A stretch of 64,000 nucleotides of DNA from contig NZ_OY764863.2 of NCBI RefSeq assembly GCF_963668515.2, forward strand, positions 496,719-560,718, in the 5' to 3' direction. Positions 1 to 64,000 of this stretch are shown here, piece by piece. How positions within the stretch are numbered: position 1 is the first letter of the stretch; each line of letters opens with the position of its first letter. The notes below the pieces were generated by a model. It saw nothing but the letters and a program-made list of their open reading frames with translations, did no database searches and had not been told where the DNA came from. The DNA comes from an uncultured Ilyobacter sp. (lineage in GTDB: Bacteria > Fusobacteriota > Fusobacteriia > Fusobacteriales > Fusobacteriaceae). Both the position numbers and the translations under genes were made by a program.

Positions 1-699
1 GAAAAGAGAATTGAAATTGCCAAAGAAATACTAAAAGCCGCCTCATATAATATACACAGAAATTTGAGATATTATAAGGAGAGGGGAAGAAAGATCGGAG
101 ATAAGATAGAAGAGGTTGATTATTTCAGGCAGAGGATGGACAGTTGTCTAGACGTTCAGGAACTCATGGGTATAGAGGGGAACGTCAGGAGGGCTTACTA
201 TTCTGCATGGAATGATATAGTTAATCAGGAAATTAATTTTGAAAAAAGGGTAAAGAGACCCCCTGACAACATGATAAATACCCTCATATCTTTTGTTAAT
301 ACTTTGATTTATACTACGGTTTTAACCGAGCTTTATAAAACCCAGCTGAATCCAACTATAAGCTTTCTGCATGAGACAGGGACAAGACGATTTTCACTGA
401 GCCTTGATATTGCGGAAATTTTTAAACCACTTATAGGGGACAGACTTATATTTTCTCTTCTGAACAGGAATGAAATAAGTGAGAAAGATTTTGAAAAAGA
501 ATCAAATTTCTATTACCTAAAAGATAAGGGAAGACTCAAAATATTAAAGGAATATGATGAAAGGTTAAATGCTACGATAAATCATAAGGGCCTAAAGAGG
601 AAGGTTTCTTACAGGCATCTCATAAGACTTGAAGCTTATAAACTGATCAAGCACATAAACGGAGAAAAACCTTATAATGGGTTTAAAATATGGTGGTGA
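1..699 (+). CDS. cas1: CRISPR-associated endonuclease Cas1, type I-B-like (5' partial; starts before the window)
   Basis: Frame is open from base 1 (EKRIEIAKEILKAASYNIHRNLRYY...). Contains Cas1 motifs LMGIEG, RPPDNMINTLISF and DIAEIFKP, and the I-B-type C-terminus GFKIWW. Followed by cas2 and an array. Confidence 0.96.
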   Translation, partial: EKRIEIAKEILKAASYNIHRNLRYYKERGRKIGDKIEEVDYFRQRMDSCLDVQELMGIEGNVRRAYYSAWNDIVNQEINFEKRVKRPPDNMINTLISFVNTLIYTTVLTELYKTQLNPTISFLHETGTRRFSLSLDIAEIFKPLIGDRLIFSLLNRNEISEKDFEKESNFYYLKDKGRLKILKEYDERLNATINHKGLKRKVSYRHLIRLEAYKLIKHINGEKPYNGFKIWW

Positions 700-704
700 T
701 AATT

Positions 705-983
705 ATGTATATAATACTTGTTTATGATATTACGCTGGATAATGGTGGTCCGAAGGTTCTGAGAAATGTATTTAAGACTTGTAAAAGGTACCTTACACAT
801 ATCCAAAACTCGGTTTTTGAAGGGGAGATAAATAGAGCGAAACTTGAAAAACTGAGGGGGGAACTTGGAGATTACATAAGAAAGGATAAGGATTCAGTAA
901 TTGTATTTAAGAGTCGTCATCAGAGATGGCTGAATAAAGACTTTTGGGGTATAGAGGATGATAGCACTTCTAACTTTTTTTAG
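705..983 (+). CDS. cas2: CRISPR-associated endoribonuclease Cas2
   Basis: MYIILVYDI...YLTHIQNSVFEGE...DSVIVF matches the Cas2 pattern. Probable start is the ATG at 705; the ORF track starts at 690. Confidence 0.95.
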   Translation: MYIILVYDITLDNGGPKVLRNVFKTCKRYLTHIQNSVFEGEINRAKLEKLRGELGDYIRKDKDSVIVFKSRHQRWLNKDFWGIEDDSTSNFF

Positions 984-1170
984 TATGTCGACCGTACATA
1001 AAGAGGTTTTATTATTAAGTCGACATACTTACTTTAGAATAGAAAAATAAAGTTTTAAATGAAAAATTAATTATTATGGAGATATTCTATTTACAAAAAT
1101 TTTATGTTAAGATAAAGTCGACAGAAAAGGGACTTCTAACATAAAAATGCCAACTTCTCAAAAGAAAAGG
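984..1170 (+). promoter_or_regulatory. CRISPR leader
   Basis: AT-rich non-coding 187 bp between the cas2 stop and the first repeat. Contains three GTCGAC palindromes. Confidence 0.85.
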
Positions 1171-4100
1171 CTTTTAATAGAACCATAGTGGAATGTAAAT
1201 TTAGAATACTGACCATATGACATATCATTACATACCTTTTAATAGAACCATAGTGGAATGTAAATACATATGCGAAGATGAATAGAAAGCGTAGAAGTAA
1301 TCTTTTAATAGAACCATAGTGGAATGTAAATCAATATACATCTATATGCCTGCCCATAGATGTAAACTTTTAATAGAACCATAGTGGAATGTAAATCATA
1401 AGAAGAAGGCAAGAACGGATTGTCATCACACTTTTAATAGAACCATAGTGGAATGTAAATTTGTTTAGTTGATATTATTTTTCTCCAACAAACTCACTTT
1501 TAATAGAACCATAGTGGAATGTAAATGGAGACAGATTCATTGAAATCATATTTATTTATAAGCTTTTAATAGAACCATAGTGGAATGTAAATGTTTATAA
1601 TTCTGCTCATTTCTCCTGAAGAGAATCCTTTTAATAGAACCATAGTGGAATGTAAATTTTTCTATATAATTCCATGGCCCACTCACGATTTTTCCTTTTA
1701 ATAGAACCATAGTGGAATGTAAATCCAGCAAATAGGCGGGCTTGGACTTGTTTATTTCACTTTTAATAGAACCATAGTGGAATGTAAATTGTCTATGACT
1801 TACGGAACTCAGGTATACTTGACGGCTTTTAATAGAACCATAGTGGAATGTAAATACACTTAACAAACACTCGGTAGAAATGTTAGTTTTCTTTTAATAG
1901 AACCATAGTGGAATGTAAATGCAGATGACTACGACTTCTTCATAAGTATCAATCAACTTTTAATAGAACCATAGTGGAATGTAAATTGAGAATTTTCTGA
2001 TTCTCGTATACTTCGTCTATTCTTTTAATAGAACCATAGTGGAATGTAAATAAATTCAGAATAAAGCAAAATGAAATAGTACATACCTTTTAATAGAACC
2101 ATAGTGGAATGTAAATAAATTTATGTAAATCTCGTCTATTTTTGATAGATATCTTTTAATAGAACCATAGTGGAATGTAAATCGGTAACACCCCACCATT
2201 TTCCAGTTAGATGCTTGACTTTTAATAGAACCATAGTGGAATGTAAATCTGTATTAGCAGAAGTTTTAAAGCAAAATGTAGGGGGCTTTTAATAGAACCA
2301 TAGTGGAATGTAAATGGCTCAATAAAAAGCTGGAACTCTGGGGAATGTCACTTTTAATAGAACCATAGTGGAATGTAAATGACGAATAACCCCCTGGTCT
2401 ACTATCACGTATAACTAACTTTTAATAGAACCATAGTGGAATGTAAATCAGATTCTACATCTTGAAGTAGTCCGTATAATCCTACTTTTAATAGAACCAT
2501 AGTGGAATGTAAATTCATCTCGTATATGCCATCTTTTACCAGTACAGGCTCTTTTAATAGAACCATAGTGGAATGTAAATGCTCGTCATCTGAAAGATTA
2601 TCCACATCTATTTTATCTTTTAATAGAACCATAGTGGAATGTAAATTACTTTATCCACGATTATCCATATCTGCTCACTTATAGCTTTTAATAGAACCAT
2701 AGTGGAATGTAAATGTATTCTAGTTGAATTCTCGTCACTTGATGAAATTACTTTTAATAGAACCATAGTGGAATGTAAATTAAGCACTGTCATAGGAGAT
2801 ATAAGACCAGCAAGGGCTTTTAATAGAACCATAGTGGAATGTAAATCAGAAGGGATCTACTGAATGAAGATTTTATATGCGACCTTTTAATAGAACCATA
2901 GTGGAATGTAAATCTGTATTAGCAGAAGTTTTAAAGCAAAATGTAGGGGGACTTTTAATAGAACCATAGTGGAATGTAAATATATTAACACTTGAAAAAT
3001 TATGGAAAGACAATTTTACTTTTAATAGAACCATAGTGGAATGTAAATGGTCACAGGATAAAGGAGTGAATAAAAAGGCTGTAAACCTTTTAATAGAACC
3101 ATAGTGGAATGTAAATAGAATATTTCTCAAGCTCTTTTTCTATTTTATCAGTCTTTTAATAGAACCATAGTGGAATGTAAATGTGTGTCCAGATCCAAAT
3201 CAGGAAACATTAACCCACCTTTTAATAGAACCATAGTGGAATGTAAATGTAGGAGAGATCAAAGGCGGCAGACTTCGGAGAGGTCTTTTAATAGAACCAT
3301 AGTGGAATGTAAATCAGGTAAAAAAGTTTTATAAAAAAGGATATAACAACTTTTAATAGAACCATAGTGGAATGTAAATAGAGTTAAAAAAGCGTGATAT
3401 AATAACCTTTGAAGCGCTTTTAATAGAACCATAGTGGAATGTAAATCTGCTTGCTTCTGCGTCGGTTCTTTGGAATCCTTTTGCTTTTAATAGAACCATA
3501 GTGGAATGTAAATGTAGTAACCAGACTGTTTACTCCCCTTGCTACCTTACTTTTAATAGAACCATAGTGGAATGTAAATAAGGGTGCTCCTGTAGGAGAT
3601 CACGGCTTCACATCTGCTTTTAATAGAACCATAGTGGAATGTAAATGAGCATCAGAGAGCTTTGTATTTACTCTGATCTTACCTTTTAATAGAACCATAG
3701 TGGAATGTAAATTATATTGGAAGATATGGAAGGGGATAAACAGTTTCCTTTTAATAGAACCATAGTGGAATGTAAATGAAGTAGATTTAAGGTAAATCTT
3801 TTCCCTGGGATGTCTTTTAATAGAACCATAGTGGAATGTAAATCTGTTCAAAAGTACATCTGATGCATCTGTAACACCGCTTTTAATAGAACCATAGTGG
3901 AATGTAAATAATGAAGGAATTAAATGAAAATCCCGAAACTGCCGTTCTTTTAATAGAACCATAGTGGAATGTAAATAGTTATTTCTGAATTTGTCCTAAA
4001 ATCATCTATCCAACTTTTAATAGAACCATAGTGGAATGTAAATCACAGGCCAGGGCGGCCTCGTTAAGCTCCCTGTGTTCTTTTAATAGAACCATAGTGG

Positions 4101-7100
4101 AATGTAAATCCGCACAAGATCCATATACATTTATTTTTTCATTAGAGCTTTTAATAGAACCATAGTGGAATGTAAATTCCAATTACTCCTTTAGTTGATA
4201 TGATAGGTGGCGTTGCTACTTTTAATAGAACCATAGTGGAATGTAAATGGATACTTTTATGAAGTTGGATTAATATCTGATGACTTTTAATAGAACCATA
4301 GTGGAATGTAAATCCGCTTTGACCCATTATAATTGTACAACCTTTTTCTTTTAATAGAACCATAGTGGAATGTAAATATTAACAAGTTATATTAATGTTT
4401 TAATAATGCAACTTTTAATAGAACCATAGTGGAATGTAAATAATGGAAATATTTATGTATATCTAAAATTTCTTTAGCTTTTAATAGAACCATAGTGGAA
4501 TGTAAATAATACAAATGGAATTTCTTGCTTAAAATATCAGGAACTTTTAATAGAACCATAGTGGAATGTAAATAGCTTCAAACCCAACTATCAAAGATCT
4601 CGAAAAAACTTTTAATAGAACCATAGTGGAATGTAAATTGAGCCATAGTTCTATATCTAATTGGATGTGGTGCTACTTTTAATAGAACCATAGTGGAATG
4701 TAAATCAGATTGAAAAGACTAAAAGCGGGAATCGAAAACACTTTTAATAGAACCATAGTGGAATGTAAATAATACAAACCCATATGATGAAGCAGTAATG
4801 GATTTACTTTTAATAGAACCATAGTGGAATGTAAATTTATTAAGGAAAAAGGACTTTTGCAGGATGATGTTTTTCTTTTAATAGAACCATAGTGGAATGT
4901 AAATAAAGAATTAGTTAAGGTAGTTAATCAATTGTTAGTCTTTTAATAGAACCATAGTGGAATGTAAATAGAGTAAAAAGTTCTCATACAATTAAAGAAG
5001 TTGAAACTTTTAATAGAACCATAGTGGAATGTAAATAGTGTTTTAGGGTGTTAGAGGTTTAAAAAAGTTTGGCTTTTAATAGAACCATAGTGGAATGTAA
5101 ATAGCAATACAATAGAAATTTCAGATGAAATGATAATATCTTTTAATAGAACCATAGTGGAATGTAAATGATGGAACTATATACGACAGAAATAATAATA
5201 TGTCCTTTTAATAGAACCATAGTGGAATGTAAATTTTGTTCAATGTGGCGTAAAGAGAACCGCAGTAATCTTTTAATAGAACCATAGTGGAATGTAAATA
5301 GTGGTGCAAAATTAAATACTACTGATAATTCAGTTCTTTTAATAGAACCATAGTGGAATGTAAATAAGATCAACAAAGCCTTTCCAGTAACCTATGTACT
5401 CGCTTTTAATAGAACCATAGTGGAATGTAAATAAGGCAAAACCTAAAAGTCTAAGACAGAAAAAAAAACTTTTAATAGAACCATAGTGGAATGTAAATCG
5501 AAGAGGTAAACAACGCTGCTGCCACCTTTACAAACTTTTAATAGAACCATAGTGGAATGTAAATTTTTATTTTTCAGATCGTGTAAATGTGTTTTATCAC
5601 TTTTAATAGAACCATAGTGGAATGTAAATGATGGAACTATATACGACAGAAATAATAATATGTCCTTTTAATAGAACCATAGTGGAATGTAAATTTTGTT
5701 CAATGTGGCGTAAAGAGAACCGCAGTAATCTTTTAATAGAACCATAGTGGAATGTAAATAGTGGTGCAAAATTAAATACTACTGATAATTCAGTTCTTTT
5801 AATAGAACCATAGTGGAATGTAAATAAGATCAACAAAGCCTTTCCAGTAACCTATGTACTCGCTTTTAATAGAACCATAGTGGAATGTAAATAAGGCAAA
5901 ACCTAAAAGTCTAAGACAGAAAAAAAAACTTTTAATAGAACCATAGTGGAATGTAAATCGAAGAGGTAAACAACGCTGCTGCCACCTTTACAAACTTTTA
6001 ATAGAACCATAGTGGAATGTAAATTTTTATTTTTCAGATCGTGTAAATGTGTTTTATCACTTTTAATAGAACCATAGTGGAATGTAAATAAAAATGAATT
6101 TGTTATAAGCCAAGAAATTGATCCTGACTTTTAATAGAACCATAGTGGAATGTAAATGGCGACATTAGCAACACTATCACGCCTACTGAAAGCTTTTAAT
6201 AGAACCATAGTGGAATGTAAATCATCCAGCAGAGCATACCTGTTTCTACAGTTATAGACTTTTAATAGAACCATAGTGGAATGTAAATTACAGGGGACTT
6301 GCCTACACTAGACGAATTAAATGCTCTTTTAATAGAACCATAGTGGAATGTAAATGGGGCAGTGTTACTACAAGTGGGTCATTGAGTGAGTCCTTTTAAT
6401 AGAACCATAGTGGAATGTAAATTTGGAAGAGGCTACGTCCTTGAAAGCCGGTGATTATGCTTTTAATAGAACCATAGTGGAATGTAAATCTAACTGCAAG
6501 ACATATTCCGACATTCTCACTTTCACTTTTAATAGAACCATAGTGGAATGTAAATATATAACTCCAGTAACATTCTCTCCCCATTTATCATACTTTTAAT
6601 AGAACCATAGTGGAATGTAAATGCAGTTAAAGTTTCGCCGGTATAAAGATCATAGATCCTTTTAATAGAACCATAGTGGAATGTAAATGCTATCATCTTA
6701 GGGAGCATAAGGTTTCTTTCTTTTCCTTTTAATAGAACCATAGTGGAATGTAAATTTTTTTAATTTAGATATAATTTTGGACACTGCTTGCTTTTAATAG
6801 AACCATAGTGGAATGTAAATACGAGAGCTTCAAGAGAGAGGTCCCTTTGGTATTTAACTTTTAATAGAACCATAGTGGAATGTAAATATTGAAAATTTAG
6901 ATGTTGACTTAACTTCTGTTGAAACTTTTAATAGAACCATAGTGGAATGTAAATCCCTATTAGTTCAGGGGATAGGGTTTATAATATGGCCTTTTAATAG
7001 AACCATAGTGGAATGTAAATCTCAGTTTCTATGTTATCCGAAGCTATCTTATAGGACTTTTAATAGAACCATAGTGGAATGTAAATAATGATTTAAAAAA

Positions 7101-10100
7101 TGCTCTAAAATCTTATACTGATCTTTTAATAGAACCATAGTGGAATGTAAATAAGCTAAACTTCTAGCAAGAGGGTATGTTGACTTGAACTTTTAATAGA
7201 ACCATAGTGGAATGTAAATGCTGTTAAGTCTGCTAAAAGTCGTATTAGATACTATCTTTTAATAGAACCATAGTGGAATGTAAATTGTTGGATAAGATCT
7301 ATCATAACTTCATCACAATAGACTTTTAATAGAACCATAGTGGAATGTAAATAAAAGAATGTAGAACGTGCAATAGCTACCAACGGTACTTTTAATAGAA
7401 CCATAGTGGAATGTAAATGTCAAAAGTACAAATTCATTCTCATCTGAAGAATCAACTTTTAATAGAACCATAGTGGAATGTAAATTTGGTAGATTTATTC
7501 GTTAAATCCATTTTTAAAATGTACTTTTAATAGAACCATAGTGGAATGTAAATGAGGTTATCCTCAAGCCTGGACAGGTTACAGATATTCCTTTTAATAG
7601 AACCATAGTGGAATGTAAATTTCATCGTAAGAAAAGAACTTATTGAGAGATATGGAGCTTTTAATAGAACCATAGTGGAATGTAAATAGAGAACTACAAC
7701 ATACAACCAGTGCGAAAGACTTCTTTTAATAGAACCATAGTGGAATGTAAATTCTGCTGTTGAGTTTACAATAAGGATACTTCCCTTCTTTTAATAGAAC
7801 CATAGTGGAATGTAAATGATACAAGCAAGATGCACTTTCTAAGAAACATATGTCTTTTAATAGAACCATAGTGGAATGTAAATAAGGCTCTTATCCTGAC
7901 TACACAGGTAAAAAAGGACTTTTAATAGAACCATAGTGGAATGTAAATGATGTGATGAAAGCGCTTTGTTTATATAATAGCGGGACTTTTAATAGAACCA
8001 TAGTGGAATGTAAATTTCGGCATTTGTCATAAGGTGCCACCCTTCCCCTTTGCTTTTAATAGAACCATAGTGGAATGTAAATTTGTATGAAAAAAATTAG
8101 ATAGGGGGTTTTAAAAACTTTTAATAGAACCATAGTGGAATGTAAATGTTATACTGAAACTTCTCGTTCTTTAGCTTTTGCGACTTTTAATAGAACCATA
8201 GTGGAATGTAAATGGATTTACAAGCAGCTAAGAGAGCAAACGACACTGTCCTTTTAATAGAACCATAGTGGAATGTAAATGGATTTACAAGCAGCTAAGA
8301 GAGCAAACGACACTGTCCTTTTAATAGAACCATAGTGGAATGTAAATAATGTAATGCAAATTGTGAATACTGTTATCAAAAGGCTTTTAATAGAACCATA
8401 GTGGAATGTAAATTAGGAAAGAGGGTGGCCCCTGTAAAACTTCACATGCCTTTTAATAGAACCATAGTGGAATGTAAATTCTGTTATGTGATAGCAATTA
8501 CCACGGCTTCCCGTCTTTTAATAGAACCATAGTGGAATGTAAATTGATTTGTGACTTCATAAGAATCTCTGGATATTTTTCCTTTTAATAGAACCATAGT
8601 GGAATGTAAATACATGATGCGTATAGAATTTCATAGGATCAAACTTCTTTTAATAGAACCATAGTGGAATGTAAATTCAAAAATTTGAAAGTTGGCTTGA
8701 ATTGTGGGTTGACTTTTAATAGAACCATAGTGGAATGTAAATGCTTCTTGGAGTCATGATGGGACCGATTATGGAGTTTTCTTTTAATAGAACCATAGTG
8801 GAATGTAAATTATTTTCAAGATACGAAGATGTCGAAAATAACTCCAACTTTTAATAGAACCATAGTGGAATGTAAATCGGATTGGCAAGACTTTGTGGAC
8901 ACTGAGTCTCTAGACTTTTAATAGAACCATAGTGGAATGTAAATAGGCTAAGAGAGATAAAAGAACGTGTAGACAAAATCACTTTTAATAGAACCATAGT
9001 GGAATGTAAATAAGATTTTAGTGAATTCACTCTTAAGGAATACCTAGCTTTTAATAGAACCATAGTGGAATGTAAATGAAGTTATACAGACGGATGGCTT
9101 TATGTGGATTTTCTCACTTTTAATAGAACCATAGTGGAATGTAAATGTTTTTAAGGCTAATGCTTTAGTAGAATCAGAAGAAACTTTTAATAGAACCATA
9201 GTGGAATGTAAATGGAAGTTATAAGTGCTCTACAAATACAATAGCTGGATCTTTTAATAGAACCATAGTGGAATGTAAATCAGATAAAGGTAACTATTTC
9301 AAGCTAGTTATAAGCGGCTTTTAATAGAACCATAGTGGAATGTAAATTCGATTTCTTCTGTTGCTACAAGCCTCATTTTTTTTATCTTTTAATAGAACCA
9401 TAGTGGAATGTAAATGGATAAGAATCTGTTACGTTCCTTGAAGTGCTTGCCCCTTTTAATAGAACCATAGTGGAATGTAAATACAAGAACATCAGAATAT
9501 TCAGTCACAAGCATATAACTTTTAATAGAACCATAGTGGAATGTAAATCAAGATTTGTCAAATGTTCCACAAGATTATACTCAAACTTTTAATAGAACCA
9601 TAGTGGAATGTAAATTATTCTAGCTGCGATCACGCACAGGAGAGCTGAGGTCCTTTTAATAGAACCATAGTGGAATGTAAATGTAGTTTTCATTCATTAT
9701 CCTCCTAGTATATCTTTGACTTTTAATAGAACCATAGTGGAATGTAAATCCAGATGATCCAGAACCCAAAGGGGAAACAGATGAAGCTTTTAATAGAACC
9801 ATAGTGGAATGTAAATACGGGAAACAGATGATAGATCTCTGGTCAAGTATAGCTTTTAATAGAACCATAGTGGAATGTAAATCGAGCTCTCCCTGGCTTT
9901 ACAGAGATATGTGAACAACTTTTAATAGAACCATAGTGGAATGTAAATCTTATACTACCGATGGTAAAGAGATAGATTCTATAGCTTTTAATAGAACCAT
10001 AGTGGAATGTAAATGTTGGAACTAGAATATTGGATGCAATAGATATGACCTTTTAATAGAACCATAGTGGAATGTAAATTTCATGTAGACGGTTTACAAA

Positions 10101-10855
10101 AATCAGAGATACCAACTTTTAATAGAACCATAGTGGAATGTAAATGTAGGAGTTGGAAGGGATTATTCAAACAACTAGAAGCTTTTAATAGAACCATAGT
10201 GGAATGTAAATGAATTAGAGGGTATTAAAGATATATTAGATTCAATCTTTTAATAGAACCATAGTGGAATGTAAATAGCTCCTGTAAAATGGAGAAGGTT
10301 CAACGACTATCGAACTTTTAATAGAACCATAGTGGAATGTAAATTGACTCTCTCGATCTGTTGGAAAGGTACTGTGAATACTTTTAATAGAACCATAGTG
10401 GAATGTAAATTACCATTATAAGAGCCATTAAAACCACTCTCAATATAACTTTTAATAGAACCATAGTGGAATGTAAATCTGGAAAATACGCTTCTGTTGA
10501 TGCGAATCAAACATTCCTTTTAATAGAACCATAGTGGAATGTAAATGTTTTTTTATTAGTTACTATTTCATTAACTAATTTATCTTTTAATAGAACCATA
10601 GTGGAATGTAAATAAAGGTGGAAAAAATATCCATAAAATTCTAGGTATAGCTTTTAATAGAACCATAGTGGAATGTAAATAGTGAAGCATACACTACTTT
10701 TTTTCCTAAATTTTATCCTTTTAATAGAACCATAGTGGAATGTAAATAGAAATAACAAAGAAATTAAAGAATAAAATAGGGCAACTTTTAATAGAACCAT
10801 AGTGGAATGTAAATTAGGAAGAAAGTGGAAGAACAGTTTGATGTATTAAAGCTTT
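1171..10855 (+). CRISPR. Type I-B CRISPR array; repeat CTTTTAATAGAACCATAGTGGAATGTAAAT (30 bp); about 146 intact repeats and about 146 spacers of 34-41 nt
   Basis: Identical repeats from 1171-1200 to 10785-10814 (manual count 146, +/-2), then a last spacer and CTTT cut by an IS. The + orientation is inferred from leader position and the ATGTAAAT 3' handle typical of clostridial I-B repeats. Confidence 0.99.
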
Positions 10856-10925
10856 TGGTGTTATGATGGTTTAGTAGACAGTTTAGCACTCAAAAATATA
10901 TAATAAAAAATAAATATATTTAGGA

Positions 10926-11225
10926 GTGGCTAAGATGGAAGAAAAAAGAAAATATGCAAGATTTTCAGAGGAGAAACAGAAGCAAATTTCTGAGCTTTCT
11001 TTCCTTAAAATAAAAACAAAGGTAGAGCTATCAAAGGAATACGGTATTACCACTAATACTGTTGCTGCTTGGGAGAAGAAATACTTTGGAGGTCCTAAAG
11101 AGGACATGGAGTTAAGCTCTCAAGACAAAGAAATTATCAGACTGAAAAAGCTCCTTAAGGAAAAAGAAGAGGATATAGAAATCTTAAAAAAGGCTACAGC
11201 CATATTCTCAAGGAAAAAAAGATAA
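10926..11225 (+). CDS. IS3 transposase OrfA (HTH)
   Basis: 99 aa with an HTH-like segment and leucine-zipper-like tail (EIIRLKKLLKEKEEDIEILKKATAIF). Confidence 0.9.
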   Translation: MAKMEEKRKYARFSEEKQKQISELSFLKIKTKVELSKEYGITTNTVAAWEKKYFGGPKEDMELSSQDKEIIRLKKLLKEKEEDIEILKKATAIFSRKKR

Positions 11226-12109
11226 CTAAGAGGGAACTCTTTATCTTCGTTGAAATACACAGAGATGTTCATTCTATATCTCAGATATGTAGAGCCCTAG
11301 AAGTCTCTCGAAATGGTTTTAATAAGTTTCAGAATAACAAAACTACTGAGAGAAAGAAAAAGGATCAAGGGATTCTAGATAGTATTCTAGAGGTCAGAAA
11401 GAACAGACATAAGAGGAGCTATGGAGCCCCTAGACTAAAGGTTGAGCTCAAAGATGAATATGGCATAATAACAAGCGAAAGACGAATAAATAGAATAATG
11501 AAAGAAAATGATATATCAGTTAATTCTACCAAGAAGTTTAAAACAGGAAAGGAAATGAGTAAAAGAGAAAATATCACAGGAAATATTGTAAAAAGAAAAT
11601 TCAAGGTAGGTAGAAAAAATGAGGTCTGGGTTACAGATATCACATATATTTGGACAAGCGAAGGTTGGCTATATTTAAGCACAATTATGGATCTTTTTTC
11701 TAGAAGGATTATCGCCTACGATATAGGTAAGCGCATGACTAGTGAGTTAGTAATAGATACTTTAACAAGGTCATTTTTACTGGAGGAACCAGAGGAAGAA
11801 CTGATAGTTCATAGTGATCAAGGATCGCAATATTCGAGTAGGGAGTACTCTAACCTTGTAAAGAAGCTAGGATTAATCCAATCTATGAGTAGACGTGGGA
11901 ACTGTTATGATAATGCAGTAATAGAATCCTTTCATGCTTCTTTGAAGAAAGAGATGGTTTATGTAGAAGGTTTAGTAACTAAAAGGTATATGAAGGCAAT
12001 GGTATTTGATTACATAGAATTTTATAATAAAGAGAGGAGACACAGTTTCTTAGGAAATATCTCCCCTGTTGAATTTGAAAAAATACAGAAAAAATTGGTG
12101 TTAGGTTGA
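11213..12109 (+). CDS. IS3 transposase OrfB (DDE/rve), expressed by -1 frameshift
   Basis: The -1 frame is open from the slip site through SYGAPRL to WVTDITY, HSDQGSQY and CYDNAVIESF (IS3 DDE motifs). Confidence 0.92.
   Translation, partial: EKKITKRELFIFVEIHRDVHSISQICRALEVSRNGFNKFQNNKTTERKKKDQGILDSILEVRKNRHKRSYGAPRLKVELKDEYGIITSERRINRIMKENDISVNSTKKFKTGKEMSKRENITGNIVKRKFKVGRKNEVWVTDITYIWTSEGWLYLSTIMDLFSRRIIAYDIGKRMTSELVIDTLTRSFLLEEPEEELIVHSDQGSQYSSREYSNLVKKLGLIQSMSRRGNCYDNAVIESFHASLKKEMVYVEGLVTKRYMKAMVFDYIEFYNKERRHSFLGNISPVEFEKIQKKLVLG
11214..11245 (+). other. Programmed -1 frameshift site (A AAA AAG) with downstream stem-loop
   Basis: A7G at 11214-11221 at the end of orfA, followed by the hairpin AAGAG-GGAA-CTCTT. 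OrfB lies in the -1 frame. Confidence 0.8.
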
Positions 12110-13500
12110 CTACTATATTGACATAAGACCAATATTGACATAAGACCATAATTGATCGCCATTTCATTTAATTTATGATTATTTTTTAGCAAAAATACTC
12201 CTGTAATCACGAATATTATCACATCGCTCACTGGAGCAGCAAACCAAATACCGTTCAGACCAAAATATTTTGGCAGGATAATAATCAAAGGGATAAACAA
12301 ACCTATTTGTCTGAAGATATTCAAAAACAATGATTTATTTGCCTGACCCACAGCCTGGAAGTAATTGGCCCCTATAACATAAATAGCATTAAATACAGCT
12401 AAGGCCATAAAAATTCTTATTCCCTTTATCCCTATTTCCAAAAGTTCATGATTTCCATTGTTAAAAAGATTTATGAAAAATTCTGGCGTTCTCATGATGA
12501 ATGCTGTCAAAACAAGTGAGATAATCATACCGTATAAAAGGGCCATATTAAGTATTTTTTTCACTCTATCATATTTTTGAGCCCCATAGTTATATCCCAG
12601 TAGTGGCTGTGCCCCCTGGATTATTCCAGAAAGAGTCATCATAAGAAACATAAATACGCTGTTAATGGCTCCCATAGCTCCTACGGCCATATCTCCCCCG
12701 TATATCAAGAGAGCCCTGTTGGCAAAGACCGCCACCAAACTATTGGCCAGCTGAAGGCTAAAAGGAGATATCCCGATAGAGAAGATCTCTTTTATTATTT
12801 TAAAATCAGGTTTTAGATATTTTAGTTTTAGCTTTATATTACTTCTGTCGCTGTATAGAAAATGGTATAAGACCATTATTGATCCTACTATATTTGCAAT
12901 GGCAGTTGCCATGGCAGCTCCTTTTATCCCATAGTCAAGGACAAATATAAATATAAAATCTAAAAATACATTTGTCAAAGCCCCTGCAATCATTATTATC
13001 ATAGAGAACTTTGGATTCCCTTCTGACCTCAGAAGATTATTAACCCCCATGGCTATGAAATCAAATAAAACCAAAAAGTTTATGATATAGAGATAGTCTT
13101 TTGCATACATAATGGTATTTTCAGTGGCTCCAAATATTATCATAAGTCGATCCATAAGCAGGTAACCCAATGTCATCAGAATAACACTGAATACCCCGTA
13201 GAGTGTAAACACATTTCCCAGTACATGATCGGCTTCCTCTTTTCTTCCCTGCCCAAGCCTGAGAGAAACTATACTTCCACCTCCGTGACCTACAAGCATT
13301 CCCACTGCTATATAGATTGTAAATATGGGAAAGGTAATACTGATCCCCGCCATGGCATAGGGCCCCAGACATTTTCCGATAAACATCCTGTCCACTACAT
13401 TGTACAGTGCAAACACAAGACTAGAGATTATTGCAGGTAGGGAAAATTCTATCAGAAGTTTATTTATCTTTTCTTCTCCTAATCTTTTTATTTTTTCCAA
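12022..13500 (-). CDS. MATE family efflux transporter (MepA-like) with a 42-aa read-through tail into the IS end
   Basis: N-terminus RLGEEKINKLLIEFSLPAI...YNVVDRMFIG and repeated hydrophobic segments. About 450 aa of native sequence, then IS-derived codons. Confidence 0.92.
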   Translation of the reverse strand: MEKIKRLGEEKINKLLIEFSLPAIISSLVFALYNVVDRMFIGKCLGPYAMAGISITFPIFTIYIAVGMLVGHGGGSIVSLRLGQGRKEEADHVLGNVFTLYGVFSVILMTLGYLLMDRLMIIFGATENTIMYAKDYLYIINFLVLFDFIAMGVNNLLRSEGNPKFSMIIMIAGALTNVFLDFIFIFVLDYGIKGAAMATAIANIVGSIMVLYHFLYSDRSNIKLKLKYLKPDFKIIKEIFSIGISPFSLQLANSLVAVFANRALLIYGGDMAVGAMGAINSVFMFLMMTLSGIIQGAQPLLGYNYGAQKYDRVKKILNMALLYGMIISLVLTAFIMRTPEFFINLFNNGNHELLEIGIKGIRIFMALAVFNAIYVIGANYFQAVGQANKSLFLNIFRQIGLFIPLIIILPKYFGLNGIWFAAPVSDVIIFVITGVFLLKNNHKLNEMAINYGLMSILVLCQYSSQPNTNFFCIFSNSTGEIFPKKLCLLSLL

Positions 13501-13940
13501 TCTGAACTCCCTCCATTTTCTAAATATTCCAAAATATTTGATTTCATACAGTCTACGACTTTTAAAAATATTTTTATTTCCTCCTGAGAAATGCCATGAG
13601 TCAGTACCTGCCTCTCTAAATTAATCAGTTTCTTAATCTTTTTAAAAATAAGATCTGCCTTATGAGTAGTGTAAATTTTTTTTGACCTCCTGTCATTTTC
13701 ATCTTCCTCTTTTATTATGTATCCATTTTCCACAAGTTTTTTTAAAGTCTTGGCAATGGTTGTCTTGTCCACACCCATCTTTTGAGCCAGAGCATCCTGG
13801 TTTATTCCTTTGTTTTCACTTACCTCTATCACAATTGCAAACTGACCATTCCCAAGCTGGTACTCGTTGAGATAAAAATCCAAAAATTTTCTTATCTCTA
13901 TATTTAAAAATTTTACAGTTCTTCCCAAGGGTTCTTTCAT
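13488..13940 (-). CDS. MarR family transcriptional regulator
   Basis: GINQDALAQKMGVDKTTIAKTLKKLVENGYI...DRRSKKIYTT winged HTH. Strong AGGAGG RBS before the ATG at 13940. Overlaps the MATE start. Confidence 0.93.
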   Translation of the reverse strand: MKEPLGRTVKFLNIEIRKFLDFYLNEYQLGNGQFAIVIEVSENKGINQDALAQKMGVDKTTIAKTLKKLVENGYIIKEEDENDRRSKKIYTTHKADLIFKKIKKLINLERQVLTHGISQEEIKIFLKVVDCMKSNILEYLENGGSSDWKK

Positions 13941-13957
13941 AATCTTGTCCTCCTTTT

Positions 13958-14024
13958 TTTGTTGGCTACACAACTAAATTCTTCAAAAAGAAGTTTACCA
14001 TGTTTTAGATGGGTAGTCAACTAA
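13958..14024. promoter_or_regulatory. Two putative MarR operator palindromes
   Basis: 13958-13977 (minus strand TTAGTTG-TGTAGC-CAACAAA) and 14005-14024 (TTAGATG-GGTAGT-CAACTAA), both directly upstream of marR. Confidence 0.65.
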
Positions 14025-14145
14025 TTTCAGTTTTTTGAAGCTTGTTTTTTTGGTACAAAGTTGATAGAATTGTAGGACACTTCAAAGGGCCAAAAGGGGA
14101 AGGCTTTTTTTAGCATATTCATGATTTATTATAAAGGGGGAAATT

Positions 14146-14658
14146 ATGTCTGAAAATTTAGATACTCACGGAACAGCCGAGATATGTGATATCCACAGAG
14201 AGAATATCCAGGTGTTCCAGCCTATGTCTTTCAAATCTTACGGAGGGGAAACACGTTGTAGCGGAGAGGTTGTGACAGTCTCCTTAGATGAAGACAACTC
14301 TACGTTGAAGACATTACTTCAGACTCCAGGAAATGGTCGTATTGCAGTAGTAAAGGTCACAGGAAATTTTTGCGCAGTAGTAGGTGACAATCTTTGTAAA
14401 TTTGCCATAGACAATGGATGGAGGGGAATAATTGTAGATGGCTTTGTGAGAGATACCCATATGCTGAAAACTATGCCAATGGTGGTATTAGCAGTGGGAA
14501 CTTATCCTCTCAGAAGCAGTAAAAAGTCCCAAGGTAAAATAGGGGATACACTTGAGATCGCCGGGGTCAAAGTTGATCACGGATCATATCTCTACCTAGA
14601 CGAAGACGGTATCGTAGTTACTAAAGAAAAATTTTCTGATATCAATTTTATAAAATAG
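14146..14658 (+). CDS. rraA: RraA family protein (RNase E regulator / HMG aldolase-like)
   Basis: TAEICD...SYGGETRCSGEVVTV...EDN...AVVGDNL...GWRGIIVDGFVRD matches the RraA/MenG pattern. Confidence 0.85.
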   Translation: MSENLDTHGTAEICDIHRENIQVFQPMSFKSYGGETRCSGEVVTVSLDEDNSTLKTLLQTPGNGRIAVVKVTGNFCAVVGDNLCKFAIDNGWRGIIVDGFVRDTHMLKTMPMVVLAVGTYPLRSSKKSQGKIGDTLEIAGVKVDHGSYLYLDEDGIVVTKEKFSDINFIK

Positions 14659-14679
14659 ATTATATATTTGTTAAATTAA

Positions 14680-14723
14680 AAAATCAGTCTCTGCCGAAAA
14701 TAGATTCGGTATAGACTGATTTT
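14680..14723. terminator. Bidirectional intrinsic terminator
   Basis: AAAATCAGTCT...AGACTGATTTT inverted repeat between convergent genes. Confidence 0.75.
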
Positions 14724-14726
14724 ATT

Positions 14727-15431
14727 TTACACTCCATAGAGTGAACTAATATATTCTCTTCCTGTCTTTGTCTCAAAATATTTCTTTTTAACAGTAGCAG
14801 CAGTTTCAGAACTCATATTATCTTCGTATATATTTACAAGGAAGTCAGCCTCTACAAGTATCTGAAAGTCAAGTCCATCTATCTTGTCATAGCTGTGGTG
14901 ATTTCCTATGAGATAATACACCCTTTCCTTTATTTTTTCAGGTAAGTCTATATCTTTTATGAGTTTTTTAGCTGCACCTGGCCCTTCTAATTCCTGGTAT
15001 TTTCCTGCAGATGAATTGTATTTTTCCTCACTTATCTTTATGCCTATGTCGTGGAGAATAGCAGATATTTCTAGTATCTTTTCAGAAAAATGCTGGGGCT
15101 TAGATGTAGCCACTGCAAGTTTTATCCCAGACTTTTTTAGATTAGACAAAAGAGTGTTTATATTGTGAAAAGGGATATTTTCATAGAGACCTTTTTCAGA
15201 ATATCTCTCTCTAAAGAGCTCTACCGCCTTTTCTGAATCACTCTTGGAAAATTTATAATGTCCCATAAATGTGTCCATTAGGGGAGGCCCTATAAAATGT
15301 TCTAGCTCCTTTAAAGACGGCGGTTTTATCCCCATCTTATCAAGGGCGTGACTTACCGATTTTGTTATTCCCACTCGGGAATCAGTGAGTGTACCGTCAA
15401 GGTCAAAAATAACCAGATCAAATTTTTTCAT
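14727..15431 (-). pseudogene. In-frame chimera: N-terminal HAD hydrolase fused to the C-terminal part of an HD-domain phosphohydrolase
   Basis: HAD motif I (FDLDGTL) and motif II (VATSK) are present, but motifs III/IV are absent. The sequence then switches at ILE to ISAILHDIG...GNHHS...EADFL (HD fold). Confidence 0.75.
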
Positions 15432-15555
15432 ATTATCTCCTTCTTTGTAACTCTACTTGTGCGAATTTAACCTGGAACTCTTAATATTTTTAAGAGTTCC
15501 GCTAATCCCATCCCTTTTTTTGTCATTTCAAAGATAAAAGAAATGACATCTTTTT

Positions 15556-16887
15556 TCAGCAACTTGTCTCTTCTTTCCTTTTCTTACAAATACAAGGGAT
15601 ATATAGGATAAAAGCATTTAAAATAAAGGCAGATATGATGTATATATTCCCACTTTGTCCGCCATAGATCTTCCCAAACAATGCCAGTCCTCCTCCAGCA
15701 AAAATAGCTGAAATAATATATTCTTTAGAAACTCGGTATCCTAAAATACCTAAAAAAGTTGGTATAATAAATGCCCCGGAATATACTGAAAAAGCTAAAA
15801 ATATTGAAGACAGAATAAATTGCATCTTAATGGCTATATATATTGAAAATATACCTAAAAATACTATAAATACCCTTGTGATGGCAATACTTTTCATATT
15901 TTTTAAATCTCCAATAAATATTTGTGTCAACATAGATGATGCTGTCAATAAGGTTGTATCTGCTGACGAAATCACTGCTGATAAAAGACAAAAATACATA
16001 AGTACCGCCATGGATTTTGGTAAAAATTCTTCTATTAAAAAAATCAGTGATGAATCTACAAGTCTGTCTCCAATGAGAGCTGAAGCATATATTCCTAGGG
16101 AAGATAGTATATACGCCAAGGGCAGTAAAATTATAATAGATAAAACTATCGCTTTTTTTGATGTTTTTATGTCCTTTGCACAAAATATTCTAGAATAAAT
16201 ATCTGGTCCAACAAAGAAGGTGGTTGAGTATGTGAGTAGCATAACAACTAATTCTTTATATCCAAATTTGTTATTTATTAACGGTAAGGCTTCCTTTAAA
16301 TCATAGTTGAGGTTTGTATAGATAAAACAAATAAGTAAACCAAAAATTATGAATAAAAATTGGATGAAATCTGTTTTTATTATAGAAAACTGTCCTCCTA
16401 AACAAGTATATGCGATAAAAACCAAGCCACTCAGCCAAATCCCACCTGTATAGCTAATACTCGTCATCTTAGATATAATCATTGCGGCACCCATTATTTG
16501 AGATGCTACTATCCCTGTCCACGCAATAGGAATAACAAATGAAGCAATCTTATTAACTTCTATGCCATAAAAACTGCCTAGTAATTCAGGTAGATTATAT
16601 CCCTTAAATGTTTTTAATCTTTCTAAAAGGAAATATAATACACCCAAACCTAGAGCAGCACAAATCATAAACCATGAACCGGCCCATCCATTTCTAGTAG
16701 AAAAGTTGACACTACCTATGATAGCAGAACTCCCTAATATAGTAGCAAGCAAACTACCTGTAAGGGGAAGAACGCCAGCATTGCCCCCTGCAACGTAGAA
16801 ATCTTTAGTTCCTCTAATTTTTTTATAAGATCCTATGCCCACTAAAAATATTCCTAAAATATATAAATAAAATAATAGATCATTCAT
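15556..16887 (-). CDS. Sodium:solute symporter (SSS) family protein
   Basis: DFYVAGG, YTCLGG...IIKTDFIQ and SAVISSADT motifs with many TM segments. Start at MNDLL after an AGGAG RBS. Confidence 0.88.
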   Translation of the reverse strand: MNDLLFYLYILGIFLVGIGSYKKIRGTKDFYVAGGNAGVLPLTGSLLATILGSSAIIGSVNFSTRNGWAGSWFMICAALGLGVLYFLLERLKTFKGYNLPELLGSFYGIEVNKIASFVIPIAWTGIVASQIMGAAMIISKMTSISYTGGIWLSGLVFIAYTCLGGQFSIIKTDFIQFLFIIFGLLICFIYTNLNYDLKEALPLINNKFGYKELVVMLLTYSTTFFVGPDIYSRIFCAKDIKTSKKAIVLSIIILLPLAYILSSLGIYASALIGDRLVDSSLIFLIEEFLPKSMAVLMYFCLLSAVISSADTTLLTASSMLTQIFIGDLKNMKSIAITRVFIVFLGIFSIYIAIKMQFILSSIFLAFSVYSGAFIIPTFLGILGYRVSKEYIISAIFAGGGLALFGKIYGGQSGNIYIISAFILNAFILYIPCICKKRKEETSC

Positions 16888-17047
16888 TTTTTCACTCCTT
16901 TTAACTCCCACAGCTTTTATTACTATGTCTCTACTTGTTTTAAGTATGTTGTCTAATTTGATTATTTCTTTTCATATAAAAGACTCCCAGAAAAATATAA
17001 TATAATTCTACATTAATCTGGAAGTTTATTCAAATTTTAAGGTAGAC

Positions 17048-17206
17048 TTAACTATTTTTTGAATTTTTCCAATATGAAGGATCATTATCCTTCATACAAT
17101 AAACAGTAACTCCATTTTCCATATGATGATTTATGCATTCACAGCATTTACCATGACGGACACATTTGATATTAGGGCAAGTACATTTTTCATTATTACA
17201 GCTCAT
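17048..17206 (-). CDS. Small Cys/His-rich protein (52 aa, DUF6485-like)
   Basis: Not in the ORF track. MSCNNEKCTCPNIKCVRHGKCCECINHHMENGVTVYCMKDNDPSYWKNSKNS, with AGGAG upstream. Confidence 0.7.
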   Translation of the reverse strand: MSCNNEKCTCPNIKCVRHGKCCECINHHMENGVTVYCMKDNDPSYWKNSKNS

Positions 17207-17425
17207 ATTTCATTACTCTCCTTTTTTTTAAAATTTTGTTTATATTAATTATCAGGATACAAGCGTGAAGTCACATATCTGATCTAATATAGATTAACAT
17301 TTTTAACATTGTTTAAATCTTCTAAAAATATTCTTTCGGTTTATCTTTAGTCTCCAAAATTTACCTTACAAAGTTATTAGAGTTCTTGACTCAATAATAG
17401 TTTAATACATTTTCTTCCAACTATC

Positions 17426-17441
17426 CGTGACCAACGTTACA
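17426..17441. promoter_or_regulatory. Putative Crp/Fnr-family binding site CGTGAC-N4-GTTACA
   Basis: CGTGACCAACGTTACA. A second copy with identical arms lies at 24528. Confidence 0.55.
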
Positions 17442-17585
17442 ATATCTATTTTTTTTCGGTAATTTTTTAAAAAAATATTATATGTAAAAAGACACTCCGA
17501 AGAGTGCCTTATCTAATGTATATTATATTTAAATTTGTTATTTTCCTAAATACAAAATTTGAAACAAACTCGAGTTTTATAATTT

Positions 17586-18260
17586 TCACTTCATAAATTC
17601 TTTTTCAAGTGCAGGAATATTTAAAATTTCAACTTTATCAAAAGAAATTTTTTTTATAATTTTTTGTTTTTCAAAATTTTTAAAAATACGTGAAATGACC
17701 TCTCTTACACTCCCAAGTTCCTTTGCTATAAAAGTTTTACTTTTTTCTATTTTGATAACAGTACCACCTTGTTTTTCCATTTCTTTTAGAATGTATTTAG
17801 CAACTCTTGATTTTACCGTAGGCTGTATTAGAACCTCTATAATATCCGAAAGACTAATTATCTTTTTGCTCATGTCCTTTAGAAAAAAGGTCAAAAATTC
17901 TTTATTCTGAAATAATTGAAAAACAATTTTTTTAGAAATTTCTAAAACAGTGGAGTTCTCCTGAGCAATAAGATTTGCCGGGTATTTTTCATCGTCAAAA
18001 ATAAGTACCCCGCCAAAACATTCAGGTGCTTCATAATATGCAAGAACCTGCTCTTTGCCTGTAGAGCTGTATTTTATTCCACATATTGTCCCCTTGATTA
18101 TCATACTAAGATTTTCACATCTATCCCCAAGATTATGCATTACTTGATTTTTATTTACTTCTCTTAATTTTGAATTTTTTATAAGATATTCTATCTGAGA
18201 ATCATTAAGAGTATTAAACATTGGAATGTCTTTTAAAATCTTCCTCAAGAAAATAGCCAT
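17586..18260 (-). CDS. Crp/Fnr family transcriptional regulator
   Basis: cNMP-binding domain (PECFGGVLIF) plus C-terminal HTH (FIAKELGSVREVISRIFK). Confidence 0.92.
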   Translation of the reverse strand: MAIFLRKILKDIPMFNTLNDSQIEYLIKNSKLREVNKNQVMHNLGDRCENLSMIIKGTICGIKYSSTGKEQVLAYYEAPECFGGVLIFDDEKYPANLIAQENSTVLEISKKIVFQLFQNKEFLTFFLKDMSKKIISLSDIIEVLIQPTVKSRVAKYILKEMEKQGGTVIKIEKSKTFIAKELGSVREVISRIFKNFEKQKIIKKISFDKVEILNIPALEKEFMK

Positions 18261-18466
18261 AATTTCTCCCTTTTAAACAAAATTTTTTTATAAAAAAATC
18301 CTATAAAATGTATTTACAATAACACTTAAAAGGAGCTTCATATAAAGATCTATCATTATCTTAACATAAGTTAAAAATAAAGGAGTAATTATTTATATCA
18401 AAATTTTTGTATCCCAGCATTCTATAGGGCTATTAATATTGATACCGTTAATATTTTTGAGAAAAA

Positions 18467-21400
18467 TTATTCAGTAATTTTTATTTTTTTATCCACTTTA
18501 TTTTTATCTTTTATATCTTCAAATAATGTGTATACAACAGGCACAATAAAAAGAAGGAGAAATGTAGAAGTACAGAGCCCTCCTATGACTGCAATAGCAA
18601 GGGAAGAATATTTTTCAGCTCCCACTGCAAGTTCCAAAGCCAATGGCAGCATCCCTGCTACTGTTGAAACGGTAGTCATTATTATAGCCCTGTAACGGAG
18701 GTGAGCAGCCTCTAAAATTGATTCTATTGCGCTCTTTCCCTTTTGTCTCTCTTCTATGGCAAAATCCAAGAGATGAATAGAGTCGTTGACTACAATTCCA
18801 GTAAGAAGAATTATCCCCAGCATGGTCGGCATGGACAGATACTTTCCCCCTATAAGCAGTCCAGTTACAACCCCTATAATTTCCAGAGGTATGGCAAGCA
18901 TTATAGTGAAGGGATGTAAAAAAGATCTGAACTGAGAAACCAAAATTAGATAAACAAAGATTATAGCCAATGCCAAACCTGTCAGTAGTCTTCCCAAGGA
19001 TTCCTTCATATCATCTTTTTCTCCAGATAGAACCACTGAATATCCTTGAGGAGCCTCATATTTTTCTAAAATTTTACCAATATCTTTGGTCACCTTGTTA
19101 AAAGCCCTACCTCTAGTATAACCCAGAATTTCCAGAACATTTGTCATATTTTCCCTTGTAACAAGACTTTGACCCTTTGTCATCTTCACCACTGCAAATT
19201 CACGAAGTGGAAATCTATTCCCCTGATTATTGACTATCTGTATATCTTCGATATCTTCAAAAGTGATTCTGGTGTCTTGTTTATATCTTAAATTTATGGC
19301 CACATCTTTTTTATTGGAAACCTTCATATCTTTTGATAATTCTGTCCCCTCCACTGCTTCTGCCACCTGTCTGGCAACATCTTGAGTAGAAAGACCGAAA
19401 CTGGCGATTTTTATCCTGTCCATTTCTAGGTGTAGTTCGGGATTTTCAATTGTCCAAGATGTGGTTATGTTCTCAGCACCTGGTACAAGTTTTAATTCTG
19501 GTATTAGCTCCTTTGCCATATATTCCAGAACTTCGGGATTTTCTCCTGAAAGCTTTACCACCAGGGGAGCCTTTGTTGTAGATATAGCTGTAGAACCAAG
19601 CTCTCGTACCACAAAGGATCTCAACCCGGGAATTTTCTTTATATTTTCCCTTATCTCCTCCTCTATATCCCATATAGATCTTTCCCTTTTATTTCTGTCA
19701 CTAAGAATCACGGAAATATACGACTGTTGGACACCATTTGCCCCTGTGATACTTGTGGTGTTGCTTTCGGTATCAGTTCCTATCTGACTAGAATACATCT
19801 CTATCTCACTGATATCATCAAGACTTTCCTCCACCTGTTTCGTTATCCATGAGGTTTTTTCTAAAGAAGAGCCTGGTTCTGCTTCCATGGAAATATATAT
19901 CTGCCCGCTATCCATCACAGGTACCATCTCCATCCCTATAAGAGGTATCATATTTAAGGATATGATAAGTAAACCTATCCCAAAAGCAATGACGACGGGC
20001 CTGTATTTGAGAGCTATTTTGAGATACTTAAGGTATCTACCTTTGGAATTATCTAAAAATTTAATAAATGTTTTCCCCACCCAGTTCATGACCTTTAATA
20101 TTTTAAACTCTTTTTTTCTGACATCTGATTTTAAAACCAAAGACATCACAATAGGTATAACAGTTAGAGATACTATAAGAGAACCGGTCCATGCAAAAAA
20201 AAGTGTCATGGATATTGGCCTGAACAACTTCTCAATAAAGCCCCCTGCAAACATAACTGGGACAACCACTACCATAGATGTAAGAGATCCGCTTAAATTT
20301 GACACTCCCACCTCATTAGTCCCTTCCAGAGCAGCCTTCAAAGGCTGTTTCCCCAGCTCCTCATAATGTCTGGTAATATTTTCTATCACCAAAATAGAAT
20401 CATCCACCAGCATTCCTATGGACAGAAGCAGGGCAGTCATAGTGGTAGAATTCAGGGTAAGTCCTGACAACTTCATAAGAGCCAGGGTGAAAACAAAGGT
20501 AACAGGTATTGATATACATACAGCCAGAGTATTTCGCCATTTATTTAAAAAGAGAAAGATAACGAAAATAGTCAAAATTATCCCCTGAAATATACTTCCA
20601 GCCAGGTTGTTTACAACAAGTTCTATAAGTGTTGACTGGTCATCTACAATAACAAAATCAACCTCAGGATATTCTTTTCTGAGAAAATTAAGTGTGGCTT
20701 TTGATTTTTTTATTACTTCGATGGTATTGGAATCACGCTGTTTTATTATATTGATAGCCACACCCTCTGTTTTCCCCATGGTATAAAAAGATCCCCTCTG
20801 ATCCTCATAATGATCTCTTATTTCGGCTACTTCATCCAAATACACAAGTCCTTCTGAGGATTCTCCTATAACTATTTTTTTCATGGGTTTCAGAGAATCA
20901 TATTGAGCTGGAGTTCTTATAAGTAGTTCTGTGTTTGATCTTGTGGTCCTCCCTCCTGGAATGACTATATTTTCACTGTTGACTTTGGAAACAACCTCAG
21001 AAAGAGGTATATTAAAGGCAGCAAGTTTATCCTTATCTATACTTATTTCGATTTCACGTTTCTTCCCTCCGAAAACATCCACAGAAGCCACACCCTTTAC
21101 CAGTTGGAGTCTGTCACTTATCTCATTATCTGCAAGTGTCCTCATCTCTTCCAAAGGAAAGGGACCGTTTACTGCAATTGTCAGTATAGGGGTATCTTCT
21201 GAACTTATTTTTTTGATTTGAGGTTCATCTATATCTGAAGGGAGCTGGTCCCTCACCAGATTAACGACATTTTGTACCTCCACAGCGGCCACATCCAGGT
21301 CTTTATCATAGTCAAATTCCGCAGTTACTACTGATCTCCCTTCCATAGCTTTTGAGGTAATCTTCTTAACCCCCTCTACAATTCCCAGTTTCTCTTCAAT

Positions 21401-21598
21401 AGGCTCATTTATAAGTGTCCCTATATCTGAGGAAGATACCCCACTATAGGTTGTAAATACACTTACCACCACGGGATCCACATCTGGATTCAGCTCCGTT
21501 TTCATCGTAAAAAAAGAACTTACCCCCAAAAGGACAATGGCTATGGTAATGGCAAGGGTTGTATAGAGGTGTTTTATTGAAAGATCAGTTAAGGTCAT
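18467..21598 (-). CDS. RND efflux transporter permease (AcrB/AcrD/AcrF family)
   Basis: About 1040 aa with GMLVDDSILVIENI, GIVVNDSIHL and RYRAIIMTT motifs. Confidence 0.95.
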   Translation of the reverse strand: MTLTDLSIKHLYTTLAITIAIVLLGVSSFFTMKTELNPDVDPVVVSVFTTYSGVSSSDIGTLINEPIEEKLGIVEGVKKITSKAMEGRSVVTAEFDYDKDLDVAAVEVQNVVNLVRDQLPSDIDEPQIKKISSEDTPILTIAVNGPFPLEEMRTLADNEISDRLQLVKGVASVDVFGGKKREIEISIDKDKLAAFNIPLSEVVSKVNSENIVIPGGRTTRSNTELLIRTPAQYDSLKPMKKIVIGESSEGLVYLDEVAEIRDHYEDQRGSFYTMGKTEGVAINIIKQRDSNTIEVIKKSKATLNFLRKEYPEVDFVIVDDQSTLIELVVNNLAGSIFQGIILTIFVIFLFLNKWRNTLAVCISIPVTFVFTLALMKLSGLTLNSTTMTALLLSIGMLVDDSILVIENITRHYEELGKQPLKAALEGTNEVGVSNLSGSLTSMVVVVPVMFAGGFIEKLFRPISMTLFFAWTGSLIVSLTVIPIVMSLVLKSDVRKKEFKILKVMNWVGKTFIKFLDNSKGRYLKYLKIALKYRPVVIAFGIGLLIISLNMIPLIGMEMVPVMDSGQIYISMEAEPGSSLEKTSWITKQVEESLDDISEIEMYSSQIGTDTESNTTSITGANGVQQSYISVILSDRNKRERSIWDIEEEIRENIKKIPGLRSFVVRELGSTAISTTKAPLVVKLSGENPEVLEYMAKELIPELKLVPGAENITTSWTIENPELHLEMDRIKIASFGLSTQDVARQVAEAVEGTELSKDMKVSNKKDVAINLRYKQDTRITFEDIEDIQIVNNQGNRFPLREFAVVKMTKGQSLVTRENMTNVLEILGYTRGRAFNKVTKDIGKILEKYEAPQGYSVVLSGEKDDMKESLGRLLTGLALAIIFVYLILVSQFRSFLHPFTIMLAIPLEIIGVVTGLLIGGKYLSMPTMLGIILLTGIVVNDSIHLLDFAIEERQKGKSAIESILEAAHLRYRAIIMTTVSTVAGMLPLALELAVGAEKYSSLAIAVIGGLCTSTFLLLFIVPVVYTLFEDIKDKNKVDKKIKITE

Positions 21599-22973
21599 TT
21601 TCCTTCCCTCCTTCCCCATTCTGCCAGATCAGGACCTTGCTGCCGTCTCTAAGATGACTCAGATTACCAGAAGCTACAAGATCACCTTTATTTATCCCGG
21701 AACTGATTTCAACCATGGCATTAGATTCTACCCCTGTTGTAACAATTGTTTTTAAAGCTTTTTCATCTTTAATAACATAGATATATTTTTTTTCATTATC
21801 AATATTAATAAATTCTTTGGGAACTGTTAAAACATTGTCAGCTTTATCAACTATCAGCCTTATTCTGGCAAACATATCCTCTTTGAAAAAGTGTTCCCTA
21901 TTATCTAGCTCCACCTCTACAAGGGTAAGCCCTGAATTACCGCTTACAGATGGCATTATTTTACTTATTTCCCCTCTATACACCTCCCCCGGAATAGAAT
22001 CTATGGAAATCTCTGTTTCCATCTCTTCTTTAATGAGTGGTAGATCTCTATTTCCCACACCGAAGGTTATCTTTACACTGTCATCTATTCCAAATTTAAA
22101 TAGTCTCTCTCCTGAAGACACCATTTCTCCTGTCTCGGAAAAAAGATCCAGCACGACTCCGTCTTCCTCTGCCTTTATCCTGGTATATTCCCACTGATTT
22201 TTTGCATCTTCCAACTTATTTGAAGCAATTTCAAGATCTGCCCTTGCCTGATCCAGGTTTTTTTCAGCCATTCTGTTTTGTATTTTTATCTGATCCATTT
22301 CAAGTTTATATTTTTCAAGATCTATATTTACCCCTTCTTCCTGAGCTTTGATCTGTTCCAACTTGTATTTTGACTCTTTATAAAAATTTTCACTGTACTC
22401 GAAAGAGGATCTCGAAAGTGCTTCTTTTTCATATAGGGTCTTGTCCCTCAGGTAGTTTGATTTTTGTGTCTCAAAATTTGATTTTGCCTCAAGATATTTG
22501 TAGTGAATTTCCTTTTTATCAAGAGTTAAATTATCCAGAGTCAGAGATGATATTCTAATTTCTTTTATACTGTCTTCAAGATTAAGTTTTGCCTGTTCTA
22601 CCTTTATTTTTGCATTTTCTTTTTCATTTTGTGATACGTTCAATTTTATTTTTAAATCTTTATCATCAAGAGATGCAAGTAATTCACCTTTTTTTACCCT
22701 GTCTCCTTCGTCTACATATATCTTGTTTATTAATCCCCCTACTCTGGGAGAAATCATAACCTCTTTATCAAGTTTTACATGTCCTGTATAATTTAGACTC
22801 TTTATCAAAGTTTTTTCCCCCACCTTAAAGACCTCTACAGGAACTCTTTGATCTGATTTTTCACTAGAAATTTTAGGAGGAGTATTTTCTATTTTTCTTA
22901 TTATAGTTGTACTGAGCATTGTAATCATCATTATTGGTAATATAAGAAATAATTTTTGTCTGTCTTTTTTCAT
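21585..22973 (-). CDS. RND efflux membrane fusion protein (periplasmic adaptor)
   Basis: ISPRVGGLINKIYVDEGDRVKKGELLA lipoyl-like half motifs and a long coiled coil. Located in the RND operon. Confidence 0.92.
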   Translation of the reverse strand: MKKDRQKLFLILPIMMITMLSTTIIRKIENTPPKISSEKSDQRVPVEVFKVGEKTLIKSLNYTGHVKLDKEVMISPRVGGLINKIYVDEGDRVKKGELLASLDDKDLKIKLNVSQNEKENAKIKVEQAKLNLEDSIKEIRISSLTLDNLTLDKKEIHYKYLEAKSNFETQKSNYLRDKTLYEKEALSRSSFEYSENFYKESKYKLEQIKAQEEGVNIDLEKYKLEMDQIKIQNRMAEKNLDQARADLEIASNKLEDAKNQWEYTRIKAEEDGVVLDLFSETGEMVSSGERLFKFGIDDSVKITFGVGNRDLPLIKEEMETEISIDSIPGEVYRGEISKIMPSVSGNSGLTLVEVELDNREHFFKEDMFARIRLIVDKADNVLTVPKEFINIDNEKKYIYVIKDEKALKTIVTTGVESNAMVEISSGINKGDLVASGNLSHLRDGSKVLIWQNGEGGKENDLN

Positions 22974-24307
22974 ATTGAATCTCCTTTTAAAATATATTCT
23001 ATATCCCCAGAAGCTTTTCTCATTTCAAGTTCTGCCATTTTATATTGATAAACAGCTTCATAATAATCTGTCTTTACATCAAGAAGAAGATTCTGGGCAT
23101 CTATAATGTCAATAATTCTGTTTTTTTCAGCTTCATATTTTATTTTTTCTATTCTCAGGTTTTCTTCGGCATAACTTATACTTTTTTTAGCCCTTTTTAA
23201 ATTTACCAAAGCAGTTTTCATATCAAAATAAGCTTCACAAACTTCTAAATTTATACGAGACTTAAGTTCTTTGATTTTTTCATTTAACATATCTTCCTCT
23301 ATACGTGCCTGCTTCACTTTTGATAGAGCTGTTCCTCCTTGAAAGAAATAATATTTAAATTGAACTCCAGCATTCCAGTCATTAAAGGTTTCCAGATCGC
23401 TGTCCCCTTCCACGGTATAGTTCGCTATTAGATTTACTTCAGGTTTCATTTTGCCTTTATATACTTCAGTCATATATTTCATCTGAGATTTTTCTTTCTC
23501 CAGACTTAGATAATCTTTACGATTAATGAGGGCTTTAGCTGAAATATCTTCAAGCTTATAATCCTTAAAATCACCTTCATCTACTTCTCTTACAGTTACA
23601 GCACTTTCAGGTGGTATACCTGTCAAATGAAAGAGAAACAGATAACTACTTTTTAAGTCACTTTTAAGAGATTCTATCTCCTGTTCTGTTGTGAGTATCT
23701 CCACATCTACCTTTAAACCGTCTATTTTTATGGCCTTTCCCACATGAATATATTCATTTACTATTCTTTTTTCTTCAATTAGTTCATTTAAATGTTCATT
23801 ATTTGTTTTGATTAATTTCTCAGTTTCAAGTATTTGATAATATCTCTGAGCCACATCATATATAAGTTTATCCTTTTCCCAGCTAAAGTCCAGTTTACCA
23901 GATTCCAGTGCTGCAGAGGCTGCCTTTTGATTCATTATGAGGCTTCCCCCTTTATAAAGAGGAATCTCTAAAGAGACAACTCCAGAATACTCTTCATCGT
24001 CCTTTACATAATCCCCACTTACGCTGTTCCCGACGGCAGTAACTTCATCATAATTTTTATATGACATATCAAAACTTATTTTTCCAAATCTTTCACCCCG
24101 GGCTATATCCACATCTTTCTCCCTCACCTCGACACCATGTTTTTGGGACTTGAGATTATGATTATTTTTCAGAGCCTCTTTTATAAATTCATTTAAATTC
24201 ATATCATATCCTGCCGTTTTATCTTGGGCAAAAACAGGAGATACCGTTAAGATAAATAATATACTCCCAAAAGTATATAGCAATATGGATTTGATAGGAC
24301 TTTTCAT
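22970..24307 (-). CDS. TolC family outer membrane factor
   Basis: Signal peptide, two OEP repeats, and C-terminal DIIDAQ...ELRKASG. Confidence 0.9.
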   Translation of the reverse strand: MKSPIKSILLYTFGSILFILTVSPVFAQDKTAGYDMNLNEFIKEALKNNHNLKSQKHGVEVREKDVDIARGERFGKISFDMSYKNYDEVTAVGNSVSGDYVKDDEEYSGVVSLEIPLYKGGSLIMNQKAASAALESGKLDFSWEKDKLIYDVAQRYYQILETEKLIKTNNEHLNELIEEKRIVNEYIHVGKAIKIDGLKVDVEILTTEQEIESLKSDLKSSYLFLFHLTGIPPESAVTVREVDEGDFKDYKLEDISAKALINRKDYLSLEKEKSQMKYMTEVYKGKMKPEVNLIANYTVEGDSDLETFNDWNAGVQFKYYFFQGGTALSKVKQARIEEDMLNEKIKELKSRINLEVCEAYFDMKTALVNLKRAKKSISYAEENLRIEKIKYEAEKNRIIDIIDAQNLLLDVKTDYYEAVYQYKMAELEMRKASGDIEYILKGDSI

Positions 24308-24426
24308 AACATTACCTCCTTCTGAAGGACCATGTTTACAAGCTGAGTAGAAATTCTACAGGTATTTTTTAATACTTTTTCTGTCCCTGAAAAATCTTTT
24401 AATTTTCCTAAATTAATTGTATTCAT
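24304..24426 (-). CDS. 40-aa small ORF translationally coupled to the TolC gene
   Basis: AAAGGAG RBS, MNTINLGKLKDFSGTEKVLKNTCRISTQLVNMVLQKEVML. The stop overlaps the next start (ATGA). Confidence 0.45.
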   Translation of the reverse strand: MNTINLGKLKDFSGTEKVLKNTCRISTQLVNMVLQKEVML

Positions 24427-24527
24427 ATCGACTCCTTTATTTAAGCGTGTTTTTTCATTAAAAGACAAACATTGAATTGATCTCTAATAACTAAATTTTA
24501 TTTTATCACGAAAAACAATTAAATAAG

Positions 24528-24543
24528 CGTGACTTTAGTTACA
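24528..24543. promoter_or_regulatory. Putative Crp/Fnr-family binding site CGTGAC-N4-GTTACA
   Basis: CGTGACTTTAGTTACA in the divergent intergenic region between the RND operon and the nitroreductase. Confidence 0.55.
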
Positions 24544-24632
24544 TACTTATTAGAATATTTATAGTAATATCTTAGGTGTGTACTATAAAAAGATTGTTGA
24601 ATTTATTTATAAAAGTAAAAAGTGAGGTAAAA

Positions 24633-25196
24633 ATGGAGACAATATTAGATTTAATAAAAAATAGAAGGACAACTAGAGCATATAAGAAAATGATGATCTC
24701 AGAAGAAGAGTTAGGAAAAATTATTGAAGCTGGAATGTGGGCCCCAAGCGGACATAATAGACAGCCCTGGCATTTTACGATTATAGAAAATAAAGAAATA
24801 ATGAAAAAAATAAATTTAGATACCAAAGAAGCTTGCAAAAATTCTGATGATCCTTTATATCATGGGTGGGCAAATAATAGAGAATATGATGCATTTTACA
24901 ATGCACCACTGTTGATAATCCTTTCATACAGGAAAGATGCTTTTTCCCCTATAGACGATCTTGGGGCGGCAAGTCAAAACATGGGATTGGCAGCTGAATG
25001 TTTAGGTATAGGAAGCTGCTGGATTGGATTTATCAATAAATTATTTGAAAATAATTTTAAAAAACAGGATGAATATAGAAGTCTTTTAAATATTCCTGAT
25101 GCTTATACCCTACATCATGGTATGGTCTTTGGATATCCAAAAAAAGACAAATTGAGTCCCCAACCAAGGAGGGGAACTTTTAATAGAATAAAATAG
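24633..25196 (+). CDS. Nitroreductase family protein
   Basis: NRRTTRAY, APSGHNRQPWHF and AECLGIGSCWIG motifs. Start at METILD after GAGGT. Confidence 0.92.
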   Translation: METILDLIKNRRTTRAYKKMMISEEELGKIIEAGMWAPSGHNRQPWHFTIIENKEIMKKINLDTKEACKNSDDPLYHGWANNREYDAFYNAPLLIILSYRKDAFSPIDDLGAASQNMGLAAECLGIGSCWIGFINKLFENNFKKQDEYRSLLNIPDAYTLHHGMVFGYPKKDKLSPQPRRGTFNRIK

Positions 25197-25283
25197 TTTA
25201 TGAGAATAGCTGTCATTCAATAATTCTTTAGATTATAATTTCAGTAAAAAAACAATATTAAAATAAAAAAGGAGGAAAAAACG

Positions 25284-25616
25284 ATGATAGAAAAAGTATT
25301 TAAGATGTCGATGGAGGATAAAACTGTAGTAGAAAAATTGATTTTAGAGGATGATATACACTACATAAATATGGTATTTACTAAAGGCAAGGGGTTACCT
25401 CTACACTATTCAAATGCAGTTGTGCACATGACCGTAGTCAGGGGAAAACTATCCATCACTTTAGGGGATCAAGCTACAAAAGTATATGAAGCTGGAACAC
25501 TTTTAAAAATACCTTTTGATGTGAAGATGAATGTTAGAAATGAGCATGATGAGATTTTAGGACTTATAGTAATAAAAGCTCCAGGCCCAAAAGTCCCAGT
25601 AAAATATGTAAGATAA
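25284..25616 (+). CDS. Cupin domain protein
   Basis: GLPLHYSNAVVHMTVVRG...YEAGTLLKIPF cupin motifs. AGGAGG RBS. Confidence 0.8.
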   Translation: MIEKVFKMSMEDKTVVEKLILEDDIHYINMVFTKGKGLPLHYSNAVVHMTVVRGKLSITLGDQATKVYEAGTLLKIPFDVKMNVRNEHDEILGLIVIKAPGPKVPVKYVR

Positions 25617-25634
25617 AAATTCTCGAAACATCAT

Positions 25635-25690
25635 TACCCCTTTACACCAAGATAGAACCATATTTGGTATTAACCTGGTCTAAAGGGGTA
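25635..25690 (+). terminator. Intrinsic terminator after the cupin gene
   Basis: TACCCCTTTA...TAAAGGGGTA stem followed by a T-run. Confidence 0.7.
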
Positions 25691-25947
25691 TTTTTTTATA
25701 AAAAAACATAAGAAAATCCTATATACCCACACGATTTTGAAGTTGCCTAAACCACCATAACTTCTCTAGAACTCTCTAATAAAGGCATAGAACCAAAGTG
25801 TAACTTTCAACCAACACGGTCTAGTGAAAACCGGATCATTCTTAGCGTTTTATTTAAATTAGTTACATAACAAATAGTATATACTATTTGTTATATAACT
25901 ATTAAAAAAAATCTAAAGAATTTTAAAAATATAAAGGAGGTTAAATT

Positions 25948-26772
25948 TTGATTAAGAATTCAGAAACAGAAAGTTATCAAATTTCTATTTGCAATTTAGT
26001 TCCGTTTTTACTCATTACTTTTATAATAGCATGGACAATTATTGGTTCATATATATTTTTGACAGATAAAATGGTCAATATATTTGGTGAATTAACTGGT
26101 GAACATCCACTATTTTTCCTAGCGGTATACTCACCTGCAATCGCCGCCATCTTTGTTGTAGTCTACAATAGTGGGATCAAAGGTTTACGGGACTATTTTA
26201 CTCGTCTTTTGATTTGGCGCAGTACTAAGTCTTGGTATATTTTTTTGATTGTTGGTATTCCCGTTATTTTTATTGCGGGTTCTGCATTAAAGGGAAATTT
26301 ATTCACAGAACCTTTTCAATTTTCTTCTTTAAGTTCTATTTTAATGGCATTTTTATTAACTGCGATTAAAGGGCCCGTTGAAGAGCTGGGCTGGAGAGGT
26401 GTGATGCTTCCTCTGCTCCAACGGAAATTTACCCCTATATGCTCATCTATTATTCTTGGTATAATTTGGGGATTGTGGCATCTTCCTGCCTTTTTATTGA
26501 GCGGAACACCTCAAGGAGCCTGGTCATTTACTCCGTTTTTCTTTGGTGCTATTGCATTAAGCATAATAGTAACAGCACTATTCAACAGGTCAAAAGGAAG
26601 TATTTTACTTCCAATGTTACTCCATTTCTTTCTTAATAATCCAATTTGGCCTGATGCACAGCCTTATGATATTTACCTATTTGTTATTACTGCATTTTTG
26701 GTTATATGGTTTAACCGAAAAATTATGTTTAACAAAGAAGATGCTGTAAGGAGAGTTATTCCTCTACGGTAA
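25948..26772 (+). CDS. CPBP family intramembrane glutamic endopeptidase (CAAX/Abi-like)
   Basis: EELGWRG, WGLWHLP and HFFLNN motifs in a polytopic membrane protein. Confidence 0.9.
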   Translation: MIKNSETESYQISICNLVPFLLITFIIAWTIIGSYIFLTDKMVNIFGELTGEHPLFFLAVYSPAIAAIFVVVYNSGIKGLRDYFTRLLIWRSTKSWYIFLIVGIPVIFIAGSALKGNLFTEPFQFSSLSSILMAFLLTAIKGPVEELGWRGVMLPLLQRKFTPICSSIILGIIWGLWHLPAFLLSGTPQGAWSFTPFFFGAIALSIIVTALFNRSKGSILLPMLLHFFLNNPIWPDAQPYDIYLFVITAFLVIWFNRKIMFNKEDAVRRVIPLR

Positions 26773-26844
26773 TTATGATAAAATTATACAAATGATTATT
26801 ATAAATAAAAAATATTACTAATGAATAAAATGTCTTTACAGGCA

Positions 26845-26871
26845 AAAAGACAGGATTAAATCCTGTCTTTT
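26845..26871. terminator. Bidirectional terminator
   Basis: AAAAGACAGGA-TTAAA-TCCTGTCTTTT perfect inverted repeat between convergent genes. Confidence 0.75.
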
Positions 26872-27434
26872 AATGGAAAAGTTTTTATCAGTTCGTACTC
26901 GGAGCCGTGAGGAGTAAGGGTGCTCTTATATAGATGAAAATTTTCTATTCTAAAGCTTTCATTCTCTGCTATTTTATTGAGCCTTATTATTTCCTCCATA
27001 ATTTTTTGGCTTACTTTTCTGTCCCACTTTTTTATTCTACCCACTGTGAGGTGTCCTTTAAAGGGCTTTGAAGTGAGTTCATTTTTCTCCAATATTTCTC
27101 TGTTGGCCTCTATGAGGAACTTGCTGACCGAGGATAATCTCTTCTCCCCCTTTGAAAGCCCCTTCCAAATAATTCTTACATTTTTTCTTTTGTCGGCGAA
27201 ATAACCGAAATTTTTCATAGATACCTCTACGGGGGCAGACTTAAACTTTTCTACTTTTTCTATAATTCCCTGCAGCTCTTCCTCCTTAACTTCTCCTAAA
27301 AAAAGCAATGTCATATGAAGATTTTTTAATTTCACAAATTTACACGGGATTTTCATTTTTTCTAGCTCACAGATTTCATGCTTCAGTCTTTTCTTTATGT
27401 CTTCTGGTATGTCGACTGCAAAAAAAAGTCTCAT
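26856..27434 (-). CDS. thpR: RNA 2',3'-cyclic phosphodiesterase (2H phosphoesterase, 2'-5' RNA ligase family)
   Basis: MRLFFAVD start and two HxT motifs (HMTL, HLTV). Confidence 0.88.
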   Translation of the reverse strand: MRLFFAVDIPEDIKKRLKHEICELEKMKIPCKFVKLKNLHMTLLFLGEVKEEELQGIIEKVEKFKSAPVEVSMKNFGYFADKRKNVRIIWKGLSKGEKRLSSVSKFLIEANREILEKNELTSKPFKGHLTVGRIKKWDRKVSQKIMEEIIRLNKIAENESFRIENFHLYKSTLTPHGSEYELIKTFPLKDRI

Positions 27435-27436
27435 GT

Positions 27437-28072
27437 TTATCCTTTGTAAAAAGACCCATAAGTATTGTAGTACACCTTTGAAAAATCCATGTCCTCTTCA
27501 GTGTAGGCAGGTTTTTCCTGGTCAGGATACCCCGTGGCTAATACGGCTAGGACTCTTCTATCTTCTCCTGCAGAAAGTATCTCTTTTAATATAGTTTCGG
27601 ATCCTCCAGGTTTTGCATGGGACAGTTTCTTCAGTTTCTCACTGTCGTCTACCACTATGAATTCCCAAGGTTTTTTGCTTTTACCGCTTGCTGATAGCCC
27701 TGCCTTCAATACAGCCTGTATCTTTTCTGATTCCACCGCTTTTTTCCGGTATTTTATTATATTTGCAGAAGCACCGTCATTAAGAACCTCTAGTGCAAAC
27801 TCTAAATCAGCTCTTAACTTCTCCTCTTTATTTCCTAGTTCACCATATGCGTATTTCAAATCATGCCTTAAAGCAATCTCAGTTAAATGAGGAATATTGT
27901 GTAGTCTTGATAAAATTTCGTCATGGACCATTGAAGCACCGTCAAACTCCAATTCCTTAAAATCATCTTTATTTGCCTTTATACGTTTGGCTAAATAATC
28001 ATACCTAAATTCTTCACATAATTCTATTGCATAACTAGTTGTTACAATTTCACCAATTTTTGGAATTCTCAT
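27437..28072 (-). pseudogene. In-frame chimera: DUF1353-like N-terminus fused to an internally deleted nitroreductase
   Basis: N-terminal part has FDGAS...RHDLKY...RADLEF. The C-terminal part KAVESEKI...KPWEFIVVDD...LATGYPD lacks the RRS start and the central GLGSCW segment. Confidence 0.65.
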
Positions 28073-28111
28073 TCTCCCTCCTTGTATAAATAAAATTTTA
28101 ACCTCAAGACC

Positions 28112-28933
28112 CTATTCCCTAAATTTATTCAGCCAATTTTCAGTTTCTTCATGGGCAGCAAATTGGTCGAGCGTAGTTTCTATGACTTTTCGTGACTCGA
28201 AATCTACAAGCTCTTCATTTATAATACGATATAGTTCATCTAGAAGTTCTAAAGGAGTACTAGCCTCCTCGGATACAACTCTGCCTGAGGTTCCAAAAGC
28301 TTTTTCTGATATTTTTGTCAAAAAAATCAGCCAATTTTCTTTCTCTGATAAATCTCCATCAATATTTAGCTTTTCAAGCACTCTTCCTAAAGCAGCATCA
28401 GTTTTGGGACCATACCTTCCATCTATTTCAACTATATCATTAAAAACTTCAGAAATAACAGCCTGGAGAAAAACAATAATAGACCTAATTTTTCTAAATC
28501 CAACAACTTTTCCGTCATCCTGAATATGAAAATGGTCCCGGTGGGAAGAATTATAGTGATAATCCAATACCGTTCCAAAGTGCTTTCTTAAAACAGAATT
28601 TATTCCCAAATAAAACTTTGGATCCGAAGGATATCTAAGTGTTATAAAAGTTTTATTCTCCCAAAAGATACCATCTAAATCAAAGGCTTTCCCCATTCCG
28701 TGAAATCCTGGCTTTGCAGTGTATGCTCCAGCTGAGGTTATTACATCAGCTGGCCCAAAGGGGCATATCTCCCATAACTCTTTAAAACACTCTGATAAAT
28801 TCTTCTGAAATTCCTTTGTGACATGAAAGTTTGTAACTTTTCCACGAGTTCCATAATCATTTGGTGGCGATAACCTATCATAATGCACAGGTACTCCTGC
28901 AAGTTTCTTAAAATTGTTAGTTGGTTTTGCCAT
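28112..28933 (-). CDS. Extensin-like / M15-type Zn peptidase with a peptidoglycan-binding segment
   Basis: FHGMGKAFDLDG and HRDHFH Zn-ligand patterns, plus IDGRYGPKT (PG-binding-1-like). Confidence 0.6.
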   Translation of the reverse strand: MAKPTNNFKKLAGVPVHYDRLSPPNDYGTRGKVTNFHVTKEFQKNLSECFKELWEICPFGPADVITSAGAYTAKPGFHGMGKAFDLDGIFWENKTFITLRYPSDPKFYLGINSVLRKHFGTVLDYHYNSSHRDHFHIQDDGKVVGFRKIRSIIVFLQAVISEVFNDIVEIDGRYGPKTDAALGRVLEKLNIDGDLSEKENWLIFLTKISEKAFGTSGRVVSEEASTPLELLDELYRIINEELVDFESRKVIETTLDQFAAHEETENWLNKFRE

Positions 28934-29240
28934 TTTCCTCCTCCTTTAAATTTTTTTTCTTAGAACTTAGTTTTCCTCTCAGTTACTGTGAGTGTAGCTT
29001 AAACATTATTATCTAAAACTTTCTCTAAAACTTTTGTTAGCTGGTATCTTATTTGTTATGATCTTACCGTTTTGATCAAAAAAATTTGTTAGCTGGTTAC
29101 TTTATGATTACCAGAAATAAGCAATTACTCCTCCACAATAAATTTAACAAATGAAAAAAGTAGTTTTGTCAGAATAAAAAATGACTTTTATTTGTCTCAT
29201 TGATAAAGTTCTTTATTTTCACAGGAGGAATTTGAATACC

Positions 29241-29688
29241 TAACCCAAGTTGCTACTTAAAAAAAATTATTATAAATTACTGAATTTATCTGAATATTAA
29301 AATCAAAAGATTTTGTCACGAATGGACACTAATAAAAGATAGGGAAATTAACACGAATAAGGATAAAATCTTTTGGCCACAGAGGACGCAGAGAAAAAGA
29401 GGGAGTTTCACAGAATTAAAAGCAAAACTATAAATGTTTTTTTTGCGAGAGGTTTTTATCCCTTTTCCCTTGCCATTGACAAAATCAGCGTTAAGAATAA
29501 CTGCAGTGAAATCCTTAGAAAAAATCGACTGTTTGAGCGTAGCGAGTTTCGAGTTTTTCTTGGATTTTCAAGGTTATTTAGCTGATTTTTCACAGGCTTG
29601 AACTTTTGGTTACTTTTCTTTCAAGAGAAAAGTAACGAATCCCGATAAATTCAATACTTTAATTTAATCAAGGTAGCAACTTAGGTTA
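29241..29688. mobile_element. MITE-like repeat, copy 1 (448 bp)
   Basis: 16-bp TIR TAACCCAAGTTGCTAC / GTAGCAACTTAGGTTA, flanked by CC on both sides. Highly similar to 61548-61996. Confidence 0.8.
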
Positions 29689-30290
29689 CCTAATTTATAT
29701 AATTTATTTAAGACATTTGTTTTTAGTCGACGTCGGTTTTTTATATTGATTTATCACTATAGAATTATGGTGTATGTAAAAGGTTTAATGGGCTATTCTA
29801 ATTTTTTAATAGAAATTGCCTCTCTGAGCCTTAAAGAAGGCTATAGAGATGGAACCGGGATAGGAGCAGTTGGTTTTACTTCTAACAGGTTGGGAGCTGC
29901 CATGGGAGTTGCAGCCGACAGCATTAGTTGTGGCGAGTCCGGCAGGGAATGCTATATGGATTGCAGGATTAACATCTGGAACAACCTGTATTTTAGCAAC
30001 TCAAGAACAATTAGAAAATTCTATAATAAGTAACTCGACTTGTGCAAAAAATTAAAAATAGACAACTTTTTGAGGTAATATTAAGGTCACGACACCAAAA
30101 AACCTCAAGGAGTTGTCTACTCAATGAATATATTAACCCTTAATTCTGATTTTTTCAAATATTTTTTTAAACTTGATTGTAAATGGTCTCTGCCACAAAG
30201 AAAACTGTCCAACATATTGTAACCTATCCACGTCAGGAAAAATTCTTTAGCATTGTAAATCGGCATTTTCCTGACGGGACCCCTTTTAGT

Positions 30291-30392
30291 GTACATGAAG
30301 TTTAAATTTTCAGAGTCTTTAGAAAGTTTTTATGATAACTTCATAAAGAACGAAGATCAATATAAATCGAAAATAAGTAAAAAGACTCTATT
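30291..30392 (+). repeat. About 100-bp direct repeat, copy 1
   Basis: GTACATGAAGTTTAAATTTTCAG...GACTCTATT, nearly identical to 33881-33981. Confidence 0.9.
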
Positions 30393-30540
30393 CTTAAATT
30401 GTATAATTAATTGCAACAAAAAATGACCCATAGATATTTCTCCAATATGATGTGAGTGTGAAGAGACATTTAAAGGAGATTTTCTATGAGTCATAAATAT
30501 ACTATTAACGAATACAAACAGTTAAGTGCTATCTAAAGAG
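30393..30540 (+). mobile_element. Possible IS30-family left-end remnant
   Basis: TTGTATAATTAATTGCAAC end-like motif, then RBS and MSHKYTINEYKQLSAI*, resembling the YKQL start of IS30 transposases. Confidence 0.35.
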
Positions 30541-30580
30541 TTTTAAATTATAGACAAAGAAAACATTGGAAGTTTAGGAT

Positions 30581-32668
30581 TTAATTTTTCCAATCTTTAA
30601 TAAAAGTCTCATATTTACTGGCTGTCATTGGCTTTGCAAAGTAATATCCCTGCATCCAGTGGCATCCATATTCAGAGAGAATATCTACCTGATCTTTGCA
30701 CTCCACTCCTTCTGCGACCACGTTTAAGTTGAGTAGTTCCGACATTTTTATGATTGCTTGGGTAAGTATAGCATTTCCGCTGTCATTTGTAAGATCAGAT
30801 ATAAAGCTTTTGTCTATCTTAACCTTGTTTATGGGGAGCTTTTTAAGGTAACTAAGTGAGGAGTAGCCAGTTCCAAAGTCGTCAACTGAGATCTCTATTC
30901 CTATGGACCTCAGATTATTAAGAATAGAAATAGCCTCGTCTATATCTTCCATAAACATAGTTTCAGTAATCTCTATTTCTAAGGATCTAGGAGAAATTGG
31001 AATTTGATTCAAAGTTTCTTTTACGGTTTGCAGTATCCTACCTTTCTTAAAATGTGCTGCAGATATATTTACCGCAATTTTCTGTCCTCTGATTCCTGCT
31101 TTTTCCCATGTATCTATTTGCTTACATGCTGTCATCAGAACCCATTTATCTAATTCAAATATCAGTCCAGATTCTTCTGCTATAGGAATAAATTCATCTG
31201 GATAGATGCTGTTATGCCCATCACGTATCCAACGTGTCAGAGCCTCTAGTCCCACTATTTCATTTTTGGATACATCAATTTTCGGTTGATAGTATAGATC
31301 TAATTCATTATTTTTAAGAGCTATTCTAAGTTCAGATTTTATATCATTTTTTCGTTTTATAGCTTGATTAAGCTCTTCTGAGAAAAAGCAGTAGCCATCT
31401 TTTCCGTTGTTTTTTGCTTGGTACATTGCAGCATCTGAGTTGTTTAAAAGCTTTTCTACACTCGATCCATCATCTGGAAATATTGAAATTCCAATACTTG
31501 CTGAAATAAAGTTGTCTTTATTGTTGATTTTAAAGGGATGTTTCAAGGTTGATAAAATTTTATCGGATATAAGTGATAGTTCCTTAACATCTGAAATTCC
31601 TTCTAGGATAACAGTGAATTCGTCTCCACCCAAACGGGAGATATTACTACTTTCCCCAAGGGATTTCGTTAAACGCCTTACCACTCTTTTTAAGAACATA
31701 TCTCCCATGTGATGTCCGTAATTATCGTTGACGTTTTTAAAATTGTCTAGGTCTATATAGAGTAGGGAAAATTTTGAGTTATTCTTAGATACATTTGAAA
31801 TTGATTTACTAAGATTTTCGATGAACATTTTACGATTTGGCAAATTTGTTAGGGAGTCGTGGTACGCTAAACGTTCGATGGTTTTTTCGGCTTTTCTACG
31901 TTCTGTAATGTCGTGTATAATCGAGAGAAGTCTTGTTTTGCCTCCAAACATAACAGTCCCGGCGTGAATCTCTACATCTCTGACCTCTCCGTTAGACAGT
32001 CTATGCTTAAATAAAAAATAATTTTTTTCTCGTTTTTCAAATGCAGATTTAACTTTGGATGATATCTCTTTGCCAAGAGTGTTTATATCTGTCATTTTCA
32101 TATTGCAAAGCTCACTTTGACTCCAACCGTAAAATTTACTCGCAGCAGAATTTGCGTGCACAATGCCTGCTGTTTCTGAATCTATTATAAGCATTACAGC
32201 GTGGTGGTTTTGAAACAGATTTCTATAGTCTTCTTCACTCTTTTTTATAAGAGCTTCGGCCATTTTTTGTTTTGATATGTCATAGATCGACCCGGAAACA
32301 ATATTGCTTTGTGGCTCGAACTCGGCTACAGAGTGAATTGATGCAATATTTCCATTTCCTTTCTTTTTTATCTCAAATTCCACATCATAATGCAAGCCCT
32401 TTTCAATCATGTCTCTAAAAGCCTTATTCTTTCTCTCTCTATATTTTGGAAGAACCATATTTTCAATTTTCGCATACTGATAAGGACCATTTTCCAACCC
32501 ATATATTTTTTCTACACCCGCAGAACAATATATGATTTTTTTATTTAGGTCAAGTTCCCAAAGCCCAAATCCTGCTAAGAGTTCAGCTTGCTCGTGTTTC
32601 TTTAAAATTCTGGGGTCACAGTCGGAGCAACTAACTGTTTTTATAATAGCTTCTTTATTTTTACTCAT
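30581..32668 (-). CDS. PAS-PAS-GGDEF-EAL diguanylate cyclase/phosphodiesterase
   Basis: HDSLTNLPNR, DLDNFKNVND, RLGGDEF, EAL and DDFGTGYSSLSYL motifs. Confidence 0.95.
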   Translation of the reverse strand: MSKNKEAIIKTVSCSDCDPRILKKHEQAELLAGFGLWELDLNKKIIYCSAGVEKIYGLENGPYQYAKIENMVLPKYRERKNKAFRDMIEKGLHYDVEFEIKKKGNGNIASIHSVAEFEPQSNIVSGSIYDISKQKMAEALIKKSEEDYRNLFQNHHAVMLIIDSETAGIVHANSAASKFYGWSQSELCNMKMTDINTLGKEISSKVKSAFEKREKNYFLFKHRLSNGEVRDVEIHAGTVMFGGKTRLLSIIHDITERRKAEKTIERLAYHDSLTNLPNRKMFIENLSKSISNVSKNNSKFSLLYIDLDNFKNVNDNYGHHMGDMFLKRVVRRLTKSLGESSNISRLGGDEFTVILEGISDVKELSLISDKILSTLKHPFKINNKDNFISASIGISIFPDDGSSVEKLLNNSDAAMYQAKNNGKDGYCFFSEELNQAIKRKNDIKSELRIALKNNELDLYYQPKIDVSKNEIVGLEALTRWIRDGHNSIYPDEFIPIAEESGLIFELDKWVLMTACKQIDTWEKAGIRGQKIAVNISAAHFKKGRILQTVKETLNQIPISPRSLEIEITETMFMEDIDEAISILNNLRSIGIEISVDDFGTGYSSLSYLKKLPINKVKIDKSFISDLTNDSGNAILTQAIIKMSELLNLNVVAEGVECKDQVDILSEYGCHWMQGYYFAKPMTASKYETFIKDWKN

Positions 32669-33154
32669 GGTTTTATTTCCCCTTTTAAAGAATTTTATGT
32701 TCGACGAATAGGAAAAAACACTAGTTATCTTTAAAAACCAATAATAAGATATAAAAAAAATACATGACGATTAAGCCATGCATAAAAAATAATCAGTTAA
32801 ACTATTTTTAATCTAATGCAACTGGCTGACATTTATAGGCCCTATAGCTTTGCGTCCTAACGTTTCCATAAGTGATGGAATGGTATATACTGTTGGTGGA
32901 GAAAATAAAAATTTAATTTCAAGATACAGTGTGGATTTATAAAGGCGGTATTTATACAGAAGCCAATCTTGAGAAAATCCATATAATTGCAGACAAAATA
33001 AGAAGATGGGACACAAGTATTCCTGGTAAACAATAGAATTTTTAGGTGTAATTTGTCCACGTTATCCATAGGGCAATTGTAAAAAAATATTGAGATCTAA
33101 AGTTCAAGAAAATATATTGTAAATAATGAAAGGGTATAGAGACTCTGAAGAACT

Positions 33155-33508
33155 CTAGTCAACTTTTTTATCTTCAACAATTTTATAGATAGGATTTCCT
33201 ATTACTTCTCTTATTACTATATTTTTGATATCGTCATTTACATTAAAAGTTTCAAAAGCTTCATGAGAATTCTTTCCGAAAGTTATTCCCAGGATTTTGC
33301 TTTCTTTTTTTTCAGCGATAACATGATCATTAGAATAAATCATAAATTTTCTGTAGTAAGTTTCATCCTCAAGGATATAGTTATAGCAGAATTCGTCCTC
33401 AAAGGAACCTCCACTCATCTCACCATTATCAATCTGTTTAGCGATGTCTTTTAGTAAATTTGAAAATTCCTTTGTATCCCCTCCAAAAGCTTGAATAATC
33501 ATTTTCAT
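33155..33508 (-). CDS. Hypothetical protein (117 aa)
   Basis: GGAGGT RBS before the ATG. No recognised motif. Confidence 0.6.
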   Translation of the reverse strand: MKMIIQAFGGDTKEFSNLLKDIAKQIDNGEMSGGSFEDEFCYNYILEDETYYRKFMIYSNDHVIAEKKESKILGITFGKNSHEAFETFNVNDDIKNIVIREVIGNPIYKIVEDKKVD

Positions 33509-33880
33509 AAAGTACCTCCAAGTAAGTTTTCTTATGTATACACCTTGCAGGGTGGCATGTCAATGGAATTTTTTAGGTTTCTATATGCAAATGTATTTTA
33601 TTAAGCAAGCTGTATTGGCTTAAATATAAGACAAATAGTTCAAGAGTATGGAGGTTTTCAGTAGCTTTGGCTTTTGTAATTCTTTGATTAAAAAAATATA
33701 TGTAAAGTTTGACAATAAACTTATGTATGGATATACTCAAATAAAGTTTGAAGCTATCAAAAAGGAGCCGCGAATGAATAAAAATAATATTACTAAGATT
33801 GATCACGACTTTTTTTAAAAACGTCTTACTATAGAAATCAATAACACAAAATACAGATATTTTAACTTTCCTTTTTTAGG

Positions 33881-33981
33881 GTACATGAAGTTTAAATTTT
33901 CAGGGTCTTTAGAAAATTTTTATGATAACTTCATAAAGAATGAAGATCAATATAAATCGGAAATAAGTAAAAGACTCTATT
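33881..33981 (+). repeat. About 100-bp direct repeat, copy 2
   Basis: Matches 30291-30392 with a few substitutions and a 1-nt indel. Confidence 0.9.
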
Positions 33982-34039
33982 TAAAAAAAGAAATTTAATT
34001 TTTTACAAATAAAAAAAAAGGAAACATTTAAAAGTTGAA

Positions 34040-34269
34040 GTAGCTCTAAATCGGGCAACATTTTTAACAACTGTATCATAATTGACAATCACTTCTCCCC
34101 GGAGTGGTTGTCTCCCCATCCTAAAGTCTGAATGGTTAAGTAAACCAACTTGTGTTGGTGAAAAAGTGCAGGAGTAATGTAAAAATTAAAGTAGTCTTAA
34201 ATCAGACAACAACCAAATTTATGATAGATTGACAATCACTTTTCCTTGTAGTGGTTGTCTTTTCCTCCC
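34040..34269. repeat. Two degenerate ~80-bp direct repeats, each with a GACAATCACT...AGTGGTTGTC hairpin
   Basis: Units at 34040-34121 and 34191-34269. Confidence 0.7.
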
Positions 34270-35159
34270 ATTTTCTCATTCATGCCCTTCTATTTTCCTA
34301 TAAATTCAGATAGAAAAAAACTTCTATTTTTTGCAGATTTAACCTTAAAAATATGACCGCCTTATATGAGTTTTAAGACTCTTTAAACCCGTCAGTCTTG
34401 TGTTTACAAGGGTTAGATGGTTATATATGTAACCAAAAATAACGTGAAATAGGTGGAAAATTTTAGCTCTATGCAAAAAAAACAAAAAAGATTCCATTAC
34501 TGTCCTAACTCTAGAGGCCTAGCGTCGATATTTTTTTTCTCCGGAAGATATTTAAAAATTCCATTTCCCAAATAGTAAAGTATTTCCAGTATTGCTTATA
34601 GTTTTGGTAAAAATCATAAATAGTTAGAATCCTTGAGTAGTCTGTAGTATTAAATCCTTTTTAACCTTTCATTAAGGCTTTAAGCTGCTTGTTTTCTTCT
34701 ACGTCGTTGCCTATCAATTTTTTAATGAAGTCCTCATTCTCGGTAATAAACTTTTTAAATATTTTCTTTTTATTCCTTGAGTTATTCTTCACGTTTCGTT
34801 CTCCTTTAAGTTCACTGATATTCTAGCTCATATCAATGATACTGCTATTGTCATATACAAACCAAGTGGGAAATACAGAAAACTGAATCCATTCCACGGG
34901 CGGATACATGTTATTTTGTAGGGGTTATCAGTCATTAACATTGTTGTTATAGGAGCACTGCTCAAAAATGAGCAGTTAGATTTAAACAATACCCTTGCCT
35001 AAAGGTACCCGGGGGCTCGAAGTAGGCTTGGTTTCATTTCATTGGATTGCAAAGCCAGGTATCTCCATATAAAAAAAAATAAAAAATTAGTGGTATTATG
35101 TATACTTAGAGATGGTGTATAATCTTTACTGAGAGAAAAAAATAAACTGGAGGAATGAA

Positions 35160-36686
35160 ATGGCAGCTAAGGAGAAGGAGAACTTCAAAGAGATACTATG
35201 GAAGTCATGTGACAAACTGAGAAACAATATGGACCCGGCAGAGTATAAGTATGTAGTGCTAGGTCTGGTTTTCTTGAAATATATAAGTGATAAATTTGAA
35301 CTGAAATATCAGGAGCTAAAAAAAGAGGGAGACGGTTTCGAAGAGGACAGAGACGAATATACAGCAGAGAATATCTTCTGGGTGCCAAAAACCGCAAGAT
35401 GGGCTGAGATAGTAGCCAAGGCAAAGACTCCTGAGATAGGTCAGGTAATAGACGAGGCTATGTTTGAAATTGAGAAAGAGAACGAGCAACTTAAAAACGT
35501 ACTGTACAAGGTGTTTTCCAACCCTAACCTGGATAAGGGAAAGCTTGGAGAACTCATTGACATGATAGGAAGCATCAATCTTCACAGTAAGGACCATAAG
35601 AACGAAGATGTACTGGGACAGGTATATGAATTTTTCCTTGGAAAATTCGCCAACTCAGAGGGAAAGAACGGAGGACAGTTTTATACTCCTGAAAGCATAG
35701 TAAAAACAATAGTCGGATGCCTTGAGCCCACAAAGGGAAGGGTATACGACCCAGCCTGCGGATCTGGTGGAATGTTTGTACAGTCGGAAAAGTTTGTAGA
35801 GGCACACTCAGGGAAACTGGGAGACATATCTATATTCGGTCAGGAGAGCAACGGTACTACTTGGAAACTCTGTAAGATGAACCTTGCAATTAGGGGTATA
35901 GAGGTGGATCTCGGAAAAGAGCCTGCGGATACATTTACCAACAATCAGCACGCTACAAAGAAGATGGACTACATCATGGCAAACCCACCTTTCAACGTAA
36001 AAGACTACTGGCATCAAAGCCTCGAAAGTGATATGAGATGGAAGTACGGAACTCCACCAGAGGGAAATGCAAACTATGCCTGGATTCAGCATATGGTACA
36101 TCAGCTAAAGCCCACAGGAACAGCTGGAATAGTTCTTGCCAACGGGTCACTGTCATCTAACACTTCGAATGAGGGAGTAATCAGAAAGGCAATGCTGGAA
36201 GATGACATAGTGGACTGTATCATCGCTCTGCCGGATAAACTTTTTCTGACTACGGGAATACCTGCGTGTATATGGATATTGAACAGAAACAAGGCAAATC
36301 CAAAACACAGAGAGAGAACGGGAGAGACTCTTTTCATAGATGCAAGAAACCTCGGAACAATGAAAGACAGAAAGCTGAGAGAACTTGACGAGAGTACAGA
36401 TATAAAGAAAATATCAGAGACTTATCATGCTTGGAGAAACAAAGAAGGGCAATACGAGGATGAAAAGGGATTCTGCAAGTCTGCCACACTTGATGAGATA
36501 AAAGGACATGATTATATCCTTACTCCTGGAAGGTATGTAGGTATAGAGGATGCAGAGGACGACGGCATCCCATTCGAGGAAAAGATGGAAGGCCTCACAG
36601 AAAAGCTTTCCCAGCAGTTCAAAAGGTCAAGGGAGCTGGAAGAGGAGATCAGAAAGAACCTGGCTTCAATAGGGTTTGAGGTGTAG
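35160..36686 (+). CDS. hsdM: Type I R-M methyltransferase subunit M
   Basis: GQFYTP, VYDPACGSGGM and ANPPF (m6A MTase motif IV). Confidence 0.97.
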   Translation: MAAKEKENFKEILWKSCDKLRNNMDPAEYKYVVLGLVFLKYISDKFELKYQELKKEGDGFEEDRDEYTAENIFWVPKTARWAEIVAKAKTPEIGQVIDEAMFEIEKENEQLKNVLYKVFSNPNLDKGKLGELIDMIGSINLHSKDHKNEDVLGQVYEFFLGKFANSEGKNGGQFYTPESIVKTIVGCLEPTKGRVYDPACGSGGMFVQSEKFVEAHSGKLGDISIFGQESNGTTWKLCKMNLAIRGIEVDLGKEPADTFTNNQHATKKMDYIMANPPFNVKDYWHQSLESDMRWKYGTPPEGNANYAWIQHMVHQLKPTGTAGIVLANGSLSSNTSNEGVIRKAMLEDDIVDCIIALPDKLFLTTGIPACIWILNRNKANPKHRERTGETLFIDARNLGTMKDRKLRELDESTDIKKISETYHAWRNKEGQYEDEKGFCKSATLDEIKGHDYILTPGRYVGIEDAEDDGIPFEEKMEGLTEKLSQQFKRSRELEEEIRKNLASIGFEV

Positions 36687-36688
36687 TG

Positions 36689-37741
36689 ATGGGAAATATG
36701 GTTAATGATACCAATACAGAGGTAAAAAATAATTTTGAATATTATAGTGCTATAAAGGAGATAATAGAAAAGGGAAAAAGCCAAGCAGTGGTTCATGTTA
36801 ACTCCATTTTGACACACACTTATTGGGGAATAGGAAAACTGATACAGGAAAGCATTCTCAAAGGAGAAAAGGGTAAGTATGGAGATTCTACTGTTAAAGA
36901 TCTAGGTGAGAGATTAAGCATAGAATACGGAAGTGGATTTGGCTACAGGAACCTTCTCAGAATGATAAAATTTTACAGTTGTTTTCCAGAAAAAGAGAAT
37001 ATGACGACACTGTCGGCACTATTCAGCTGGTCGCATTTTGTGGAGTTTATAAAGATAGATGATCCTTTAAAGAGGGATTTTTACATAGGTATGTGCAAAA
37101 ACGACGGATGGTCGGTGAGGACTCTCAGAGAGAGAATAAACTCGATGATGTTTGAGAGGACGGCCATATCGAAAAATCCAGATGAAGTCATAAGACGGGA
37201 TATAGAGAGTTTACACAGAGACAGAAAGATGAGCACCTCTATGTTTCTAAGAGACCCATACCTGCTGGACTTTCTGGAACTTAACCACGATTTCAGCGAA
37301 AGAGATCTCGAAGAGGCTATTCTTGTAGAACTCGAAAGGTTTATTTTAGAATTCGGAAGCGACTTTGCATTTATGGGAAGGCAGAAGAGGATTCAGGTAG
37401 GGGGCAACGATTACTATATAGATCTGCTGTTTTATCACAGGAAACTGCGGAGACTTGTCCTTATAGAGCTGAAGCTGGGTGAGTTTAAGCCTGAGTATAA
37501 GGGGCAGGTGGAGCTTTACCTCAAGTGGCTTGCTAAAAATGAAAAGCAGGATTTCGAGGAAGATCCCATTGCAATCATACTCTGTGCCAGCAAGGACAAC
37601 GAGGTAGTGGAGCTGATGGACCTGGACAAGGAAAACATACATATATCAGAGTACTGGCTGAAGCTTCCGCCGATAGAGGTACTGAAAGAGAAGCTGCATA
37701 AGGCGATTGAGCTTGGAAAAGCAAGGGTAGAGGTGGAATAG
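36689..37741 (+). CDS. YhcG/DUF1016 family PD-(D/E)XK nuclease-domain protein
   Basis: YWGIG, FSWSHF, WSVRTL, RDPYLLDFL and YIDLLFYHRKLRRLVLIELK motifs. Confidence 0.9.
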   Translation: MGNMVNDTNTEVKNNFEYYSAIKEIIEKGKSQAVVHVNSILTHTYWGIGKLIQESILKGEKGKYGDSTVKDLGERLSIEYGSGFGYRNLLRMIKFYSCFPEKENMTTLSALFSWSHFVEFIKIDDPLKRDFYIGMCKNDGWSVRTLRERINSMMFERTAISKNPDEVIRRDIESLHRDRKMSTSMFLRDPYLLDFLELNHDFSERDLEEAILVELERFILEFGSDFAFMGRQKRIQVGGNDYYIDLLFYHRKLRRLVLIELKLGEFKPEYKGQVELYLKWLAKNEKQDFEEDPIAIILCASKDNEVVELMDLDKENIHISEYWLKLPPIEVLKEKLHKAIELGKARVEVE

Positions 37742-38784
37742 TGATAGACATAACTGATTATCATATTTTTATAAAAGAGATAAAAGAAAAGGTATATAGA
37801 TCTCAGATAAAAGCAAGCATCTCAGTAAATAGAGAATTGCTTAACCTTTACTGGGAGATAGCTAAAGGAATCGTAGAGAAACAACGAAATTCAAACTGGG
37901 GAGATAAAGTTGTAGAAAGATTAAGTGAAAAGCTTAAGATGGAGTTTCCTCATATGAAGGGATTTTCCAAGAGAAATATTGAATTAATGAGAAAATGGTA
38001 CATTTACTGGAATGAAGACTTTACGAAACAAGATGTTTCGCAATTATCTTTAGAGAATATTTTTCAAATTCCATGGGGACATAATATTAAAATTATTCAA
38101 AAATCCAGATCAAAAGAGGAAGCAATATTTTATGTAAATAACACCATTGAGAATAACTGGTCAAGAAATGTGCTTGTTCACCAGATTGAATCGGGTCTAT
38201 ACGGCAGGGAGGGAAAGGCTGTAAGCAACTTTAAGGATAAACTGCCGGATACCCACTCTGATCTTGCTATTCAGACATTGAAAGATCCGTATTTATTTGA
38301 CTTTCTCACACTTACAGAAAGATACAACGAAAGAGAGCTGGAAGATGCCCTGGTGGACAATATAACCAAGTTCCTTTTGGAGCTGGGATCCGGATTCTCC
38401 TATATAGGAAGACAGTACAAACTAGAGGTGGGCAGTGAGGAGTTTTATATCGATCTCTTGTTTTATCACGTGAGGCTGCACTCCTATGTGGTGATAGAGC
38501 TGAAAACAGGTGACTTTAAACCTGAGTATGCTGGAAAGCTCAATTTCTACGTGTCTGTGGTAGATGACAAGCTGGCCAATAAAGAAGTAGACAGACCTAC
38601 AATAGGGATACTTATCTGCAAATCTAAAAACGATATGGTGGTGGAGTATTCTCTCAAGGGAATAGAAAAACCCATAGGGGTAAGTGAGTATGAACTGACT
38701 CAGGTATTGCCAAAGGAACTGAAATCTGCTCTTCCAAGTGTAGAGGAACTAGAAGCAGAACTAGAAAACTTGGAGGTGGAATAG
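37741..38784 (+). CDS. YhcG/DUF1016 family PD-(D/E)XK nuclease-domain protein (second, divergent)
   Basis: LYWEI, IPWGHN, WSRNVL, KDPYLFDFL and FYIDLLFYH...VVIELK motifs. Confidence 0.9.
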   Translation: MIDITDYHIFIKEIKEKVYRSQIKASISVNRELLNLYWEIAKGIVEKQRNSNWGDKVVERLSEKLKMEFPHMKGFSKRNIELMRKWYIYWNEDFTKQDVSQLSLENIFQIPWGHNIKIIQKSRSKEEAIFYVNNTIENNWSRNVLVHQIESGLYGREGKAVSNFKDKLPDTHSDLAIQTLKDPYLFDFLTLTERYNERELEDALVDNITKFLLELGSGFSYIGRQYKLEVGSEEFYIDLLFYHVRLHSYVVIELKTGDFKPEYAGKLNFYVSVVDDKLANKEVDRPTIGILICKSKNDMVVEYSLKGIEKPIGVSEYELTQVLPKELKSALPSVEELEAELENLEVE

Positions 38785-40055
38785 TGGGGAAGATAGTTAA
38801 TAGTGAACAGTTAACAAAGAATAGAGAGTGGAAGGAAGTTAAACTACAAGATGTTGTTACTAAATTAGGTGATGGATTACATGGTACACCCAAATATTCT
38901 GACGATGGAGAATATTATTTTATAAATGGAAATAATTTATTTGAAGGTAAAATTATTTTTACAGATAAAACTAAAAGAGTAGATTTTGAAGAGTATTCAA
39001 AGTATAAAAAGGAATTGTCGAATCGTACAATTATGGTTTCTATCAATGGGACTTTAGGAAATATAGCTTTTTATAATGGAGAAAAAGTTATATTAGGAAA
39101 AAGTGCTTGTTACTTCAATGTTAAAGAGTGTGTTGATAAGAATTATATTCGTTATACCCTTTCTGGCAATAATTTTAAAAATTATATTGAAAATTACTCA
39201 TCAGGTACTACTATTAAAAACTTGTCTTTAAAAGCAATGAGAGAGTATCCTGTTAATTTACCACCTATACACGAGCAGCAAAAGATAGCCTCTATACTTA
39301 AGTCCCTAGACGACAAGATAGAGCTCAACAACCAGATGAATCAGACTTTAGAGGAGATGGCACAGTCCATTTTCAAAGAGTGGTTTGTGGAGTTTAACTT
39401 CCCCAATGAGGAGGGAGTGCCCTACAAGGACAACGGGGGCGAGATGGTGAAGAGTGAGCTAGGGGAGATACCGAAGGGCTGGCGAGTCGGGAGTATAGAC
39501 GAGATTATAGAGATAAATCCTAGAGTTACTTTGAAAAAAGGTGATACAGCTAAATATGTAGACATGAAAGCTTTATCCGAAAACCAAAGTATTATCTCTG
39601 GGGTAATTGAAAGAGAATTCAAGGGAAGTGGGACTAAATTTAGCAATGAGGATACCCTTATGGCAAGAATTACTCCATGTCTAGAAAACGGAAAAACTGG
39701 ATTTGTAAATTTTTTACAAGAAGATGAAGCGGCTTGGGGATCAACTGAATTTAATGTGTTAAGATCTAAAAATAGAATTGCAAAAGCCTTTACATATTTT
39801 CTAGCAAGGGACAAAAATTTCAGAGATTATGCTATAGCAAATATGAATGGAAGTTCTGGAAGACAGAGAATAAGTGGTAAAATACTTGAACTTTACGAAA
39901 TACCTATCCCTAGTGAAGATATTTTAGATAAGTTTGGAGATATAGCAACTTCGTTTATGAAACAAATACAAAAAAATGGTGAAGAAATAGAAACTTTGAT
40001 AAAAACAAGAGATGCTCTGCTACCTAAACTCATGAGCGGAGAGGTTAGAGTGTAG
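38784..40055 (+). CDS. hsdS: Type I R-M specificity subunit S
   Basis: Two TRDs separated by the conserved PPIHEQQKIASIL...LEEMAQSIFKEWF spacer. Ends RDALLPKLMSGE. Confidence 0.95.
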   Translation: MGKIVNSEQLTKNREWKEVKLQDVVTKLGDGLHGTPKYSDDGEYYFINGNNLFEGKIIFTDKTKRVDFEEYSKYKKELSNRTIMVSINGTLGNIAFYNGEKVILGKSACYFNVKECVDKNYIRYTLSGNNFKNYIENYSSGTTIKNLSLKAMREYPVNLPPIHEQQKIASILKSLDDKIELNNQMNQTLEEMAQSIFKEWFVEFNFPNEEGVPYKDNGGEMVKSELGEIPKGWRVGSIDEIIEINPRVTLKKGDTAKYVDMKALSENQSIISGVIEREFKGSGTKFSNEDTLMARITPCLENGKTGFVNFLQEDEAAWGSTEFNVLRSKNRIAKAFTYFLARDKNFRDYAIANMNGSSGRQRISGKILELYEIPIPSEDILDKFGDIATSFMKQIQKNGEEIETLIKTRDALLPKLMSGEVRV

Positions 40056-40056
40056 T

Positions 40057-40905
40057 ATGAATAAACTAAATGTTTTCATAGATGAATCAGGTGCTAAAGG
40101 ATATTCGGATAATAAAGAGCATTATGAAGGTGAATTTGGAATAGTAGCAGGAATTTTTATAGAAGAAATGCATTTAAAAAAAATTAAAGAAGAAACAGAA
40201 AAGATCTATCACAGATACTTAGGGAAATCTGATGAAAAACTTCATATAACAGATCTAGCTCCAGAATTGCAAAAAAGCCTAAGAAGTGATGTTTTTCATC
40301 TGATAAGAAATAATAACATTTACTGGAGCTATCAAGCTATATATGTTAATGGATTTTATAATGATAAGTATAAGGAACAAAAAATTAAAAGTTTGTTTAA
40401 ACATAATAATTCTTTACACGTAGAGTTATTATTCGGTATATATATACAGTCTCGTAAATTTTCTGATTCATTAGGGATAAAAAAATGTGATATTGTGAGT
40501 GATCAAATTGACACTCACTTAATTGATCTTCTAAATAAAAAAGTAAAAGGGTATTTATCTTTAGGTGATGAAAAGCCAATAACCTTCAAAAAGTATGATA
40601 GGGATGATAAAACTTTAAGAGAAGTAGGATTTAAAGTATCAGTAAACACTTCGGAAGATGAAAAAAATTTTTTGAATAGTTTTGAATATGATTTTAGAGT
40701 TCAAAACAATGAATGTACATTAATAGCAGATGTCTTATCAAACAGTCTATTTTATCATTTGAAGAATAAAATAAAAGATAAGATAGGAATCGATTTAATG
40801 AAAATAGAACACTTTAAAGATCATGAATTATTTGATAGTTTATTTTTAGATTCAGAAAAAAATTTCACAGACAAATGCTATCCGTATAAAAATAACTTGA
40901 TTTGA
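40057..40905 (+). CDS. DUF3800-like (RNase H-fold) protein
   Basis: N-terminal VFIDESG and C-terminal IADVLSN acidic motifs. AT-rich. Confidence 0.65.
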   Translation: MNKLNVFIDESGAKGYSDNKEHYEGEFGIVAGIFIEEMHLKKIKEETEKIYHRYLGKSDEKLHITDLAPELQKSLRSDVFHLIRNNNIYWSYQAIYVNGFYNDKYKEQKIKSLFKHNNSLHVELLFGIYIQSRKFSDSLGIKKCDIVSDQIDTHLIDLLNKKVKGYLSLGDEKPITFKKYDRDDKTLREVGFKVSVNTSEDEKNFLNSFEYDFRVQNNECTLIADVLSNSLFYHLKNKIKDKIGIDLMKIEHFKDHELFDSLFLDSEKNFTDKCYPYKNNLI

Positions 40906-41010
40906 TACTGAGGTATCAGTATGAACTTTACAGATGAACAACTGGAATTAGCATATATAGAACTCTTGGAAAAAATATATCGAACAGGTTCCGTTTTAGG
41001 GGGTGGAAGA

Positions 41011-41262
41011 ATGAAAGATGACCTTTTGTCAGAAGAAAATATAGCATCAGAAAAGATAAGGGTTGAGTCCAAACCTGAAAAATGCCCTGTATGCGGCTTT
41101 TCACCTGTGGCGACTATCTTATATGGTGACATTGGATATAGTCCGCAGTTGTCAGAGCAGATGGAAAAAAGAGAGGTAGTTCTGGGAGGGTGCTCTATCT
41201 ACCCTGACAAACCCAGGTGGCAGTGTAGCAAGTGCGGAACAAAGTTTTATAGAGTTAGATAA
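41011..41262 (+). CDS. Small Zn-ribbon protein (CPVCG...GGC...CSKCG)
   Basis: Own RBS (GGGGTGG) before the ATG at 41011. Also in frame with an upstream copy of the hsdR 5' end starting at 40921. Confidence 0.7.
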   Translation: MKDDLLSEENIASEKIRVESKPEKCPVCGFSPVATILYGDIGYSPQLSEQMEKREVVLGGCSIYPDKPRWQCSKCGTKFYRVR

Positions 41263-41309
41263 AGAGGGAAAAGAGCTTTCAAAATGTTGGGAATAAGGAG
41301 GAGAATCTT

Positions 41310-42218
41310 TTGGTATTTAATGATAAAAAAGACATTGACTATGATGTGGTTCCTGTAAAGGAGTATGATGGTATGGGAGCCAATATTATAAAGATGATGC
41401 TAAACAGCATCTTTGAACCTGGTAGCATGGTTAGGCTCCATGAGAATATACCAGAGAATATCAGAAATCAAATTCCTATCTTTAAGTCAATAAAGGACTA
41501 TCTGAGAATTCTAGAAAGGGAAGGGGAGATCACCCTGACCAAGATAGGAAACCTTCCTCCCAAGTATGTGAAGGAGATATATGAAAACAATGAGATAAAG
41601 GAATACCTTATAGAGGAAGAAGGCTATACGCTGAGAACTGAGCTGGATAGCAGGGGAGTGGAACTTACAAGAATTTTGGCTGGATTATGCAAGTATACTA
41701 AAATCAGAAAAAATAAGCTTTCTCTTACAAAAGCAGGGAAGGATATCTTAAAGGATGAGGCAGAAATGTTCAAAAAGGTTATACAAGTATTTACTATGGG
41801 TTATAACTGGGGATACCTAGACGGACATGAACACAATGTAAGGCTGTCAGAGATAGTCTCATACAATTATTATTTAATAGGAAAATATGGGGAAACCCGA
41901 GAAGAATATGCTTTTTATCTGGATAAGCTGCTGGAGGCTTTTCCCATGGCATTAGAAATAGTAGTTGGGGAAAGTGAGTATGAGACTAAAAAAAAATTTG
42001 GAAGAATAAACTTTTTAAGAACCTTTCAAAGATACATGGAATATATGGGCTTGGTCACATGTAATGAAAAATGGGGTAATGAAAAATTAAAGAAGACGGA
42101 GTTATTTGACAAGGTGATAGACCTCAGTGCTATAGATAGCATGAAAAGATATAACAAGAGGGAAGTAAGGAAAAATCATCTAGAAGATGTGGTGGCTAAA
42201 CTGAACTATAAAAAATGA
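41310..42218 (+). CDS. Hypothetical protein (302 aa)
   Basis: GGAGGAG RBS, TTG start and a long open frame. No family recognised with confidence. Confidence 0.75.
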   Translation: MVFNDKKDIDYDVVPVKEYDGMGANIIKMMLNSIFEPGSMVRLHENIPENIRNQIPIFKSIKDYLRILEREGEITLTKIGNLPPKYVKEIYENNEIKEYLIEEEGYTLRTELDSRGVELTRILAGLCKYTKIRKNKLSLTKAGKDILKDEAEMFKKVIQVFTMGYNWGYLDGHEHNVRLSEIVSYNYYLIGKYGETREEYAFYLDKLLEAFPMALEIVVGESEYETKKKFGRINFLRTFQRYMEYMGLVTCNEKWGNEKLKKTELFDKVIDLSAIDSMKRYNKREVRKNHLEDVVAKLNYKK

Positions 42219-42252
42219 TATATTCATATATGTGACAAAAAGGAGAAATGCT

Positions 42253-45200
42253 ATGAACTTCACAGAAGAGCAACTGGAATTAGCATATATAGAACTCTTG
42301 GAAAACTTGGGATATGAACACAGGCACGGCGGAGGGATAGAAACAGAGGAAAGAGGCAGCTATCAGGAGGTGCTTCTCCTCGATAATCTTAGAGAAGCAG
42401 TCTACCGCATCAACAAAGATATGCCTGTAAGTGCAAAGGACGAAGCCATAAAGAAGGTTAGGTTCCTGTCACATCCTACACAGATAGGAGCCAACGAAGA
42501 GTTCCATAAGATGATAACAGACGGTATAGACGTACCTTACAAGGATGACTCAGGCAATGAGAGATACGGGAAGATCTACCTCTTTGACTTTGAAAATCAC
42601 AATAATAATACCTATCATGCAGTAAACCAATTTACCATAATTGAGAAAACAAACAGAAGACCAGACCTCATACTCTTTGTAAACGGTATTCCTCTGGTGG
42701 TTATAGAGCTGAAGTCCATGATAAACGAAGACGTGGGGATAGAGGAGGCTTACAACCAGATACAGAGATACAAGGAGGAGATCCCGTCACTTTTTAAATA
42801 CAACTCTTTCATAGTCTTAAGTGACGGGATAAATGCCAAAGCAGGGACTATTTCCTCTAACTTTGAGAGGTTCATGAGTTTCAGAAGTGTGGACGGAGAG
42901 ACTATACAGCCGACAGATCAGATGATGATGGAGACACTTACTTATGGAATGCTCACAAGGGAAAGACTTCTAGAGCTGACAAGGGACTATATTCTCTTCA
43001 TGAAGACCAAAACCGAATCGGTAAAGATACTAGCTCAGTACCATCAGTTTTTCGCTGTAAAAAAAGCTTTGGAAAACACAAAACAAGCCAAGGCATCTAA
43101 AGGGAAGATCGGTGTGATATGGCATACTCAGGGTTCTGGTAAATCCCTCACTATGACCTACTACACGGGGCAGCTTATGAAGAAATTCAATAATCCTACT
43201 ATCGTTGTGGTAACAGACAGGAATGATCTGGATAACCAGCTATATGGAACTTTTTCCAAGTGCAGCGATTATCTCGTGGAAAAGCCTAAACAGGCAGATG
43301 ATAAAGACGAACTTAGAAAATACCTCGATGTAAAAAGCGGTGGAATAATATTCACAACTATACAGAAGTTTGCTCCCAAGAAAGGTGAAGAACGTATAGA
43401 AATAATCTCAGACAGAGATGACATAATAGTAATAGCAGACGAGGCCCACAGGAGCCAGTACGGACTTGAGATCAACCAGGATGAAGATGGAAACATGAAA
43501 TACGGTTATGCGAAACATCTGAGAGATGCTCTTCCTAACTCCAACTTTATAGGGTTCACAGGAACGCCTATAGACTTTGAGGACAAATCCACAACAGCAG
43601 TATTCGGAAATTACATAGACACCTACGATATGACAAGAGCTGTAGAAGACGGAGCCACTGTAAGAATCTACTATGAAAATAGATTTGTAAAACTAGGTCT
43701 GTCTGAAATGAATCTTGATGAGGCCGATGATGAGTTTGAAGAGATTATGGAAAATGTGGAGGAATACAAGTCTGAGAGAAAAAAAAGAGAGATAACTAAT
43801 ATGGAAGCGGTCATCGGAAGTCCTTCCAGAATAAGAGATATAGCAAAAGATATCGTGTCTCATTGGGAAAACAGGAGAAGTGCAGCTTTTGGAAAGAGTA
43901 TGATTGTTTGTATGTCCAGAAGAATCTGTGTAGAGCTCTACAAAGCGATAACAGAGCTGAAACCTGATTGGCACCACGATGATAAAGCAAAGGGTAAAAT
44001 CAAGGTTATTATGACTAATAACGCCTCTGATTCCATGGAATGGAAGCAACACTTCACTACAAAGCAAGACAGAGAAGAACTTGCAAATAGGATGAAAGAT
44101 GAAGATGATGAGCTTGAAATATCAATAGTAAGAGATATGTGGCTTACAGGCTTTGACGTGCCTTGTATGCACACTATGTATATAGACAAATCTATGGCTG
44201 GACATAACTTAATGCAGGCTATTGCTAGAGTAAATAGAGTATTTAAAGATAAAGATAGTGGCTTGGTAGTAGATTATATCGGTATAGCTGAAAACCTAAA
44301 AAGAGCCTTAAAACAGTATTCTACTTCTGATAGAAAGACAACTGGAATAGACTTGGACAGAGCTATTCAGATAATGTTGGAATACTATGAAATGGTGAAG
44401 GACCTCTTACACGGCTACGACTACAGCGGTTATAAAAGTAAGAATCCAATGACAAGAGCAAAGTCAATCATGGGTGGAATGAACTATATTATGGAAAAAG
44501 ATATAGACAAAGAGGGCAGCAAGAAAGAATTCCTGAAACAGGTGATTTCCCTTGCTAAGGCCCACGCTCTATGTGTATCTACCGAAGAGGGACAGAGATT
44601 AAATGAAGAGGTTTCATATTTCAAAGCTTTAAAGGCAAGTATAAACAAGCTTGAAAAATCCGACACTGACAAGAAACCTCTTTCTGACGAAGAGATAAAC
44701 AAAAGAATAGCCAAGCTTCTTGGAAACACAATAATTTCAGAAGAGGTAATTGACGTATATAAAGAGCTGGGACTTGAAGCTCCGAATATGTCTCTACTGT
44801 CTGATGAATTTTTGGAAGAGATAAGATCAATGGAATATAAGAACCTGGCCGTAGAGATGCTTAGAAAGCTGATAGACGGTAATATAAGGGTGAGTTCTAA
44901 GAGAAACCTTGTAATGTCAGAGAAATTCTCGGAAAAGCTAAAGAAATCAATCCAGGCATATAAAAACAAGGCTATAACAAGTATGGAAGTTCTTGATGAA
45001 TTGGTTAAAATGGCAAAAGAGTTTCAGGAGATGCATAATAAAAACAATGATCTCGGACTGACTGATGATGAAATAGCCTTCTATCATGCACTGGCTACTG
45101 AGGATATCCTTGCTGAAATGGAAAACTGCGATACACTTAAAGCTATAGCGATAGAACTTACACGATCTATAAAGGCCAATCTCAAGGTGGATTGGTACGA

Positions 45201-45342
45201 GAAAGAAAGTGCAAGAGCAGCTATGAGAATAAGTATCAAGAGGCTTCTAAAGAAATACGACTATCCACCAAAGGGCAGAGAAAAAGCTCTAGATACTGTT
45301 TTGAGACAGGCAAAATTAATGTGTGAAGAGATGGTAGCATAA
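42253..45342 (+). CDS. hsdR: Type I R-M endonuclease subunit R
   Basis: RPDLILFVNGIPLVVIELK nuclease motif, WHTQGSGKS Walker A, DEAH box and MWLTGFD. Confidence 0.97.
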   Translation: MNFTEEQLELAYIELLENLGYEHRHGGGIETEERGSYQEVLLLDNLREAVYRINKDMPVSAKDEAIKKVRFLSHPTQIGANEEFHKMITDGIDVPYKDDSGNERYGKIYLFDFENHNNNTYHAVNQFTIIEKTNRRPDLILFVNGIPLVVIELKSMINEDVGIEEAYNQIQRYKEEIPSLFKYNSFIVLSDGINAKAGTISSNFERFMSFRSVDGETIQPTDQMMMETLTYGMLTRERLLELTRDYILFMKTKTESVKILAQYHQFFAVKKALENTKQAKASKGKIGVIWHTQGSGKSLTMTYYTGQLMKKFNNPTIVVVTDRNDLDNQLYGTFSKCSDYLVEKPKQADDKDELRKYLDVKSGGIIFTTIQKFAPKKGEERIEIISDRDDIIVIADEAHRSQYGLEINQDEDGNMKYGYAKHLRDALPNSNFIGFTGTPIDFEDKSTTAVFGNYIDTYDMTRAVEDGATVRIYYENRFVKLGLSEMNLDEADDEFEEIMENVEEYKSERKKREITNMEAVIGSPSRIRDIAKDIVSHWENRRSAAFGKSMIVCMSRRICVELYKAITELKPDWHHDDKAKGKIKVIMTNNASDSMEWKQHFTTKQDREELANRMKDEDDELEISIVRDMWLTGFDVPCMHTMYIDKSMAGHNLMQAIARVNRVFKDKDSGLVVDYIGIAENLKRALKQYSTSDRKTTGIDLDRAIQIMLEYYEMVKDLLHGYDYSGYKSKNPMTRAKSIMGGMNYIMEKDIDKEGSKKEFLKQVISLAKAHALCVSTEEGQRLNEEVSYFKALKASINKLEKSDTDKKPLSDEEINKRIAKLLGNTIISEEVIDVYKELGLEAPNMSLLSDEFLEEIRSMEYKNLAVEMLRKLIDGNIRVSSKRNLVMSEKFSEKLKKSIQAYKNKAITSMEVLDELVKMAKEFQEMHNKNNDLGLTDDEIAFYHALATEDILAEMENCDTLKAIAIELTRSIKANLKVDWYEKESARAAMRISIKRLLKKYDYPPKGREKALDTVLRQAKLMCEEMVA

Positions 45343-45356
45343 GAGGAGGAATTACC

Positions 45357-45572
45357 GTGGCTGATATCAAATTTGAAATAGTAGAAAATCTTGGAGTAAT
45401 CGGTGAAGGTGCAAAGGGATGGAAGAAAGAAGTAAACTTTATATCCTGGAACAACAGAGCTCCTAAAATAGACATCAGGGACTGGGACTCAAACCATGAG
45501 AAGATGGGAAAAGGTATCACGTTGTCCAAGGAAGAAGCTAAAAAATTGAAAGAGATACTTAGTGAAATGTAA
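45357..45572 (+). CDS. YdbC / PC4-like ssDNA-binding protein
   Basis: GWKKEVNFISWN...KIDIRDW...MGKGITL signature. GAGGAGG RBS. Confidence 0.88.
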   Translation: MADIKFEIVENLGVIGEGAKGWKKEVNFISWNNRAPKIDIRDWDSNHEKMGKGITLSKEEAKKLKEILSEM

Positions 45573-45593
45573 TTTTAAAATTAATAGAACTGT

Positions 45594-45625
45594 GAGAGAC
45601 TCCATTTCAGGGGTCTCTTTTTTTT
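45594..45625 (+). terminator. Intrinsic terminator of the R-M operon
   Basis: GAGAGACTCC-ATTTCA-GGGGTCTCT stem followed by a T-run. Confidence 0.8.
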
Positions 45626-45959
45626 ACCTAGAGTAAGCCGGTGGATTATGCAGGCAGGATTTATTAATACAAAAATTTCCCCTTTTTTTATTTCCTGAAT
45701 TGTCAATTTAAATCAGAAATTTTAGCCAATCAGACCGAGGCATTTTTTCGACTCGCAACGGTCCTCGGTCTAAATTGTTTTTCATGACGATTCGCTTTCT
45801 AGACACTGTAAATCCTCCCTTTGTTAATTTCCTGTGAAGATAAAAACTACAGTGTGGCCAGCTCGGTTCATCATTTTTTTGGAAATTCAGAAAAAAAATC
45901 TAAAAAATAAAATAACAGGGGCCTGTTTCTCTCTAGACACCTGTATCATTAAAAAAGTA

Positions 45960-46053
45960 TGGCGGAAATGTGTAGGAATCGAACCTACCGACGACTCACG
46001 CCGCCCACACGGTTTTGAAGACCGGGGAGAACACCAGTTGCTCATCCAATTCC
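45960..46053 (-). tRNA. selC: tRNA-Sec (anticodon TCA), 94 nt, CCA encoded
   Basis: CTTCAAA anticodon loop, long variable arm, GTAGG-TTCGATT-CCTAC T arm and a GCCA end. Adjacent to selA/selB. Confidence 0.95.
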
Positions 46054-46068
46054 ATTTTTTCAATATTT

Positions 46069-46097
46069 AGTATACCATTGTCAGACAGAAGCGTCAA
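46069..46097 (-). promoter_or_regulatory. Sigma70-type promoter of selC
   Basis: TTGACG-17 bp-TATACT with an extended TG. Confidence 0.8.
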
Positions 46098-46270
46098 CAG
46101 TTTTAAAGAATAGCTTTACTGGTTTTAAGTTGTATATTACTAATTTTTTTAATATTATGACATACAGATAATTAGAAATATTGAGATATTATCTTTAAAA
46201 TGGTATTATTGTATTTGAATGTGTATATCTTACGAAGTTAGAGACTTGTCTGATAAAAAAGAGAAATGTA

Positions 46271-46693
46271 GTGGATAAAATAAATATTTTAAAAATCAGA
46301 AAAACAGCTGAAAATTACTATAAAAATGGCGACTTTTATTGTTCAGAAGTTGTTATAAAAACTTTAAAAGATGTCTTTAAACCCGAAATAGGGGATGAAG
46401 TGATCGCATTGGCGTCAGGATTTCCTGTGGGAATGGGGAATGCAGGTTGTACCTGTGGTGCTGTTGTGGGAGCCCAGATGTCCTTAGGACTTATCTTTGG
46501 AAGACAAAAATCCAAGGGAAAAGAAGTAAAAAAAACTATGGAACTATCCAAAGAGATTCATGATATATTCAGAAAAAATAATAAAACTCTTTGCTGTCGG
46601 ATACTCACAAAAGATATGAAACTTGGTTCTAAGAAGCATATGACACAGTGTGTGAAATTCACAGGTGATATGCAGAAACTGCAGCAAAAATAA
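46271..46693 (+). CDS. C-GCAxxG-C-C family protein, probably frameshifted near the C-terminus
   Basis: FYCSE, GCTCGAVVG, CC and QCV motifs. The family-like tail AETAAKIIAREL continues in another frame after 46672. Confidence 0.8.
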   Translation: MDKINILKIRKTAENYYKNGDFYCSEVVIKTLKDVFKPEIGDEVIALASGFPVGMGNAGCTCGAVVGAQMSLGLIFGRQKSKGKEVKKTMELSKEIHDIFRKNNKTLCCRILTKDMKLGSKKHMTQCVKFTGDMQKLQQK

Positions 46694-46867
46694 TAGCAAG
46701 AGAGTTGTCCATAGAAACTGAAGAAGGTAATATCGATTCAACAGAGAAAAGAGACTTTTTTAGTAAAATTTTTAGAAAATAAAGATTATCAATTTTATAA
46801 AAAACAGATAAAAAATATAAAAGTTAGTTTCAATATTTGGTGGCTTTGAAAGGTGGGGTAAAAAATT

Positions 46868-48244
46868 TTGAAAAAAGAATTATTCAAGCAACTTCCAAAG
46901 GTAGATGAAATAATAAAAATACCTGAAATAATAGAACTCTCTAAAAATATAGATTATTTCAATTTTACAGAGGGAATAAGAGACGGAATTGACCACTTTA
47001 GACAGGGAATAGCACGGGGGATTATAACCGAGCTTCATCTAAAAGATGTCGTAGAAACTATCAAAAATATCATAGAAAAAAAATCTCAGATGAATCTAAG
47101 AAATGTGATAAATGCAACAGGGACATTGGTGCATACAAACCTTGGAAGATCATTGATCTCTGAAAAAGCAGCCAAAAATGTGGTAGATGTAATAACATCA
47201 TACAACAATCTGGAATATAACCTTGAAGAGGGGATCAGAGGCAGCAGGTATGATCATATAGAAAAACTCATATGCACAGTTACAGGTGCTGAAGCGGCAG
47301 TTCTTACAAATAACAATGCGGCAGCGGTAATGCTGGCTTTAAATGAGTTTGCAAAAGACGGGGAAGCCGTTGTATCAAGAGGGGAACTTGTAGAGATCGG
47401 AGGTTCTTTCAGAGTCCCGGATATAATGAAAATATCAGGTACAAAACTTGTAGAGGTAGGAACAACAAACAGAACTCATTCAAAAGATTATAAGGAAGCA
47501 ATATCAGAAAATACATCTATGCTCCTCAAGATTCATACATCAAATTATAAAATTGTGGGCTTCACCAAGGAAGTTACAAATAATGAACTTGCTGAGATAG
47601 GAAGAGAAAATAACGTCCTTACAATGGAGGACCTTGGAAGTGGTGTACTTGTGGACTTTGGTAAGTACGGGTTAAAAAAAGAACCTACGGTACAGGAAAG
47701 TATAGCATCTGGAATAGATCTGATTACCTTTAGTGGAGATAAACTTTTAGGAGGACCTCAGGCTGGAATAATAGTAGGAAAGAAAAAGTATATAGACAGG
47801 CTAAAAAAGAATCAGCTGTTAAGAGCCCTAAGAGTAAGTAAAATGGCATTGGCAGCCCTAGAACCAACCTTAAGATATTATTTAAATGAGAGAGAGGCTA
47901 TAGAGAAAATTCCTACTCTTAAGATGATATTAGAGGATACTGTTAAGGTGAAGGAGAGGGCGGCAAAGTTACTTGAAATCCTTCAAAAGAACAACGTCAA
48001 GTGTAGACTTGTGGAAACTGAAGCAACGATAGGCGGTGGTTCTATGCCGGGAGAAACAATAAATAGCTATGGGGTGGGTATAGAGGGTAATCCTGTGGAA
48101 CTAGAAAGAGAATTCAGATCAGGTACACCTCATATTGTGGGGATAATAAGAAATAATCAATTTATATTAGATGCTAAAGCTGTTAAGGATAGTGAAATAC
48201 ATCCAGTTGCCAACAGAGCAGTTGATATTATAAAAAACAAATAA
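46868..48244 (+). CDS. selA: L-seryl-tRNA(Sec) selenium transferase
   Basis: VINATGTLVHTNLGRS, SRGELVEIGGSFR and FSGDKLLGGPQAG motifs. Confidence 0.97.
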   Translation: MKKELFKQLPKVDEIIKIPEIIELSKNIDYFNFTEGIRDGIDHFRQGIARGIITELHLKDVVETIKNIIEKKSQMNLRNVINATGTLVHTNLGRSLISEKAAKNVVDVITSYNNLEYNLEEGIRGSRYDHIEKLICTVTGAEAAVLTNNNAAAVMLALNEFAKDGEAVVSRGELVEIGGSFRVPDIMKISGTKLVEVGTTNRTHSKDYKEAISENTSMLLKIHTSNYKIVGFTKEVTNNELAEIGRENNVLTMEDLGSGVLVDFGKYGLKKEPTVQESIASGIDLITFSGDKLLGGPQAGIIVGKKKYIDRLKKNQLLRALRVSKMALAALEPTLRYYLNEREAIEKIPTLKMILEDTVKVKERAAKLLEILQKNNVKCRLVETEATIGGGSMPGETINSYGVGIEGNPVELEREFRSGTPHIVGIIRNNQFILDAKAVKDSEIHPVANRAVDIIKNK

Positions 48245-48341
48245 TAAAAGTCTAAAGTCACACACAAAAAAATATTGATGAAAAGCCAAACATTAACTAA
48301 ATGAGAAGTTTAAATGACAGATTGTTCAAAGAGGTGAAGGT

Positions 48342-50252
48342 ATGAGAAATATTGTAATCGGTACAGCGGGGCACATAGATCACGGTAAAACTACCCTTGT
48401 AAGAAACCTCACGGGAATAGATACAGATATACTGCCAGAGGAGAAAAAAAGGGGAATGACTATAAACCTTGGATTCACATATCTTACACTGGAATCAGGT
48501 AAAAAAATTGGTCTTATAGATGTACCGGGGCATGAAAAGTTTATAAAAAATATGGTGTCTGGAGTAAGTGGTATTGACTTTATGATGCTGGTGGTAGCAG
48601 CAGACGATGGTATAATGCCCCAGACAAGAGAACATTTTAATGTGATAAAGCTTCTTGGTGTAAAAAGAGGAGTAGTGGTAGTAACCAAAACTGACCTTGT
48701 TTCTAGTGAAAGAATAACTGAGGTAAAGAGTGAGGTTAGGGAAGAATTTAAAGGAAGTTTTGTAGATAGATGTGAAATATTAGAAGTAAATGCTAGAGAT
48801 CTAAATAGCTACGGCTCTCTAAAAAAACTTTTGAACAATGAGATAGAAAAAATAGAGGATGAAGCCGAAGATAAGAAATACTTCAGGCTACATGTGGACA
48901 GAGTGTTCAATGTAAAGGGATTTGGAACTGTTGTAACTGGTACTTCTATGGGGTCTTTGATACACGAAGGAGATATTCTGACCCTATACCCTCAGATGAA
49001 AAATGTGAGAGTGAGAGGGATACAAAACCACGGAGAAAGCGTAGTGAGTCTTGAAGCTGGTAACAGATGTGCATTAAATCTTGGAGGAGTAGAAGTAAAG
49101 GATATAAAAAGAGGCGATATCCTAGGAACTCCAGAAACTCTTTCTACCTCAGATAGAATTGATGTAAACCTTCACATACTTAAAGGAAAAAAAGATATAA
49201 AAAATAATCATAGAATAAGACTTCACCTGGGAACAACTGAGGTAATCGGAAGAATAAGGCTGTTTGCAATTGACGAACTGGCAGCAGGAGATGAAAGTCT
49301 CGCTCAGCTTTTATTGGAAAGTCCTGTAGTAGGTCTTCCCGGAGATATTGGTATTGTTAGAAACTTCTCCCCTATGGATACCATAGGCAGTGTGAAAATA
49401 CTTAGTATGAATGGGGAAAAGGTAAAGAGAAAAAACTCAGAGTATATTGATTCTCTGACTAATTTATTAAATGGAAGCTCAGACCATAAGATAGAAAGGT
49501 GGTTAATTGAAAATAGTGAATTCTTTCCTACACTAAAGGAGATAACCATTGCTACTGGCATTGAAATTGCAGAAAAAGTAGTGAAAAATCTTATTGATAA
49601 TGGAAAAGTATTCTGTCTAAAAGAGATGGGTTTCAAGAGATACTTTCATATAAATCATATGATAAAGATTGAAAAAGAAATATCTTTACTCCTAAAAGAT
49701 TTTCACGAAAAAAACCCTCTAAGACCAGGAGCAAATAAATCTGAGATTAAGAATAAATACTTTGCTAAAAAACTTAAAGTTAAAAATTTTAATGAAGTAT
49801 TTGATCTTCTAGAAGAAAGAGGAAGCATCAAAGTAAATGAAAACACCGTACATCTTTCAGACTTTAAAATAAAACTGAATAAGAAACAAAAAAAAATAAA
49901 GGATATTATCCTTATAAAATATAAGGAACAGGGCTTTAAACCTCCAAAATATATTGAACTTGAAACTCTTGTCCAAGATAAAAAAGGTCTTGAGGAGATC
50001 CACACCCTTCTTATAGATACCGGGCTTCTTATCCCCTTAGACAAAGACATATGTTTCATGAAGGGATTTTTCAATGAGGGAGAAATGAGGATAAAAGAGA
50101 AGTCTAAAGCAACTGGAAAAATAACCCTAGGTGAAACAAGAGAAATACTTGAAACAAGCAGAAAATTTGCATTGGCATTTTTAGAAAAACTTGATTCCAT
50201 GGGTATAACTAAAAGAATTGACAATTATAGAGTGATATTATCCAGTTCATAA
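48342..50252 (+). CDS. selB: Selenocysteine-specific elongation factor
   Basis: GTAGHIDHGKT, DVPGHEKFIKNM and a C-terminal winged helix ending SRKFALAFLEKLD. Confidence 0.97.
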   Translation: MRNIVIGTAGHIDHGKTTLVRNLTGIDTDILPEEKKRGMTINLGFTYLTLESGKKIGLIDVPGHEKFIKNMVSGVSGIDFMMLVVAADDGIMPQTREHFNVIKLLGVKRGVVVVTKTDLVSSERITEVKSEVREEFKGSFVDRCEILEVNARDLNSYGSLKKLLNNEIEKIEDEAEDKKYFRLHVDRVFNVKGFGTVVTGTSMGSLIHEGDILTLYPQMKNVRVRGIQNHGESVVSLEAGNRCALNLGGVEVKDIKRGDILGTPETLSTSDRIDVNLHILKGKKDIKNNHRIRLHLGTTEVIGRIRLFAIDELAAGDESLAQLLLESPVVGLPGDIGIVRNFSPMDTIGSVKILSMNGEKVKRKNSEYIDSLTNLLNGSSDHKIERWLIENSEFFPTLKEITIATGIEIAEKVVKNLIDNGKVFCLKEMGFKRYFHINHMIKIEKEISLLLKDFHEKNPLRPGANKSEIKNKYFAKKLKVKNFNEVFDLLEERGSIKVNENTVHLSDFKIKLNKKQKKIKDIILIKYKEQGFKPPKYIELETLVQDKKGLEEIHTLLIDTGLLIPLDKDICFMKGFFNEGEMRIKEKSKATGKITLGETREILETSRKFALAFLEKLDSMGITKRIDNYRVILSSS

Positions 50253-50327
50253 TATCAAAGTGGTGAAAATAAAAATATATTGAAAAAGAATCAGTAAGAT
50301 AGCCTTTCCTTTTAAATTTCTTTGAGT

Positions 50328-50363
50328 CCAGTCCATTAACCAGTCCATTAACCAGTCCATTAA
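50328..50363 (+). repeat. 12-bp tandem repeat x3 (CCAGTCCATTAA)
   Basis: Three exact copies directly before a terminator. Confidence 0.9.
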
Positions 50364-50390
50364 AAAGAAGACCCCTAGGGGTCTTCTTTT
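50363..50390. terminator. Bidirectional terminator between selB and argF
   Basis: AAAAGAAGACCCC-TA-GGGGTCTTCTTTT perfect inverted repeat. Confidence 0.85.
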
Positions 50391-50391
50391 T

Positions 50392-51375
50392 CTACTTTCC
50401 AAGAGTCGCAACCATAACAGCTTTTATAGTGTGCAGTCTGTTTTCAGCCTGGTCAAAAACCACTGAATTTGGTCCTTCAAAAACTTCATCTGATACTTCC
50501 ATCTCTGTAATTGCAAATTTATCAAAAATATCTCTTCCTACACTTGTTTCTAAGTCATGAAAGGCAGGAAGACAGTGAAGAAATATAGCATCTTCCTTGG
50601 CATAAGACATAGCCTCACTATTAACCTGATAAGGTTTCAAGAACTCTATCCTTTCCTCCCATACCTTATCTGGCTCACCCATAGATACCCACACATCTGT
50701 ATATACTGCGTCTGCATCCTTTAGACCTTCTTCCACAGATTCTGTGAAAGTAAGTTTGGCCCCTGTTAGTTTGGATATTTCCAGACACTGATTTATAAGT
50801 TTCTGAGGTGGGAAAAGAGATTTAGGACCTACTATCCTAAAATCCATACCCATCTTGGCAGCTCCAACCATGAGAGAGTTACCCATATTGTTTCTTCCGT
50901 CTCCCATATACACAAGTTTAACTCCTTGAAGTTTACCCTTGTGCTCTATTATAGTCATAAAATCTGCTAGTATCTGAGTAGGGTGAAACTCTGTTGTCAG
51001 ACCATTCCAGACAGAAATTCCAGAATGTTCTGCTAGTTCTTCCACCACCTTTTGTCCATAGCCCCTATACTCTATCGCATCAAACATTCTTCCGAGGACC
51101 CTTGCAGTATCCTTGATAGACTCTTTTTTACCTATCTGAGATCCAGAGGGCCCAAGATAAGTCACATGAGCTCCCTGATCATAGGCCGCCACCTCAAAAG
51201 AACATCTGGTTCTTGTAGAATCCTTTTCAAAAATAAGGGCAATATTTTTACCCATAAGTTTTTTATCTTCTTTTCCTGATTTCTTATCCTCTTTCAGCTT
51301 TTTCGAGAGATCGAGAAGTTCCTGTATCTCCTTAGGTTCAAAATCAAGTAGTTTTAAAAAATGTTTGTGTTTCAT
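50392..51375 (-). CDS. argF: Ornithine carbamoyltransferase
   Basis: STRTR, HPTQ and HCLP motifs. Confidence 0.96.
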
Positions 51376-51394
51376 CTAGCCTCCCCTAGTAATT

Positions 51395-52564
51395 TTAAAG
51401 TTCTTCAAACACCTCTTTTATTATCTGAAGTGCCTTGTCTAGTTCTTCATAGGTTACATTCAGAGGAGGTACAAGTCTTACCACATTATTCCCTGCCCCT
51501 ACAAGCATAAGTCCCTTTTCAAAAGCTTTTCCGACATAAGTTTTGGCTTCAAGCTCCTCTTTCAGTTTTATCCCAAGAAGGAGTCCCATTCCGTTTACTT
51601 TTTCGATTACAGAGTGTTCTGCCATCATTTTTTCGATTGCCTGCCTTGTATAGTCACTCTTCTGATCTACTTCAGCTATTATTCCACCCTCTACAAGTTC
51701 ATCTATAATTGTAACTGCCACTGCACACGCTAGAGGATTCCCTCCAAAGGTAGCACCGTGATCTCCAGGTACAAGAGTATCAGAAGCCTTACCTCTTGTA
51801 AGGACAGCCCCTATAGGAAAGCCTCCCCCTAGTCCCTTTGCCATTGTAACTATGTCAGGAACTACTCCAAATTTTTGGTATGCAAAATATGTCCCTAATC
51901 TACCTGCTCCACATTGAACTTCGTCAAAGATCAAAAGTGCGTTGTTCTTATCACAGAGTTCTCTTATTTTTTCAAGAAACTCTTTTTCAGCACTTATGAT
52001 TCCTCCCTCTCCCTGAATAACCTCCATGATCACTCCACAGACATCATCATCCATCTTAGATACAAAGTCCTCTATGTTGTTATACTCACACTCTACTACT
52101 CCTCCGATAAGAGGTCTGTAAGGATCCTGATATTTCTTCTGACCGGTTACAGAAAGGGCTCCCATGGTCCTTCCGTGAAATGAATTTTTCATATAAAGTA
52201 TCTTGTGCTTGCCTTCAGAAAACTCTTTACCAAATTTTCTTGCAATCTTGAGGGCCAGCTCATTTGCCTCTGTCCCGCTGTTACAGAAAAACATCTTCTC
52301 TAAATCCCCTAGCTGAGAAAGTTTTTTAGCAAGAGTGATCTGTTTTTCATTCCAGTAGAGATTTGATATATGCATCAGAGTCTCACTTTGATTTTTTATT
52401 GTCTCTACGATTTTAGGATTACTGTGACCTAGGCAGTTTACTGCCACCCCGGCTACAAAATCTATATATTCCTTCCCAGTTTCGTCATAGGCATATACAC
52501 CTTTACCTCTGACAAATGTAGGTTCAAATCTGTTATAAGTATTCATTACATTGCTCTTTCCCAT
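51395..52564 (-). CDS. argD: Acetylornithine aminotransferase
   Basis: FHGRTMGAL, FDEVQCG, AKGLGGG and TFGGNPLA motifs, in arg operon context. Confidence 0.93.
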   Translation of the reverse strand: MGKSNVMNTYNRFEPTFVRGKGVYAYDETGKEYIDFVAGVAVNCLGHSNPKIVETIKNQSETLMHISNLYWNEKQITLAKKLSQLGDLEKMFFCNSGTEANELALKIARKFGKEFSEGKHKILYMKNSFHGRTMGALSVTGQKKYQDPYRPLIGGVVECEYNNIEDFVSKMDDDVCGVIMEVIQGEGGIISAEKEFLEKIRELCDKNNALLIFDEVQCGAGRLGTYFAYQKFGVVPDIVTMAKGLGGGFPIGAVLTRGKASDTLVPGDHGATFGGNPLACAVAVTIIDELVEGGIIAEVDQKSDYTRQAIEKMMAEHSVIEKVNGMGLLLGIKLKEELEAKTYVGKAFEKGLMLVGAGNNVVRLVPPLNVTYEELDKALQIIKEVFEEL

Positions 52565-52580
52565 TATACCTCCCCTGACA

Positions 52581-53471
52581 CTATCTAACTATTCTATAAT
52601 CTTTTACTATCATTGTACCTATACCAGAGTCTGTAAAGAGCTCTAGTAAAATCGTGTGTTTTACTCTTCCATCTATAATATGAACATTTTCAGCTCCGGC
52701 GTCTAAAGCAGTCATGCAGGCATCGATTTTCGGAAGCATACCCCCGCTTATTGTTCCGTCCTCTATAAGGTCCTTTGCCTCATTATATTTCAGCACGCTT
52801 ATCTTGCTGCTAGGATCATTTATATCCCTCAGAAGTCCCGGAACATCTGTCATAAATAAAAATTTGTCGGCATTTAAGGCCCCTGCAATTGCTCCTGCCA
52901 CATAGTCGGCATTTATATTATATGTATTTCCATCCTCATCTACACCTACTGTTGATATTACAGGTATAAAGCCGTCTTTTTGCAGATCCTCTATAATACT
53001 GGCATTAATCTTCTTTACCTCTCCTACAAAGCCGATATCGACCTTTTCTTTTCCATCCATGAGGTATTTTTTTCTTGCTAAAATGAGATTGCCGTCCTTG
53101 CCGCTAAGGCCTATGGCTTTCCCACCGTGCCGATTGATTCCAGCTACTATGCCTTTATTCACCTTTCCAGATAATACCATCTCCACTATTTCCATGGTTT
53201 CCCCATCTGTTACTCTGTTTCCCATTTTAAACTCTGCTACCTTACCTATTTTTGCAAGCATACTATTTATTGCAGGTCCTCCGCCGTGGACTATCACCGG
53301 GTTAACACCTACATATTTCATGAGGACTATATCCTTCATGACCTGATCTTTTATCTCATCATTTATCATGGCATTCCCGCCGTATTTTACAACTACTGTT
53401 TTTCCAGCAAATTTCTTTATATACGGGAGTGCCTCTACTAGCATCTCAGCCTTTTCTATTTGTTTTTGCAT
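52581..53471 (-). CDS. argB: Acetylglutamate kinase
   Basis: VVKYGGNAM, VHGGGP, NINAD and GGMLPK motifs. Confidence 0.96.
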   Translation of the reverse strand: MQKQIEKAEMLVEALPYIKKFAGKTVVVKYGGNAMINDEIKDQVMKDIVLMKYVGVNPVIVHGGGPAINSMLAKIGKVAEFKMGNRVTDGETMEIVEMVLSGKVNKGIVAGINRHGGKAIGLSGKDGNLILARKKYLMDGKEKVDIGFVGEVKKINASIIEDLQKDGFIPVISTVGVDEDGNTYNINADYVAGAIAGALNADKFLFMTDVPGLLRDINDPSSKISVLKYNEAKDLIEDGTISGGMLPKIDACMTALDAGAENVHIIDGRVKHTILLELFTDSGIGTMIVKDYRIVR

Positions 53472-53494
53472 ATATTCCTCCTCAAAGGTATGAT

Positions 53495-56400
53495 TTAAAG
53501 TCCTAGGTAATACCTCATATGATTATATGTCACAGGTTTATTTGATTTTTTAACCTCTATAGCCTTCATAAATAAAGACGCTGTATCTATGGAAGTAAAG
53601 GCAGGAATCCTGTACTCAGAAGCCCTTCTTCTTATTCCAAATCCGTATCTGCTTCTGTCGTCTCCTATTGTAGGTGTGTTTATTATGAGGTTTATAACTC
53701 CATCTGATATGAGGTCTTTCAACTCCTCACCCTCTATATACTCAGCCTCTATACCCTTTTTATTGAGATATTCTGCGGTCCCCTTAGAAGCACATACAGA
53801 AAATCCTAGCTCTTTATAATTTTTTATTGTTTCAAGTCCCATATCTTTGCTGACTTCATTTAAAGATACATAGAGTTTACCGTCTACAGGTATCTTCATT
53901 CCTACAGCAGAGAATCCCTTGTACACAGCCACATCAAAATCCTGATCCACTCCTAAAACCTCTCCTGTAGATTTCATCTCAGGGCTCAGGAAAGTATCTA
54001 CGTCACTGAGTTTTTCCGTTGAGAATACAGGAAGTTTCACTGCATAGAAGTTTTTATTTTGTCTGAGACCTGTACCATACTCAAGGTCCTTTAATTTTTC
54101 CCCTAGCATAGTCTCAACTGCCACTTTTACCATAGGCACCCCTGTTACCTTACTCAAAATCGGTACAGTTCTAGAGGCTCTCGGATTTACCTCTATTATA
54201 TAGAGTTTATTTCCGTCAAAGACATACTGGATATTTATTATTCCTAAAGTTTTTATATTTACGGCTATTTTTTTTGTACTTTCCACAAGCTCGGCTATTA
54301 TTTCATCACTTAGGCTTATAGTCGGATAGCTTGTTATACTGTCTCCAGAGTGGACTCCAGTTTTTTCTATATGCTCCATTATTCCAGGAATAAGTATATC
54401 CTCACCGTCACAGATGGCATCCACTTCTATCTCAGTTCCGTAGATATATTTATCTATAAGGATCGTTGTTTCTTTGGACATATCTATGGCATGGGTCATA
54501 TACTCTGTAAGGCTTTCCTTGTTGTGTACCACTCTCATGGCTCTACCACCAATTACATAGGATGGTCTCACAACTACAGGGTAGCCTATCTTTTCAGCAG
54601 CCTTATAAGATTCTTCCAGATTTTTTGCTGCATAGCCTTCAGGACTTTCTATTCCAAGACCTTCAAGGAAGTTTCGGAATTTATCCCTGTCTTCTGCAAG
54701 GTCGATAGATTCATATTTTGTACCTAATATATTTACCCCTGACTCTTCAAGTCTTTTTGCGAGATTTATAGAGGTCTGACCTCCAAACTGCACTATTACC
54801 CCATAAGGATTTTCCTCACGGATAACATTTAAGACGTCATCAATATAAAGAGACTCAAAGTAAAGTTTGTCAGATGTGTCAAAGTCAGTACTTACAGTTT
54901 CAGGATTGTTGTTTATAATAATAGACTGGTAGCCTGCTTCTTTTATAGCCCATACACCATGTACAGAACAGTAGTCAAATTCCACACCCTGTCCTATTCT
55001 TATAGGTCCAGATCCTATAACCACTATTTTTTTATCATCTGAGATTATATTTTCATCTTCTTTTTCATAACACGAATAATAATAAGGGGTAACAGCTTCA
55101 AATTCACCGCTGCATGTATCTACCATCTTATAAACAGGATACATTCCCTTTTCTTCTCTTATTTTATCTACTTCTGATTTATTCCACTTACTCAGCCCTA
55201 GTATCTCATCATCAGTGAATCCCATAGTTTCGGCCTTTTCCAGGATTTTATGAGAAATTTCATTTTCAGAAAGTTCTTTTTCAAGGTCAATTATATTTTT
55301 GATCCCGTTTAGAAACCATCTGTCGACCTTACTCACTTCATGTATCTCCTCTATACCTACTCCTATCCTCATTGCCTGAGCTATGGCAAAGATCCTCTCA
55401 TCGTCACACTCTTTTATCTTTGCAACTAGTTCCTCTTTTCCTAGGCTGTTAAATGCTGGTAGATTTATACCTGAAAGTCCTCCCTCAAGGCATGTTATAG
55501 CCTTTAAAAGTGCGGCTTCAAAGGTCCTGTCGATTGCCATTACCTCTCCCGTAGCCTTCATCTGAGTACCAAGTTTTTTAGAAGCCGATCTAAATTTATC
55601 AAAAGGCCATTTGGGTATCTTCATAACCACATAGTCAAGGGCCGGCTCAAAAAAGGCACTAGAATAACCTGTCACATAGTTTTTCAGTTCATCTAGATTA
55701 TATCCTAAAGCTATCTTCGCAGCTATCTTTGCAATAGGATAACCTGTAGCCTTAGAAGCCAGTGCAGATGATCTGCTTACCCTGGGATTTACCTCTATAA
55801 CTATATAATTATGTGAGTGAGGGTCTAGGGCAAACTGTACATTACACCCTCCCTCTATTTTAAGCTCGTCTATTATCTTAAGAGAAGACTGTCTCAGCAT
55901 CTGATATTCATAATTTGTCAGAGTCTGAGATGGGGCTATTACTATACTGTCTCCTGTGTGTATTCCCACAGGGTCAAAGTTTTCCATGTTACATACAGTT
56001 ATACAGTTGCCCTTAGAGTCTCTCATAACCTCATACTCTATCTCTTTCCAGCCTGCCACACTCTGCTCAAGAAGAAGCTGTTTTATAGGACTCATTATAA
56101 GACCCTTAGAACAGATGTCCTTAAAGTCCTTCATGTTGTCGGCTATTCCTCCCCCTGTTCCTCCCATGGTATAGGCAGGTCTGACTATGATAGGGAAACC
56201 GTTTGTCTCTGCAAACTTTACACACTCATCCATGGTAGAGGCTATTCCGCTTATAGCTACAGGCTCTCCCAGTTTCTCTAGGAGCTCCTTAAACTCTTCT
56301 CTGTCCTCGGCTCTCCTTATTGCTTCACTGTTTATCCCCAGAAGTTTTACATTATATTTCTCAAGAATACCCTGACCTTCCAGTTCCATAGCCAGATTTA

Positions 56401-56680
56401 AGGCTGTCTGTCCGCCAAAACCTGCCAAGATTCCCTGGGGTCTCTCTTTCTTTATGATCTCTTCTGCTACTTCCACCGTGAGAGGTTCTATATAAACCTT
56501 ATCGGCGATATTGTTGTCTGTCATTATTGTGGCAGGGTTGCTGTTTAAGAGGACTATCTCTATGCCCTCTTCTTTTATAGCCTTGCATGCCTGTGTGCCG
56601 GAATAGTCAAATTCTGCAGCCTGTCCTATGATTATAGGTCCGGAACCTATAATCATTACTTTTTCTATATTATGCTTCAT
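53495..56680 (-). CDS. carB: Carbamoyl-phosphate synthase large subunit
   Basis: GSGPIIIGQAAEFDYSG, duplicated ATP-grasp domains and a C-terminal MGS-like domain. Confidence 0.97.
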   Translation of the reverse strand: MKHNIEKVMIIGSGPIIIGQAAEFDYSGTQACKAIKEEGIEIVLLNSNPATIMTDNNIADKVYIEPLTVEVAEEIIKKERPQGILAGFGGQTALNLAMELEGQGILEKYNVKLLGINSEAIRRAEDREEFKELLEKLGEPVAISGIASTMDECVKFAETNGFPIIVRPAYTMGGTGGGIADNMKDFKDICSKGLIMSPIKQLLLEQSVAGWKEIEYEVMRDSKGNCITVCNMENFDPVGIHTGDSIVIAPSQTLTNYEYQMLRQSSLKIIDELKIEGGCNVQFALDPHSHNYIVIEVNPRVSRSSALASKATGYPIAKIAAKIALGYNLDELKNYVTGYSSAFFEPALDYVVMKIPKWPFDKFRSASKKLGTQMKATGEVMAIDRTFEAALLKAITCLEGGLSGINLPAFNSLGKEELVAKIKECDDERIFAIAQAMRIGVGIEEIHEVSKVDRWFLNGIKNIIDLEKELSENEISHKILEKAETMGFTDDEILGLSKWNKSEVDKIREEKGMYPVYKMVDTCSGEFEAVTPYYYSCYEKEDENIISDDKKIVVIGSGPIRIGQGVEFDYCSVHGVWAIKEAGYQSIIINNNPETVSTDFDTSDKLYFESLYIDDVLNVIREENPYGVIVQFGGQTSINLAKRLEESGVNILGTKYESIDLAEDRDKFRNFLEGLGIESPEGYAAKNLEESYKAAEKIGYPVVVRPSYVIGGRAMRVVHNKESLTEYMTHAIDMSKETTILIDKYIYGTEIEVDAICDGEDILIPGIMEHIEKTGVHSGDSITSYPTISLSDEIIAELVESTKKIAVNIKTLGIINIQYVFDGNKLYIIEVNPRASRTVPILSKVTGVPMVKVAVETMLGEKLKDLEYGTGLRQNKNFYAVKLPVFSTEKLSDVDTFLSPEMKSTGEVLGVDQDFDVAVYKGFSAVGMKIPVDGKLYVSLNEVSKDMGLETIKNYKELGFSVCASKGTAEYLNKKGIEAEYIEGEELKDLISDGVINLIINTPTIGDDRSRYGFGIRRRASEYRIPAFTSIDTASLFMKAIEVKKSNKPVTYNHMRYYLGL

Positions 56681-57749
56681 CTTTACTCTCCTTCATGAAC
56701 TTTATAAACTTGTCAAAAAGATAGGTCGTATCCTCAGGTCCAGGTGCCCCCTCAGGATGGAACTGAACAGAAAATACCGGATGATCTTCTAGCTCTATTC
56801 CCTCTACAGTATTATCATTCAAATTTATAAAGTTTACCCTTACACCCGTCCCTGCAAGGCTCTTTTCATCAGTGGCATAGCCGTGATTCTGGGAGCTGAT
56901 AAAGGATTTATTCCTGTCAATGTCTAAAACTCCGTGATTTCCACCCCTGTGTCCAAACTTTGTCTTATAGGTGTCCCCACCTACGGCCAGAGAGATCACC
57001 TGATGTCCCAGACAGATACCAAACATAGGAAGTTTTCCTATAAAGTTTTTTGCAGCCTCTATACCCTCTACAGCCAGTTTTGGATCTCCAGGTCCGTTGC
57101 TAAGAAGGACACCGTCTGGATTTCCTGCCATAATCTCTTCACTTGTTGCATTAAATGGATATACGGTTATGTGGCAGCCTCTCCTTTGCAGGTTTCTTAT
57201 TATATTCTCTTTTACCCCAAAGTCTATGAGAGCCACTCTGAACCCATCTCCCGATACTTCGTAGACCTCCTGAGTCCCAACTTCTCTCATCCAGTCGTCT
57301 TCAACCTTGATGGCTCCCATATATTCATCTATCTCAGCCTGTGTAAGCTTTCTGCTAGATATGACACACTTCATAGCTCCACTATCTCTTATTTTTTTGG
57401 TAACAGCCCTTGTATCTACTCCATATACCCCTACAATCTTCATTTTTTTCAGAAATTTATCAAAATCCCCTTCACTCATGAAGTTGCTTGGATTTTCAGA
57501 TACGGCCTTTACAACCATACCCTTTGCATAAGACCTGTCCGCCTCATTAAAAGACTCATTTACTCCATAATTCCCGATAAGTGGATAGGTCATGGTAATA
57601 ACCTGACCTGCATATGAAGGGTCTGTCAGTATCTCTTGATAACCAGTCATGGATGTATTAAAAACCAGCTCGCCACTGGAAACTCCCTCATAACCAAATC
57701 CTTTGCCTTCGTACACAGTACCGTCTTCTAGGTAAAGCGCTCCGTACAT
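56670..57749 (-). CDS. carA: Carbamoyl-phosphate synthase small subunit
   Basis: FNTSMTGYQE, SNGPGDP, GICLGHQ and QFHPE motifs. Confidence 0.97.
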   Translation of the reverse strand: MYGALYLEDGTVYEGKGFGYEGVSSGELVFNTSMTGYQEILTDPSYAGQVITMTYPLIGNYGVNESFNEADRSYAKGMVVKAVSENPSNFMSEGDFDKFLKKMKIVGVYGVDTRAVTKKIRDSGAMKCVISSRKLTQAEIDEYMGAIKVEDDWMREVGTQEVYEVSGDGFRVALIDFGVKENIIRNLQRRGCHITVYPFNATSEEIMAGNPDGVLLSNGPGDPKLAVEGIEAAKNFIGKLPMFGICLGHQVISLAVGGDTYKTKFGHRGGNHGVLDIDRNKSFISSQNHGYATDEKSLAGTGVRVNFINLNDNTVEGIELEDHPVFSVQFHPEGAPGPEDTTYLFDKFIKFMKESKDEA

Positions 57750-57814
57750 AATTAAGTTGCCCCCTTTTTTTAATCAAATAAAACTATTTCTGCCAAATAA
57801 CTTAACATTAGTTA

Positions 57815-59032
57815 TTAGGTTCTGTATGCCCCGTTTATTTCCACATATTTATAACTGAGGTCGCATCCCCAAGCAGTCGCCTCAGCTTCTCCAATTTTCA
57901 TGTCGATATAAACAGTTATCTCTTTTTCTTTTAGAATTTTCGAAGCAAGGAGTTCATCAAACACCATACCTCTTCCGTTTTCAGCCACCTGTATTGACAC
58001 TCCATTCGATTTCAGGAAAATATCAATTTTTTCAGGATCAAAATCAGCTTCAGAATATCCTACTGCACACAGGATTCTTCCCCAGTTTGCATCTTCACCA
58101 AAGAAAGCACACTTGGTAAGGTTAGAAGTTATTACAGACTTAGCTGCCGACTTAGCACTTTTTACATCCTTTGCATTTACTACATTTACCTCTAGAAGTT
58201 TTGTGGCACCCTCTCCGTCTACTGCTATTAATTTTGCAAGCTCTTTATTTAGGTAATCGAGGGCAGCCTTAAATTTAACAAAATTTTCATCTTCACTCTC
58301 GATAAGTTTGTTTTCGGCCATACCGTTTGCCATTACTACGACCATATCATTTGTACTGGTATCCCCGTCAACTGAGATCATATTGTAAGAGTCGTCGACA
58401 CTTCCCTTAAAGGCCTTTTCAAGCATAGCCTTTGTAATGTTTATGTCTGTCACCACAGTTCCTAGCATCGTTGCCATATTTGGATGAATCATCCCAGAAC
58501 CTTTTGCCATACCTGCTATAGTTACAGGCTTTCCGTCTACTTCTATCTCTATTGCAACCTCTTTTGAAAAAAGGTCTGTGGTCATTATAGCTTCTGCTGC
58601 ATCGTGTCCACCTTCTGCTGAGACGGCTTTGCATGCCTCTTCTATACCTGAAATAACTTTATCCATTGGAAGCTGAACACCTATAACACCTGTAGATTCT
58701 ACGATGACCTCTTTTGGGTCAATTGCAAAATGCTCTGCTACTACCTTACCCATTTTTACAGCATTTTCGTATCCCTCTTTACCTGTGCAGGCATTGGCAT
58801 TTCCGCTGTTTACCACAATGGCTCTTATAGTATCATTTTTTATGTTTTCCATATCTAGAAAAAGAGGTGCAGCCTTTACCTTATTTGTTGTAAACACCGC
58901 TGATCCCACAGCTTCTTTCTCACTGTAAACAACGCACACATCTTTTCTTCCGCTCTTTTTTATTCCTGCAGTTATTCCTGCTGCCTTTATACCCTGTACA
59001 GCAGTTATGGATTTTCCTTCTAATATTTTCAT
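57815..59032 (-). CDS. argJ: Bifunctional ornithine acetyltransferase / N-acetylglutamate synthase
   Basis: KGSGMIHPNMATML, DGDTSTND and WGCDLS motifs. Confidence 0.96.
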   Translation of the reverse strand: MKILEGKSITAVQGIKAAGITAGIKKSGRKDVCVVYSEKEAVGSAVFTTNKVKAAPLFLDMENIKNDTIRAIVVNSGNANACTGKEGYENAVKMGKVVAEHFAIDPKEVIVESTGVIGVQLPMDKVISGIEEACKAVSAEGGHDAAEAIMTTDLFSKEVAIEIEVDGKPVTIAGMAKGSGMIHPNMATMLGTVVTDINITKAMLEKAFKGSVDDSYNMISVDGDTSTNDMVVVMANGMAENKLIESEDENFVKFKAALDYLNKELAKLIAVDGEGATKLLEVNVVNAKDVKSAKSAAKSVITSNLTKCAFFGEDANWGRILCAVGYSEADFDPEKIDIFLKSNGVSIQVAENGRGMVFDELLASKILKEKEITVYIDMKIGEAEATAWGCDLSYKYVEINGAYRT

Positions 59033-59049
59033 TATTTCCCCCCCTATAA

Positions 59050-60090
59050 TTATGGATTCATTGCCAAAATATCTAAACCGTCGTTTTCCTCAAGACCAAA
59101 CATGATATTCATATTCTGTATTGCCTGTCCTGCAGCACCTTTTATAAGGTTATCTATTGCAGATATTGCTATCACTCTATTTGTCCTTTTGTCCACTCTT
59201 ACTGCGATATCACAGAGGTTTGTTCCCCTTACAAACCTAGTTTCAGGAAGGTCATTTATCACTCTTATAAAATACTCATTTTCATAAAACTTGTTGTAGA
59301 GGTCATAAATCTCTTTTTCAGTGGTATCTTTTTTCAACTTTGAGTAAGTCACAGAAAGTATTCCTCTGTTCATAGGGACAAGATGAGGTGTGAATGTCAA
59401 AGCTATATTTTCCTCTCCTATCTTAGATAACTCTTGCTCTATCTCTGCTGTATGTCTGTGAGTTGTCACACCATAGGCCTTTATAGATTCATTGCACTCT
59501 GTATAGAGGCTTGCTAGTTTAGCAGATCTACCTGCTCCTGATACTCCTGACTTTGCATCTATCACAATAGAATCCGTCTCTATGAGGTCATTATCTAATA
59601 GAGGAGCAAGAGCTAATATGCTAGCAGTGGGATAACATCCCGGATTCGCTATTATTTTGCAGTTTTTTATCTCTTCTCTTCTTTTCAGTTCAGGCAGACC
59701 ATAAACTGCATCTTTTATGAATTCAGGATGTTTATAATCGTCTTTGTACCACTCTTTAAAGGTTTCTTCACTATCTAGCCTAAAGTCAGCACCTAGATCT
59801 ATAGCTTTTATACCCTTGTCCATAGCGAGCTTTACAAAGGGAGCAGATTTACCGTGAGGAAGAGCCATAAAAAGAACATCTATCTCATCTATCTTAGATT
59901 CTACATCCTCTACCCCTATAAGCTTGTCATCTAAAAACTTTTTAAAGTTCCTATAGATTTCGCTGAACTCCTGTCCTACATAGCTATTTGATACCATAAA
60001 CTTTATCTCTGCATTTTTGTGCATGTTTAGATACCATACAAGCTGTTGTCCGGCATAGCCAGTGGCTCCGATTATTCCTACTCTCACCAT
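59050..60090 (-). CDS. argC: N-acetyl-gamma-glutamyl-phosphate reductase
   Basis: GATGYAG, ANPGCYPT, KSGVSGAG and DNLIKGAAGQA motifs. Confidence 0.96.
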   Translation of the reverse strand: MVRVGIIGATGYAGQQLVWYLNMHKNAEIKFMVSNSYVGQEFSEIYRNFKKFLDDKLIGVEDVESKIDEIDVLFMALPHGKSAPFVKLAMDKGIKAIDLGADFRLDSEETFKEWYKDDYKHPEFIKDAVYGLPELKRREEIKNCKIIANPGCYPTASILALAPLLDNDLIETDSIVIDAKSGVSGAGRSAKLASLYTECNESIKAYGVTTHRHTAEIEQELSKIGEENIALTFTPHLVPMNRGILSVTYSKLKKDTTEKEIYDLYNKFYENEYFIRVINDLPETRFVRGTNLCDIAVRVDKRTNRVIAISAIDNLIKGAAGQAIQNMNIMFGLEENDGLDILAMNP

Positions 60091-60204
60091 TTTACAATTC
60101 CTCCCCTTCATATTTATATATAGTGCATAATACTCTTTTAGATGATTTGATTTCAGTACCTCTTTTTCTCTTACCTTAATTTATATTCTGATTATAAAGG
60201 TTAG

Positions 60205-60248
60205 AAAAAAAACCGGTATCCGCCTAAACTTATCTGGCTAATACCGGT
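60205..60248 (-). terminator. Leader terminator 2 upstream of argC
   Basis: Minus strand ACCGGTAT(TAGCC)...(GGCGG)ATACCGGT followed by a U-run (8 T including the stem base). Confidence 0.85.
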
Positions 60249-60258
60249 GCATCTTTTT

Positions 60259-60291
60259 AAAAAAAACCAACAGATTTAAACTGTCGGCTTT
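60259..60291 (-). terminator. Leader terminator 1 upstream of argC
   Basis: Minus strand AGCCGACAG-TTTAAAT-CTGTTGGTT (9 bp with G-U pairs) followed by a U-run. Confidence 0.65.
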
Positions 60292-60368
60292 ATCAACTTT
60301 TGTATACTCATAGAGAGCCGCTCCTCTCTAATCTTTTCAAAAGAAATTTATGATGTCAATTTAGCCAC

Positions 60369-60428
60369 TTAGAACGATTTATATTGGTTTGTAATCTGCC
60401 TCCTCGTCCTGCTTATCCTAAACATCAT
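60369..60428 (-). CDS. Putative arg operon leader peptide MMFRISRTRRQITNQYKSF (4 Arg, all AGG)
   Basis: GGGAGGA RBS 7 nt before the ATG. Lies between the operon promoter and the leader terminators. Too short for the ORF track. Confidence 0.8.
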   Translation of the reverse strand: MMFRISRTRRQITNQYKSF

Positions 60429-60465
60429 GTTAATTCCTCCCGGTTTTTTATATCTTTTGTAATTG

Positions 60466-60495
60466 ATAATAACAGAAAACAACCGTGTGTGTCAA
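60466..60495 (-). promoter_or_regulatory. Sigma70-type promoter of the arg operon
   Basis: TTGACA-18 bp-TATTAT with an extended TG, about 30 nt upstream of the leader RBS. Confidence 0.75.
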
Positions 60496-60761
60496 TAATT
60501 TTTTCTCTCTAAATCCTTATTTCAGGCACTTTTTCAACTCTAAGAATAACTAAAATTTAGATACTTTCATTGCCTCTAACTCCTACAGATTCTTTATTTT
60601 AAGTGACTGCAATCATTCTCACTACTACTATCTCTATACTTCCAGAATCCTTGTATAAAAGACCCTGTTTTTTTAAAAATTTTATTATACTTCTTTCCTG
60701 AACTCATAAAAATATCTTTATAAACAAGTATAATTTATAGAAGAGAATTTTTCTACTCTTC

Positions 60762-61337
60762 CTAGCATACAAATACATAGGTATGTGACTCTGTAATAAG
60801 TCCATTTATCCTTTTATCGTGCTCCTCTGTTGGCACTTCATCCACCATCTGAACATTATATCCTAAAGCCACCTTAGGGATCTCTTTTTCCATACTACTA
60901 AAGAATTTATCATAAAATCCTCCTCCATAGCCTATTCTGTAACCGTTTATATCAAACCCCACTCCTGGAACCACTACTAAGTCTATCTCCTCCACAGCAG
61001 CTCTTGATTTTTCCTCAGAAGGTTCTAGTATTCCATAGTAACCCTCCTTTAGGTCGTTCATACTCTCTATTTTAAATACTTCCATCTCTTTGTCTTTTGA
61101 ATTTATTTTGGGAACGCATACATTTTTTCCGTCAGTTATAGCTTTTTCTATTATTTTATGAGTATTTACCTCACTTCCAAAGCTTACAAATATAAAAATG
61201 GTTTCTGCATTTTTGTAAAAAATACTTTTTGTAAAATTTTTAAATATATCTTCATCTAGATTTTCTTTTTGGGTTGAACTTAACTGATCTCTTCTCTCTA
61301 AAAGGATCTTTCTCATCTCTGTTTTCTTTTTTTTCAT
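60762..61337 (-). CDS. 5-formyltetrahydrofolate cyclo-ligase
   Basis: IDLVVVPGVGFD...RIGYGGGFYD and HDKRI motifs. Confidence 0.93.
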   Translation of the reverse strand: MKKKKTEMRKILLERRDQLSSTQKENLDEDIFKNFTKSIFYKNAETIFIFVSFGSEVNTHKIIEKAITDGKNVCVPKINSKDKEMEVFKIESMNDLKEGYYGILEPSEEKSRAAVEEIDLVVVPGVGFDINGYRIGYGGGFYDKFFSSMEKEIPKVALGYNVQMVDEVPTEEHDKRINGLITESHTYVFVC

Positions 61338-61547
61338 AGTTTCCTCCACCCATCTTTAGATTTCATAAAAAAGATTTTCTTATCACTTATTATAGCTTTT
61401 TTTTATAAAAAAACAAAACAAAACTTGTCAGACCAATTGCGTACCCCTATATTACTAATATTCCTCTCTCTGTTTCTGTTAATTTTCCACTACCTTATTT
61501 TCTACCATTATTAAAATTTATAAAAGAAATTAAACCTTTGGGATAAT

Positions 61548-61996
61548 TAACTCAAGTTGCTACTTGAAAGAAATTCTGACAAATTACTGAATTTATAAGA
61601 ATATTAGAATCAAAAGATTTTGTCACGAATGGACACTAATAAAAGATAGGGAAATTAACACGAATAAGGATAAAATCTTTTGGCCACAGAGGACGCAGAG
61701 AAAAAGCAGGAGTTTCACAGAGTTAAAACCAAAACTATAAATACCTTCTTTTGCGAGAGGTTTTTATCTCTTTTCCCTTGCCATTGATAAAATCAGCGTT
61801 AAGAATAACCGCAGTGAAATCCTTAGAAAAAATCGACTGTTTGAGCGTAGCGAGTTTCGAGTTTTTCTTGGATTTTCAAGGTTATTTAGCTGATTTTTCA
61901 TAGGCTTGAACTTTTGGTTACTTTTCTTTCAAGAGAAAAGTAACGAATCCCGATAAATTCAATACTTTAATTTAATAAAGGTAGCAACTTAGGTTA
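61548..61996. mobile_element. MITE-like repeat, copy 2 (449 bp)
   Basis: TIR TAACTCAAGTTGCTAC / GTAGCAACTTAGGTTA, flanked by AT...AT. Colinear with copy 1. Confidence 0.8.
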
Positions 61997-61998
61997 AT

Positions 61999-62604
61999 TA
62001 ACTCAAGTTGCTACTTGAAAGAAATTCTGACAAACTACTGAATTTATCTGAATATCAGAATCAAAAGATTTTGTCACGAATGGGCACTAATAAAAGATAG
62101 AGAAATTAACACGAATAATAAAAAAACCTTTTGCTCACAGAGGACGCAGAGAAAAAGAGGGAGTTTCACAGAGTAAAAATCAAACTATAGATGCTTTCTT
62201 TTGCGAGAGGTTTTTTTATCCCTTTTCCCGTACTATCGATAAAATCAGAATTAAGAATAGTCAAAAATTAAGGAATAACTGTGCACATGTTTTTAATTTA
62301 GGCTTATATCATTTTTTGTCTTTTGAATTTTCAAGTCGCAGAGCTTATACAGGAAATAACCTGCACTCAGCCGTCCTACAGAATAAGTTAAGGGAGTTCA
62401 AGGAGCGTCAGCGACTATGAAACACCTTATCCAGTGGATGAGCAGGGAACCGAGGACTGTAGCTCACAAAGGCGTTAAAAGAAATATCTACTCACTAGAC
62501 GTTTGAAAATTCTTGACCTTTTGGTTACTTTTCTGTCAAGAGAAAAGTAACAGTGCTTGTAAATTCAATACTTTAATTTGAAATAAAAGTAGCAACTTAG
62601 GTTA
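61999..62604. mobile_element. MITE-like repeat, copy 3 (606 bp, different central module), in tandem with copy 2
   Basis: Same TIRs and outer modules as copy 2, separated from it by exactly AT. The central segment is replaced by a longer unrelated one. Confidence 0.8.
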
Positions 62605-62605
62605 A

Positions 62606-62666
62606 TATATTAAAGGAGGGTGACCTAAGTAGAAAAACTACTTTTAGGTCACCCTCTTTTAATATA
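62606..62666. terminator. Long inverted repeat / terminator
   Basis: TATATTAAAGGAGGGTGACCTAA...TTAGGTCACCCTCTTTTAATATA, 23-bp near-perfect stem. Confidence 0.7.
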
Positions 62667-62764
62667 ATCAAAGTAAATGTCAAAAAAGCTCAAAATAAAG
62701 ATCTTCCCTCTGCTGGTGTCCAAAGGAGACAATATATCGTAAAAATCAGTTATAAGTAAAATAT

Positions 62765-62810
62765 AAAAAAGCACCCCTTATGCCTCCTGTATAGAGGTAT
62801 AGGGGTGGTT
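62765..62810 (-). terminator. Terminator after the small CxxC ORF
   Basis: Minus strand CACCCCT...AGGGGTG stem followed by CTTTTTT. Confidence 0.7.
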
Positions 62811-62865
62811 AATGTTTAAATTTTCTATTTTGAGATTCATTAATATCTAGGGCATCATGAGACTT

Positions 62866-63024
62866 CTATGAAACCTTTTGTTGAGATCCATTTGTAAGCT
62901 TCTGTTCTGACAGTTTTTGTGACTCAAGTACTTCTTTAGATAGCTCCTTGGCCATTTTTTTAAACTTTACTATACAGGCTGAACAGTTTGTGACCAATCC
63001 CTCTTCAATACATTTTTTGCACAT
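62866..63024 (-). CDS. Small protein with two CxxC motifs (52 aa)
   Basis: GGAGGT RBS before MCKKCIEEGLVTNCSAC... Confidence 0.55.
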   Translation of the reverse strand: MCKKCIEEGLVTNCSACIVKFKKMAKELSKEVLESQKLSEQKLTNGSQQKVS

Positions 63025-63143
63025 TATCGACACCTCCAAATGGCTCATGCCATTTATCTTAAATTATAAAATTAATATCGGCCATAGACTCTTAGAATAA
63101 ATTTTCTTTTTATAAAAACAGTTACCTTTATATATTGTTTCTA

Positions 63144-64000
63144 TTAATAGTCCCCTTGGGATATCATAGCGTTTGCAACTTTTTCAAAGCCTGCAATATT
63201 TGCACCGGCCACCAGATTGTATCCAAATCCATACTTTTCAGAAGCATTAGCTGCTGTATTGTGGATGTTGATCATGATGTCCATTAGTTTTTTATCTACT
63301 TCGTCTTCATTCCAAGAAATCCTCATTGAGTTTTGACACATTTCAAGGGCTGATGTTGCAACTCCTCCAGCATTTGCAGCTTTAGCTGGTCCAACAATGA
63401 CACTGTTTTCCTGAAGATATGCAATGGCCTCATTGGTAGTTGGCATATTAGATCCCTCTATGATAAATTTAACTCCATTTTTAACTATCTTTTTTGCGTC
63501 CTCTATACTGATCTCATTTTGAGTGGCACACGGGATAACGATATCAACTTCTACTCCCCATGGTTTCTCTTTTGGAAAAAATTCCACTCCAAATTTATCT
63601 GCATAATCTTTCACTATATCTCTTCCTGAAGATCTCATCTCAAGTATATAGTCGATCTTTTCGTCAGTTATAATACCCTCAGGGTCGTATACATAGCCGT
63701 CAGGACCTGAGATCGTCACAACCTTCCCTCCGAGATCTCTTATTTTAAGACATGTTCCCCAGGTTACATTTCCAAATCCCGATAGTGCAACAGTTTTCCC
63801 TTCAAAATTTTCTCCCTGATACTTTAGTATCTCATTTGCAAAATAAACTATCCCATATCCTGTAGCTTCAGGACGTACATGAGAGCCTCCATAAGGAATT
63901 CCCTTTCCTGTTATGGTTCCGTTTTCAAAAGATCCTCTTATTCTTCTGTACTGTCCATAAAGATAACCTATCTCTTTCCCCCCTACCCCTATATCTCCCG
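63144..64000 (-). CDS. gdhA: Glutamate dehydrogenase, NADP-type (5' partial; continues beyond the window)
   Basis: Frame is open to the window edge: GDIGVGGKEIG...RPEATGYG...SGFGNV...PCATQNE...KAANAGGVA. Confidence 0.95.
   Translation of the reverse strand, partial: GDIGVGGKEIGYLYGQYRRIRGSFENGTITGKGIPYGGSHVRPEATGYGIVYFANEILKYQGENFEGKTVALSGFGNVTWGTCLKIRDLGGKVVTISGPDGYVYDPEGIITDEKIDYILEMRSSGRDIVKDYADKFGVEFFPKEKPWGVEVDIVIPCATQNEISIEDAKKIVKNGVKFIIEGSNMPTTNEAIAYLQENSVIVGPAKAANAGGVATSALEMCQNSMRISWNEDEVDKKLMDIMINIHNTAANASEKYGFGYNLVAGANIAGFEKVANAMISQGDY

Follow-up and report, generated by a model that had tools for sequence, protein, structure and literature searches.

The leader RNA upstream of argC in the uncultured Ilyobacter genome is probably (at roughly 80%) a ribosome-mediated transcription attenuator that senses charged tRNA-Arg, and it belongs to a conserved RNA family of about 160 nt found in Fusobacteriaceae. 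The relatives of this RNA precede arginine genes and the bacterial family lacks a detectable ArgR, which makes an arginine sensor of the trp-operon style the most likely reading. It builds on the observed parts of the leader, their conservation and covariation, the codon bias and the gene associations. The preliminary description of this DNA had already proposed an arginine leader-peptide attenuator ahead of the arg operon; the conservation of the upstream ORF (uORF) and its Arg codons, the arginine-related downstream genes and the lack of a detectable ArgR speak for that proposal.

All elements of the leader lie on the minus strand of the window, the whole stretch of 64,000 nt that was analysed (Table 1). 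The promoter, ribosome-binding site, 19-aa ORF with four AGG codons, hairpin, two terminators and argC reported previously were all recovered at their minus-strand coordinates. The promoter matches 11 of 12 consensus positions, is the top promoter-like site of the region in a promoter scan and keeps its position in four genomes of the same genus; the similarity of this region to two other loci of the genome (L024 and L026) was dismissed as merely promoter-like sequence. Transcription is predicted to start near 60460. The folding energies of the terminators T1 and T2 are −12.5 and −17.6 kcal/mol, respectively; neither was flagged by a consensus terminator scan, and both are called terminators from their folding, U-tracts and covariation. 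They separate the leader ORF from argC, the first gene of the operon, whose AUG is 115 nt downstream of T2. The 266-nt leader is more stable than all 200 of its 200 dinucleotide shuffles (z = −4.8). The genes of the operon are co-oriented and closely spaced.

Table 1. Features of the argC leader and the operon behind it (positions in the window).
Feature	Position	Strand	Remarks
Promoter, sigma-70 type	60466..60495	-	TTGACA (60495-60490), 18-nt spacer with TG before the -10 element, TATTAT (60471-60466)
Shine-Dalgarno (SD) sequence GGGAGG	60436..60441	-	7 nt before the leader AUG; belongs to segment 1
Leader ORF MMFRISRTRRQITNQYKSF*	60369..60428	-	19 codons, AUG at 60428
Four AGG (Arg) codons of the leader	60419-60417, 60410-60408, 60404-60402, 60401-60399	-	Within codons 4-10
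Segment 2, antiterminator strand	60350..60367	-	UGGCUAA (60367-60361) and linker AUUGACAUCAU (60360-60350)
U-rich tract UUUCUUUU, then GAAAAGAUU	60330..60346	-	UUUCUUUU is the anti-SD and the 5' arm of the small hairpin P0
AAGAUU	60335-60330	-	Invariant in the alignment of family members
Hairpin P1	60311..60330	-	UAGAGAG, loop GAGCGG, CUCUCUA; -9.5 kcal/mol
AUGAGUAUA (AUGAGYAUA motif)	60303..60311	-	3' of P1; near-invariant (34/35 members)
Pre-T1 segment GUUGAU	60297-60292	-	5' flank of T1
Terminator T1	60289-60259	-	5' arm AGCCGACAG (60289-60281), loop, 3' arm CUGUUGGUU (60273-60265), U8
Spacer AAAAAGAUG and terminator T2	60205..60258	-	T2 proper 60248-60205; 5' arm ACCGGUAUUAGCC, 3' arm, then U8
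UUAGCCA	60241-60235	-	In the T2 5' arm; exact complement of UGGCUAA (60367-60361)
Operon argC-argJ-carA-carB-argB-argD-argF	50392..60090	-	argC 60090-59050; NCBIfam equivalog matches

The leader is a short ORF with its own SD and a cluster of cognate (Arg) codons. Its presence is more than chance: a genome-wide small-ORF scan for an ATG start, an upstream SD, an all-AGG cluster and subsequent T-runs gave just two loci picked by eye, each before an arg operon, and AGG accounts for only 20% of the Arg codons of the genome. The genome carries a single gene of the AGG reader, tRNA-Arg-CCU. In 28 distinct leaders, 94 of the 473 codons (19.9%) encode Arg, compared to 4.15% genome-wide, and 71 of these 94 (76%) are AGG, located at codons 4–11; the family members are kin, and binomial p-values for such counts overstate their independence. 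An ORF with an SD is found in 32 of the 35 aligned members and is Arg-rich in nearly every one. As the preliminary description would lead one to expect, relatives from at least seven genera retain the uORF with its Arg codons, and the remainder of the peptide varies. The distance from the last Arg codon of the cluster to the antiterminator segment is near-constant (−33 to −48 nt), with two leaders carrying an extra Arg codon closer to this segment, whereas the position of the stop codon relative to the segment ranges from −40 to +15 nt. In one member (G004), the leader frame continues for 50 codons, into the T1 loop. Before argC of Propionigenium maris and genus g15, the leaders stand in tandem, with two Arg-rich leaders and three terminators in all. 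Three lineages keep the RNA without the leader ORF: G087 and G005, both with a clean 57-nt deletion, and G149/G014. Compensatory P1 changes followed the deletion in leaderless members.

A paralog of the leader RNA, 77% identical, is located in the same genome before an operon with the order permease–ATPase–binding protein–argH–argG. Its leader peptide, MLTMKRIRRSKEKHS, has a different sequence and is also Arg-rich, with three AGG codons. Together, the argC operon copy and the paralog cover the whole arginine pathway, and both loci are kept in genomes of the same genus. Two covariance models were used to trace the family further: the first (R1) matched in 31 of 151 Fusobacteriota genomes, every one of them in Fusobacteriaceae, and the second (R2) in 47 of 131 Fusobacteriaceae genomes; searches of other Fusobacteriota families did not find the RNA. 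When about 185,000 species were scanned for exact patterns, all true matches were in Fusobacteriaceae. The first of these scans returned mostly chance matches in AT-rich genomes, and its true matches were two or three records (Propionigenium maris and uncultured Ilyobacter). The element is always upstream of, and co-oriented with, arginine-related genes: argC operons, argH, argS (member G179), polar-amino-acid ABC transporters, often followed by argH/argG, and NhaC-type transporters, followed by argH.

No known RNA family matched these leaders. Rfam searches at a permissive threshold gave nothing at the argC locus or in divergent relatives, the best leader-family score being that of Thr_leader (17.1 bits against a threshold of 55), and the T-box model (RF00230) had no match at E up to 10 in 59500–61500; the T-box and known leader families were rejected on these grounds. 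The question of whether the genome encodes ArgR, raised in the preliminary description, was answered by profile searches (TIGR01529, PF02863), which detected no match in the 99.99%-complete source genome and none in 100 sampled Fusobacteriaceae genomes. Across the phylum, a single outlying genome gave the only detection of ArgR.

In the alignment of 35 members, which was fitted to the covariance model, the P1, T1 and T2 stems are 97.8% paired, and 22 of the 24 pairs have double changes; slid controls are 34–49% paired. Compensatory changes affect five of six pairs in P1, eight of nine in T1 and all nine in T2. Three pairings of the classical type are kept: 1:2, between the SD/start region and the linker with the U-tract; 2:3; and 3:4, which is T1. 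The 2:3 pairing joins UGGCU and the linker to the T1 5' arm and the pre-T1 segment ahead of it, and it is present in nearly all members. By our own count, no upstream segment pairs better with the T1 5' arm than UGGCU in about two thirds of the 35 aligned members, and the antiterminator duplexes have energies of −7 to −12.8 kcal/mol (z = −1.8 to −4.9). When the RNA was folded as it stands before T1 completion, the antiterminator helix was closed in 11 of the 12 lineages folded, giving a three-way junction that includes the P0 hairpin. The antiterminator also covaries by lineage (UGGCUUG/CAAGCC, UGGCUGA/UUAGCCA and UAAUUGAC/GUUAAUUA). Two further helices proposed by RNAalifold from a 10-sequence alignment were rejected: CUUUUG:CAAAAG is absent from P. 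maris and from other genera, and CAUC:GAUG is kept within the source genus only, as part of the T2 antiterminator.

The preliminary description had drawn attention to the complementarity of UGGCUAA and UUAGCCA. This pairing is real and exact; however, the T2 site is the second target of the strand, the first being the flank and 5' arm of T1. Segment 2 pairs with the pre-T2 region and the T2 5' arm at −12.1 kcal/mol (z = −2.5). The T2 version of the antiterminator is found in most lineages, not in all: no complementarity between the antiterminator strand and T2 was seen at the argC loci of g15 and P. maris. A relay of the freed T1 3' arm to the T2 5' arm was also considered and rejected, with about six weak pairs possible and T2 remaining in the minimum free energy (MFE) fold. 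It had further been suggested that a ribosome at the leader stop masks UGGCUAA. This fits the argC locus, where the stop is 1 nt before the segment, but in the paralog and many relatives the stop is 16–40 nt upstream of it, so that masking from the stop codon cannot be general.

The conserved anti-antiterminator would instead be the SD/start-codon region paired with the linker and U-rich tract, and we infer that a ribosome on the early Arg codons opens it. In the MFE fold, the SD pairs with the U-rich tract at 60346–60339. Across members, the helix of the SD and first codons with the linker and U-tract has a median z of −2.5, and it shows covariation between the first codons and the linker (AUGAUGU/ACAUCAU, GUUAAUCAGG/CUUGAUUAAC and GUUAUUUAUU/AAUAAUGAC). 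Masked folding of the argC leader indicated a free T1 arm when the ribosome was absent or placed at the stop; when it was placed on AGG codon 7, the T1 arm paired with 60363–60368. Stalling on codon 10, the last AGG, is not enough to open the 1:2 helix, and the masked fold switches with the ribosome at codon 7 but not at codon 10. T1 and T2 are thermodynamically favoured even with the antiterminator enforced, and therefore the switch has to be kinetic.

From these pairings, we infer an order of events that includes the role of the ribosome, the passage through T2 and the response to arginine. Transcription would begin near the predicted start, and a ribosome would load at the strong SD. When Arg-tRNA is plentiful, especially tRNA-Arg-CCU, the ribosome would pass through all 19 codons, and segment 1 (the SD, AUG and first codons) would pair with the linker after UGGCUAA and the U-rich tract; at the argC locus, the terminating ribosome would additionally cover UGGCUAA. 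The T1 5' arm would then be free, T1 would form and transcription would stop, with T2 catching the leakage. When Arg-tRNA is scarce, the ribosome would be held on AGG codons 4–10 and occupy segment 1, so UGGCUAA and the linker could base-pair with the 5' arm of T1 and the pre-T1 segment before it. This antiterminator (AT1) would close the junction holding P0 and P1, and RNA polymerase would pass T1. Afterwards, the same strand would pair with the GAUG...UUAGCCA segment of T2 (AT2), allowing the polymerase to proceed into argCJ-carAB-argBDF. The paralogous leader would act likewise for the ABC transporter–argH–argG operon.

The invariant AAGAUU and AUGAGYAUA sequences are not accounted for by the attenuator mechanism. 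No partner for the AUGAGYAUA motif was found; its role as the start of a second mini-ORF was rejected, given no SD in most members and a length ranging from 3 to 27 codons, and a K-turn, a loop-E motif or an internal promoter at the P1 flanks, inspected by eye, did not fit. Possibly, the element is a hybrid of a leader-peptide attenuator and a riboswitch-like RNA, in which the conserved core (U-tract/AAGAUU, P1 and AUGAGYAUA, closed by the UGGCU:AGCC helix) is a ribosome-independent sensor of arginine status that works without the leader ORF. The core would itself bind a metabolite, a protein or uncharged tRNA-Arg, stabilising or destabilising the antiterminator, and the leader peptide would be a second input or dispensable. 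We consider this unlikely. Around a freely covarying hairpin, 15 apparently unpaired nucleotides are invariant in 35 members from several genera, the typical signature of a site for a ligand or protein and superfluous for a plain attenuator; however, the U-tract is already accounted for as the anti-SD. One divergent member, L196 of genus g8, lacks the core and carries an Arg leader with two terminators, and the leaderless members retain the RNA with compensated P1 stems, but such compensation is also expected if the antiterminator is needed merely for operon expression. The fold before T1 is a three-way junction, and the invariant AAGAUU includes the Arg codon AGA. All five of the tRNA-Arg genes end in GCCA, the complement of the invariant UGGC; this match is just 4 nt, and UGGC has a conserved partner in T1. 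Against a sensor without a ribosome stand the 32 of 35 members in which an SD-preceded, nearly always Arg-rich leader ORF lies at a fixed distance, and the lack of a match to T-box or riboswitch models.

Two other explanations keep the same parts and are far less probable than a sensing core. The Arg-rich nascent peptide could, in the manner of TnaC or the arginine attenuator peptide of fungi, stall the ribosome in response to free arginine and so cover the antiterminator segment when arginine is high, a logic that suits a biosynthetic operon and the argC locus, where an arrested terminating ribosome would mask UGGCUAA from its stop 1 nt away. It is very hard to reconcile with the other members, whose peptides have Arg richness alone in common and vary in length, C-terminus and stop position, leaving a ribosome at the stop out of reach of the segment in most of them; in addition, the Arg codons are heavily skewed towards AGG, a rarer one, which suggests that tRNA supply and not the peptide sequence is what counts. 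The promoter, ORF, RNA and terminators could also be a stand-alone sRNA or small-protein gene, with a separate promoter for argC inside the 115-nt spacer. This spacer is well conserved within the genus and contains a promoter-like CTGAAA-18-TATTAT at 60156–60127 (9 of 12 positions), and two strong tandem terminators precede it. However, the region has 4 promoter-like sites, compared to 4.4 in shuffles, the gap from T2 to the downstream start codon is only 35–45 nt in other genera, the conserved alternative pairings involve the terminator arms and the element is always co-oriented upstream of arginine genes, all of which makes an independent gene highly improbable.

As a probable attenuator that reads charged tRNA-Arg, the Fusobacteriaceae leader resembles trpL, hisL, leuL, thrL, pheL and ilvL in its short translated ORF with a cluster of end-product codons, and it shares with the enterobacterial attenuators the exclusive 1:2, 2:3 and 3:4 pairings and the intrinsic terminator before biosynthetic genes. 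In both, the terminator outweighs the antiterminator in stability, and hence the choice is kinetic. The use of a less common codon is a further shared feature, leuL using CUA. The differences are the amino acid (arginine) and the phylum (Fusobacteriota), control codons 4–11 beside the start with the translation-initiation region as segment 1, two tandem terminators for one antiterminator strand, a conserved structured core in the antiterminator loop, and the use of one element for biosynthesis, uptake and argS. T-boxes, including the ARG T-boxes of Firmicutes, sense tRNA charging and antiterminate before synthetase, biosynthesis and transporter genes. The Fusobacteriaceae regulon (argS, arg genes and transporters) is T-box-like, and so is the UGGN-type UGGC in the antiterminator strand, which matches the GCCA end of tRNA-Arg; however, no Stem I or T-box sequence was seen by eye, and a translated Arg-rich ORF is present instead.

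Arginine is the textbook pathway under a protein repressor, ArgR, rather than attenuation. Like ArgR/AhrC control, the leader would switch off the synthesis and uptake of arginine when there is ample supply; ArgR is a repressor acting at DNA operators, unlike the leader RNA, which appears to fill its role. In the literature searched, no published description of an arginine leader-peptide attenuator was found. The study of the Salmonella speF leader orf34 reportedly deals with alternative mRNA conformations and effects of Rho and RNase, not with a tandem intrinsic-terminator attenuator. In this bacterial leader ORF, the speed of translation at Arg codons conveys how much arginine there is and reshapes the mRNA, as in our proposal, but the gene controlled is that of polyamine synthesis (ornithine decarboxylase), not arg biosynthesis (PMC6386406). 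The two leaders have no sequence relation (the Rfam search gave no match). The argS-linked member is similar to the pheST leader and the cysS uORFC-8-2 motif (PMC8632094), where an aminoacyl-tRNA synthetase gene is likewise preceded by a terminator and, upstream of that, by a uORF with cognate codons. These attenuators differ in the amino acid and the RNA, and the Fusobacteriaceae family serves many operon types.

Apparently, Fusobacteriaceae run their arginine regulon through one RNA family on the trp-operon principle, which extends over synthesis out of glutamate, carbamoyl phosphate supply and uptake and, in one species, also over the tRNA synthetase. If true, arginine would become one of the few amino acids that leader peptides sense, and arginine control would be explained in Ilyobacter, Propionigenium and the Fusobacterium varium/ulcerans/perfoetens groups. 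The family would give Rfam and genome annotation a new, well-defined RNA motif whose two alternative folds are both conserved, and it would show in nature how a single antiterminator strand can serve two terminators in tandem, with an invariant core that could hide an additional input.

All elements that the preliminary description listed for an arginine leader-peptide attenuator upstream of argC are present on the minus strand of window positions 59900-60700 (see table), and the leader folds far more stably than shuffled sequences (z = -4.8). The downstream operon, argC-argJ-carA-carB-argB-argD-argF, ends at 50392; the closest named protein to its ArgC comes from an uncultured Ilyobacter (79% identity), which places the window in an Ilyobacter-like genus of the Fusobacteriaceae. 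An Rfam search of the locus gave zero matches, T-box included. The 115-nt spacer between the second terminator and argC (60091-60204, minus strand) is strongly conserved across four genomes of the same genus and contains a promoter-like site, CTGAAA-18-TATTAT (60156-60127, 9/12 positions). The sole tRNA of the window is a tRNA-Sec gene with the anticodon TCA (45960-46053, minus strand).

Elements of the argC leader in the window
Feature	Position	Strand	Remark
Promoter -35, TTGACA	60495-60490	minus	18-nt spacer with TG
Promoter -10, TATTAT	60471-60466	minus	promoter matches 11/12 positions, best site in the region
SD, GGGAGG	60441-60436	minus	7 nt upstream of AUG
Leader ORF, MMFRISRTRRQITNQYKSF, with stop	60428-60369	minus
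Arg codons, all AGG	60419-17, 60410-08, 60404-02, 60401-399	minus	codons 4, 7, 9, 10
UGGCUAA	60367-60361	minus	1 nt 3' of the stop
Hairpin P1	60330-60311	minus	-9.5 kcal/mol
Terminator T1	60289-60259	minus	-12.5 kcal/mol
Terminator T2	60248-60205	minus	-17.6 kcal/mol; UUAGCCA inside at 60241-60235
argC AUG	60090	minus

A BLAST search of relatives with the leader also turned up a paralogous copy within this genome (C3:359996-360140; 77% identity across the RNA 3' of the ORF). It carries a promoter and an SD of its own; its leader, MLTMKRIRRSKEKHS, is different and contains three AGG codons. The RNA that follows is the same, its stems altered by compensatory changes, and ends in two terminators. 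This paralog heads an operon encoding an amino-acid ABC permease, an ATPase and a binding protein, then argH and argG; thus, the entire arginine pathway stands behind one or other of the two leaders. Genomes of the same genus retain both loci. The covariance model R1 matched 31 of 151 Fusobacteriota genomes, all of them Fusobacteriaceae, and the refined model R2 matched 47 of 131 Fusobacteriaceae genomes, with at most three copies in any one genome. Across about 185,000 species, two scans for exact patterns found true matches only in this family (Ilyobacter, Propionigenium, F. perfoetens, F. ulcerans, Fusobacterium sp. SB021 and MAGs).

The pairings and the leader ORF, which the preliminary description had proposed to examine in relatives, are mostly kept there. 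In the 35-member alignment, which is model-fitted, P1, T1 and T2 are 97.8% paired, compared with 34-49% when the partners are slid, and 22 of their 24 pairs show double changes. In about two thirds of the members, the T1 5' arm finds its best upstream partner in the UGGCU segment. The duplex of UGGCU and its linker (segment 2) with the pre-T1 region and arm, the 2:3 antiterminator, reaches -7 to -12.8 kcal/mol (z = -1.8 to -4.9 against shuffles) and has lineage-specific co-changes. When the RNA is folded to the T1 5' arm, 11 of 12 lineages close this helix around the hairpins P0 and P1; when the T1 3' arm is included, most lineages switch to T1. In the competing 1:2 helix, the anti-antiterminator, the SD pairs with a conserved U-rich tract, and the AUG and first codons pair with the linker (median z -2.5, 31 distinct leaders); the first codons covary with it.

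Measured from the anti segment, the last Arg codon of the cluster lies at -33 to -48 nt (with another, nearer Arg codon in two leaders), whereas the stop codon lies anywhere from -40 to +15 nt, so the conserved geometry is that of the Arg cluster, not the stop, to segment 2. In masked folds of the window leader, the 1:2 helix is intact and the T1 arm free with no ribosome or with a ribosome at UAA; placing the ribosome on AGG codon 7 instead lets the T1 arm pair with 60363-60368. If the only ribosome sits on codon 10, 1:2 stays unopened in the MFE, and a second ribosome, queued or initiating, would presumably be needed to open it. For T2, the proposed UGGCUAA/UUAGCCA match is an exact complement; with the CAUC/GAUG pairing added, the duplex energy at this genus's argC loci is -12 to -14.5 kcal/mol (z about -2 to -4). 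The anti strand is similarly complementary to the pre-T2 region and T2 arm in most lineages; no such complementarity was found at the argC loci of genus g15 and Propionigenium maris DSM 9537. With the T1 antiterminator enforced, the MFE fold still contains T2; this and the complementarity suggest that one strand may serve sequentially in AT1 and then AT2. AT1 would be in place while polymerase passes over T1; T1 would then fold harmlessly behind it, releasing the strand for AT2.

An ORF preceded by an SD was found in 32 of the 35 members. The peptides are divergent (MLIRRSRMRRRIKTNKSYHFKMA, MLLRHERHGISNL, MLFIIRRNRNR, MIFNMRRQRNRKF, MLMNSRIRRRKSH..., MLKLRRRRIRRSRTKNN...), and nearly all are rich in Arg. 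In 28 distinct leaders, Arg accounts for 94 of 473 codons (19.9%, compared with 4.15% in long ORFs of the Ilyobacter genome), clustered at codons 4-11, and 71 of the 94 are AGG, compared with 20% genome-wide; p-values for this bias are indicative only, the leaders being phylogenetically related. The genome has one tRNA-Arg gene with CCU and two with UCU. Between T2 and argC, P. maris and g15 have an additional Arg-rich leader and a terminator belonging to it.

Three lineages have no leader ORF; the RNA nevertheless persists in them, and its P1 hairpin shows compensatory changes. The upstream ORF is missing at loci L201 (genome G014) and L181 (G149) of genus g11; there, a small ORF preceded by GGAGAG, MVFSKNRAVRFFVL, with two Arg codons, lies inside the long T2 hairpin. 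At the argC locus of genome G004 (L004), the leader frame has no stop before UGGCUAA and extends over 50 codons to end in the T1 loop, apparently owing to a 1-nt difference in A-run length; this is either genuine variation or an artefact of assembly. Elsewhere in the genome, outside the window, a 56-codon leader ORF with a strong SD, MSFRISSVRRKKMIHF... (G000:C1:651796-651966, plus strand), resembles the argC leader in its first ten codons (MMFRISRTRR). It is accompanied by many U-runs and a terminator-like hairpin and lies directly 5' of a pyrB-like carbamoyltransferase gene; an attenuator of common descent, responding to pyrimidines or to Arg, is one possibility.

All assignable downstream contexts are arginine-related: argC operons (own genus, g15, P. 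maris), argH (genomes G055 and G140), argS then metK (G179), polar-amino-acid ABC transporters, often with argH/argG behind them, and NhaC-family transporters followed by argH. The motif was not found in any of the 20-22 genomes of genus g12, where argH is also missing. It is mostly missing from other argH-bearing groups (genera g4, g8 and g3, Leptotrichiaceae), although g8 and g3 have different Arg-rich leaders with terminators. Locus L196 (G054, genus g8; oriented 1888-2090) contains a predicted divergent Arg attenuator: the leader MLLTVLRKRNSQRFQSNRRSFSVQK with five Arg, two tandem terminators, then binding protein-argG-argH; the conserved P0/P1 core is missing. In g4, a different structured RNA, GGAGCCUAAGGCCGAYGGCGA...GCUGCCAUAACAAUACGC with an intrinsic terminator, has two copies in L194 (G099:C1, minus strand, 1657-1932 and 3417-3722) and also occurs in L199; an Rfam search with it gave no match. 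The L194 copies lie upstream of a membrane-transporter gene and of an NhaC-type transporter-argH operon; the latter is preceded by the Arg leader RNA in other genera. The g4 RNA is a candidate for a different regulator of these genes.

Whether the genome encodes ArgR, also raised in the preliminary description, was answered with TIGR01529 and PF02863: none was detected in this 99.99% complete genome. Nor was ArgR found in any of 100 sampled Fusobacteriaceae genomes; just one outlying genome in the phylum had it, and control genomes matched. Full-text literature searches for bacterial arginine leader peptides or attenuators returned none for arg biosynthesis, and arginine is unmentioned in the attenuator surveys PMC2965389 and PMC8632094. 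Of published cases, the Salmonella speF ORF with its Arg codons comes closest (PMC6386406); the P. aeruginosa carA leader peptide is pyrimidine-related (PMC4997734).

On sequence evidence, the element very probably works as an arginine attenuator of the ribosome-mediated type. AAGAUU and AUGAGYAUA, which flank P1, are invariant, no pairing partner was found for them, and every tRNA-Arg gene ends in GCCA, matching the invariant UGGC. Together with the leaderless lineages and the G004 frame, this leaves room for a second input to the arginine leader RNA. Comparative analysis predicts, very probably, an arginine attenuator of unusual architecture with a phylogenetically coherent regulon in bacteria that lack ArgR.
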